64,000 nt of DNA, from the NCBI RefSeq assembly GCF_006345805.1, contig NC_042997.1, positions 63,240,001 to 63,304,000 on the forward strand, read 5' to 3'. A model generated the notes under the pieces. That model was not told the DNA's origin, ran no database searches, and saw only the letters and a list, made by a program, of their open reading frames with translations. The DNA comes from Octopus sinensis. Lineage: Eukaryota. The position numbers and the translations under genes are program-made. Shown here piece after piece: positions 1 to 64,000 of the stretch (position 1 is the stretch's first letter; each line of letters starts with the position of its first letter).

Positions 1-59
1 ATCTGCTGAGATACGTGAACTCATTAACAACTTTTAAGGTTTCTCCTCTGGCTGTGATT

Positions 60-300
60 GTTGGCTCTACATACTTCTTATGTAGTGCAGATAGTGCATG
101 ACCTTTGTCTTCTGAGTACTGATTTTGAGGCCAATGTTGTTCCAGGCATTGGAAACATTGTTCATGCTGTATCTGTGCCTCTGTGGCGGAGTTGAATGTG
201 CAGTCGTCTGCGAATAGGAAGTCGTATAATGAGTCCTCTTCCACTTTGGTCTTGCCCTGTAGTCTTCGCAGGGCGAAGAATCTGTCATCAATCCTGAATC
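60..300 (-). mobile_element. RTE-clade LINE reverse transcriptase fragment (decayed)
   Basis: Minus strand reads DFLFADDCTFNSATE (RT catalytic FADD), followed after a frameshift by SMNNVSNAWNNIGLKISTQKTKVM, typical of RTE RT domains 5-7. Confidence 0.8.
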
Positions 301-2229
301 TGACTTTTACTTTGGTTGCGTCGGAATGCATGTATATGCACACAAATATATGCTGAAAATGCGCACACACGCACACAGATACACACACATACACACACTC
401 TCGCACACACAAGCACACACGCTCGCCTACACAAGCACACACATATACGCAGACACATACAGACATACACGCACACAATAGAAACACACACACATATACA
501 GCAATCTATTTACATCGCTACATTTCCACAGTATCATACATAAACTTTGAAATATTAAACAATAAATTTGAATAACTTATATTTCCATCGATGTGATCGC
601 AAACGTGAAATCGTCTGGTGCTAAAGTCAAATGTAGTGAGTTTATGACGAGGGCCAGGCATTTAGAGAAAGATATTTTAGTTTAAGTCTTTTGTCAAGTC
701 CTTTAGGCAAAATAAGAGGTTTATATCTTTCAGTACCAGACTGACACATGTCAAAAGGTTTTATTTTAGATGAAACCTGTATGTGAGTATATACGGAAAC
801 GCAACACATTTTATTCTGCGCAATTGTCTCATTAATTAGTGTAGTCAATAAAAGTATTGTTTAATTGCGCTGGTTCTTTCTGTTGTTACTTCACGTTTCA
901 AGCTCATATACATTTATTCCTGCGTTAAAGTACGCCCATGATTGAGAAACTCTAGTTGTGTCGAAGTAAATAATCAATTTGAAGCACAGAGAGACACATA
1001 GAGATACATACACACATTTCACACAAAAATATACTTATAGATACATGATGTAAGATGCATGTACTTAACGCTAGATCTTTTTAGTTATAAGTAGATATCG
1101 TGCTTACATCTGAGAATCCCCAGATGCGTATTGAAATTTACTCATTCTCATCGAGTTCTAAGTGCAAAGAGTAGGCATTTGTTCATTATATTCAATAAAC
1201 TTTCGACATGTCGTGCTATAAATGATTTACATATAATCTGGAACTTTGGAATTATTACAAAATTAAAGGCTTCACAGTGTTAATGCATTTAAAATTTGCA
1301 TGTCATTAGCGATATCCTTTCACTAGCTACTCGTTGAAAATATATGAAGATTAGTATTGAATTCCCATCTCACAGAGTAGCTAAAATTTGTTTTTTATAA
1401 CTACGTGGAATTGCTTTCTAAACAACTTAAAACCAATTCAACAGATATATTTCCTAATATGCACGAGGCGGCTCATGCAAGAAATAGAACGTCAAATTTA
1501 AACTGATTCGTTCAATGATATAATTGAACAAAGAGATAAAATTCAATCATTTATAAATATGATCGTCATAGTGTATCATGATTAATTGATTTCTTGTCTA
1601 AAAATATATATTTATTTCACAATGTATCAACTATGCATTTCACACACCTTAGGGTTTCTTATTACTACTATGTAGTAGGTTTAACAAAGACATATGGAAA
1701 TCATAATATTTAAGTGAAACATACAATTGTTAAAAAACGAAAAATGCAAAACACAATACACTCAATTGGCTCTATTTTCTTGTTCCATTAATTAATTTCA
1801 TGCGATCAGGCATTTCATATATGTGCAAGGAAGCTCTGTTAATCATTTTATATACTAACAGTTTTATATTCAATTTTATATATCAATCTCTCTTTTGTTG
1901 AGGAATGCCATGTTTGAAACTATTTTTTATTGAGATATGTCAAGTTTATTGAGGCAACATGACTTACAGAAAATGCCAATTATATCTTTTGATAGATATT
2001 TTACATCATCCCTGGAATAATCATGAAATGTAATTTCGCAGTGAAAGTGTTAAACCAAATTAATGGGAGTTATAACGGAGGAAAAAGGGATTCAACTGTA
2101 GTAGGATCATTTATATCATTCGTAGCCTTAACAGCTCTGGTGGGTATGGAATGAATAATTTTGGAGAATAAAGTTTATATGTTTATCTTTCTAATGCTAT
2201 ATCTAGATAATGACACCGCCTAAAGCTGT

Positions 2230-2720
2230 AATATATTAATAATATCGCTAAGCATCAGTCTGCTGACAATTCAATTTCACAAAATTAAGTCATCAGTAGA
2301 TTCTCGTCTAACATTAAATTAGAGTTTCTTGGGCAATTGCTCATCGTGTTCATCATCTTCACTATGTCTGCTATCATTAATCAGAACTTCTTTCGGTATT
2401 TCTTCTTCTGTTAACACTTGATAATCAAAATCACTCATTGTGTCTTCTTGTCAGCTGCTGACGGCAATATGCGTGACATTTGTTTCACCTATCCGCCATA
2501 ATATGCAAGACAAATACCTGAATTCACGTAATTCAATATCATATTCCCGACGCACAGAAGATGCATTTCAAGGTTTGTCTAAATTGGCTATCTTCAATGC
2601 CGTGCATAAAGATGAGAAACTGAATATTGCTGGCTTAAAATTTTTGTTCTTGATGTAATTGTGAGATATGCTTTATCTTCTTGTATCTGGCGTCATATCG
2701 TTATCGTCTGTCATCATGAG
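2230..2720 (-). mobile_element. Old Tigger/pogo-type transposase C-terminal fossil
   Basis: Minus-strand peptides YIKNKNFKPAIFSFSSLCTALKIANLDKP* and DFDYQVLTEEEIPKEVLINDSRHSEDDEHDEQLPKK resemble the end of the DDE_1 domain and acidic tail of Tigger/TIGD proteins; many stops. Confidence 0.45.
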
Positions 2721-3690
2721 CTCCTAATTCCTTCGTTTGTACACTCTGTTCTAACATATAGTTTTAGTATCAGCTTTTGGCTTGATCGTCGAAGTATCAC
2801 TTGTGGCAAGAACATTCGTATCAACCATTATTATTAACGTGCTTTCTATGTTACTAACGATGCTACTCTGTTGTCTTACGATAATTACTTACGTGTTGGT
2901 GGCCTCTGAGAGAAGTAATTTTGCTGGCTAAGTTTACTCATACCTTCACCTCACCAAGAGAAAGTTTGAGTATATTTCATTGCTATTTACACACAGACAA
3001 AATGAATTTTAGGAAAATAAATATCATTAAAGATACGCTTCTTTAACCAAGAATTCTTGAAATGCTAAAAATGTACAGGTAGCGGTTATATTATGGATTT
3101 CAAGTCAAGTGATCCTATTAGGCTCCCTACAATCACTGGCTTTAAAATTAATTCTATCAGCGCTCGCGTTACATCAGGCATAAAAAAACAAACGTTTCTA
3201 ATTGAATGTTTCTTCAGACACGATGGCTTCATTCTTATGTGTGGGTATTACGGGGTAGTGACAAACAATACAACTTAGCTTCATTTTCATTTTCACTAAC
3301 GAAAATTGGATGAACTTTACGCTTCATCAAGTCTTCAAGAACACTTCAGTTCCCTAGGATCGTACGCAGTCTGCTATGACATAGTAAATTTTTATTACCT
3401 ATTCCGTGCTCATCTGTAAGTCTCCATAACTCTATGTTATACACTTCGCAGTTTTTGAAACTCAAATGCTTAGCTAGTTTAGATGAAGACACCTCAACAT
3501 TTGTATAATTTGCAACACACATGTGACAACTTACACCTATAACTGATGACCTAGAATTAACTACAGTATTATATTTTAAAGAAAGAAAGGAAATGTAGTG
3601 TGTTACTCATTATTGTTTCTTTTTGCGTGTCATATTCTTAACAAACTTTCACACTGGAAACACCCACATCGGAGTTTCTCTTGATTTCCA

Positions 3691-3738
<48 letters not shown>

Positions 3739-4067
3739 GCCTCCCATAACAACAAGCTGCTAAATAAGGCCCCGTCAGCCATGAGCAGAGACACTGCCCC
3801 CCGTCAAATTCCAACATAACATATAGTAATAATAATAATAATAATAATAATAGAAATAGCACAGATATTAGCAGCCTTCATACCAGCATTGGCGTTAGTA
3901 ATAGTAATAAGGATAAGAGCATTGGCCTGGTCATTAACGGAGGGGGTATCAACAATAATAGTAGCAGCGGGTTTAACAACAGTAATTTTACGGACAATGT
4001 CAATCACAGCATTCCCAGAAACAGGGAATGTGCAGGTGATATTGCCTTAAATAGTAATGAAAATAGG

Positions 4068-4552
4068 TTGAATAGTATCGAATCCAGCGGTAGTTGTTAC
4101 AACCATCATAGTAATAAGAGCGCTGTATTAGTATCGGAAACTAATCCCAATAGATTAAGGTTCTTATCAAATAACTCCAAAATTGTAAACACCACTTACC
4201 AGTGCAAAATTTCTGCTGGATCCGATGTCTACCTCTATATCGGCGCTACCTCCTCTAAATTAGCCACAAGAATATCAAATCATTTTCCACGTTTCGTGAC
4301 AAAAGGAAACAACACGCCACGGGGCTAAGCAAATTAGTCTGGCGTTTGAAGAACGCAAATTCAACTTTTAGGCTGGAATGGTCAATATTATCGGTGTCCT
4401 TACCGTTTGATAAGGGCAGAAAAATCTGTGCACTCTGCAATTCCGAACTCTTTCATATTCTGTTTGCCCGAGGCCGACTAATAAACTCGATTGTCGAGAG
4501 TTCTTTCAGATGCCTACACTGGAAAAAGCATACATTTCTCTCATACCAATGA
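4068..4552 (+). pseudogene. PLE GIY-YIG endonuclease domain, frameshifted
   Basis: TYQCKI...LYIGATSSKLATRISNH / LSKLVWRLK...LEWSIL...CALCNSE...LIN...RCLHWKKH across ORFs 4068-4328 and 4346-4552. Confidence 0.85.
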
Positions 4553-5127
4553 AGTCTAATATAGATAATGCCTGGATTTCCTAAAAAATTGAAAGGTGAT
4601 ATCTCATCCATTTTAGTATAAAAGACTTTCTCATAGTTGCTAAGAACTACTACCAACCCCATCAGTAACCTTGTATCTTGTCATTACTATTGTGGCCTCC
4701 ATCTGCCCTCTCCCTATTAAGTTGACACATTCGAACACACAGACACAGTCTTTTCAGTTCTTGACCGTTAATTCTTGCTATCTCTTTCTCTCTGCCTTCC
4801 ACACACACATTCACGCATTCAAAGACGCTCACACACACACATTAAGGCAATTTTACACACTCATACATACGAGCACTCATTCATGAAATAAATCAAATAT
4901 AAACACCAGTCATACAGAATACATTCCCTCACTTTAATTTTCCTATTCCCTCCTTCTCCTACCTTGATTCAACCCTTGAACTTTTTCAACGGACAATTTC
5001 TCCTACTTTCAACCAATCCGGCGTCACCCCCTATAAATAGACATTATTTATCATTATCTTTATGGGCTCCTAGAGAGCAGTCATCGAAAAACTTGCTGTG
5101 CATTTTGTTGGAGAATCAAGTCCCTGG

Positions 5128-5213
5128 ATTTTCCTGAAGAGAAAGCTGCATAATGGACTCCTTATTCATTCGGAATTAGGGACTTTGCAGACTTCGAAAT
5201 ATATGTCGAAAGT
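5128..5213 (+). ncRNA. Type I hammerhead ribozyme (complete)
   Basis: Stem I ATTTTC/GAAAGT; core CTGAAGA 5134-5140; stem II GAAAGCTGCA...TGCAGACTTC; GAAA 5196-5199; near-palindromic stem III ATATATGT; GUC cleavage after 5207. Confidence 0.85.
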
Positions 5214-5418
5214 AAAATAAAGGAATTTTGTTAAATCTTCGTTCAGCTCCATTCTTTCCTATACTTAATATATTAAACTTCAATTTCCGCACTGAGGCAC
5301 GTATTTTATACCCTATGGTCGTTACTTCAACCGTGCTTTTTCTGTTGTGAGTTTGCTACCCAGGTATCGGTTATCTTTCGAATTATCCGTAATAAGATAA
5401 TTCATTTGTCTACTTAAA

Positions 5419-5469
<51 letters not shown>

Positions 5470-5940
5470 TTGTTGAAATAGAAAGATGAATTTTCTTGTT
5501 ACAGATTATTCAAAAGTTTAACCGATACCTGGGTAGCAAAAATCACAGCAGAAAATACACGGTTGGAGATAAGACCATTTGGTGTTGCAACCGTGCGTTG
5601 GTGCGGATAATTGAAGTTTAATATTATTATTGAATGGGAGAAATGGAGTTGAACGAAGATTGTACAGAATTCCTTTTATTACATTCTACACATGTTTCAA
5701 AAGCCACAAATTTCCAAATTCTGATTAAATAAGGGTACCATATTGTGGCTTTCTCATCAGGAAAAGACAGGAATTCCGTTGACAGAACAAAACAGAACAG
5801 AGGCGCAGCAATTCGAACGAGGAGGCTCTTTAAGAGCCCATGGCTGAACTGTTTATCAATGTACGCTGAAATCGGGGATTTGGTGAGTTGAAGATATCTA
5901 CAGGTCAGGCGGCGGTCAGTTCTAGTGGGTGAGAGCAAGG
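5470..5940 (-). mobile_element. Second, diverged PLE pLTR of the same family, tail-to-tail with the first across (TA)n
   Basis: 5470-5770 is a diverged reverse complement of about 5125-5420 (e.g. aaccgatacctgggtagcaaa vs tttgctacccaggtatcggtt). Confidence 0.85.
5682..5765 (-). ncRNA. Type I hammerhead ribozyme (complete)
   Basis: Minus strand: TTTTC CTGATGA GAAAGCCACAA...TTGTGGCTTTT GAAA CATGTG TA GAATG; 11-bp stem II, GUA triplet, stem I with one mismatch. Confidence 0.85.
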
Positions 5941-5987
5941 GGAGTGGAGATGTTATGTGTGACCAACTCTAATGTTCTATATATATG

Positions 5988-6327
5988 CTTCAGTCTTAGA
6001 CTGAGGTCGCACTAGAGCAATGCCTTGGAGAGGGGTTTAGTCAAACAAATCGGCCTTGGTTCTTTTTGCTGAACCACTTGATTACAGGAACGTAGACAAT
6101 ACAACGTCGGTTGTCAGGCGCTGGTGTGATACAAACATTTAACTCAAAGACACACACATACACGGTGGACTTTTTCAATACCGTCTTCCTAATCCGTAGA
6201 TCCACTGATAATGGTTTTGGTTGGCCCAAGCTATATAACATTAACTCAATATGACATGCAGTCGTGATGAACTAAGAGCTATGTTTATTGGGAAGCAAAA
6301 CTCTTACCACACAGCTGTGTCTGCGCC
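5988..6327 (-). mobile_element. tRNA-derived SINE, family A (head ggcgcagg..ggctgtgtggtaag)
   Basis: Similar to copies at 15945-16328 and 21443-21775; box A/B-like head, gactgaa tail. Confidence 0.75.
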
Positions 6328-7006
6328 TATATATAATATAAATATCTAGTAATATAAATATCTATATATCTATACATAAAAATTCATCATCTGAAAATTT
6401 CCACCTTTTACTTTCTCTCGTTTTGCACGTATTTTGTATTTGATGTTTTTAATATACATAATTGCACCCCCTCTCTCTGTCTCTGTTTCTTTCTCTCTCT
6501 CTGTATATATATGTATAAACATAATGTATGTGAGTGAGAGGAGTGTATGTGTGTACATATAAGTAAGTATGTATTCATGTACATATGCATCTCTACATAC
6601 ATCCATACATGTAAAATGAAAATCGTAGTATATGATAAAGAATCATCAGTCGTTGCCTAATAATTGAAGAATTATTCAATGTACAAATTATTTGATTCGA
6701 TTTCATATATTAGAACATTGATGGTGAGATGTGTTTCACCAACATGAAGTATGTTCTCATTTTGTAAGGGAGAAAAATACGTAAATTATATTTGTTATCA
6801 CCACATCCAAAAACAACATTTAACCGATTTATATAGCATAAATATCCAATTAACGTTTGATAATATTTAAATGAGCAATGAATTAAAATAGTAGCAACTC
6901 ATAAAGTTTGCAAATATTTTAACTGAAGTACGTTGTGTACTAATATGTTTATTTGACGTTTTTACGGACGAATTGGATAAGGTGTGAATGTGTATACACA
7001 CACTCG

Positions 7007-7038
<32 letters not shown>

Positions 7039-7182
7039 GCACAAGGACCTCGAACCCACAAGAGTAAACAAGAGAGACAGAGACAGGCAGAAACAAGGAA
7101 AATGTCACTTGTATTTGAACACTATACAAATATTCTTTTAAAAAAGCTTTTCTTATAATTTTTCAAAATTTAATTATTTATG

Positions 7183-7224
7183 TTACAGTTGAAAAAGTCT
7201 AAATGGCTGAAACCGGTACTGAAA
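7183..7224 (+). ncRNA. Minimal hammerhead ribozyme, core-mutated
   Basis: TTACAG TTGAAAA AGTC-taaat-GGCT GAAA CCGG TA CTGAAA; stems I-III present, two substitutions in CTGAAGA; (TA)n about 100 nt downstream. Confidence 0.6.
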
Positions 7225-7318
7225 TGTTTTTTATAAAATTATTTTAGCATTTTCTATCTTGACATTTTTCCCCATATATATCAACTCGTGTGTTCCATTT
7301 CATCCTTATACATGTATG

Positions 7319-7380
<62 letters not shown>

Positions 7381-7381
<1 letters not shown>

Positions 7382-7585
7382 CCAAATGAGAAATAAAAGC
7401 AAAAACAGGAAAAACAACAAAAGTTGAAGGGATGTACTTAGTTAATGTAGTAGGGTGACACTCAGAGGAGCTTTAACTTTGTAAAAAGAGAGGAAGTGAC
7501 GCCTCGAGAATGGCTCTTCGCCAGAAAGAGGAAACAGGAAAAAGTTCGAACAGAAGTGCGTGTACCACACAGCCACGCTTGCGCG
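7381..7585 (-). mobile_element. PLE pLTR end fragment with degenerate HHR
   Basis: Minus strand CTGGCGA AGAG ccatt CTC GAGG CGTC; same layout as 26807-27000 and 63690-63835; abuts (TA)n. Confidence 0.55.
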
Positions 7586-7649
7586 CATATACATACATAC
7601 ATACATACATACATACATACATACATAAATACACACATACATACATACA

Positions 7650-7702
<53 letters not shown>

Positions 7703-10700
7703 ATACGTAATGATTAAAAGATTACAAAATATTTCGGCAAATTTGTCCAGTTGTTCTGTATTCTGTAGTTCTGATGTCATATGTTAATATGAACAACAGG
7801 GCAGTAGACTAGTAGTCCTTAAACTTGAGCCCTTGCAGTGATAGAAAGGAGTCGATCACTAGTTTAATGCGTGAAGTAGAGAGGGAAATGAACTGGAAAA
7901 GAATCGGGAGGGAGAAAGAAAGAAGAGGCAAAGCGTTATAGGAGTTCGACAGACTTCGGTTCTTAGCCACATTATATTAACGCTAAGGAGACTTTTGAAT
8001 CAACCTGTATATCATTAATTATTTGAGCAAGGATTGATCCCTTGGTGATCATTGACTACGGACAATTTCTTTTCAGGTCTGATTTCCTCTGTTACCTTTT
8101 CAATTTCGTTATTTATAATCTTTACTCCCGCGAATGGTTTTGAATCATTTTCAGCTTCGTTTTGTTTCAATGATCGTTAGTGTACTTTCCCTTTCACGGT
8201 CGGACGCATTGAGATAATTTGTATGACAATCTTAAATGATCCTTGCAATTCGTTTGTGCGTATACCGCTATCATCAAATTTGGTTGGCTAGTGAAGCTAA
8301 CATTGTGAAATACGATTATTCTGCAGACGGTTAATCCAAGACGCCCTGAGGATTTGTCAAAGGCTTCCCATATGCAAGGCATCCATCCAATTTAACCAAA
8401 TTACTCTGGAATAATGTCTTGATTTGGTTCATACATTGCAGAAAATACAGCTGATCGATAAATGCGGATTTTGGTGTGTAATGAAATACTTGCTTTTAAA
8501 ATAATATTTATTGAAAGAAAGTATGACAAATAAATAGTATACAGAAAAAGAAGTGAAAACAGACATAGGTATTTGTATTTAGAACATAGTTACACTTGGT
8601 TCCTTCCTTATAGATCAATAGATATTCGTCCTATCTCCAAAGAGCTAATCAATGGAACTCCAAGGGAATAGATAATACAAGCATAAAGAACGTAGTTAAA
8701 TTTGTAATTCGATTAACGGACTGCATAGATTCATATAGCCATTCTCATCCCCATTAGCAGCGGAAGTGAAACATTATTCTCTATGATAAGAATATTACTT
8801 CACTGCAGATTTTTACATTCTAGAAATCTAATAAAGATATACAACAGCTAGTCCACATAAAGTTAAGAGTACTGTATAGAAAGAAGACAAAATATAATAG
8901 TAAACGAGAGCTCAGACACTGGCTTAGTTAACTAATTCCTATCTAATACCTTCAAGCATATTTTATGTGAGAAAATTTACAATCAAATTTCCCAAAGTCA
9001 AATCTTGTCATATATCAAAAGATAATGACTGCAAAACCTAATTATAAAATGTTATAAAATAGTATACAGTGCATTTATAATTTTGATAGACACGCGGTTC
9101 ATCTTACAAAAAAAAAAGAAAAAGAAAATAGAGCTTGCTTGAGTAAAGTTTATTACTGGTACTTCCAGAAGAACGGCAAAATCAATTAAAGGTCACCCAG
9201 TTTATTTGTTTCCTTCTGATAGTGAAGATATTAACCATCAGCAGGCAATAGCTTCTCGAAAAAGAGCCTTCTGTTATTTAGTTAGGAAAGTTCTGTTCAA
9301 CTTCTGCATAAGTGGAGTTTGCCTTTCGTCTTTTAGGACTTCATAAAATAAAGGCCCAATGAAAACTTCCCGTCCATTTAGTTAATTCACTTATTTCCTC
9401 AAATTTTTGGCACTGAGCCTGTTTTAGGTAACTGGTGTAGTTTATTTTTAGCTTAGAAGATTTGCTAATTGATGTGTTTTAATTGGAGAGTGAAATCTTT
9501 TGGAAAAAGAAGTAATCTAAACGAGCTTCGTACTGCGACACAATAGAGGGAAGAGACACACAACAAAAGGAAAAGCAAAAAAAAAAAAAAGAAGACAAAG
9601 CGAGTATACTCCATTTCTTTTGTGAAAGAGATTATAGATAAAATACTAGTCGAGAGAAGTGGGTGGAAATCATTCAGGAGTAGAAACAGAGATAGTTGGC
9701 AATTTAAAAGATTATACTTTATCGATGATTATATTTTGATGAAGGTGACGTTCAAGTTCTTTCCAAGAACTTTCGGAGTGTTAGTAGGAGTAAGAGTCAT
9801 AAAATAGGAATGAAAACTATTTATACCATCACAATTTACAAGAAGCTTATCCTTATATATATCACCGCCATTCAACAACACATATAAATATTGAATATAA
9901 CAATTATCCTATATCAAATCACAAAGACTAGCAGGAAGATTTCTTTAGCCTGAGGTTCCAATATAATCAGTTTTATAATAATAAATTTTGGTAAACCAAG
10001 ATTTCAAAGTATTGATGTTTTCGCTTCACCCACATACAGACACACGCATGCCTAACACAAACGCATACAACCTAATATAAACACACACACACTACAAAAA
10101 TAACATGACAAACAATTTATTTCCAAACAAAAAATATATTCTTTACAATGTTGTTACAAAATATATTGACACATCCATATAGCTATATAAAAGAACAGGA
10201 GTGCGAATAAGAACTTATGCATGCACACCAGCACGTATATCTAATCACATATACATACATCCTCTGTACTTATATATCTGTGTAGGCGTGTGTATAGATA
10301 TCATTGTTATGATTAAGTGTGTCTACTTACATTGGTGCCCGTCTATAATTACGAAATAATAATTATAATTATAAGAGACATTTCCCTCAAGGCAGCCTGT
10401 TTAATACTTCTTTTGGAATCAAAAATATATCGATGAATACTACTCATACTGTTTGAACATACGAAAGATGACATTATAACTCTCACACACATAGATACCT
10501 ATTTATACATCATTTTAACATCATTCCCGTATATACATACATATATACATAAACACAAACCCACATATATGCAGCCTATGTATTTATGTATGCATGTGTG
10601 TATACAGACAATTATACGATATACGAATAAACGAATAAAACTGCTTAGGTTTGATATAAAAAATATATACATATGCACACATGTAAACAGAGAGAAAGGG

Positions 10701-10731
10701 GAGACTGAAAATTCAAGTATATTGATATTTA

Positions 10732-10947
10732 TGAATGGGTGATGCAAATTTCCTGGCTTTAAGGGTATCGTGAAAGGCCTCTTTGTAGGCCCATCCTTCC
10801 GAGTTCTTTTATAGGGTTTAGAAAAACTGAAGGAAAGCTGCAATAAGTGTGTGAATCTGAGAGGGAAATATGTTGGATAAAATCATAATTAACTGATCCT
10901 TCTGTGTTTTTCTTACCCAATGAAAAGTACGTTTCAGCACCCCATCG
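10732..10947 (+). mobile_element. mariner-derived MITE (copy 1)
   Basis: Degenerate TIRs (..ttcctggctttaagg / ..tttcagcaccccatcg), TA flanks; retains the mariner C-terminus GLEKLKESCNKCVNLRGKYVG*; matches 53461-53658. Confidence 0.75.
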
Positions 10948-10964
10948 TATATATTGATAGAACA

Positions 10965-11596
<632 letters not shown>

Positions 11597-12256
11597 ATTA
11601 AAAATGAGGGTGTCTGAGAGACACCACCATGCCGGAATAGCAGTCGAAACTCTGACTATAAAAACCACGTTAAATGTTCATATCGTACCATGAGATAAGA
11701 CAGAGGGACAAAATAGACAAGCAAAAGTTATTGAATAATTCAAGATCCAGGATTTCTGGTTTTGCTTTAAATAAGCTTTACCGTCATCGGTTGAATATAT
11801 CAAGAGTACGTAAATACAGATATATATATATATATGCAGAACAGACGATATACTTACATATACGAACGTCCATACCTACATACATATGTACGTATGCACA
11901 CGGTCAGTTAAATTGCCCGCCAAAACACCCCATAAGCACGATATGGTTAAAATAAACACCGCAGTGAATATAATAACGAATTATATAAATTTATAAATGA
12001 GGATAATATCGATATTTAAATATCGATATTATCAAGTGGGAAAAAATACCGTACAAAGGTAATAATTTTTTACAATTAAAAATGAGGGTGTCTGGGGTGT
12101 TTTGGCGGGCAATTTAACTGGCCGTGTGCATACGTACATATGTATGTAGGTATGGACGTTCGTATATGTAAGTATATCGTTTGTTCTGCATATATATATA
12201 TCTGTATTTATGTACTCTTGATATATTCAACCGATGACGGTAAAGCTTATTTAAAG
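11597..12256. mobile_element. Double-headed inverted-repeat element (PLE pLTR-derived)
   Basis: Arms 11765-11932 and 12093-12256 nearly identical in inverted orientation; direct repeat aattaaaaatgagggtgtctg at about 11596 and 12074; (TA)n on the left. Confidence 0.8.
11738..11796 (-). ncRNA. Type I hammerhead ribozyme (CCGAUGA core variant)
   Basis: Minus strand: ATTCAA CCGATGA cGGTaaaGCTTatttaAAGCaaaACCa GAAA TCC-T-GGA TC TTGAAT; perfect 6-bp stem I, AUC triplet. Confidence 0.8.
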
Positions 12257-13697
12257 GTGGCGATCTTGTCTGGCATAAAGGCACCAGGTCTCACCTCTGT
12301 ATAGCAAGGTGTGAGGACACATACTTTATAGACTGTAAATTTGGAGCATCTCGTCAACTTGCCGTTTAACAACACTTTTTGAGCTAGTTTGGCGAAGGTC
12401 GAAGCTGCTAACTCTATTCTCCTGTTCATCTCCTGATAGAGTGTAAGGCTTTCCATAATTGTTGAACCAAGGTACGTAAACTCACGGACCACATCGAGTG
12501 AGTGGTTGTTGATGGTAATGATGGAGGGGGGGTCGAGACACTTTGGCCCATTACCAAAGAGCTACTAGAGCCACGTCGTGGGCAAACAGCCTCTCCCAGA
12601 CGTAAACGCTGCGGACTTTGGTCTTCGCATTGAGCTTCGACAGATTGAATAGTTTACCGTCCGACCTTTGCGTATCAAGTGTATAATTCAGCATGAGAGT
12701 GAATCAGATGTTGAACAGGACACATCGCTGTTTTACCCCACGTCGAACATCAAAGGGTTCTGAGGTGGCCTTTATGTACAAATGGAAAGACTCAAGGATG
12801 CGAAGCAGTCGAGGAGGACACCCAATCTTCTCAAGAACTTGGAACAACCCATTCCTACACACCGTGTCGAATGCCTTCGCCGAGTTAATGAATGCAATGT
12901 AGAGAGGTTGGTTCTTTTCCCTTGCAACCTCATAAGGGAGAAAAGTCCTATCCATCGTGGCTCATCCGGATCTGAAACCAGTTCGAGATCCTGGGTAGAT
13001 CCTTTCTGCAAGTTTCTGATCTCAGTCGAGAGACAAGCGAGCAGATGGCTCCCCGACGACACTGAGCCGTGACATACTTCTATAGCTGTCACAGTGACTC
13101 CTGCTTCCTTTGTTTTTATACAACGTGACAATTTTACTGTCTTTCATATCACTGGATATCTCCCCTTCCTCCCAGCAATGACACAGGATATGGTGGAGTT
13201 GGAGTAGGATGTCTTCTGTCTAACAGTTGATAACTTCAGCTGGTATCCCATCTAGTCCAGGCGTTTTTCCAGTTGGTAGTGAGTAGAGTGCTTTTTCCAA
13301 TTCCCCTACGGTTGGTGGTATGTCCAGTTCATCCATGACCGACAAACTTTCTAAGCCCTTCAGCATTGTTTCCGAAATGGAATAACCCGGAGTAATGCTC
13401 CACCAATCTCTCCATTTGCTTCAGCTGGTCTGTGATAGTCTATTCATCTTTAGTTTTCAGCGGCGCTAGCTTGCATTATGCCGGTCCTATTGCTTCGTTT
13501 ATTCCGTCGTACATTCCAAGTATGTCCTCCATGACAGACGCTAGTTGGATACATCCGCACAGTTTCTGACAGTATTCGTTGGTGCAGCGTCTAGCCATTC
13601 GTTGAGACTTGTTTCTGGCTGTCCGTATGGCTGGCAGTAACTCTCGAGTCGGGCGCTGTTTGTGCTTGATTAGAGATTCCCGTTTTGCTGTTAGAAT
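12257..13697 (-). mobile_element. RTE (BovB-like) LINE fragment, decayed RT ORF
   Basis: AFINSAKAFDTVCRNGLFQVLEKIGCPPRLL, GVKQRCVL, KLFNLSKLNAKTKVR, LFAHDVAL, VREFTYLGSTI; multiple frameshifts. Confidence 0.9.
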
Positions 13698-15944
13698 GTA
13701 TGTATGTATGTATGTTCGTGTGTGTAAGTGTGTACGTGTGCGTGTAATATCAGTACATCGTCATCGCCAATCGTAATCGGCGGGTTGTACTGATATTTAC
13801 GATTACAAAAGAGTCAAATATATTACTGATAGAAAATTATTCAGGGACGTCATCTGAGAGGTGAAACTGGAAGTAGTCGTGTTAGGATTCTTTTTCCTTA
13901 TTATAATCAGCGTCATTAAGTTACATAGAAATAAATATGCGTTGAAGAAAGACAATATAATTCAATGACTAATATAGTTTGAACATAATTTTAATCCGCC
14001 AATTGTTTCAGTCAATTCTAAACATATTAAGTAATATGTTCTTATGTTTTTGTAATTGAATTACGGTAAATGCAAGCCAACGAATGTTCAATACTATATA
14101 TCTTTTCAGTAATTTTCTCAAAACTACTTCAGTAAGTACATTAAGTTCATAATTTACTAAGAAGGTCTAATATGATTGAAACTACTCCCGTACGCTTTAG
14201 AATAATTAAAATATTAGTAATTGACTAGTAGTAAAAATTACTACTCACGATTCTTTTGAACTGATTTTTCAATGCTAATTGAATTCTATATAATAAAACT
14301 AACTTAACTATTTCCTAATGAATAAAGTCTTTAAATGTTTCATCTTGCTTGGAGTATATATACCGGATTTGAAATAAAAAGGAAATGAATTTAGTTAGTG
14401 TTGACGGCCACGAATCTCTTGACAAACCATGTATACGTGCAAATAATTCCGAAAGTACAGTAAATTGTATTACTGCAGAAAAGAAGAGTTGAGTGTTTTG
14501 GGCTGTGATTTCATACAGTTTGAATCGATGCTTTAAAATGCGACAATCTGTTTCTAAATAGGACACCGTGTTTAGGTTTCCATAAACGTGACGTTGGAAT
14601 CGTGTATGTGTGTTAATCTTGACAAAACACAGTCTGAAACCGCTAACTAAACAATAATTGCTTGAAAGTACTGCCAGTTAGGAAAATATGATGTTTATCT
14701 GATGCAAATAAAGTCTTTTATATGCATCGCTTTTATAGAAAATCAGTCAAACAACCTTATCAAATTTATTTTTTAAATATACAAAGAGATAGTTTTGTTT
14801 CAGCTACTTTAAAACAAAAAGTGCTGATTTAGTTTGATTGGTTTTATGAAGTCTTATTTGCTTTTATAACATATGAAAATATTTCGACTATTTTTGTTAC
14901 CATTTCTATCAAAATAAACCAGTTGTTCTCATACTGAGAAATCTTTAAAGTGTTTTATTTTATTTAGTAGTTATTAAACAGCCGCAGAACTACAAAGTGG
15001 TTGACTCCATTTTAAATACTTGTAGCACGTGAAAATAATATTCACTAGTATTCTTTGTGAGTAGAAAATATAAAAAAATAATGGCTGAAAACTGTAGAAA
15101 AAGTTGTACAATAAGTTAAATTTAACAAATGTAAGACTGAAACATTTATGAAAAACAACCACTATATTTTTAAAGATATATTTTTACAGTCAAGTTATTG
15201 AAGTTCAGTTTTGATTTGGGGCAAGAGAACAAAATACGAAAGAAAACAAAAATACATTGTTCAAATTTCATCTTATGTTTATTCCAGACACGAATTGTAA
15301 TAAAGAGTCATAGAAAAACGAATTCCCAAATGGTCGTCACTCTTATAGTCTAGTCATTATTTACGAACTTTTGGATTAGAACAGTGATACTTTTGAACAA
15401 AATACTTTGCATCATATATTTTCTGAGTTACAATACCGTCTAGGTCAAATTCACCTTTCCTATCATGATTTCGTGATCGATATGATAAAATATCTGACAA
15501 GTTGTGAGGTTGACTATTGCTGTCCACAAATTTCTAGACTTGCTGCTTATTAAGCTATATTATTTACGAGGGTTTCAAGCGTTATTGCTGCATTTTCTCA
15601 TTGTTTTATGTATAATTTCCACTACTAGCATAAATAGGAATCATTTCCAAAGTGCACATGCGATATATTTATATCTGGATGGGCAGTATTTATGCTAATA
15701 ATATAAACGTGGAACTGATTTGTCAGATCAGATATTCAGGGCGAGACACAACGTAATTAATGTAGATTTATATCTTGTTTACACATTCTGTATTATGGCT
15801 ATGCTGAACCATTTCTTCAGTAGGTCAGCATCACAAATACGTAGACATTTCATCGGAAAATCAGCAGGGATATTTGAACATAAATCAATACATTCTTTGA
15901 AGAAAAAGTTTAAATCTTTGTGAAAAGTGTAATAATTCTTTTAT

Positions 15945-16110
15945 ATTCTCTTTTATCTTTTACTTGTTTCAGTCATTAGTCTATGGTCAGGCTGTGGCAC
16001 CGCCTTGGAGAGTTTTTAGTCGAATGTATCGGTTGTCAAGCGAAGGTGGGAGAACGGATACAGACACAGACAGACACAGACACACAGACACGCACACACA
16101 CAGACACACA

Positions 16111-16160
<50 letters not shown>

Positions 16161-16328
16161 CATACGAAGGGCTTCTTTCACTTTCCGTCTACCAAATTCA
16201 CTCACAATGCTTTGGCTGGGCCGATGCTATAGTAGAAGACACTTGCCGAAGGTGTCACGCAGTGGCACTGAACCCGGAACCATGTTTTTTGGAAACATGC
16301 TTCTTACCAGACAGCCTGCGATTCTGCG
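15945..16328 (-). mobile_element. SINE family A with internal (CA)n
   Basis: cttgtttcagtcatt tail, ggcaccgcc, tagtagaagacacttgcc..aggtg, gaacccggaaccatg (box B on minus strand). Confidence 0.8.
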
Positions 16329-16363
16329 GGATTAAAAAAATTCTCTTATATGAGTGTGTGTGC

Positions 16364-16397
<34 letters not shown>

Positions 16398-16479
16398 GTA
16401 TATACACACAGTTGTACCTTTAATTATCGAACACCTCTTATCACGAATAAATCGTGCTTTATATATATATATATATATA

Positions 16480-16852
16480 TTGTGAAGCATTGTCGAGTAT
16501 AACTTTAGAGAATGTAGTTGTGTAAAAGCGGACCAATGCAAGAAGGTACAAATTAAACTAGAAAATGAAGAGAAAACAAAACGAAGTTGCACTTTTACAT
16601 TGTATTTCTATATTTCGGGGTGAAAACCCTTCTTCAGGATATTCGAAAAAAGCGGTGGTTGGATGGATTTTGTTACTTAGATGTTTAGCAACAAACTTTC
16701 TTTTACCACCGCTTTTCTGAATGCCTGAAGAAGGGGTCTTCAGCCTGAACTATAGAAATACAAGGTAAAATTACATCTTGGTTCTGTTTCCTCTTCATTT
16801 TGTAGTTTATCTTGTACCTTCTTTCACTGTTCTGGCTTTATACATCCTTTAA
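16480..16852. mobile_element. Double-headed inverted-repeat element with an HHR-like motif in each arm
   Basis: Arms about 16500-16659 and 16705-16845; minus strand CTGAAGA AGGG..CCCC GAAA TATA gaaat (16603-16642); plus strand CTGAAGA AGG..CCT GAAC TATA gaaat (16725-16760); flanked by (TA)n and (TACA)n. Confidence 0.75.
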
Positions 16853-16881
16853 ATACATACATACATACATACATACATACA

Positions 16882-16915
<34 letters not shown>

Positions 16916-16944
16916 CATACATACATATATATGTGTGTGTATTT

Positions 16945-17375
16945 CCGGAGTCGATGAAAAAAGTACCAGTTTATTACCGAGGTTATTGCAATCGACTTTC
17001 TCCCTCAACAAAATTCTCAGGCCTTCAGTCTATGATATAGACTGGGCTAAGCAGTATTTCGTCTGCTGTTACGTTGTGAGTTCAAATTCCGCCGAGGTCG
17101 ACTATGCCCATCATCCTTTCGGGATCGATTAAATAAGTACCAGTTACGCACTGGGGTCTATGTAATCGACTTAATCCGTTTGTCTGTACTTGTTTGTCCT
17201 CTCTGTTTTTTAGCTCCTTGTGGGTAGTAAAGAAATAGGTATTTCATCTGTCTTTTTGTTTTGAGTTCAGATTCTGCAGAGGTCAATAAAAATGTACCAG
17301 TCAACGTAACTGACTAGCCCCCACCATCACCCCTCAAAAAATTTCAGGCTTTTTGCATATAGCAGTAGAATGGAT
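16945..17375 (+). mobile_element. SINE family B, several partial tandem units
   Basis: gtatttcgtctg..gagttcaaattccgccgaggtcgac..catcctttcggg..agtaccagtt repeated; matches other family B copies. Confidence 0.8.
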
Positions 17376-18061
17376 TATTTCACTTTTCAGAGTATAACGT
17401 AACAAACGGGGCACTCTTTCGTTGGACCTTTAATGGTTTATACGTTGTGTTAATGGTTAGAACGATGGGCTGTAATATAGATTTCTTAACATACTTCACG
17501 AATCGAAACACAACAAAACTTTCAAATCGCTTGTATACATAAAATCCAATTACAATTTGTAGTTAAGTAATATAATAAAATTAAAGTAAATAGAAACTAG
17601 AGAAATATCGAAAGTTTCGGTTCTTATTGAATTTCAAAACAATTTTTGCCGAAAAGACGTGTAAGTATACTATTGGTACTCTTTATGTCTATGTGTGTGT
17701 ATTTAACAAGTAATAGCTTTAGATGATACAATTACGCGTAGAGACAAACTTTAGCCACCTTAGTACACAAATTGAAGTATGTATACATACATACATACAT
17801 ATAAATATATATATATATGTATATATTTCCTACCTAATTTATATGTGTATATACATACGTAAGCGTGTATATGTAAATATACACATATATGTTTGAGTGT
17901 GTGAGTTGGTAAGTATGGGTGTGCGAAAATTATCTCTAAGGCAACACGAATTAATAACGCTTTTTCAAGAATAAAGAAATAAGCCGAAAGCAGCTATGAA
18001 TAAACAATATACTCCGCCTTAGGTTATAGATTTAATAGGCACACATTCATAATATTGAAAC

Positions 18062-18126
<65 letters not shown>

Positions 18127-18176
18127 AAATATTGAATTTCTAAATCTCTCGTAGAGACATGTACGGTGGTGGGGCG

Positions 18177-18663
18177 ATAGAATGGTTGTATGCTGTCAAT
18201 CTAACAAGAACGTGACAGTAGGGGGTACACCACCGTTGTATAGCCCTAGGAGGTATCGAACGCCTCCTGACAGCTTCGACACATTTTTTCCCTCTGTCCT
18301 TATATACATATACGAAGGGGAGACAAACACCCCCAACCGCCGGAACTGCATCTAGGGACACCGTGTTTCAGGATCATTGTCCTTCACTGAGTTTACATAT
18401 ATACAGATACGAAGTCCAGGCAGATATCACCAGCCGACCGGTGTCTGCTACTCTAGGCCGATGAAGGACAATGACCCTGAAACACGGTGTCCCTAGATGC
18501 AGTTCCGGCGGTTGGGGGTGTTTGTCTCCCCTTCGTATATGTATATAAGGACACAGAGAAAAAATGTGTCGAAGCTGTCAGGAGGCGTTCGATACCTCCT
18601 AGGGCTATACAACGGTGGTGTACCCCCTAGTGTCACGTTCTTGTTAGATTGACAGTATACAAC

Positions 18664-18671
<8 letters not shown>
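18177..18671. repeat. Young 210-bp inverted repeat (75-bp spacer) between (TA)n tracts
   Basis: 18177-18386 vs 18462-18671, about 5 mismatches, no net indel. Confidence 0.95.
18452..18497 (+). ncRNA. Type I hammerhead ribozyme (CCGAUGA core variant)
   Basis: TCTAGG CCGATGA AGG-acaatgac-CCT GAAA CAC-G-GTG TC CCTAGA; perfect 6-bp stem I, GUC cleavage after 18491. Confidence 0.85.
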
Positions 18672-18751
<80 letters not shown>

Positions 18752-18970
18752 TGATATACATATAAAATACATATACATACATACGTGCGTGGATAACATA
18801 TATGTATGCATATGCATACGTTTGCCTGTATATATATAGATATGAGTGCGTGTGCGCGTGCGTTTCTGTGTTACTTAAATAAGTGTGCTTATATAATCGT
18901 TGATTCTACTAGATACACGAAGATATATATGCATACATACAATATATATATAATATGTATATACTATATA

Positions 18971-19012
<42 letters not shown>

Positions 19013-19015
<3 letters not shown>

Positions 19016-19875
19016 CCAACTCTCGCTACTATGCCCCTCGCTACTATGCCACTCTCGCTACTATGCCATTTTTGCGCGGTCCCGGCCAAATAATAAACAA
19101 AAAATTTTTACTATGCCACCCTCAACTCTCGCTACAATGCCACTTGTAAACTGAAGCGCACGCAACTTTTCGAAAATTTGTACTCCTACATTTTGTACAT
19201 TTCGTATTTTTAATCTTGTGAAAAGTTCAGAAAGTAGCACACAAAGTCAGCTCAGAAACGCAAGCGGACTGAGTTTACGCTGAAGGAAAAGAAGGAGATT
19301 ATCGATGCTGCGAAAAACGTTATTGTCGGGTCCCTCGTATCATTAGTAATATCTGATACAAGTTACCGCCCCTTGTATTGTCCGACATGTTTCACTCTAG
19401 AAGAAATAGCAAAGGAGGTAATGCATAACGAAGAGACGGTGGAAAGTGAAGACGACGAGGTAATTGTGGAAGAGGAATACGTTTCGTTTGCAGATGCCCA
19501 GAGAGCATGGAGCAATATCCGAAAGTTTATGCAGCAGCAGAGCAGCGGAGCAGCGGAAAACCCAGCGTCATGCAGGTGTGTGATAGACTAGACAACGAAT
19601 TGAATGAAATCCTCCGAAAGAAGATGCGTCAGCCGACAATTTTTGAGAGCTTCGGGATTAGCTAAAAGCAATTTGAACTTAAACTTGGATGTCTTCTTTT
19701 TACCATTGTATTGAACTTCTTATTATCCTTACTTCCTACCCTATGAATTTTTATTTTGTTCAGTAAATTTTTGGTTATGTAGTGTTTGGATAACATACCC
19801 TCGGTACTATGCCACTCTCGATACTGTGCCACTTTGGCTCAGTCCCGCAGGGTGGCATAGTAGCGAGAGTTGATG
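19013..19875 (+). mobile_element. Internally deleted pogo/Tigger DNA transposon
   Basis: TIRs CAGCCAACTCTCGCTACTATGCC / GGCATAGTAGCGAGAGTTGATG, TA TSD, subterminal ctcgctactatgcc repeats; N-terminus RKRTEFTLKEKKEII and C-terminus KKMRQPTIFESFG retained. Confidence 0.9.
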
Positions 19876-19886
19876 TATATATATAC

Positions 19887-19919
<33 letters not shown>

Positions 19920-19950
19920 CACACATATATATATATTATATATATATATA

Positions 19951-20921
19951 TCTTATATAAAAGGCAGATTTTATCTGCCTCCTTTGTCAGTTATAGAAAT
20001 CTACAATATAGGATTTCTTCAATTACAATTACCTAGCATTTTTAAGAGTAGAATGCATCGGGTCTGCCAGGTCCAGTTTTAAAATTTAAACTCCAATTAA
20101 GCAAATTTACAGAAAACTCACATTCTGGTGTGTATGTCAAATGCTTTTCTTAATGTGGTTTACACCACACGCAAACGCACACACACACAAAGGAAGCAAA
20201 CTGTTTCACTGACGCTATCACCCTTCTCCTCCTTTGTCTTTGCAAGTTTGCAGCTATTAAAGTGAAAACAGTGAATCCGACAGCGATAAATAAAACGAAT
20301 TAGCACCTGAATGGAGTGAAAATTTAAAAACTGTTTCTTTCGGTGATTTTTCTGAAGAAACTGCACCAAGCCACAGACTTTCCCAGAAGAGTAAAGCCTT
20401 AAACTATTTCTATTTACTTTTTCGAATGAGCCTATTTGAAATCATTACGGCAGAAACGAACCGTTACGCTAAACGTAAACAAAACGAAAGAAAGGATAGT
20501 TTGTTATTTCCCACAACCTTAAATGAAATTAAGGCCTATTTTGCCATAAATATTATTATGGGTATCAGAAAGTTACCCAGAATAACAAATTCTATCGTAA
20601 AATTTTGTTGTATACCCAATTGAATATTAGCTAATAACCCATTTTCTATAGCGATGTTTGAACAAAATTTTACTAATTTATATATTGTTGAATTTACCTG
20701 TATCTACCTGCAATTAGAGTCACTTTGTGACAAAAAGTATAGTATAGAATTGGTTGAGGACATTTCATTAAATTATCTTCCAAAAATCAGATTAATATAT
20801 TGACAAATAAAAAAGTTATTGTTGTTTAATGGAACCAGACTAAATTTATGATTACGTTAGAAAATAATTGAAACACATAAGGGGTGTATTTTGGTCAGAA
20901 ATATACTAACGAAAGGGTTAA
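19951..20921 (+). mobile_element. piggyBac-derived remnant behind a Helitron-like 5' end
   Basis: LFEIITAETNRYAK...PTTLNEIKAYFAINIIMGIRKLPRI (piggyBac transposase motif, 20426-20590); right end ..GAAAGGG|TTAA at 20917-20921; left start TCTTATATAAAA. Confidence 0.7.
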
Positions 20922-21029
20922 GAAAAACCAAAAAATATTTTATTCTTTATAAATGTTGTATTCAAAATAACATTTTCTTTTAAGAATGTGTATATAACAA
21001 AGTATGTGTATATAACTACGTGACTTATA

Positions 21030-21425
21030 TCTTTATATATAAAAGTGAAGTTGTGTGTCTGTCTCCTACGATTTAGATTCCTAACTACTCTCACATTTTG
21101 CGGTGCAGTGTAACCAAAACCGGGTATCTTATAGTCGTGAGTCATATCGAGCCCTTCTGGGTATTAGCGCGCGTCTACGATGAGTCTACGATTTAAAAAA
21201 ATTTACCATCATATTTTTCCATTTTAATGCATTTTTTTCGCTATTATATAAGGGAAGTAACTCTCTAAAAATATCTACGATGTGTCAACGATTTAAAAAG
21301 AAATTTACCTTAATTTTTTTTCCATTTTTAATGCATTTTTTCCTATTTTTTGGCTATAACTCTCTAAAAATGCTTATATAGTTATTTCCCTTACAAACCC
21401 GAGCAACGCCGGGCGATACTGCTAG
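21030..21425 (+). mobile_element. Complete non-autonomous Helitron
   Basis: 5' TC start, 3' hairpin CCCG-agcaacgc-CGGG (21398-21413) then CTAG, inserted at A|T; internal tandem duplication of about 100 bp. Confidence 0.9.
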
Positions 21426-21442
21426 TATATATATATATATAT

Positions 21443-21775
21443 GGGCGTAGGATTGACTGTATGGTAAGAATAGGCGTAGGAGTGGCTGTGTGCTAAGTAA
21501 TTTGGTTACGAACCACATGGTTCAGGATTCAGTCCCACTGTGTGGCACCTTGAGCAAGTGACTTCTACTATAGCTCCGAGCCGACGAGAGCCTTATAACT
21601 GGATTTGGTCGACGGAAACCGATGGTAGTGTGTTTACGTTCCAGTAACTTAGCGGTTCGGCAAAAGAGACCGATAGAATAAGTACTAGGCTTACAAAGAA
21701 TATGTCGTGGGGTCCGTTTGCTCGACTAAAGGCGGTGCACCAGCAAATGACTGAAACAAGTAAAAGATTAAAAGA
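21443..21775 (+). mobile_element. SINE family A with duplicated head
   Basis: ggcgtagga(g/t)tg(g/a)ctgt twice; ggcaccttgagcaagtgacttctactatagc; tail ggcggtgcaccagca..gactgaaacaagtaaaaga. Confidence 0.85.
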
Positions 21776-21819
21776 GTTTATAAAATATATATATATATGT
21801 ATATATATAATATGTTTAT

Positions 21820-21866
<47 letters not shown>

Positions 21867-22626
21867 TATATATAATATATATATTATATAATATATATAT
21901 ATATATATATATACCATATATATTATATAATATATATATATACCATATATATTATATAATATTATATATATATATATATATATGAGCTGCGGCCATGCTG
22001 ATGTATAATATATATAATATATATAACATATACAATATACATATATAATATATATACAATATATATAACTTCCGGTTTTCGTAGAGGAAAGACGTGTTTG
22101 CTTTTGCTCTGTGAAAAAAACTAAAAAAATTCCATAAATCGACGAAATAATCTACTAAAAGTAACAAAACGTAGAACTTGTTAACTCATAAAATCTACTA
22201 AAATACATTAATTAAAAATATATTAATTAAAAACGTAATATATTTCGCTTAAAGCCAAATATAATACAGTAAAGTTAGTTACGCATGCTAGATTCTTCGC
22301 CGAAAAATACGTGTTGGCAAGTCTTTAATTTATCTCCAGCCAAATGTAAGTAGGAAAAAGAATTGTTTTCTTTTCTACTGTGAAAGAAAACTTCTTCGTA
22401 CAAGCACGAGGCTTTGAACTGTACCTTTTACGATAAGTATCGCTTCCAGTTTGTTTATTAATCTTTTATTTTCCTGTAATTAGTTTAGAATTAAATAATT
22501 CCTTCATTTCCTCACTTTCTTCTACATCTTCTCTCCTATCTTACATATATTCCCCCACTTCCAGCTCCTTTCTTTATCTCTCTTTACGCTTACCCTTCTC
22601 TCTCTCTTGCATATCTTGCATATATG

Positions 22627-22685
<59 letters not shown>

Positions 22686-23084
22686 GATATGTATGCACTA
22701 TATATATTAAATATAATACATATACAATATATATATATATACACAATATATATAATATATATCATATATATATATAATATACATGTATATAATACATATA
22801 TATATATATAATACGTAAATAATATAAATAATATATATATATATATCTAATATATATAATATAATATATATATAATGTATATATATAATATATCTAATAT
22901 ATATGATATAATATATATCCTTAAAAAATCCTTAAACATGATTTAGCCCGAAGGCCGCGGCCATGCTGGGGCACCAAATGTGTATATATATGTATATTAG
23001 ATACATATATATATGTATCTGATATATAATATATATATTATGTATACACTATATATATGCGTATAATATATATTAAATACATAT

Positions 23085-23148
<64 letters not shown>

Positions 23149-23182
23149 CATATATATATTAAATATATATATATATATTTTT

Positions 23183-23680
23183 TCTCTAGTTTCAACTCAG
23201 AGCTGCGGCCATGCTGATGCACCACCGTTTTGTGCTACACTGTTATTGCGAAGAACCTCGTCTAATATGTGGCACTTGGTGAAGAATGGAGTTTGATATA
23301 GCTACTCTCATTTGCACCTCTTGCCGTGAGGTAGGTTTATCTGGGACTCTCGACAGGAAGATGTCCAGCTTTGATTTAAAAACCGCTACATCTACTTTGT
23401 GAAAGTTTCTCAGACACTTTGGGAGAATATTAAAAATCTGTGGGCTCTTGAGATCCATGCTGTTGCTGAAGCTGGTCCTGAAGCGTGATGGCATTGCTGG
23501 GATCTTTGGCACTATGCAGTGTCGTCCCGTTCTAGCATTGGTGTAGCTTACAATGCCAAAATTTGGCACAATTCCTTCCAGGATCTTCCAGACATATATT
23601 ACTGCATACCTCTCTCGTCTTCTCTCCAGGGAGTAGTCTTAGCTGTTTCAACCTTTCCCAGTAGCTGACCTGTTGCAAAG
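23183..23680 (-). mobile_element. 3' end of a CR1/L2/Jockey-group LINE
   Basis: ..RRERYAVIYVWKILEGIVPNFGI..TGRHCIVP..PQIFNILPKCLRN..FKSKLDIFLSRVPDKP; 3' tail ggtgcatcagcatggccgcagctctgagttgaaac. Confidence 0.8.
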
Positions 23681-23792
23681 ATATGTATATATGATATATA
23701 AAGTATATAAAGATATATATATATATAATATATATGTATATATATAATGTATATATCGTGCATATATATGTATATGTATATACATATGTATG

Positions 23793-23833
<41 letters not shown>

Positions 23834-23859
23834 CTATGTATCTGTGTATCTATATATGT

Positions 23860-25380
23860 AACCACTCCAATGACTGACAGATTGTGTATTGAGAGTGGTG
23901 TTTAGTAAGTTTAATACAAGGGAACAGGGCCTTCTCCTTATATAACCTATGACAGTGACTATTTAGATGATCATTACCTCAGTAGAATCTGCCCCACCAG
24001 GTCACAGACGGGAAGACCACTCACCACCGTTTCAGCAGTGAAGAAAAGCACTATCAAAGCTGAAGTGGCTGGACAGCACCCGCCCAAAACCCTGAAGAAC
24101 AGTCAAGTGAAAGAAAAGATTGCACAAGCAACAGGGGCCAGTGTAAAAGTACTTTGAAGAACCACATAGTAAAGTTTTACAAAAAATATACATGCAGGTT
24201 CATGGAGATGTGGCCGGCTTCTTCATGGCTTGATGGGACAGAAAACTTAAGCAAATGTTAGTAGAACAGCCTCAGTTCTTCTACTCTACGGTAGGTATGT
24301 AGATGACATAAATATCATAGTTAAGACCAACTCTATTAACGTTGGTGTAGAAACTGAAAGGAACGTAATGGAGAGCATCCTGAAAGTAGCTAAATCATCC
24401 ACCAAAGTATCAAGGTAACAATAGATTACTGCACTAGGTACCCCAGCAATAGACTCCCCGTATATGTTATTGAACTTTGGTTAGAGACTGTGAACAATAG
24501 AGTGCAGCTCCTCCACTCCTGTAACATGAAGCCTATAGCTTCAAGTATGTTGTTCACAAGAGCTCAGCTTTGTTACACAACATGAAAATTAACATAATGA
24601 TGGCAGACTTGGGTAATGAACAATGTGTCCCCACTATGCGAACCGTATCAAACGGAAAAAAACATACAGAACTTTATGCACCGCATGCAATTTTCTGGAT
24701 ATGATCAGAAAGATAGGGTTCTAGTATACAGGCGCGCTAGAAAGAAATTAGATTACATCAAGGCTAATGATACCCTAGATAGAGAAACAAAGACTGGAAT
24801 AGGATACAAAGAACTTGTAAGAAAGCAAGGAGGGTGAACACGTGGTATAAACCGACAAATATCAACGAGTAATGTTTGTAGAGGCCACATCCCATGGAAA
24901 ACTAGCGCGTAGATTTAGATTAACTCTGAAGGAGACGAAACTCAACATTAAGATTTTTGAAAAGCCAGCGAAATCCATCAGATCACAACTATGTATGACG
25001 TACCCCTTTGAGAATACCATAAACACCAATGATAACAGCATGATATGTAGGATTAATGCTGGCATTACCTGTACAACTAGAAGTGTAGTTTACAGCATAA
25101 GATGCATAGAATGTGCTTGTAAAGACATGAACATGACATACATAGGGGAGACATCTAGGAGCATTGCGAACAACTAAATGAACATTTGAGACAATATGAC
25201 GACAAAAATAGTCCTCCATACTCTACTAACATACCAAGGACCAACATGGAGGTAACCTCTGTCAACTTGACATCCGCATCTTATCCAAGCATCCAAACAA
25301 TCAAACACTCAGACAAATACAGGAGTACGTTCTCATAAATGAAACTTACTCAATACTAAATAGGAAATATGCATAGTAGG
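23860..25380 (+). mobile_element. Decayed Penelope-like element (RT + GIY-YIG)
   Basis: RYVDDINIIV at about 24294; FMHRMQFSGY thumb region; CTTRSVVYSIRCIEC...YIGETSRS endonuclease; many stops and frameshifts. Confidence 0.85.
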
Positions 25381-26189
25381 TATCGTAATCCCATACAGGT
25401 AGAGTAGAATAGTTAGTGGGCTGTTATGTATGTATATGTATATGTGTGTGTGTGAGCGTTTGTATATATATGTATATGCATATGTATGTAAGCATATGGA
25501 TATGAAAGTAAACAGATCAACATACAGACGGATAGGTACATAGGTTATATTAACAAACAAGCACACATACGAACACATTCACAAATTAAGAGTGAAACAC
25601 ATGACCATGCACACACACACTTTACTTCACACAAGGACACATATGGAGATATACGTCCACAGATATGGAGATACACATCCATATATACAACATGGTACAT
25701 AGTTACAAAACACACACAAACGCATATATACACACAGAGAGTCAGACATGCACATACAAGGAAACAGAAGTACACATTTACATGCACACAAAAACACACA
25801 CAGACAGGCAAACACATGGGTTTGCAGAATACATACAGACAAATGTACACACATACATACATAAATAAATGCACACACACACACGTATGCATACATACAT
25901 ACATGCATGCATGCATATGCTCACGCACACACTAAGACACAGACATGCGCAAAAGCAAACAGAAAGGAAAGAAGTGTGAATAAAGGACAGAGTCAAACCT
26001 ATTGAAATGGTTGTAAGAAGCATGGAAACTTTAGAGTAATAAAGAAGGATATCAGCGGAAATTTTACCCGTGTGTGTATTAAATTGTAAGGCACTAAAAT
26101 AGAGTAACTCTCCCCAGGCACAACGGTAAATACTTCAACACAAGAACTCACATAAAGACTCTTGTAAACCAAGTCAAAAAACAAACTAC

Positions 26190-26397
26190 ATGTGTGTGTG
26201 TGTATGTATATATATATATATATATAATATATATGTATGTGTGTGTGCATATATATATGCGTTTATATGTGTATATATCTGTATGTAAATATATATATGT
26301 ATACATGTATGTATATATATATATCTATATGTATATATATATGTATTTGTATATGCATGTATATGTATGTATATATATATGTATATATACGTATATG

Positions 26398-26428
<31 letters not shown>

Positions 26429-27068
26429 ATATATACATATGAATATGTATGTATATGTATAAGTACATATATGTATATGTATATATATGTATATGCATAT
26501 GTATATATATATATATATATGTACATATATATATATGTATATATATATGTATATATGTATATGTATATATATGTATATATATATATATATGTATATATGC
26601 GTATATATATGTAGATATATATGTAGATATATATATGTAAATATATATGTGTAAATATATATATACATATATATATATATATATGTATGTATATATATAT
26701 ATATATGTATATGTGTATATATATATATTTTTTTTTATAAGTATATATAACTATATGAATATATAAATGTATATAAATATATGTGTATATATATATATGT
26801 ATGTATAGGGGAGAGTTCACGAAAAAACAAAAGACGAAGACAGGTGGTGTACAAAACAAACAGATGTATTATTATAACGCTCAAGAATTGAAAAACTCTT
26901 TTACGTTTCGAGCCTACACTCTTCTACAGAAAGGGAAACAGAAAACAAACAAAGAGAGAAACAAGGAGTGAAAAAATATGTGTATTAGCTACCGATCTAT
27001 GATGATACACACACACCACACACACACACACATACACACACACATATATATATAATATATATATATTA

Positions 27069-27099
<31 letters not shown>

Positions 27100-27328
27100 A
27101 TGTGTATATATATATGCATATATATACGTATAGATATATGTATATATATATGTATATATATGTGTATGAATATATGTATATATATATATATGTATATATA
27201 TGTGTATGCATATATAGATACTCATATATATATGCACATATATATGGATATATATATGTGTATATATACATATATGTAAATATATGTATATTGATGTATA
27301 TATATAAATGTATATATATGTATAAATG

Positions 27329-27364
<36 letters not shown>

Positions 27365-27379
27365 TAATATATATATATC

Positions 27380-27410
<31 letters not shown>

Positions 27411-27460
27411 GTTGTCTCATATATATGGTCGCAGCTGTATATATATATATACATATATGA
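26190..27460. repeat. Compound (TA)n/(TATG)n/(CA)n low-complexity array interrupted by a pLTR fragment
   Basis: Directly visible; source of many spurious YIYI ORFs. Dozens of similar tracts occur across the window. Confidence 0.95.
26898..26933 (-). ncRNA. Minimal hammerhead variant within pLTR fragment 26807-27000
   Basis: Minus strand: CTTT CTGTAGA aGAGT-gtag-GCTC GAAA CG TA AAAG; palindromic ACGT stem III; non-canonical A6U in the core. Confidence 0.6.
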
Positions 27461-27529
27461 GTGCAATTGTCTTAATGGACGAGGTATACTATATAACCAA
27501 TTTCAAATATAAAAACCTTTCAATTCTAT

Positions 27530-28960
27530 TCTATTCCCAAGATACACAAAAGTGACAAAATAAGTAATGAATGTAGGCCAGCCACAGACATAATAATAAA
27601 TTCCCTACTCCTACTGAATTGAAATTGAGGCCTATAATGGAGCTATCGCATGCGAAACCCGCTGCCTCAGTAGCTTTTTAAATAACCTCTGAAAACTACT
27701 GAAGCATGTGAAAAGCCACATAATGGACGACCTGGATATTCTCAATCACTTTCCTGAAACAATAAACAAAAGCACATTACTAGTATCCTTCGTTGTAGTC
27801 AACCTCTATTCCAATATCCCCCACAACCTAGGAATAGAGGCAATTCAATTCTGACTAGAGAATTAAGCCAACGAACTCCTACATCGCAACAAAAATAGGT
27901 CGTGATAGAAGAGCTAAACTTTAGCGTGGAGAATAACTACTTCGTCTTAAAAGATAACTTCTATCGACAAAATTCGGGGACTGCGATGTGTACGAGAATG
28001 GCACCCTCCTTTGCTAAATTAGTCGTTATCGTAAAGTTCCAGAAAAATATGGCAGACCATTCTTCTTCTACAAAGAACATAACTGGAAGAGATGCCTGGA
28101 TGACTGTTTCATTCTTTGGCATGAAAGTATAGAGACTTAAAGAATTTCAAGCACTTATAAATGGACTTCACATAAGGGTATATACTATAGTGTCTAATGC
28201 AAGCATCAGGGACACACGACTACATGAACTAAAGGCTACACTCATCACCAAGTACCTATCTTCACTAATTGACATATTCGTTCAACGTGCCCTACATCTC
28301 AACATCCATGAACTCAGAATCCCAAATTAAAGAAGGGTTTACAACCAAAAGCCCTACCATGTATCTCCACACACAACTCTCTTAACAATGAAACCTTCCA
28401 AAGCATCCTTTATAACATTTGCCCGCTCAAAAAGGACCACAGAATGAATTTAATCCTCCAAACACACACCGTCATAAAAAAACAGGACAGCCCAAATCTA
28501 TGAAAAGTCTCCTAACACAAGCCCGAATATTGTCAACACTGAAGCAGTCAGTAAAAACTTTGGTATATGTGTCAATTTAAATGAGGGATAAGAGTTCTCC
28601 TTCAAACATGGACAGCGTTTCACAGTGAAGAGCAGCTTCACATGTACTTCGGAGAACCTGATATACGCACTAGCCTGCTCTTTGTGTCAAGAGCAATACA
28701 TAAGCAAATTAAAAACAGCCTACGTCAAAGGATGGCTCTGCACAGATCCCAGATCAAAATTCTAAAAACAGAAAAATAACATTCAGCCAACACATCGACA
28801 TTTGCGCCAGCAACAAAAATCCAAGTTTCAGAATGTTTCCCCTCTATCGATTCAGGGACGATACAACCAGTAGCCAACGAATTAGTAAAGAGTGTCTCTT
28901 TATTACAAAATAGAGACACATCTACAACAAATGACATATCCACCACGACCTTAGAATTAT
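27530..28960 (+). mobile_element. Decayed Penelope-like element (Neptune-like RT + GIY-YIG)
   Basis: LRPI; LVSFVVVNLYSNIPH; ENNYF..FYRQNSGTAMCTRMAPSFAKL; WKRCLDDCFILW; FTCTSENLIYALACSLCQEQYI. Confidence 0.9.
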
Positions 28961-29132
28961 ACACACTCAAATATTAAAAACAAATACATTCCAAAGATAT
29001 ACCCTAGAATTCATTAAGATCAGTCCCAATCCCTGCTATAATCCACATCGAATCACTTTTAGGTCATTTGACCATTTAAAATTCTACTAATATCCTACCA
29101 TCCTGCATTCTTTTATTATTCTCGCTCTGTCT

Positions 29133-29243
29133 TTTCTTCTTCTTCTTCTTCTTCTTCTTCTTCTTCTTCTCTTCTTCTTCTTCTTCTTCTTCTTCTTCGT
29201 CTTCTTCTTCTTCTTCTTCTTCTTCTTCCTCTTCCTCCTCCTC
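29133..29243. repeat. (TTC)n microsatellite
   Basis: Directly visible. Confidence 0.95.
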
Positions 29244-29787
29244 TCTGTCACCTCCTTCCTTACTTTACTACTAATGCTGTTTAGAATAACACCTACGCAA
29301 ATATAAACAATACATTCAAAAGAGATATCTCAAGAATTCATCACTACTACCATCCACATCATGTAACTTTCTGTAACTACCTGATAATTTCTTGTTAAGA
29401 TTCCTTAGTAAGAAGTTATCCTTAATTGTTAAATTTATTCCGAAGAAAAACTTTTCCTACCCGACATGCAGTTCGAGAAAGCCCGCCATTTACCGAATAT
29501 ATGATGAATAAACATTTCCATGTGCTTTGCCGAGGGGAGCAGATGTCTGTTTGACTTCGCCAGGTATGTTGGTCGTTTATTTATGATGTGTTCAGAATCA
29601 GTTCTACTGATGAATATTGACGTATTTGATGCGTTAAGTGTGAAATCACAGGTGATATAGAACTAAATTCATTTTTTAAATGTCTTGCTTCGAAAACTGC
29701 ATTAGGTACGATTAGTGAAATTTTGGTAGTAATGACTTATGTCCCTCTTAGCGTGAGGCATTTATGTGTACTAATGCCCTCTATACA

Positions 29788-29825
<38 letters not shown>

Positions 29826-29828
<3 letters not shown>

Positions 29829-29962
29829 AAGTAGATAAATGAATTATCTTATTACGGATAATTCAAATGATAACCCATACCTGGGTAGCAAAAATCACAA
29901 CAGAAAAAGCACGGTTGAAGTTACGACCATGGGGCATAAAATCCGTGCCTTAGTGCGGAAAT
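29826..29962 (-). mobile_element. pLTR 3' end fragment (family of 5285-5420), copy 1
   Basis: Reverse complement of 5285-5420; embedded in (TA)n. Confidence 0.85.
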
Positions 29963-30079
29963 ATATATATATACACTTAATATATATATATGTATATATA
30001 TATGTAGGTCCCGGGTTGAGTCGGGGTTAACCACAGTAAATAAGGTACTCAATACATAGCAGAGTAAATTAATTTATTT

Positions 30080-30195
30080 TATAGAAGGAGCTTCTACAGG
30101 ACTAGAACTGTTTCATTCAAAAGAAATCATCAGGAAGCTTCCTGATGATTTCTTTTGAATGAAACAGTTCTAGTCCTGTAGAAGCTCCTTCTATA
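30080..30195. repeat. Perfect 116-bp palindrome centred on AAG|CTT (30137/30138)
   Basis: Base-by-base self reverse complement with no spacer. Confidence 0.95.
30136..30186 (+). ncRNA. Type I hammerhead ribozyme (identical copy on minus strand at 30089-30139)
   Basis: AGCTTC CTGATGA tTTC-tttt-GAAt GAAA CAG-ttctagtc-CTG TA GAAGCT; 6-bp stem I, 4-bp stem III, GUA cleavage after 30180. Confidence 0.85.
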
Positions 30196-30220
30196 GAATA
30201 TATGTATATATATATATATG

Positions 30221-30248
<28 letters not shown>

Positions 30249-30251
<3 letters not shown>

Positions 30252-30385
30252 AAGTAGATAAATGAATTATCTTATTATGGATAATTCAAATGATAACCGA
30301 TACCTGGGTAGCAAAAATCACAACAGAAAAAGCACGGTTGAAGTTACAACCATGGGGCATAAAATCCGTGCCTTAGTGCGGAAAT
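30249..30385 (-). mobile_element. pLTR 3' end fragment, copy 2 (direct duplicate of 29826-29962)
   Basis: 3 differences in 137 bp; same truncation point. Confidence 0.85.
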
Positions 30386-30398
30386 ATATATATATACA

Positions 30399-30438
<40 letters not shown>

Positions 30439-30475
30439 TATATATATATATATATATTATGTATATATATAAGTA

Positions 30476-30546
<71 letters not shown>

Positions 30547-32598
30547 TATATATATATGTAACTGCCGAAACATGGCAGCCACCAGTGTGAAAATAATTTG
30601 AATACGGAGGAAATATTTCATGAGAAAATATTTGCGAAGAACTTCTGAACGTGGACGTCTGATTTGTAATAAGAAGACGAAATCGTACTGTCTTGAAGAA
30701 GAAACATTTGCAAAGTGTTTGAAATACGATTGGCTGCGTGAAGAATCGAGAATATAAATTGTGATTTATCGTCAAAAATAATGCCATTTCTGGATGAGTA
30801 ATTATAAGAAATACACGTTAAACGAATTTTTAGTTAGCAAAATATTTCCAGAGTTAGAAAAGAAAGAATAGCATTAACTTATAAAAAATTAGATTATTTC
30901 AATAAGTTATAAAAAACAAGAAAGAGAAACAGAAAGAAAAAGTTATTTAAGTCCAGAAAATGGTAGGATTGAATAACAATTTGTGCACTCAAGCCCAAAC
31001 GGTTTAAAATTTTATCAAAGATTAGGGAATATTGATTTAAAGTGATTAACTTGTTTCGGATATGAGTAATCTGTTGGATATTGTTTCTATGTAAGACTTT
31101 AGGCTAAGGCTGTGTTCATTTTTTAATATTACAAATATTGAGAACGTGGATTTGTAGTGTGGAAGATTAAATGCTACACTTGTTTAGATACTTTTTCTGT
31201 GCATTTAATTCACATGAAAAATATTTGATTTGGGTGCATGCTTCAAGTACAAATACAAGCCAGTGAAACACTAGAATAAATATAATCGACAGTGTGCTGT
31301 CTCTGAAATTTGTACATTTGTGCACATGCTGGAAATCAAATATTACAAAAGCAGTCACTCAGAGAGTTTTGAATGAACTATGCCGTGTTGATAAAGATAT
31401 GTTAATAGTTAATAATTGCGGAAATGATATATAATAAATTTAATTATTAATCGGTGGAATGCAGACGTTTACAGAACAGATAATGACACATAGGTTCAAA
31501 CATATATTAATGTGGTTTTAATCCAGCATAAAGGCTAATGAATTTTAAAATAAGAGTTCTTTGTTGTATTGTTGATTGTTGTAAAGTAGACAGTAGATGT
31601 TTTCCTCTCCCTCTCTCTCTCTCCTTGTGTGTGTGCGCGCACGTTTCTGTGTATGATCGTGCAAGTGCGGAGAAAGAAGTTGAACTGATAGCCATTTCAG
31701 TGATCAGAATTATCCTTCAAAGAGTAATAAGCTTCATTGATTAGTCTGAGAATGAACAAAGCACTCATCTAGGAAATATTGACTTAGGAAGGAGGAAAGC
31801 CATAGCTGAACACGACCGTCTGGAAACGCAGTCGGCCATAACGCAAAGCATTCTTGCCGACACTAATGATTTTGCCATGTTCTTCTCATAGGCACACGCT
31901 AACATACACACAGTCGCACGCAACACACGCACACTCTCTCTATCTCTCTCTCTCAATCACTTTCTCTTTCTCTCACACACACTCACACATATATATTGAA
32001 TAAAAGTATATAGTAAACTTTGCGAGAAGAGCATGCTTGTATATACTTCTGTTTCATTTTCCTTCTTGCCTAAATTGTACGATAGCGACGCAAAATAGTA
32101 TACTAATATTATAATAGCATTGTCGTCCATATAATAATGTAAGACATAGTGATATTTATCAACTACAATGTTATATATCAATATACTTAAAATGCAAATA
32201 TATAGCACTGGAAAAAATTGCATATCTCGAGTAACTATAAAATATAACTTTTAATCACTATGTTAATATATTATAACCTTCTCTAAACGTTCATACAGGC
32301 AAAAATATATACTGACAAACATGAAGAACACGAAAAGAAGCACAAACGTATGAATGATAAAATTCACGCAATTTGCACATCTAATAGAAATATATAGACC
32401 ATAAAATGCATATCAAAAGAAAATATACATTTAAATTTTTAATTATGTATCCATTTATTTCGCCATAATGATCTTCCTCATTGCTATTAGGAAATTCACT
32501 TAAATAAAGATATATACTCGTAGTTGATACCTATGCATAAATAGCAATTTAAAATGTTCTGCTATGAAAGAGTTAAATATTAATATTTTCATGTAATA

Positions 32599-32800
32599 AG
32601 GCGATGAGCAGGCAGAATTGTTTGCACGCCGGGCGAAATGCTTAGCGGCATTTCGTCCGTTTTTATGCCCTGAGTTCAAATTCTGCTGAGTACTGCTTTA
32701 ACATTTTGGGGCCGGTAAAATGGGAACCAGTTAAACATTTGGGTCGATGCAATCGACTTACTCCTCCTATAAAATTGCTTGCCTTGTGCCGAATTTGAAA
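32599..32800 (+). mobile_element. SINE family B
   Basis: ggcgatgagcaggcagaa..gccgggcgaaatgcttagcggcatttcgtc..gagttcaaattc (box A/B-like). Confidence 0.8.
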
Positions 32801-35026
32801 CTGATACTTAGCTTTAGTAAGAAAGTTAGTCAAAGTGAGAACTGTGTCATTACATCAAAACACTTACTTTTCTCTATGTTTCCCTCTTCTCCAGATTAAT
32901 GATAACAGGAGTATAATATCTATGCTGATATTTTTTATCCCTACAATACCTGTTTATATAAACATATACAAACACACAACATACTCGGACAGTCGTAGCT
33001 CATCCAGTTGCTCGGTAATCCGATTACTAATTCAATGTCAGAGTAGTGTAATCTATTCACATGCGTGCTTATCTCTTAATCAAAGTGATTAAATTTCATA
33101 GCTTTGACCAGAACCCATGTTGCGCTAAAGAAATAATTTAAGTGTTTTATCACAATTTGTTTTACATTTCAATTTGGTGAGTATAGGAAATATCATTGAT
33201 TTTGCAAGCAATACAGCATCGGTAGAGACAATGTAGTAAACTTGCAACACGAGCTTCAACAGGCTCACTGGAAGACATGAAGTCGAAACCAATTAGTAAC
33301 GGTGTAAGTGACAACAGAGAGATGTATTTTGCCAATGTCATCGGAATTAATGTATTTATTGAATGAAAATTACCTCGTAAAGCGTGATGCCGTTTTGCTA
33401 GATATTTATATGCAGAGCTGGCTATTATAAACGTATACTGAAACCGTGATTTATTTGACATGTATCATTTGCAACATACTTACAAGTTACAGTTTAGCTA
33501 TTCATGAGTAAAGATTCAGTATTCTTTAGCGTTTCTGTAATACGTATATATTCCTTTTGTTTTTGATGATGTTGAAGAAAATTAGCATCGCTATCGGGGT
33601 AGGTTTTAAAGATCTTTGGGTTGAAATATACTCAATATCTTATTTTGTCTCCCTGTTCGTCATGACTAAGCATCTACTGCGAACCTATGACATAGATTTA
33701 GGCATTAAAAGATGAAACGTAAAGAGGTTTTCTTTATGATTGAAAGGTAAATTTACTTCAAACATTTCAGAATTATGCGGAACCTTATCTTACTAGAGGT
33801 TATTCTTTCATCATCAATATTCTCAACTATTTTCCACTATATCAGTAGTTGAGCCTTTACCGCAACTAATCGCTTTCATCTTTGTAATTCTGTATTCGAT
33901 CATTCCAATTTGCGATCTCTACTGCAGTTGTCATGATCTTTGACCTCACGATTCTTTAGCAGCATGCATTATATTCGATTGCTTACAAATTTAATGCTTT
34001 TTAACGAAAGAAAGAATGAAATTTTTGCCATCTACACCTTTCTGCAAAACGTTAGGAAAGTGTTTACTTGTTTTTTTTTATGGAACCCACCCCCTCTCAT
34101 TAGATCGAGTTATTTTTCATGACTGATGATTATGTATTTCTAATGTGGGAAAAACACTGCTCATGATTATAATAACTTTGTCAATTATATTTCAGTGAGT
34201 AAAAACTGAAACCCCGTCACCTGACAATTTCTATTTGCTGTACCACAAATCCATTTTTTCTGTAAAAATACGCAGCTTAAGAAAAGTATATATCCTTGGT
34301 TTCATTCTACTTGGTTTTTAATTCCAATTTCAATATAAGGAAAATACGAAAAGTCAATTTAAAACAATGAAAACTTGCTACTTTTTCTAAACCTATTGAT
34401 CTTTTTCAGTTACTTTTAGCTCAACTAATTATGTCTTTTAGAGAAAATTATATTAAATTTTGAAATCGAATATACTGATGACACCCAAAACTGCATAATT
34501 AGATATAATCATTATTTTCTGACATTGCTGTTCAGATCTCATTGTGAAAAGTCACAATTAATATACAAAAAATATTTATATAAACAAGAATATAGCTGAC
34601 ATGCAATTACAGAAATGTACATGAACACGTTTATGATGTTTTCAATTTTTTTTTATAGAAAATAATTTTCCCTTTCATAAATTCAAATGGTTTTAGGAGA
34701 TCAAGAACTTTCAGTAACACATATTTTCATTGTATATCCCATTCACATAGTCCAACAAAAGCAAAACATTTTCGCTAGTAAACATATATAAACGTGCTTC
34801 GGTATAAACGTTAGAGTATAATTATTCACCATGAATCGTTAATTTAGGTTTCATATTCTTTGCATGTATTTCACGTTGACCATGAACATTGCGCGCGAAT
34901 GAAACAACTGCGACTGAACGAATATTTTCAGTTGAACATTCTATTTATATAAATACATGTAGATACACACACACAAACATAATATGTATGTGTGTGTGTT
35001 TGTATACATATATATTTATAGATACA

Positions 35027-35061
<35 letters not shown>

Positions 35062-35499
35062 TGTGTGCGTGTGTGCGCGTATGTGTGTGTGTGTGTGTAT
35101 GTATTTATATTCACATGCACGCGAATGTATATACACGTGAATGCATGAGTGTAAATATGTGGTGGTACAGTGAGGCCAAATGGTTAAATAGTTTACCTTG
35201 CATCCGCGGAGTTCTGAGCTCGATCCCACATTTCTATAGCTTATGATCGAACCAAACTTTGTGAGTGGAAATTGGTCGACACAAATTGTATGGAAACCAA
35301 TCATGTGGAGTGTCATTTTAAGTAACTATGTACAGCCTTGTCATGCATTGGTGCAATGCCCAGCAACTTACACATTAATAAATGAAACCCCGTCATCGGC
35401 AGATAGAGATCCATTAGCATGTATATAAAAACATACATACGTACATACATACATTCACACATATAGCGTTCTTATTATAGACACAAAGCATAAAAATAT

Positions 35500-35635
35500 G
35501 GGGGCGGGAGTTGGTCGATTACACCGACCACAGTGCTCAACTCGTAGTTACTTAATCGACTTCGAAAGGATGAAACGCAAAGACTAGCACGGCGGAATTT
35601 GAAAACAGAACTTGAGGTCACAAACTACCGCCACG
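35500..35635 (-). mobile_element. SINE family B, partial
   Basis: ggtcgattac..cgaaaggatgaaa..cggcggaatttgaa. Confidence 0.7.
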
Positions 35636-35667
35636 ATACAGACATACATACATGCACACACACACCA

Positions 35668-35736
<69 letters not shown>

Positions 35737-36597
35737 TATATATACATACACACACATATATAATGACTGCTTCCTCATTTCCAAGGATAGGATTGCAATG
35801 CTACGTCAAGAAATATCTGCACATAATGCTTTTTAAAGTGGGATGATGCCTTGGACACACCAATCCAACACTGAGCCACAGCACAAACCCACAAAAGAAG
35901 TAGCCCTAATCATTGGTTGCCATAGAGTCGCACGCATTTCATCAGATTGTCCTTCTCCTCCAGCGACGACCTAACAAGGACTATGGGTCACTTACAACAA
36001 GCAATGTGGCACATCATGCCTACATTTTCATTTATGAGTTTCTCCGCTGACTGAACCTGTTGTAACTGCCCCAGAGTCGATACTCCAGCAAATAATGCTA
36101 TCCGTTTGAAATAGCAAGACCAAGCTTGTGAACACAATCTCGGATGGGCATCGATATTATTGAGTTTATCAATCTTTCTCAGATTTTTTCTGATCCTGCA
36201 GAGTTCCCAATTACTTTCCAATACATTGAATATTTGCACTGGATCTTTTTATTGTGATAGGGATAAAGATGAATGTAGCTATATCACCACGACTCTTTCT
36301 TGACCCACATTGTTATTTTCTTGTGCCACACTAAATTATAGTAGGCTTTAAGCATTTTCTCCCTAATTTCATTCTGCTACAGTAGCAGTCAGTAATATAA
36401 TTCTTTGATTCTATAGTTGTGATGAAAAATTTACTAAAATTATAATGGAGCATCTATATGTTGAAAACCTATATGATCTTATGCACCCGGGGGAGCGGTT
36501 TATTTCAAATTGATGTAAAGCTTGCATTGATAGATTAAGTGGTGCCGTTTGAGACGGCCGTAGTGTATCCTTGTTACTTATTTGTTTTATACACACA

Positions 36598-36642
<45 letters not shown>

Positions 36643-36691
36643 TATATATATATATATATATATGTATACATATATATATGTATACATATAT

Positions 36692-36742
<51 letters not shown>

Positions 36743-36775
36743 CATATATACATATATATACACATATATATATAT

Positions 36776-36817
<42 letters not shown>

Positions 36818-37073
36818 TACATATATATACACATGTATACATATTTATGAATTATAATTGATATAGGATAAAAATTTTTTCGGGAAAAAAATTTTATCAA
36901 TGCCCAGCATATCAAAAACATGCCTTTAAAGGTCAAAATTATACATAATTTACAAGATAAGGGCAGAAGAAAAATTCTAATGCCAGATACGCCGAAACAA
37001 AAAAATTGTCGATAACTATTAAATTTATGCGTCTCGAAACAAACCGATAGAAATCTCTAAAAAAATTCGTTAT

Positions 37074-37132
37074 TACCGTATTGGTCCAATTTCAGGGTTA
37101 ATTCCCAAGAAATTTTCCCCTCTTCAGCGGCA
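37074..37132 (-). ncRNA. Type I hammerhead ribozyme (complete) in a TA-anchored element spanning about 36860-37230
   Basis: Minus strand: TGCCG CTGAAGA GGGG-aa-AATTTC-ttg-GGAATT-aa-CCCT GAAA TTGG-A-CCAA TA CGGTA; AUA triplet. Confidence 0.85.
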
Positions 37133-37638
37133 CATACGCGAGATATAAATGAAATACTTATTCATACCCACGGAAAAGGCAAGCACCAAGTCCCCAGCAG
37201 ACTTAAGTACCCCAAATATATCCAAAATAGAAAAGTTATGCCATGGATTTAGCTGATTGGTGATATTAACTCCGAAGCTTGACTGATACAGAGAGGATCA
37301 AAATGAAAATTGCCGCTCATAAGAATTGAATTAAATTGTAAAGAACTGTATGCTATTTTGCCTCTCTCTAAAAGATCTTTCAAACCACCGCCTCAGTTAA
37401 AATATTTACATTGTTAATTTAAAATATTGGATTTTATGGCTGCACTAGGCATACAAACAATCAATCACTTTCGCTTAATGAAGTAGCTAAACAAATGTTA
37501 CTGCACGTCATAGTTCAGTCAAATTATATTAAAGTACGTTGTACACATTCTCGTATGTAGGGTGGAAACAACACATCCATTACCAACGTTTCTATTCTTA
37601 AAAATTTCAGCCACAAATTTATATGTGTCTTTAGCTCG

Positions 37639-37675
<37 letters not shown>

Positions 37676-38129
37676 CATTGGGTGTGTCTATATTGTGATT
37701 TCCTACGACCTAGGGTTAGTTGCACATGCAATCTCACACACATACACATACATACATTCACACACATACACTTACATTCACACACACGCGCACACACACA
37801 CCACCACCACCACCACACGAGCGTATACATACATATATTTCTGCATATGTACAACATACTTTATATCTATCTGTCTGTCTGACCGTCCGTCCGCCTGTCT
37901 GTCTATGTATGTATGTCATTGTTCAGTTTATTTCAAGATTTATGCCCAATAAGGAAAGAACCAGTTTCTAACTTATATCTAAGGCTCCTTCATTGGAATT
38001 TCAGCACCAGCAACATGGTATTTTTTTTGTATGTATGTATATGTGCAAATTTGTATGTTTTGTTTTATATATGTATTTTCATGCATATAGTTGCATATCT
38101 AGACATGCTCATATATATATTAAAATTAT

Positions 38130-38780
38130 AAAAGTTTCACAGATTTGTACAGTTCCAGCGATGGATTGGATCTGTAGTCTTCGAATTAGCTTTCTTCATT
38201 CCTGTTTTGAGAGGCCTAATTTTCCAAGATTGGTATTTAAGCAGTGTATTATATATCCGAGGGCCTCAATAATTACAAGTATAAACCTGAACTTGTAATC
38301 TGGATAGAATAACTGCAGATTTCTCAATAGTTCATCATCAGTGTTCTCTTTTTCAATGATCTTCAGCTTTATGTTAACATCCGCTGGGTAGCTAATTTCC
38401 ACAAGTGTATACAGTTTCTCTTCTCTATCCCAAATCATTATATCAGGTCTGTTCAGCTTATATTTTTTTTATTGAGGTCTTCACTGGTACATTCCACTAG
38501 TATTCCTTTTTTTATGAGTGGCTTTGCCTTTTACCATATTCTAGGATTATATGTCTTAGTCCTCGGGGTTATCCTTCCGACGGATCTTATTATAGTGTCC
38601 CTAGCTACAACGTCATGTTTCATCGGTAGATATACCGTGATGACATTTTCGGACAACTGCTTATAATGTGGGTTTATATCTTCAGTGTGAACTTCACAAA
38701 GTCTGCATCGGTTGTCACATTTTACGACTTTTCCTGCTTCTATATCCCTTTTGTGCATCAGGTACTTGCTTGACATTTCC
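38130..38780 (-). mobile_element. R4/Dong-type (RLE) non-LTR retrotransposon 3' fragment
   Basis: KYLMHKR..CRLC..ED..H (CCHC region), MKHDVVA (RHD motif), PDIMIWDREEK..VEISYPAD (PD-(D/E)xK nuclease). Confidence 0.85.
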
Positions 38781-39094
38781 TACTACCTAGGGTAAGTTAC
38801 ACACGCACGCAAACACACACTCACCCACACCACATGCGCGTATACATATATTCATGCATCTATCATTCTTTCTCTCTCTCTCTCCCTAACTATCTATCTA
38901 TCTCTGTGTAGTAGATACATTATGCTAATATGATGTCTAAACTCTGGTTGAGGTACCCAAGCTACAAGGAGTGCAACATCTTGAAACAAATTGTCATACA
39001 CAATGTTTACTTTTAACTTTCACTTGCAAATATAATTACATACCAAAAGAATTACGCAAACATTTCAACAAGATATTACGTTGCACCTTTTGTT

Positions 39095-39400
39095 AGCAGT
39101 TATATATTCTCTCAAGCGTCATGCATCCGGACTGAATACAAAAGCTCGTGGTTAGGAGAATTGCTATGACTTCCTCAGCCCCAATTTCTAGTCTCCTTAT
39201 TCCCCAGTATGTAAACCTATGGATTACTATATGTGGGGCACGCTTGGTGGCGAAAATCAAGGAGGTGTTAGAAGACATTATCAGGGACTTTGTAAGGAAC
39301 AGATGCGCTAGTTTCCGGAATCGTCTTGACGTTGTGGAAGAAGTTAATGGCATTAAAGTGTTATCTCCCAGACATAATCTACTTGATATGTTTTGATTTA
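39095..39400 (+). mobile_element. Tc1/mariner (DD37D/maT-like) transposase C-terminal fragment
   Basis: Degenerate SPxxNPxDY region, then LVAKIKEVLEDI.RDFVRNRCASFRNRLDVVEEVNG. Confidence 0.7.
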
Positions 39401-40051
39401 TTAAAATACATTTATTTTTGGATGGGATATTATGTTTTCTTTTCCTTTCTAAATAAAAAGTACAAATTGAATGAAGAGAATTTGATATATCTTTATCTGG
39501 CAGATGTATCTACACTAACAATCCTCTACTTCTGATCTCTATAATAACCATCATTCGTGCAAGTTCTCAATTAGCAATGATTTTTCAATGAAAGAATTAC
39601 AAATCAATGAAAGCTTGTTGATTCCATAGTCCTTGAAAAAATTCTTTCAGGAATGCGTTTGTTATAACAAACAGTCTCCGGATTACCTCTCCCGTGGATG
39701 AGCTTCACAGTGTACTTGTCAATATGTGTTATGTATCTGGTTGAGAAGAAATTCTCTCAGAGTTATTGAATTATCTAACATTATCTAACATTAATGATCA
39801 CTAAGTCATGATGTTGTGATTCAATGACAAGTTATGTTTGCGGTGGCCATACCTTACATGATTTTCAATGAACGGTGAATCATGAATACCTGTAGTAATT
39901 TAATATATCTAAGCAATCAAAACCGGAAACGCTAAATCAATTTGTATTATGAAGACTACTGATTTCTACACCCCTGTGAGTGTTTACATGTGGGAACACA
40001 ACCATATAATATATACATATAGAAACATGACATGTAAATTGGCACACTTAT

Positions 40052-40316
40052 CTATATATATAAAGGTGCGATTCTGTGTGTGTGTGTATGTGTCTGTGTG
40101 TGTCTGTGTGGATTCTTAAGACTCGAGAACTATACAAACGATTTCATTCGAATTTTATACATGCCTTCCTTAGGGTTCATGCAATGTCGTGGGTCAAAAC
40201 TTTTTAACTTCTTACCTAATGCGAACCTAGAGCAATCTCTTATATCTTACACCATTTTATTATTACGTCATTATTGTAACGTGAGATAATACTTTCAGTT
40301 TGAAAGAAGTCTGTCC
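40052..40316 (+). mobile_element. Helitron-like non-autonomous 5' portion
   Basis: TCTATATATATAAA start, then (tgtc/tgtg)n and ctcgagaactat..cgatttcattcgaatttt; no 3' CTAG end found. Confidence 0.5.
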
Positions 40317-40339
40317 TATATATATATATATATATATAT

Positions 40340-40435
40340 AACGGGAAGCTTTATGAAAATAAACAAAAGACGAAGGCAGGTGGAAAACAAACGAACAATT
40401 GTATTAGTATGGCGCTCAGGAAATATAAATAAAAC

Positions 40436-40437
<2 letters not shown>
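40340..40437 (-). mobile_element. pLTR end fragment (family of 26807-27000) between (TA)n tracts
   Basis: aaacaaaagacgaag.caggtgg..aacaaac..tgtatta.tat..cgctca.gaa shared with 26825-26890; truncated at about the HHR position. Confidence 0.7.
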
Positions 40438-40488
<51 letters not shown>

Positions 40489-40743
40489 TATAAATAGAAA
40501 GGTATTCCTTATGAATTCCAAAACCGAGTTACAGATTTTGACGTATGAGGTATCAACAGATTCAGTACTATTTCGGGTACAAATTAAACTTAATTTTCAT
40601 TCACATTTAGCATTATAATCGGAATAGGCCAAATCTATATAGACGAATGAATTCGTACTTTCCCTCCAAAATTTTACCATGTGCGTCACAAAAATAGTTC
40701 CTTAGAAATAGAACTATGCATTGTCATAACGGAATGAAAAATT

Positions 40744-40885
40744 CCATTATTAATAATATAAGGGTAAATAATTGATAGTTTAAAAAAACCCAACAATGGT
40801 AGATTTACATAGCGAAATCTACCAGTAAATAATTGTTGTTTTTTTTTAAACTATTAATTATTTATCCATATATTATTAATAATGG
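40744..40885. repeat. Fold-back inverted repeat abutting (TA)n
   Basis: ccattattaataatata../..tatattattaataatgg arms; central tggtagattt-acatagcg-aaatctacca. Confidence 0.8.
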
Positions 40886-40897
40886 TATATATATATA

Positions 40898-40975
<78 letters not shown>

Positions 40976-41399
40976 AATATATATATACACACACACACAC
41001 AATGTATGCCAGGTGCGACTGTCTTTTGAGTATAACTCCTTGTAGTGCCCTAACTTTCCTCTACTTTATGTTGCTTGTTTTAAACCTTACATTTCAGATA
41101 AATAATGTCAGACATCAAGATGACTCCGCAAAGCAAAAGGCACGCTGTAATCGTTACCTTAATAATGAAGCATAGTGATACAGAGATAGTTCACACCTTG
41201 AGTGTTACCCTATATTTTGTTGTCAAATTTCGAAAAGAATTTGGAGGTACTGATGAGATTGAACATCAATAGCTAAACGCAAAATAAATGCACATGGTCC
41301 TAGTAACAAGAGAACCCATAATTTGATACAGAGAGTCCAAGAAATAATCGACAAATTCTCCAGTAAGTGAATCAGAGTCATTAGAAAAAGCTCAAATTT

Positions 41400-41825
41400 T
41401 CAGAATTTACCATGGGACATGAGGACATCCGATACAAATCGTATGTATGCCGAGGGGTGAGTTTATGTTGGATGTCACGAGAGGAAATCGTTCCATCGGT
41501 GGAAACTCTTGCAAAGGAAATCAAAACATCAAGAGGCTGGAATGCTTCATTTTTTCTCCGATTCGATCAGGATCAAAGGCGAAATGGAAGGCACGTAAGA
41601 ATCGGTCAGGATCAAAAGATAAATGGAAGATACGAATGAGAAGCCAATGATTAAGCAACAGTGATGTCATGCCTCCTCAAATTTCTTCGCAGAGCTTAAG
41701 AGTCAATGCCGCTGAATATAGAGAGGTGTTGTGAGGCCCTTGATAAACACAATAGAAGGCTGCATGTCTTCCAACAAGATTCTGTTGTGTCTCTTAAGGC
41801 TAGCACAGCTCAATCAGGGATGTGT

Positions 41826-41871
<46 letters not shown>

Positions 41872-42060
41872 GAGAGAAAGAGATCAACACCTCCATAACA
41901 ACGTACAATTCATCAAATCTGCCATAACCCACACTATGTCCAATATTGAAGATCATGTGATTCGGGCGTGTCAGCACTGCACACTCTGCATTGAAGCAGC
42001 CATTGATGCAAATGTCGGATTCATTTAATAGGTGTAATAAACTGAGTCAGTATTTTAAAT
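41400..42060 (+). mobile_element. DD37D/maT-like transposase fossil interrupted by (GA)n
   Basis: SDVMPPQISSQSLRVNAAEY.EV; HVFQQDSVVSLKASTAQ; HVIRACQHC..IEAAIDANVGFI. Confidence 0.7.
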
Positions 42061-42135
42061 TATTCGTAACAATTTATTTTCACATAGTTTTTCTCTTTCT
42101 ATATACATACAAATGACCCAAAAGACTGATGTCCT

Positions 42136-42176
<41 letters not shown>

Positions 42177-42183
42177 TTGTGCG

Positions 42184-42214
<31 letters not shown>

Positions 42215-42298
42215 GTGCGTGCGTGCGTGTGTGTGTGAGTGTGCGTATATATGTATGGATGTTTGTGTATGTATATATATATATATACTCGATGACCG

Positions 42299-42359
42299 GA
42301 TAACTGAAGAGATGGCGGCGTGGGTTTCCGCCCCGACATCCGAAACTCGGAGTTTTATC
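42299..42359 (+). ncRNA. Type I hammerhead ribozyme (complete) in a solo unit of about 170 bp between (TA)n tracts
   Basis: GATAA CTGAAGA GATGgCGGcGTGG-gttt-CCGCcCCGaCATCc GAAA CTC-G-GAG TT TTATC; GUU triplet. Confidence 0.85.
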
Positions 42360-42502
42360 ATGGCTACCGAATAATTGTCACATATTATCTTTACAAATAA
42401 ATTCCTCTGTTATATTATATCGATGTCTCTTTCATCCTTCTGTCTTACCATTTCTATCAATATATATATAATATATATATATATTCAATATATATATATA
42501 TT

Positions 42503-42559
<57 letters not shown>

Positions 42560-44607
42560 ATATATATATAGGTATTAGTCGAATTAATCCTCTCCTCTAA
42601 ATGGCTTTAATTGAATATATCTTTTTTTTACGTGGAAGTAAATTGATGATAGCCTCGAATGTGGAACTTGACCCTAAACCGTGCAGAAACGTAATTGAAT
42701 ATTGACTCTGTGTGTGTATCACATTCAAGTGTAAATGTGCACCTATGTACATTAAAACGTTTACCGCATCTGTATATCATGAACCTTTGTGTACATTCTA
42801 CCACATGAAACATTGTACCTCAAACACACGAACTAGCATGCTGATATACACAGTCACTTACCTGTACGTAAGCACACGCAATATTTTATGTTAATTTGAG
42901 TATGCTTTATTTCTGACATTGGTTTTGCTTTGTACTGGGTTTTCTACGTTTGTACATGCTGAATTGTTACCTATTATTTACTACCATAGGTAAGAGAGGG
43001 ACAATATATTTGATGCAGAGAATAGTGAAATACTAATGAAAAATAAAAATTCCCATATGGAACAATATCAATAATTGACTAATATTGTTTTTTTCATTTT
43101 CCGTGAAAGACGAAAAGAATCCCTGGATATGTGTAGATTTTATTTTGTTCTTCGTCAATGAGATATAATTTTATTCAAGTTATATCCATAGAAACTGAAC
43201 ATTGCTCTTTTCAAACGAAAATATTCATCAAATGTAATGAAAAAAAGACAAAAATGCTTGCTATCGTTTCTTAAAGTAATGAGCTGTTGGCACCGCCCAT
43301 CTTTCTATTCGACCTTTTCTACAATCCCACTCTTTCATGAAAACTAAAGAACATATAACACACTGATACACACACCTCCACACACACACACACAAGTACG
43401 TACACATACACACACACATATTTAAATCGAATTCATCAGCTTCTACTGACTTAAATTCAAATAATTAAAATTTTATGGTAGAAGTAAAATACGTGATTCT
43501 ATACTGTGATCTCTTACAAACACACAAGTTCAGGCGGTTTTCTTTTTTAGGAAAGTAAAGTATAGTCGATTAAATCGATGCTAGTATTTGGCAAGCGCTT
43601 ATATTATCGATCGTGGAAGTATCAACGGTAATACCACCCCTAGCAGAATTTGGATTCAGAACACAGAATGATACAATCAAAGACTTGAAGCTAGTCTCTC
43701 ACTTTATAGATTCTCCCACGCATTTCAATTCTGATTTAAATTAATCACTGTTACATGTGAAGTATTTCCCTTTATTTGCATTACTTCATTGTTCACAGAA
43801 GAAATAGATGAACACGAACAATTAAAAATGCCACCTTAATAGTATAAAAGATTAAAATCTTTATCTTAACTTAAGAATTATTCGCAGTCATTCAAAACTG
43901 GTAATCGTGCAAATTAGCATATGACGTTCACGTTTGAAATTTATGAGCAAATAAATCAAAGTAGAAGAAATTTTAAGATGACATACTAATACTCTTATCA
44001 TATACATCTTCATAAATATTCATTTCTACTTGAAGGTTAACACAATAAATACAGTTACACATATTCTTGTGAAAAAAGCTGTGGTAGAGACTGTTAGCAA
44101 ATAGTGACAAGGAGATAGAAAATATACAAAAATAAAGAAGAAAAAATATATAATTGTGCATATCATTAACACGTAGATTAGTGTACATGTCTACCGCATT
44201 GATTAATAATATGCTTCCAAAGAATGAATGTATTCCCAACATCCAAACTCAGTAACCAACTCTAGGTGTTAGAGAGTTTTGGCTTTTACTCAAAAGACAT
44301 CATTAATTGTCATAGTAAAAGACATGTCGTATACAGCTTTTTTCTCGAAGTAAATATATATAATACTCTGCTAAGAATAGTGTCCTATCTAGTAGTAGAA
44401 ATATACGTACTTCCAAGTTTTTGTCTATGCTTCGGTCATATGTGAGTAGATAATTGAAAAAGAATGGAGTCAACAAAAAGGAGTACGTTTCGACATTTAT
44501 TTTCAATCACTACACACAACGTAGTTCTCCAGACTTTCAGGTGTTTAATTATACAGCCGACTCCTGCATTGTGAGATGCAGTTGTGTTTCCTCAGGTGAT
44601 ATATAAA

Positions 44608-44790
44608 TATTCTTTTCTATTCTAGGCACTATGCCCGAAATATTTGGAGAGGGAGGCCAGTCGATTAGATCGACCCCAGTACGCAACTGGTACTTAATTA
44701 ACTGACGCCGAAAGGATGAAAGGCAAAGTCGACCTCGTCGGAATTTGAACTCAGAACTTAAAGACAGACGAAATACCGCTAAGCATTTCG
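44608..44790 (-). mobile_element. SINE family B
   Basis: Close reverse-complement match to 17050-17180 and 32640-32790. Confidence 0.85.
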
Positions 44791-44884
44791 CTATATAAAT
44801 ATTGTCTCCGTAATTTCGAATTCCCGGCTTCAAGAGCATCCTCTCGGTCTGTCGTGGCCTGAAGTTAGTGGTAGTAATTTTTTC

Positions 44885-44928
<44 letters not shown>

Positions 44929-44955
44929 TGTATATATATATACATATATACATAC

Positions 44956-44996
<41 letters not shown>

Positions 44997-47900
44997 GTAT
45001 ATATATATATATGTATGTGTGTATGTATAAATATATATGTATATACATACATACATACATACATACATACATACATACATAATACATACATACATACATA
45101 CATACACACATACATACATATATACATGCATACATATATACTGGGTTGGCAACTACGTTCCCGCGGTTTTTTTAAAATTTGGAATTTAGAGCGTTTTTAA
45201 ATTTTGGAATCTACTTTTTTCGAGAATTCTATTTGGGAATCATTTTGGTTTGGATATCATGGTCGCACTTTCGTGTCACTTCTGAAACATTAAATATTAT
45301 GTGTATTCAAATATTGTATGAGCCATCAGCTAATTTGCAATAGTACCGCATAGGTAAAATAAATTCTAAGTACGCAAGGTAAGCAGCTATATAATGAAGG
45401 CAAAATTATCAATACAACTTAATGCATGTGTAGTGTTTGAATGCCAGAAGCTGCAGTTTTCCCTAAGTATGTATTTATCTACATTTGATGCATTCTCATG
45501 TAGAGTTTGACCTGCATGCATACATATGTTCGATGAAATGGATATTTTATCTATTGAATGAGCGCCTGGATTGACTTGCAGTCCATAGAAATATGTATCT
45601 TTAACGAAAGTTTCGAGTAGTATATACGTGAAAATGCAGATACATTCCATCTGAAGGGTTTCTGCGCATTTTTCTTTACCTAAATTCGCTCACAAGTGTT
45701 GCTTTGACCTGGATCAATGAGACATGCACTTGCCCAAGACATCAAGCAGTAGGATCAGGCCCAGTATCACATGCTTGCGAAGGAAAATCATTAACTACTC
45801 AATAGTGCCTGCCTCCAGGCAAAAAATTCTCTGCTGGCGATTATGATCTTTGCACCTTTGTAAGAAATGATACCATTGGAAATTTCCGAATTTGGCGTGA
45901 TTTCTAGTTGATAACAGAGAATGGAAATAACCACTAGCGCCAGTTGTGTAGAAAATATACATTTTCTATTTATTGCTATAAGCTTGGTTGTTTGGATAAG
46001 ATCATATTCTGAGGAGAGAAGAGAAATATGACATTAGAAATGTTCACTAACAATGGAATACGAACTCACCCAACCTTCTAAATTTCACTGTAAAATTTTT
46101 CCACCAAAGGTTACTACATAATCCCTGGCATACACGTACGAGCACACCCCCGCACACAAACACACACACGCACAAACACACACACAACACACACACACAT
46201 ACACACACAAATACAATCACGCACATACATGCATACTCACACTTACATACAGGCATATTCACACGTATATTTGCACGTAAACTCGTTTTGAATCTGAATT
46301 TATCTGGTTATGATATCGAATTTTGTATATAGTAATTATTTAGTAGTGCATGTTCATGACTCTATCTTGTATGTATAGATATATACATATATTCACACGC
46401 ATATGTATTCATGCATGTATTTGTGTATGAACACATATACATACACATGTGTATATACCAGAAAAAAATCACAATATTTTAAATTTATTTCTTCCAAAAG
46501 AAAACATTTTTTTATTTTGCCCCAGAATATAAATAGATTCTCTTTATTTTCTTTTGCATCGTAGCAAATTGAAATATCTTGGATTTTCATCAGAATGAAC
46601 AAAAAATATCAACGATCGTGAAAACTATTAAAAAATATTACGTAAAAATTACACAGAACATAAATTATCGAATAAAAAATTGCTCGTACGCTCTTTGACA
46701 TTTCCTGGGAAATTTTGTAAAAAATATTGTACTAATTGATATAATTACTATAATCGAATTATATTTCTAATTAGTAACTTCTCAGAATTTTCATTGCAAC
46801 AATTTTTAGCATGCACTATACGTTAAATTCATACAAAACACAATTTTCTGCAACAAGCTTAGAACAAGACATTTTTGTTGTTACCAACTCAGGATTATAT
46901 AATATACAATAGATTAGGCGAAATAAAATATGATGCGAAATTAATCAAGGAATTCTGAAACATTTCCCTTTGCCTCGTTCATGCCCATCGCAAATAAAAT
47001 GCGTATTGGGAACTGAAATCGCTTAAATTAGAAAGAGCTAGTAAGGATCCGGCCTTTACCAAGGGATTATATCAGGTCTAGCGGCTATGCAGAGACACTA
47101 TAGGACGCTTGACTCAAGAACATTCCGCTTCTTTCTATTTAAATGTCCTTTTGCTTGGACAGTATTTCGGGAATTGTGTATCGGCAGAAATTATTACAAA
47201 GCTAGTTCTAGTGCTGTCATCTCTCTCTCACCCTCTCTCCCTGCCTATTTCTCTCTGCAGATGTCACATCCTAGATGTTCTTTTGAGTAAAGGTTTATAT
47301 CTAGTTGCCTTGGCATAGACACCTAAAGCAATTAAGGAAACTATGGCATAAGCTCCTTTTGAATGATGAATGTAACAGTAATATAAGGTAATACATATAC
47401 ATAATTACGTGTGTCTGTGTGTAAATGTATGTATATATGAATGTACTCACACACAAACACACACATTCACACACACGCACATGTGTATAAGTATATATAT
47501 GGTGTGGTATCTTACTTAATGTGTGTTCAGTAACATACAGTTTCCTAACGATCATCCCACTGTATAGCCTCCTGTGTGAAGGGCCAAAGCTGAAAACTAC
47601 CAGCAGCTTCGTCTAACTGTCCCCATCACCTGTATCTCTATTGCCAATAGGACAGAAAGAAATCTTTCGAATCTTTAGCTGTTCATCAAAGAGAAGGTAA
47701 CTCGAGACAAATTCTGCAGCCTGATCGTCACTGGGTTTTTGCCACTTGTTGCACCAGACCAATACGTTTGATGGACGAGTGATTGGGACTGCTTTTGCAC
47801 TAACTACGCTCACTATAATGATATTCATCATGAAAACCAACAGTAGCGGCAGGATCATCAACAGAGACCAGAGACCAGAAGAGTTGTCACAACCACTATA

Positions 47901-49457
47901 CTGAAAACGTGTCCAACTCCACAGCTTACTGAAACACAAATTGGCAAACGCATACGTACACTTTCCCCTATGCCACAGGCCTTTCCAATTCGTCAATTGC
48001 ATCGTGTAATGAGAAGTTTCTAGGTGTCTTTTATTTACGGTGTATAGAAGATAAAAGAGAGATAAAGAACGGCAACAACAAATTTTTTATCTGAAGGCAC
48101 AACGGGGTCGCAAATACTTCGCCAACTAGTCATACACCCAAACCACCACTGTCAGTACAATCAGGAAAACCTCACCTATACCACGCCGCCACCATCACTA
48201 CCACCACTGTTACCACCGTTGCCAGCAGAGCAACAACAATAAAATGTAGAACGGCAGCATCAAGAATAACAGTTAAATCTCGAAACGTATCACTAACAAA
48301 AACAGCAGGAAGAACCAATAGTCAAAATCACAAGCACCACTCGCTTCGGCTTCCCTGTTGTAAAAAGAATTATGAGTGAGTTGATGTAGTGTATAACAAA
48401 ACAACAGTAACAACATCTGAATAAAAATTCGAACAAAATTTGATGTTTTTCTAAAGAAAATTCTCTAAAAGTAGACTTCTGGCTGCGAAGATATATGGTT
48501 CTTATATGTCCTCGAGGTAACAATTACAACACTTCGAAATTTCCCGCGATCGAATAGTCAAATATCTTTTGAAATGTCCTTCAAAGGAAACTTCCTCACT
48601 GTGCAGTGTTCCCATAACTTCTAATCAATGTGAGTATACTTAGATTAAAGACAGTCATTGAAACAAATCCATAGTAAATATTTATATGTGGAAACACGTA
48701 ATTGCTTGTTTACACAAGCATAATTGAGTAAAAGGAAATATGTACAGACAACCGGGTATAGATGATAGAAAATACGTACGCACTTGCACATATGCAAGCA
48801 AACCTGGAAATCAAAGTCATTTCAAAAACACCAGCTAAAGGTTTCATATATCGCATAAAAGTATGTGTTATCTTCACAAAAAGCACTGATGCGTTTAGGC
48901 CAACAAGCTTACACAAATCGTATAAAAAGTAGAAGAAAATAATAAAAGCAGTAACACCTATTAAAAGGAAAACCAGTACAAAAAACAACTAATGCTTTCA
49001 GTTGTAATATAATTCTGTTAATTAATCACATTTCTTCACCTTCATTAATTAATACACTTTTCTTGATTATCCACGTGAACAAGTTTGAATGATTACTAAT
49101 AGCTATATGTACTCATTTGTTTTCCATATGTTAATTCTGAGTCGCACCCAGAATCGCCAGAAGCTAAAGGAAGTAATTATAACGTTAATGATTGTAATAG
49201 AACAGTTTGCTACTTTGGTAATTATGAAGTTCCAGTCGCAAATTATACTGGTTGATTATCAACACTTGACACCTCTTCCCCGAAATGATTTAAAAAAAAA
49301 AACTTTTCTGAACCTAAAAGAAAACAGGATCTTTCATTTACAAAGCCCTAACTGTTAGTGAATAAATTGATATCCTTCTTAGAAAAGCTCCAGCCTAATC
49401 AGGAAAAGGAGTAATTCATGACTGTTCCGTAACAGTTACTAGTTATATTATTAGTTA

Positions 49458-49488
<31 letters not shown>

Positions 49489-49631
49489 CTTCTTCTTCTT
49501 CTTCTTCTTCTTCTTCTTCTTCTTCTTCTTCTTCTTCTTCTTCTACTTCTTCTTCTACTTCTTCATCATCATTTTTTCCTTCGTCATCTCTTTCATTTCT
49601 TCGTCATCTCTTTATTATTATTATTATTATT

Positions 49632-50185
49632 GAGTGAGAGAGCAGTTCATGCCATCAAAGTGACACTGGGGTAAAATATACGAAGCCCAATATACCCATC
49701 ATGACTACCCGTCTGATAAAGGTACACCAGGCACATGCATCACAACCATATGTGCGCGACATGGTGATCTCATATCAAGATAAACAGCACATGACCTTGC
49801 AGGTGGGGCCCAGTTAGAATTTTCTTCAGGTTGAGTAGCCCATCCCGCTTAAACGGTCCCTGAATAAGGGTTGTTTAAGGATGTTGAAAGAACCACCCAT
49901 GTTTCCAGAGGTGAACTATTCAAACCCCAAAGAATCCCTCTCAACACATGGCTATGATGCTCCCCCACTACTTCTGCTCGTGATCAGAGATGCACATATC
50001 GTCAGCCACTAAGGGACATGCTCAACTGGTTATGGTCAAACAACTGACAAGCAAATCTGTGGTATTGAGCAGAATATTTGCTGTAGCCCATCTTTTATAC
50101 CAAGACAAAACAATGTACATGATAACACTTCCAATCAGTTAAGATCAGAAGCCATGAGAGCCAATGCCTGGTACTGCATCAGGGC
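49632..50185 (-). mobile_element. Non-coding element of about 550 bp inserted in (ATT)n, copy 1 (strand inferred)
   Basis: Collinear with 51408-51940 and 50431-50543; bounded by (ATT)n on both sides; no ORF. Confidence 0.8.
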
Positions 50186-50671
<486 letters not shown>

Positions 50672-50769
50672 GACTTGAGTCAGAAATTCTCTTATTCCTG
50701 ATAGAATTCGCTAGGGATGTACGTTTCTACCTTAGACATCTCTATGAATTCACTAAGCCATACACAATG

Positions 50770-51345
50770 TGTTCAAAACTGATAATCTTTACTGTTCCTA
50801 AGAGGCAAATCGTCTTTAGAAATTCTACTCACTGTCCTTAATGCAGCAATTATCACTGGTATAATCTTTACACATTTCATGTTCCAAATCATTGCAACCT
50901 GAAACTTGAAGGGATTTTATTTTTTAGTGTATTTTTTACAATCCTGGAATCACATTTGCATGATAGATCATGCAGAAAACAAACACCCTTTTCTTTGTCT
51001 ATTATTATAATATCAGGCTTGTTATTTTCAATCCGTTTAAAATGTAAAATTCCACAAAATCTTGTATGTTTGCTACATAAGTACATTTTCTACCCGGGCT
51101 TGAAAACCTCATTTCCGAGAAAGCACCCAGTGTGATACTTTCTCAACTTGATCATACATCCATTTCTTATATTCTCCGTGGATTAACTTCGGGCATTTTG
51201 CAACCACAGGTGTTATTGTTTCATCCCAAATTCCACATAATATACATTTAGCCACAATCTTCTCTAGTTGTTCTAGCGCTTTATTTTTAGCTGTTGTAAA
51301 TAACGCTCTCTGCTTCTTTCTTCAAGTACCCTTTTTTCAACCAAG
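50770..51345 (-). mobile_element. R4/Dong-type RLE retrotransposon fragment
   Basis: Minus strand: CNICGIWDETITP..CKMP..; KRIENNKPDIIIIDKEKGVCFLHDLSCKCD. Confidence 0.75.
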
Positions 51346-51407
51346 CTCGTGATTTTGTTCTACATTAATCCTCAGTTGCTTCTCAAAAACATATTATTAT
51401 CGTTATT

Positions 51408-51940
51408 GAGTGAGAGAACAGCGTATGCCATCAAAGTGATACTGGGGTACAAATACACGGAGCTCAGTATACCTATCGTAACTACTCGCCTGATAAGCGT
51501 ACACCAAGCACATGTATCAGAACTATACGTGCGCAACATAGAGATTTCATATCAAGATAGACAACGCATGACCTTACAGGTGAGACCCATGTAAAGAAGT
51601 AGCCCATCCTGCTCAAAAGGTCCCTGAATGAGGTTGTTTAAGGATAATGAATGGAACATCCTACTTTCCAAAGGTGAATTATCCAAACCCCAAAGAATTC
51701 CTCTTAACACATGGCTATTACGCTTCCCCACTACTCCTGCTCGTGATCAGAGATGCACATATCGTCAGCCACTGAGGGACATGCTCAACTAGTTAAGGTC
51801 AAGCAACTGATAAGCAAATCTGTGGTACTGACTAGGATATTTGCTGTAGCCCATCTTTTATACCAAGACAAAACATGTACATGATAACAATTCCAATAAG
51901 TTAAGATCAAAAGCCATGAGAGCCATTGCCCGGTATGGTA
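51408..51940 (-). mobile_element. ATT-element copy 3 (more diverged)
   Basis: Collinear with 49632-50185; ATT-rich flanks. Confidence 0.8.
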
Positions 51941-52559
51941 CCATGTCATTCATTATTATTATTGTTGTTATTATTAGTATTATCATTACTATTGTTCATC
52001 ATCATGTTATCATAATCATTATCATTATTGAGTTATTGTTATTATTTTTGTTGTTGATGTTCTTTTCTCCCTCTTATTATTACTGATAGTAGTGGTGATG
52101 GTGATTGTGGTGGTTGTGGTAGTTAGGGTGGTAGTTTTAACGTAAATGTGCAGGTAAAAGACAGGAAAAAGCATTCCAAATACAAAGACCTTGAAATAGA
52201 GATATCTCGAATGTGTTAATGGAAAACAGAATCAATAAGCATCAGAGAATTTAGGAATGATTAAAACAAGACGCATAGAAATTTATATGCAGAACACCCA
52301 CACTAATACGCTTATACAACACTGTCATACATAAATGTTGACTATTCTAATGCATTAAAATAGTAAAATACAATGACAGACATTGCACTTACCCAAGGCT
52401 TATATTACAATATTTGATTACGCAACAATAAAAAAAGTTAAGACACAATGATCAATACAAATATAGTAACTCAGTTATAATAGAAGCTGTAATGGCATCA
52501 ACGATGATGATGGTGGTGGTGAAGATGATTATGACAACAACAGCAAAAACAACAATGAT

Positions 52560-52770
52560 GGTTTCAAATTTTGGCAGAAAGCCAGCAATTTCGGGGGACG
52601 GAGTAAATCGATTACATCGACCCCAGTGTTCAACTGGTATTTATTTTATCGACTCCGAGAGGATGAAAAGCAAAGTCGACCTCGATGGTATTTGAACTCA
52701 GAACGTAAGGGCGGACGAAATACGGCAAAACATTTTGCTCGGCGCTGTAACGATCCTGCCAACTCACCGA
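52560..52770 (-). mobile_element. SINE family B
   Basis: tcgattacatcgaccccagt..ggatgaaa..aaagtcgacctcg..tttgaactcagaacgtaa..cctgccaactcacc. Confidence 0.85.
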
Positions 52771-52829
52771 TGATGATGATGATGATGATGATGATAACGT
52801 TGATGATCATAATGATAATAATGTGATTA

Positions 52830-53330
52830 CTTGGCACAGGTAGAGTACAACATGATAATATTGCCAGATTTATCCATCGGATGCTAGCTGAGAGATGTAA
52901 GTTTGTCACGGCAGCTAAATGGTTTGAGCAGAAACAAAAGGAGGAACAAGTGAATGACAGATTTAAACTTTTGTGGTATTTCGACATTCAGTGTGATAGA
53001 ATGATTGAACAAGGCCAGTGAGTATGGTTGTCATCAAAAAGGAAAAGGGGTCTAAATTATCGATAACTCTATCCCGGGATATAAGTAGATGAAATATAAA
53101 GAGCCTGAAAAATTTGGAGAAGTATGAGCCTCGGAAGGAAATGTTTGGAGTGTTGTTGTTGGGGGGGGGGTAAGAAATTTTTAGGGATTCCTGTGGTAAT
53201 TGGAGCATTGGGATGCATAACGAACAGCTTCGAAGACTACGTAAATGGAATCGGAATTGATGCAAGGTTAAGGGGCATGCAACAGACAGCAGTTCTTCGT
53301 AAAGCGGGGTTTTAAGGAAAGTTTTATCTA
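52830..53330 (+). mobile_element. R4/Dong-type RLE retrotransposon 3' fragment
   Basis: HDNIARFIHRML..KWFEQK..FKLLWYFDIQCDRMIE; IPVVIGALGCI..MQQTAVL; follows ATG/TAA-type repeats. Confidence 0.8.
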
Positions 53331-53460
53331 AGTAAGGCATATGAGAGTAAGCATTAAATGTACAAGTCATGTTACATAAATTATTGTGTTTTATACGTAA
53401 CTGTGATTTTAAAAAATGTTAACACATTTTCCCTTGTATCTATGGCTGTTTGCATGTGTA

Positions 53461-53658
53461 CGAGGGGGAGCTGAGAAGTTCCTGGCTTTGGGTAAAATAA
53501 CAAACACGAATATTCAACATGTTCCCTTTTCAAATTCACACACTTATTTCAGCTGTCCTTTAGTTTTTCTAACCCCCGTAAAAGAATTCGAAAGTTTAGG
53601 CTTCCAACCAGGCCTTTCGTCATAGCCTTAAAACCAAGAACTTTTCAGCACCCTCTCC
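53461..53658 (-). mobile_element. mariner-derived MITE (copy 2)
   Basis: TIRs CGAGGGGGAGCTGAGAAGTTCCTGGCTTT / AAAACCAAGAACTTTTCAGCACCCTCTCC, TA TSD. Confidence 0.85.
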
Positions 53659-54556
53659 TATAGTTTTATAAATGTTTGCATCCGTGAATGTATATACATG
53701 GTTGTTTACTCATAATTATTAATTGTTTCATGTGCAATTATTTCACACATTTGTACAATATATATTTTATCAATATATTGTGCACGTTGTTTGGATATGA
53801 GAGTATCAAAATCTATGTAAAAAAATGTATCATGTTTAAGCTAATATATCATTATTCAAACTTTGTATCTATGAGAGATTCATTAACCTCTGGAGGGAGG
53901 GTAGTGTTATGGCGTTTGTATGTCCTCCAAATATGTTTGATCTAAAACACATTTACTTGCAAGGTTTAAATGTGAACATTTGCAGTCATATTGAATATGA
54001 TAATAGAATTCATGTGCTGCTGATGATATTTTCAGCCGCCCACTATCTATAGATGGTTCAGATAATTTACCGTTTCACTTACAATACATATAGAATATAT
54101 TTGAAGTATCTGATAACTTGTTTCCTCATATGAATCAGGTTTCTTTCCGAGCCTTCGACATAGAATCAACATCAATTTACAGAACATACCTATCAAAGAT
54201 ATATATATTGTCTAAATATTATTTCAAAATTGTTAATTCCTATCTAGTAGCTCCTAATCATTCGAGTTTTGAAGATGGCTTAAAGAAATGTATGAAACGA
54301 TATACACAGACAATTACAATCTTGGAAGTATCTTGAAATATATTAAATAACTCATGATGCAATAGAGGAACTGATACACAATTTGATTCGGTTAGTATAA
54401 AACGCATAATATATTAGATGTATGTAGTGATTATCAAGTGTCAAACGTTTCTGTTAGTTTTATGATGAACCTTCCTTAATAACATTACATTTCTGGTTCA
54501 GATGTGAGTATACTGCTAGGTTACCTTGAAAATCCATATTTTGATAAGGAATCGTC

Positions 54557-54790
54557 ATTGTCTTGTTTCAGTCATCAGACATCGTACGCCGTGTGGCACC
54601 GCCTGTAAGTATTTTAGTCGTACGAATCGACCTGAGGATTTAGTTTTTTTTAAAGCTCGGTACTTATTATATAGGCCTCTTTTGTTGAGTCGCCGTCGAA
54701 CCGCTATGTTACATGGACGTAAATCCACCAATACTGAAAGTGAAGCGGTGCTGGGGGCCAAACACAAAAGCGCAGACACATACATACATA
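54557..54790 (-). mobile_element. SINE family A, 3' half
   Basis: cttgtttcagtcat..ggcaccgcc..ttagtcg..ggtactta..gaaccgcta.gttac. Confidence 0.7.
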
Positions 54791-55845
54791 AATACACACA
54801 TGCACGCGCGCGCGCACACACACACATAATGTGGCATTGCTTTAACAAATAGTAAAGCACTCGATAAGCTAAGAGAATAAAGATAATGTTATAAGAAAAA
54901 AAACACAAGTTATGCCATATAGAGTTACCCTGGGTTTCCTGATCGTAATAGAAAATTTATTTTCGAGTTAAAAGCAAGACCGTTTACCAGTTGACTTTTG
55001 AGGAGATATCATTTAAAGAAGAGATGCTGGAAAAGAAGAAATCAAGAAAAACACGAGGGAGAGAACCTACATTTCAATAATTTGTTTTCAAACCGACGTA
55101 AACAAAATGTTTACTAAATGCCCGGTGATCTACTTTTAAATTGTGATGGGACGTACTTCTTGAAATGCACACAAAAACATTCTTTCATGAATTTTATGTA
55201 TTCGCTAGAGGTTCTCAAGTTTTTAATGTACAATATTTCACAATCTTTCAATCAACAAACAGTTTTTCAAGCGAACATGTTTTTGTACTCGTTAATATAG
55301 GGTCTGGGTTTGGAGATCATTTAAAATCAAGGTAATTGATCCTGAAATTACACTCAGGGTTAGCATTTATAGTCGTAAAATTCCAGTATACAATGTTTAA
55401 CAATAGTTATCCGATCGTTAGAAACATTCTACAAGCGCATTAGATCCGCCCCCAAAAGGCTGAGTTCTGTGACCCTGCCAACTATCAATCCATATCGCTC
55501 CCCTCTATCAGAGACGAAAGAAGCATTCATTATCTTTTACCTTTTCCAAAATCTTAAATGCTTTACCCTCACCAAAAATCGTGTAAGTCATCCTATTGAG
55601 TTATGAGTAATAAGTAATTAAAAGTATGAAATTCATTACATGTGACAAGACTCTCAAATACTGATTATATTCTCGGACATTTCAAATTTCATTCGTAGAA
55701 TAGTTAAAAATGCCTCAAAAACACTTTGCATAGCCGGAAATTATAAGAGCAATGGTCAGTTTGCCGATCAACTAAGGCCAATGTTAGAGCTTATTCTCAC
55801 AATCGGAAATGTCCTGCCGCTGCTTATGCTAATATTACATAACAT

Positions 55846-56030
55846 AGGGTGGAGATCTGGCAGAGTTATTAACATGACGGGCAAAATGCATGGTGGCAAT
55901 TTGTCCGTGTTTAAGTTCTGAGTTCAAATTTCGCCGAGGTCGACTGCATCTTTCATCCTTTCGGGATCGGTAAAATAAATACCAGTTGAGTACTGGAATT
56001 GATGTAATCGACTTAAACCCTTCCTGGAAA
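55846..56030 (+). mobile_element. SINE family B
   Basis: ggtggagatctggcagag..gttctgagttcaaatttcgccgaggtcgac..catcctttcgggatcg. Confidence 0.85.
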
Positions 56031-57230
56031 TGTCTGATCAAATTAGTTAATAGTATGCCACCTCCAGCTATTTCTAATCAAATTAGTTACTTCTATTCCA
56101 CCTCCATCTAGGTCTCTCGTCAAAGCCAATTTAACAATTTGAATCTATATTTCTTTCCCATATAGATGGAGACCCAATCATTTGGAACACCTTCAGTGCA
56201 CATGATTTCACCTGTAACTGATTTTACCTGATTTACAGACCTTCAAATTGATTGATAGCCACTGGCACATAACAACATTTCTAGCGAAATGTATACCTCT
56301 CACACATATGAAAAATATCATCCATGCATGCATATATACATACATACATATGTGTGGGGGTGCGTGTGTATATGTGTGAAGCTGGCTTGCTCAGTGGCTA
56401 GAGTATTGTACACACGATCGCAAGATCCTGGTTTCGATTCACTGATCGGACGGTGTGTTAATTTTCCGATGTAAATGAGTGAACACGCAACAGATCGGCG
56501 TCCCAGAGGGAATGTTGTTATCTTGGTCAATTATACGCCAAGAAAACCAAATAGCAGCCTTATGTGCGTAGGAAGTTGAGGCAGTACTAAGTGAATACAC
56601 ATACAGAAAACGCATATGTGTGTGTGATTGTATATATATATACATATGAGGTGGGTGAGTAGTTTGAATTATTTGAGATATTGATTGGAATTTTTATACA
56701 TTAATTATCAAGCATGACGATGTTGTGTATTCTTGAAAGAAAATATATGATTTAATTGAAAGCTTTTAGCTGTAATATTAATGAGAGAAGAAAATCGAAA
56801 TGTGCAAAAGCGTGAAAAACATATCTTTTATTTCTCTTATAATGCAAATAGTATTCAAAAACATATCATTTTAAAGAATAAATAACACAGAGTCTTTGGT
56901 ACTCATTCGAGAGAAAATTGTGAAAAAATAAGTAAAGGAAATGCATCATTGAAGTAAACTAATTATCTATATTTTCATAAAAAATAAATACTTCCTTCGT
57001 AAATAAAACGTCCACACAAAAAAATGTAAGTCGTAAATTAGGCGCAACATAAAAAAAGAATCCGGTTAAATGTATGGGTTTGTTTCAACATATTAAAGAA
57101 AAACGACAATTTAGAATCTAATTTATTTCTTGGAATCTTTGAGGGAGATATATTTGATATATAGGCGAGTCAGTATACAATCCGTTCTTCTAATACACAC
57201 ACGCACGCACACACACACACACACACACAT

Positions 57231-57284
<54 letters not shown>

Positions 57285-57556
57285 TGAGAGATGGAGAAAG
57301 ATTAGAGATCTATACATAGCAAATTTTTGTATATAAAGATGGATGTGGAAATAGCACAGAGACATGTTCTTGATCCCCTCAGACAGACGACAAACTGATT
57401 TTTCTTCAAACTTTTATAAGTTGCTACTGATATTCGATAAAATGACATTCATCGAAACGGATAATATTTTCTTTAAGTAATATTTTCGATCATTTATGTC
57501 AAATTCCTCTTAAATTGAAATGCCCTACACTTACTTCTGTGCTATTTCCACCTCCT

Positions 57557-57602
<46 letters not shown>

Positions 57603-57606
<4 letters not shown>

Positions 57607-59025
57607 CAGGGAATATACTTCAAAACTTAAAAGGGAAAGTCAATTTAGCAATACTAAATCAAATTTCACAATATATATGTATATAATTAAGAGAAATAAC
57701 CGCCATTATGTATTTCGTTAGAGAAAGACATTTATACTATAGGGAAAAAATTCAATATACTATAATAAATACTGTTAAAAAACACTAAATTAAATAAAAT
57801 TTAAATTGACTACGCGCATTTAGTGACTATATCTTTAAATCGATACTATTAAAATTAATTCGATTTAAAAATATAGCCACTCTTCAGGTCTAAAATAATA
57901 ATAACATTAATGTATTCTCTTTTCTCTTTTCTCTCTTTTATATATATCTTAACATATAATAATTAAGTATAAAAATATACGTATCTTAACAATAAATAAT
58001 CGAATAAGATATAACAATATTAATGAACAATAAAATCATAACTTATCTTATTGAACAATTCCAGTTAACTGAAATTTTAAACGTTAAACTGAGAACCTAG
58101 CGTTGCTAAGAAATTTATCACGTGATATAAGTAATAACTATAGAATAAATAGATAGAAATATGTATTTTAGCTGTGTAAATAACAATATGTATTTTAGCT
58201 GTGAAAATAAGAAATAAACTAGATGTAATATACCGTTTACTGGAAAATTCTAAATTCTCAATAATCTAAAACTAAAATACTTAATATATATAAAATAACC
58301 TAAATTTCGATAACTTAATCTATATTCAACAATTTATTTATTCTATAAACACCTTGGTTTAATCTTGTTCTAATTATTTAATATACATTACATAATCTAC
58401 TGCTAATTTATACTCATTATACTACTACAAATTATATCCACAAAAATTAGTAGCATAAATCACAGTTTAAATATATACACAAATTAGCTAAAGTTATTAT
58501 AGAAGTAATTTAACTTATGTTTACATGTAATCTTTTGCTCATCTTAGTTTTAATTATTTTTTTATTATTAGATAGTAATATCTCCATAAATACATTTGTA
58601 CATAGTAAACAAAAATTATTTCCTATTCGATAAGATTTATGTTTTGGAATTCTTCAATAAGATAAGTTATGATTTTATTTTTCATTAATATTGTTATATT
58701 TTATTTATTTTTAAGGTACGTATATTTTTATATTTTATTATCATACGTTAAGATACATAAATTAATTTTATCATTATTTTAGAACTGAAGAGTGGCTATA
58801 TTTTTAAATCGAATTAATTTTAATAGTATCGATTTTATTATTATCGATTTAAAGATATAGTCACGAAACGCGTGTACTCAATTGAATGTTTATTTAATTT
58901 AGAATTTTTTAAATAATATTTATTATGGTATATTTAAATATTTTATTTAATTTTTTAGAATTGTTGTTCTTAAATTCCCCCTTAAATTGAAATGTCTTAC
59001 ACTTCTGTGCTATTTCCAAATCTTT

Positions 59026-59028
<3 letters not shown>
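57603..59028. mobile_element. 1.4-kb AT-rich double-headed element with an HHR in each arm, between (TA)n tracts
   Basis: About 57780-58060 is inverted at about 58650-58910; HHR motifs at 57808-57890 (-) and 58782-58879 (+) with a 21-bp stem II. Confidence 0.8.
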
Positions 59029-59104
<76 letters not shown>

Positions 59105-59179
59105 ATATACATATATACTTGGCTTTGGGATTCAGTTTGCAAGATTATGTGAGTTCGTGTGTTGAATTTTATGTAAGTA

Positions 59180-59498
59180 TGTAATAGGACCACTCCGTCA
59201 GTTACGACAACGAGGGTCCCAACTGATACGATCAACGGAACAGCAAGCTCCTGAAATTAGTATGCAAGTAGCTGAGCACTCCACAGACCCTTAATGTAGC
59301 TCTCAGATTCGGCGTGACACAGAGTGCGACAAGCGTGGCTCTTCGAGATACACGTACTACTCATTTTTGCCTGCTAAGTGGACTAGAGCAACATGAAATA
59401 AAATGTCTTGTTCAAGGACACAACACGTCACCGGGACTTGAACGCACGACTTTACGCTCGCGACCCGAATACCCTAACCACTAAGCCTCGCACCTTCA
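59180..59498 (-). mobile_element. tRNA-derived SINE, family C (CORE-like middle)
   Basis: Minus-strand head ggcttagtggttagg..gttcaagtccc, then gtgtccttgaacaagaca; related head at about 56378-56500 (+). Confidence 0.75.
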
Positions 59499-59574
59499 CT
59501 AAGTATGTATGTATGAATTGTATGCATGGATGTGTGCATGTCTTCTCTGTTTTTAAATATACATACGTTTCTTT

Positions 59575-60790
59575 TTAAATATACATACGTTTCTTCTTTC
59601 TCATTGATTTTCAAAGAGATATTCACATCAGTAGGATAGCTGACTTCTATGACAGTACATACTTCTTTCTTGTCTGTCCCAAACAACAATATCCAGGTTA
59701 TTATTCTTCCATGTGACAAATGTTTTGATGAGAATGTTCCGCTAGAATTCTTTGTGCTGATATTTGTATATGTATTCAATAACAAGAGGTTCTCTATATT
59801 TATCCCAGGATAGTCTTTTTTCGGATTGTTTTTTTGCAACAACGTCATGTCGCATAGGGAGGTTGCACCTTGATGACGCTTTTGGGCAGTTACTAATTGC
59901 ATGTGTGATATCTTCCACAGAAATATGTCATATTCTATAGTTGCGGTTGCATCTTGGAACTCCAAGGCATGTCACTGTCTCTTTTGTGGATTAATTATTT
60001 AGCAGCAATATTTTGTCCTTGGACTGCAAATGCATGACCTTCGAAGTGTGACGTAGCGGTCACGAGTCCAAGAGAAGCTTCGCTTCATGTCAATGATACT
60101 CTCTTCGAGAAACATACACATGTATGGTTTTTTTGGGTTGCTGAATATTTCACCTCCAGGTTTTCTTTGAGTTACCCTAATCCGACTGATTTTGAGATGT
60201 ATAGGAGGTCATTAGGAAGAGAGTCCTTCCCGAGGAGCTCACTTCTAACATGTAGGATACTATTTTCTTCACTTTTCAGCACGAAGTTAATATATTTATA
60301 CTTGCTGCTGTTGTTTAGCGATGTGCATAACCGAGTACTCTTTCTCATTGTATATATTCCCCTCTTTGCACTTTTTGCGGATATGCTTATTGTTGTCTTG
60401 TTGATGATTGTTCCCAATTACATTCTTAATGTCTCCATTCTTCAACCATAACTAAGTCTCGTCTGCTGCGATGTCCCGCATTTGTCTGAGATGCTGACCG
60501 TGATATTTTTTTCTCGCTCATGTTTGTTTTTCTTTTCTTGTATTCCGTTGCCATCTTCACAAATTTTTCCTCTTCTCTGGAAGGTCAGTTCAGTCTTTCT
60601 GAGCTGCTTACCACATACTCGTCTGTATACCGTTTTCTCTAAACTATTTATATCCGTACCTTCCGTGGTATACACAACATATCATCACTGTCTCTGGGAT
60701 GCAGGGATCTATACACGGACGTTATCTTTCTGGTCTTTAAATGAATGGCCCCTATCTCTTTCTTATTCCAGTTCAGGAAAACAGCAAAAT
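59575..60790 (-). mobile_element. R4/Dong-type RLE retrotransposon fragment (same subfamily as 38130-38780)
   Basis: FEGHAFAVQGQNIAAK*LIHKR; LPMRHDVVAK; DKKEVCTVIEVSYPTDVNISLKINEKE. Confidence 0.8.
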
Positions 60791-61781
60791 ATCACATCAG
60801 AGAGACTGCTCGTGTGTTACAGTAGTGATGATTTCCCTTTTCATTCAGTTTTGAGCTAGCAAATTTCTATTCTCCTGAGACATTAATCACCACCACCACC
60901 ACCACCACCACCACCACCACCACCACCACCACCACCACCACCATCGTCATCATCATCATCATCATCATCATTATATAAATGCAATCATGATCAGACGTAT
61001 CTATTTCAAATACACTTAGATATATGCAACAGTCCCAGTGTGGTTGAACAGAGTTGTGTTTGCGCATTGTACAATTTTCACTGAAATATTGAATAGTTTG
61101 TTTCACAATCATGACATACGGGGCGCCATCATATCGCATGACAGCATAGTCAATGTACCTCTATCGTAATTAAGGGTACCCAAGATTAAAATTTCGTAGA
61201 TATTGATTGTAGAAGTGTGTGGCATTGATTGTAATACATGGATAAACAGTAAGGGAAACGCTTCTGCAGCATTACAGTCAAAATCTTTGAGCAACGTACA
61301 CGTTAATGGAATGAACTTGTACTACTTTAGTTTATCCACGATCAATAACCGTGGCAAATAACGTGAGCTGGTGTGCTAAAAACTAAAATGTGTAATGATT
61401 AGTTATTTTATTTAAGTATGATATAAAAGTAGTACAATTACATGGAACTACTTAGTACGGTTTGTGTTTGTAATATGTAATCAATATTCATAGTAATGAC
61501 GTAATTCAACTAATTGTGTATAGAAGGTGAGGAAATAACTTTGGTGTTTTTATAACGTGATTAGTGTTTTAATAATTAGTAACCAGAATCTACTTATAAA
61601 TTTTTTATTACACTATCCTAAAACGTTGCAACGCTTGCTAATGAAAATGAAGACATCTAAATCCATTTATTAGCTGTAAAAATCAGAGATAATGTAACAA
61701 AACATGTCCTAGTGCATTTAAATGAGATTATATAAATATACACATATATATTACGTAGACATACACATTGATGTACATTTA

Positions 61782-61838
<57 letters not shown>

Positions 61839-61884
61839 CTATATATATATACATATGCACACACACACACACACACACACACAC

Positions 61885-61936
<52 letters not shown>

Positions 61937-62274
61937 AATACATGTATATATATGTATATATATTTATTTACATTAAGGGTATTTCTACACGTAAATGCCT
62001 CACGCTATGAAAGACCCTTAAAATCAAAACTTGAATTTAAGAGTCCGTCATATCCTGAGGAATTTATCTGTAGTAATGCCCTTACTGTAGATAAAAATAT
62101 TTACAGGGAATAATTGTAATTGTTTTCCTTATAAGGTTTTCACCTGACCGCATGATAAATTCTTATAAAGATTTTCATTTTAAATTTATATATATATACT
62201 TGGAAGTGGATGCGTGGCGTTCGATCATGTAATAACAAAATAGTAAATAAATCATATGCATATATACATACATA

Positions 62275-62343
<69 letters not shown>

Positions 62344-62367
62344 ATATATATTATATATATATATATC

Positions 62368-62407
<40 letters not shown>

Positions 62408-62655
62408 TTAATAGAAGAAATCCAAGGGAACAATTACAATGTAGTTAGAAGTTGGTTAACTTCGCTTAAGAATCCCAGGAAATAGTCTTGGTATAGTAAG
62501 AATTATTTAGTAGAAAATATCAAAATATAAAAAGAAGACGAGCGCTCGGGAAGTTGGTCATCCATTTATTTCATGAAGTCCGCAACATACGTTACGATGA
62601 GCGCATTCCAAAATGTTCGGCAGGATAAATAATAGTGCACCAATCTCTTTATATA

Positions 62656-62717
<62 letters not shown>

Positions 62718-62799
62718 GTGTGTGTGTGTGTGTGGTGTGTGTGTGTGGTGTGTGTGTGTGTGTGTGCGTGTGTGTGTGCGATGGGTAAATTGCCCCCAT

Positions 62800-63255
62800 T
62801 TTGTATTCTTAATTTTGCGCATTGTTTGTTTTTGAATTTGTCGACTACATAATATAGGTGGGTTGGTTGGTCACCTTCTGTGAGAAGAAACAGCACCATG
62901 ACGCAATTCATTCAGTCACAAATTAGGAAATGACATGCTTCACTGATTGGCATTCGCGCTGGAAGCTCCAATACGAATATTTCAGGGTGTTTGTGTGTCA
63001 ACCTGAGGACAGTACAATCTGAGGATGAACTGTGGGTGATAAAAATCAAACATCCAATGAACATCATGGTGTTTAGAGTGATGACTAGTGATAGCGACGA
63101 TATGCTTCCATTCATCTTCCCAGACAGCCCCGGTCTCAATACGGAGGTCTACATTAAGTGCCTGGAGGAAGTGATTTAGGTCAAGAGGGTGACTAGAAGA
63201 CCCTATATCTGGCAACAGGACAAGTAGGAGAACCCAGTCCTGGCTGTCAGATAGT
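62800..63255 (+). mobile_element. DD37D/maT-like transposase fragment
   Basis: KHPMNIMVFRVMTSDSDDMLPFIFPDSPGLNTEVYIKCLEEV..RPYIWQQD. Confidence 0.8.
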
Positions 63256-63689
63256 TAACATTTTATACTAAGACGAAAACTGACAGAATAGATAAATAAA
63301 TAAATAAATAGATATTAAAGGTATATAACCATCTACACTTCGTTATTTTGACTTCATACACAGACACACAAAATTAATTCAAAGGTACATTAATCTTGAA
63401 TGGATGATTACATCCAAGATTACACTGGTTTGATACTTTATATTATTGGTAAAAAAATTCCATAAAATGAATAGGTCTACATTAAGTACATAATCTATAT
63501 TCTATAAAGAGAAGAAAATGGAGAGTTAACGGGTAATAATTAATTTATTAACATATTGGTTATCATTCCTACGATTGTTTCAATTTATGCTCAATTTATA
63601 AATTACAAATATATGTGATAACTCTTTATGTGTCCGGTCACTTCAGTAATGTAAGTACACCCGTACTGCTGGTGGTTCCTTTTCCTTCT

Positions 63690-63835
63690 TTGGACTTACC
63701 CCGTTCTCTTTTCGACGAAGACATATGCTCGACAGTCTAATTTTTTCTTTTTACCCAGCGTCAAGCTAGTAAATTACCAGAGCACGTCCCCTTGTTGTCC
63801 GTTAATTTTATTATTCGTTTATTTGATTTGACTGT
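63690..63835 (+). mobile_element. pLTR end fragment with degenerate HHR, ending at (TA)n
   Basis: ttcgacgaaga-catatgctc-gacagtc is a decayed version of the motif at 26898-26933; similar 3' tail. Confidence 0.5.
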
Positions 63836-63845
63836 ATATATACAT

Positions 63846-63897
<52 letters not shown>

Positions 63898-63899
63898 AT

Positions 63900-63972
<73 letters not shown>

Positions 63973-64000
63973 GTGTGTGTGTGTGTGTTTGTGTGTGCGT

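Follow-up and report, generated by a model that had tools for sequence, protein, structure and literature searches.

A palindromic pair of hammerhead motifs in Octopus sinensis and its likely origin as a minimal Penelope-like element insertion

In the genome of Octopus sinensis, two identical hammerhead motifs are joined head to head in a perfect palindrome that is a minimal insertion of a Penelope-like element (PLE), the smallest version of the known unit made of an inverted copy and a tail. In the reading that we consider likely, both ends of a cut (TA)n tract would have primed cDNA synthesis on uncleaved sense RNA, and the two cDNAs would have run off the capped 5′ end of that RNA and annealed through the word AGCT. 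The initial annotation had called the locus a snapshot of how inverted pLTRs form, and the other copies of the family bear this out, with inversion axes that cluster at stem I of the hammerhead.

The palindrome occupies positions 30080-30195 of the window (the whole stretch of 64,000 nucleotides that was analyzed). As first described, it has no spacer, with two 58-nt arms meeting at the axis 30137|30138, and it is the longest of three non-microsatellite perfect palindromes with arms of at least 9 nt in the 64-kb window, the other two having arms of 16 and 11 nt. A 32-bp perfect palindrome at 12002-12033 is unrelated to this element. Both strands do carry the same hammerhead, a 51-nt type I motif. 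Element positions are counted here with the A of AGCTTCC as +1, which places the hammerhead cut at +45|+46. The asymmetry first noted is also present: the left arm continues for 76 nt past the palindrome, about 90 nt past its cut site, to (TA)n at 30003, and the right arm stops just past the cleavage site, 15 nt beyond its own cut. The whole insert of 192 nt and its targets are composed as follows.

29961-30003, no strand: (TA)n-type target tract at site A
30004-30139, minus strand: tail arm (arm A), element +1 to +136, with the hammerhead, the AT-rich site B and the 76-nt tail
30004-30079, minus strand: one-sided 76-nt tail, found on one arm only; in full-length copies (L214, L219) it continues into the parent ORF, whose ATG is at +184
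30089-30139, minus strand: minus copy of the hammerhead, identical to the plus copy, cut between 30095 and 30094, as follows from the palindrome
30136-30139, no strand: AGCT, the self-complementary 4-nt junction common to both arms, where the two hammerheads overlap
30136-30186, plus strand: minimal type I hammerhead, GUA cut site at 30180|30181
30136-30195, plus strand: short arm (arm B), element +1 to +60, with the hammerhead and 15 nt more, ending at the AT-rich site B
30196-30249, no strand: (TA)n-type target tract at site B

The tail arm ends at site A (GGGACCTAC) against (TA)n, and we infer that AGCT at 30136-30139 represents the first four bases of the element RNA.

The palindrome is real, is not unique and is not an assembly artifact. 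Perfect palindromes are a known class of artifact, and this one was read from the assembly. However, a pattern search of the 2.7-Gb genome found the same axis at 252 loci, with ordered ends and with flanks that vary among the loci inspected, and the same turn is present in 11 records among the contigs of one sequencing run (X3), which may not be independent of the assembly. The arms differ in older copies and untemplated bases occur at junctions, all of which makes an assembly or library fold-back artifact exceedingly improbable.

The family is large, with 922 exact genome matches to 30 nt of the hammerhead motif and 1577 to 22 nt of the tail. Its features place the insertion, as judged from sequence, among the EN+ PLEs, in that an inverted, 5′-truncated arm lies next to the one-sided tail at 61 of 100 tail-anchored loci. 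Published EN+ PLE units share with it the head-to-head inverted copy, the junction palindrome, the tail on a single arm and the AT-rich target (Arkhipova et al. 2013, PMC3846280; Craig et al. 2021, PMC8557442; papers are cited here and below for what their accessible text contains). Unlike those units, the Octopus insert is only 192 nt long, its tail measures about 70-76 nt compared with 30-40, and its family favors one exact base at stem I for the junction, next to an extra base that is cap-like. Non-LTR retrozymes are defined by tandem head-to-tail units that each carry a hammerhead (bioRxiv 10.64898/2026.07.22.740005, accessible text), whereas this locus has a head-to-head pair and no tandem unit.

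The parent element has one ORF, encoding RT plus a C-terminal GIY-YIG domain, as seen by eye from the RT and LVY..YIG motifs of two proteins (P0003 and P0001). In L214 the order is pLTR, ORF, a 3.5-kb microsatellite-rich UTR and pLTR, at about 5.8 kb per tandem unit. Pfam recognized neither the RT nor the GIY-YIG domain in the parent proteins, and its one sub-threshold VtrA_C match was taken as chance. The motifs appear to be those of the Hydra clade of C-terminal-EN PLEs, for which Craig et al. (2021, PMC8557442) list, in the accessible text, RW(K/R), DKT, a CxCx5C linker, no CCHH, CxxC and CxH around E and N, a hammerhead and (TA)n targeting. The Octopus proteins have RWR in P0003, where R replaces K; SDKT in L212, a motif that an A-run disturbs in L214; CNCPDKTTC as the linker in P0003; and CDLC and CMH in P0001, where a single Cys lies between LVY and YIG and the C-terminal GIY-YIG lacks CCHH. 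The hammerhead and the (TA)n target are present as well. This clade placement is made by motifs. Hydra elements are generally smaller than 3 kb, which is no strict criterion, whereas the Octopus unit spans about 5.8 kb between pLTRs in L214 because of its long microsatellite-rich 3′ UTR.

This 3′ UTR, of 2.6-3.5 kb, consists largely of mixed microsatellites (L214:6000-9400, L049:600-3200) and is carried along in retrotransposed copies, and the PLE may in this way seed its own kind of target. A second PLE family in the genome, with 46-49% RT identity, has many open frames of 600-727 aa and is therefore probably young.

The hammerhead motif begins at +1 with a 6-bp stem I, followed by CUGAUGA, a 3-bp stem II, GAAA, a 4-bp stem III and the GUA cut site, and thus has the type I core (CUGANGA, GAAA, NUH) and stems I-III. 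It had been called a complete hammerhead, which is true of the core and the three stems, but the form is weak and minimal, since in 37 of 38 copies a U-U rather than the G10.1-C11.1 pair closes the 3-bp stem II. No hammerhead family of Rfam matched the palindrome motif, either at gathering thresholds or at E values up to 10, where only a generic hairpin and other unrelated families appeared, all under their own cut-offs. Minimal hammerheads of metazoan PLEs (Cervera and de la Pena 2014, PMC4209133) are similar, according to the accessible text, in having a type I core within the pLTR, an extra base before stem II and a quasi-palindromic loop III, but they have G10.1-C11.1. In Schistosoma, pairs of hammerheads on opposite strands lie 100-700 bp apart (PMC4209133), whereas the Octopus pair has zero spacing and an overlapping stem I.

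Despite its weak form, the motif looks selected in the sequence alignment, because variation per site among the 38 copies is concentrated at N7 (0.26) and loop II (0.18) and is at most 0.016 in the core and stems (rows L130, L142 and L156 were left out of these column counts, as also of the arm-concordance count and of the −1 base count at imperfect junctions given below). For one arm, the hammerhead fold has a predicted energy of −7.4 kcal/mol and the minimum free energy (MFE) fold −8.5 kcal/mol. In the MFE fold of the arm, an 8-bp hairpin at 30177-30195, across the hammerhead cut site, rivals stem I and may keep the RNA uncut.

To characterize the ends of the copies, we used the first 100 of the 1577 tail matches, each with 6 kb upstream and chosen blind to the junction. 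After removal of one false pair (L146) and two duplicates (L130 and L156), 61 junction loci with 122 inner arm ends were counted. Nearly all of the 100 tail-anchored loci terminate at site A, near +133 to +136, against (TA)n. At the other side, arm B ends at site B, between +61 and +72, in 59 of 61 junction loci, and short AT stretches that match (TA)n are present at either site. A search for target-site duplications found a shared non-simple stretch of at least 12 nt in both flanks at 6 of 59 junction loci, mostly microsatellite-like. Two fixed sites are also a feature of the Anolis element PAc (Poseidon), which in vitro cuts and extends both strands from two start sites that bracket the tail, with uncleaved RNA as the main template (Frangieh et al. 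2024, PMC11167929, accessible text). PAc belongs to a different clade and starts without homology, in contrast to the AT matches at the Octopus sites, and its accessible description treats neither the joining of the two cDNAs nor the start of the RNA.

The inner ends have a hard boundary at the first base of stem I. Among the 122, 42 lie at −1 or +1, 57 at +2 to +30 and 21 past +30, and two are upstream of −1. The clustering of inversion axes at stem I, which had been suggested as a check on the family, was thus found both genome-wide (the 252 loci) and in the sample, where 12 of the 100 tail-anchored loci have the exact axis. Hammerhead cleavage was rejected as the cause of this boundary, the cut being at +45 and the boundary at +1; no more than 2 of 122 ends lie near the cut, at +45 to +48, a count that also argues for an uncleaved template. 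Not every template starts at +1, since 25 of the 100 tail arms extend upstream of it, 18 by at least 95 nt and seven with ends at −95 to −2. A long transcript that includes the downstream pLTR would be expected to give such arms, and eight of the 18 far-upstream tail arms have an inverted short-end arm 238-4631 nt away.

Two further features fall in register with the boundary. The first is a TATA-like box: in 34 of 37 native copies, some of which come from overlapping loci, TATAAA or CATAAA stands at exactly −29, and does so across subfamilies with differing spacer sequence. The second is an extra G at −1, a base found there in none of the 37 native TATA-bearing copies, the one exception being a native-like copy that lacks the box (L116). 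Where six A/T bases precede the position (n = 68), the −1 base is G in 33 rows, T in 18, C in 14 and A in three, and in subfamilies with native T or A only it is G in 12 of 32. In a hand count of the first 100 of 135 matches with T at −2, there were 63 G, 24 C, 8 A and 5 T. A broader set, also counted by hand over the first 100 of 401 matches, gave 83 G and 17 C, many of these G's possibly being derived from the partner arm. The C rows can be explained by partner-arm sequence, as seen in the few such loci that were read. Among arms that reach +1 at imperfect junctions, 13 of 16 have G, mostly ambiguous because the partner arm could supply it. In loci picked from listings, the extra base is present on both arms (L056, L221, L222, L223) or on a lone arm, which is a short arm in L228-L230 and the tail arm in L227. 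Two contigs of run X16 extend beyond +1 with C and an A-run, a weak observation with an agreement of 0.55.

From the non-native G at −1, the hard boundary and the box at a fixed −29, we infer a capped Pol II start at +1, which would make the hammerhead the 5′ end of the transcript. Untemplated 5′ G has been read as cap copying for L1 and SVA (PMC4859970, PMC9341517, accessible text), and this mark and the TATA-like box at a fixed distance, the two sequence hallmarks of a capped start, are both found in the Octopus family. The D. virilis Penelope speaks against this start, in that its promoter is described as TATA-less and its intron as ending at helix I (PMC2377424 and PMC4209133, accessible text).

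That intron suggests a different origin of the boundary, in which the AG before CTTCC is a splice acceptor, cDNAs halt at the exon junction or switch there, and an upstream exon or leader supplies the extra (T)G. Native TAG, CAG or AAG does precede CTTCC after a pyrimidine-rich stretch, the D. virilis intron terminates at the 5′ end of helix I (PMC4209133), and two ends at +3 would fit a perfect palindrome. However, among 26 loci with G, the bases before it differ beyond 1-2 nt or are those of the partner arm, AG is retained in 401 matches with G or C in front of it, and the box keeps a fixed distance from +1. A first exon such as that of D. virilis, given as 46 nt (PMC2377424, accessible text), would be visible. 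Among the contig alignments listed for four sequencing runs, none showed a GT..AG joint across about 200 nt upstream of +1, a result that carries no weight either way. With no shared upstream exon, we rate splicing as very unlikely.

The relation between the two arms bears on whether one cDNA or two were made. Across the 61 loci the short arm reaches further toward the 5′ end in 25, the tail arm in 23, and both are equal in 13. Ten of the 61 pairs do not overlap, the tail arm ending near or before site B, which is the arrangement that twin priming on a single RNA would leave. In L049 the arm on the short end is 4.2 kb long and includes some of the ORF, against 0.6 kb for the tail arm. At subfamily sites the two arms are concordant in 26 of 27 loci, compared with a mean of 12.0 and a maximum of 21 in 10,000 shuffles; this fits one RNA copied twice but also fold-back or later homogenization.

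The initial annotation had explained the palindrome by fold-back of a single cDNA on AAGCTT. In its current form, this explanation would have a tail-primed cDNA stall at stem I, snap back on AGCT, copy itself to site B and join (TA)n, imperfect junctions being later deletions at the hairpin tip. The concordant arms agree with it, as do arm ends that almost never go past +1, and genuine products resembling stem I fold-back exist at 17 loci. In the ten of these that were inspected (L231-L240), one arm has the whole hammerhead and the other begins from the 3′ strand of that stem, as pairing on stem I would be expected to produce. However, this 7-bp pairing is open to the same cDNA, yet its products are about 15-fold rarer than the AGCT axis (17 loci versus 252), and loop-free AGCT cannot make a stable hairpin. 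The longer word AAGCTT is made by the inversion in the subfamily of the locus, because the parent reads TAGCTTCC and only AGCT is native there; in a sister subfamily AAGCTT is native.

The geometry of the arms also speaks against a single folded cDNA, given the symmetric 25:23 split, the ten non-overlapping pairs, lone short arms with their own extra base, and short arms that can exceed the tail arm by kilobases. Nor can deletion insert bases between two intact AGCT ends, as seen in L056 and L221-L223, and the box at −29 is left unexplained. We therefore consider fold-back rather unlikely.

Another published route starts from antisense RNA. Arkhipova et al. (2013, PMC3846280) propose, in the accessible text, that head-to-head palindromic junctions in rotifer PLEs come from self-priming on antisense RNA, which here would need a 3′ end at +1 and which would also yield concordant arms. 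This leaves unexplained the non-native C at the end, the sense-strand box at −29, the lone short arms and the non-overlapping arms, and none of the 33 rows with G shows before it the run of six T's that copied poly(A) would give. A sense template, by comparison, explains both outer-end sites (PMC11167929, accessible text). Antisense self-priming thus appears very improbable, and the Octopus data favor two cDNAs made on sense RNA.

Our model for two sense-templated cDNAs starts from what the copies display, namely the parent element, two fixed outer ends, a hard boundary at +1, the non-native G at −1 and the box at −29. Pol II would initiate at +1 and thereby put the hammerhead at the 5′ end of the RNA. 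The endonuclease would nick both strands within (TA)n, and one target end would prime at site A and the other at site B, aided by the short AT matches. Each reverse transcriptase would run to the cap, where it may append a C opposite the G of the cap, followed by an A. Should the site-A enzyme halt near site B, non-overlapping arms would result, as in L1 twin priming; alternatively, it could displace the first cDNA or use a sister RNA, and the arms would overlap. Pairing of two identical 3′ ends through AGCT, followed by fill-in repair, would yield the perfect palindrome, because identical ends can pair only through a self-complementary word. An added C would instead pair with a G in the partner to give the commonest imperfect junctions.

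Several details could arise in other ways. The 3′ strand of stem I continues with C, and a one-base extension on that strand could account for the extra C; blunt joining of two ends at +3 is another way to a perfect palindrome; and later deletion at palindrome centers could mimic both asymmetry and non-overlap. The locus at 30080-30195 cannot by itself separate the routes.

Most Octopus arm pairs overlap, whereas L1 inversions are not known to duplicate the same stretch. In other respects the proposed route resembles L1 twin priming, in which two target ends prime on the RNA to give an inversion and an untemplated G marks copies with the full 5′ end (PMC4859970, accessible text). L1 primes at its poly(A) tail and at a variable site, in contrast to the two fixed internal sites used here.

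It had also been suggested that a transcript from either direction would choose between a hairpin and the ribozyme fold. No such choice is real, since the read-through hairpin of 58 bp has a predicted energy of −98.1 kcal/mol against −7.4 kcal/mol for the hammerhead, and the insert lacks the upstream TATA-like box. We take the insert to be a promoterless, dead by-product rather than a switch, one that would form the hairpin if read through.

A double hammerhead selected as a functional unit, be it a bidirectional ribozyme, a hairpin switch or a small autonomous replicon, would account for two intact and identical motifs and for an axis common to 252 loci. Against such a unit stand the stability of the hairpin, about 90 kcal/mol greater than that of the hammerhead fold, and the insert's want of a promoter box. 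Palindromic copies are of several subfamily types, with both arms matching, and must therefore have come from the parent more than once. The majority of junctions are imperfect, and one or both hammerhead motifs are destroyed at many of them. We regard selection for the pair as highly improbable.

The insertion lies between two copies of a direct repeat.

29788-30006, plus strand: left copy of the 220-bp direct repeat, an end piece of another (TA)n-associated repeat family
30210-30428, plus strand: right copy, 96% identical and cut at the same base of that family

The copies show three differences in 137 nt. From sequence comparison, the repeat could be an unusually long target-site duplication produced by nicks in two (TA)n tracts, or it could be an older local duplication. 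A second (TA)n-associated repeat family (5283-5607; L241-L252) has 715 exact 23-nt genome matches, a fixed end against (TA)n and inverted pairs, with no hammerhead core near the fixed end in 12 loci. It behaves like another PLE end, possibly Naiad-like. Around 27900-29000 on the plus strand is a decayed piece of a different PLE, with a remnant at 28619-28708 containing Cys residues that we take to be GIY-YIG-like. The piece does not belong to the family of the palindrome, because tblastn of P0003 found nothing in the 64-kb window.

Inverted PLE units, junction palindromes and opposite-strand hammerheads are already in print, and both the formation of PLE inverted repeats and the role of the hammerhead are described as open questions in the accessible text of PMC8557442 and PMC3846280. 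A literature search covering titles, the beginnings of abstracts and parts of texts, with most subscription papers and supplements outside its scope, returned no report of a cap signature or of twin priming for PLE inversions, nor of a base-precise stem I boundary with a cap-like base and a fixed TATA-like box.

The locus itself is ordinary, and its worth lies in the evidence it opens on how PLE inversions form and on where in the transcript the hammerhead sits. Its family supplies hundreds of base-precise junctions, which favor two sense-templated cDNAs over antisense self-priming, and they predict the RNA start of a PLE to the base. If the start at +1 is true, the hammerhead cuts 45 nt behind the cap and so has a concrete job. 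More tentatively, and short of calling it likely, we suggest that the hammerhead might serve as a 5′-terminal self-decapping switch, in which a cut at +45 would uncap the ORF mRNA and uncut RNA would be translated and copied. One such RNA, copied twice from the two target ends, might account, in PLEs generally and without antisense self-priming, for pLTR inversion, for a tail on one side and for palindromes at the junctions.
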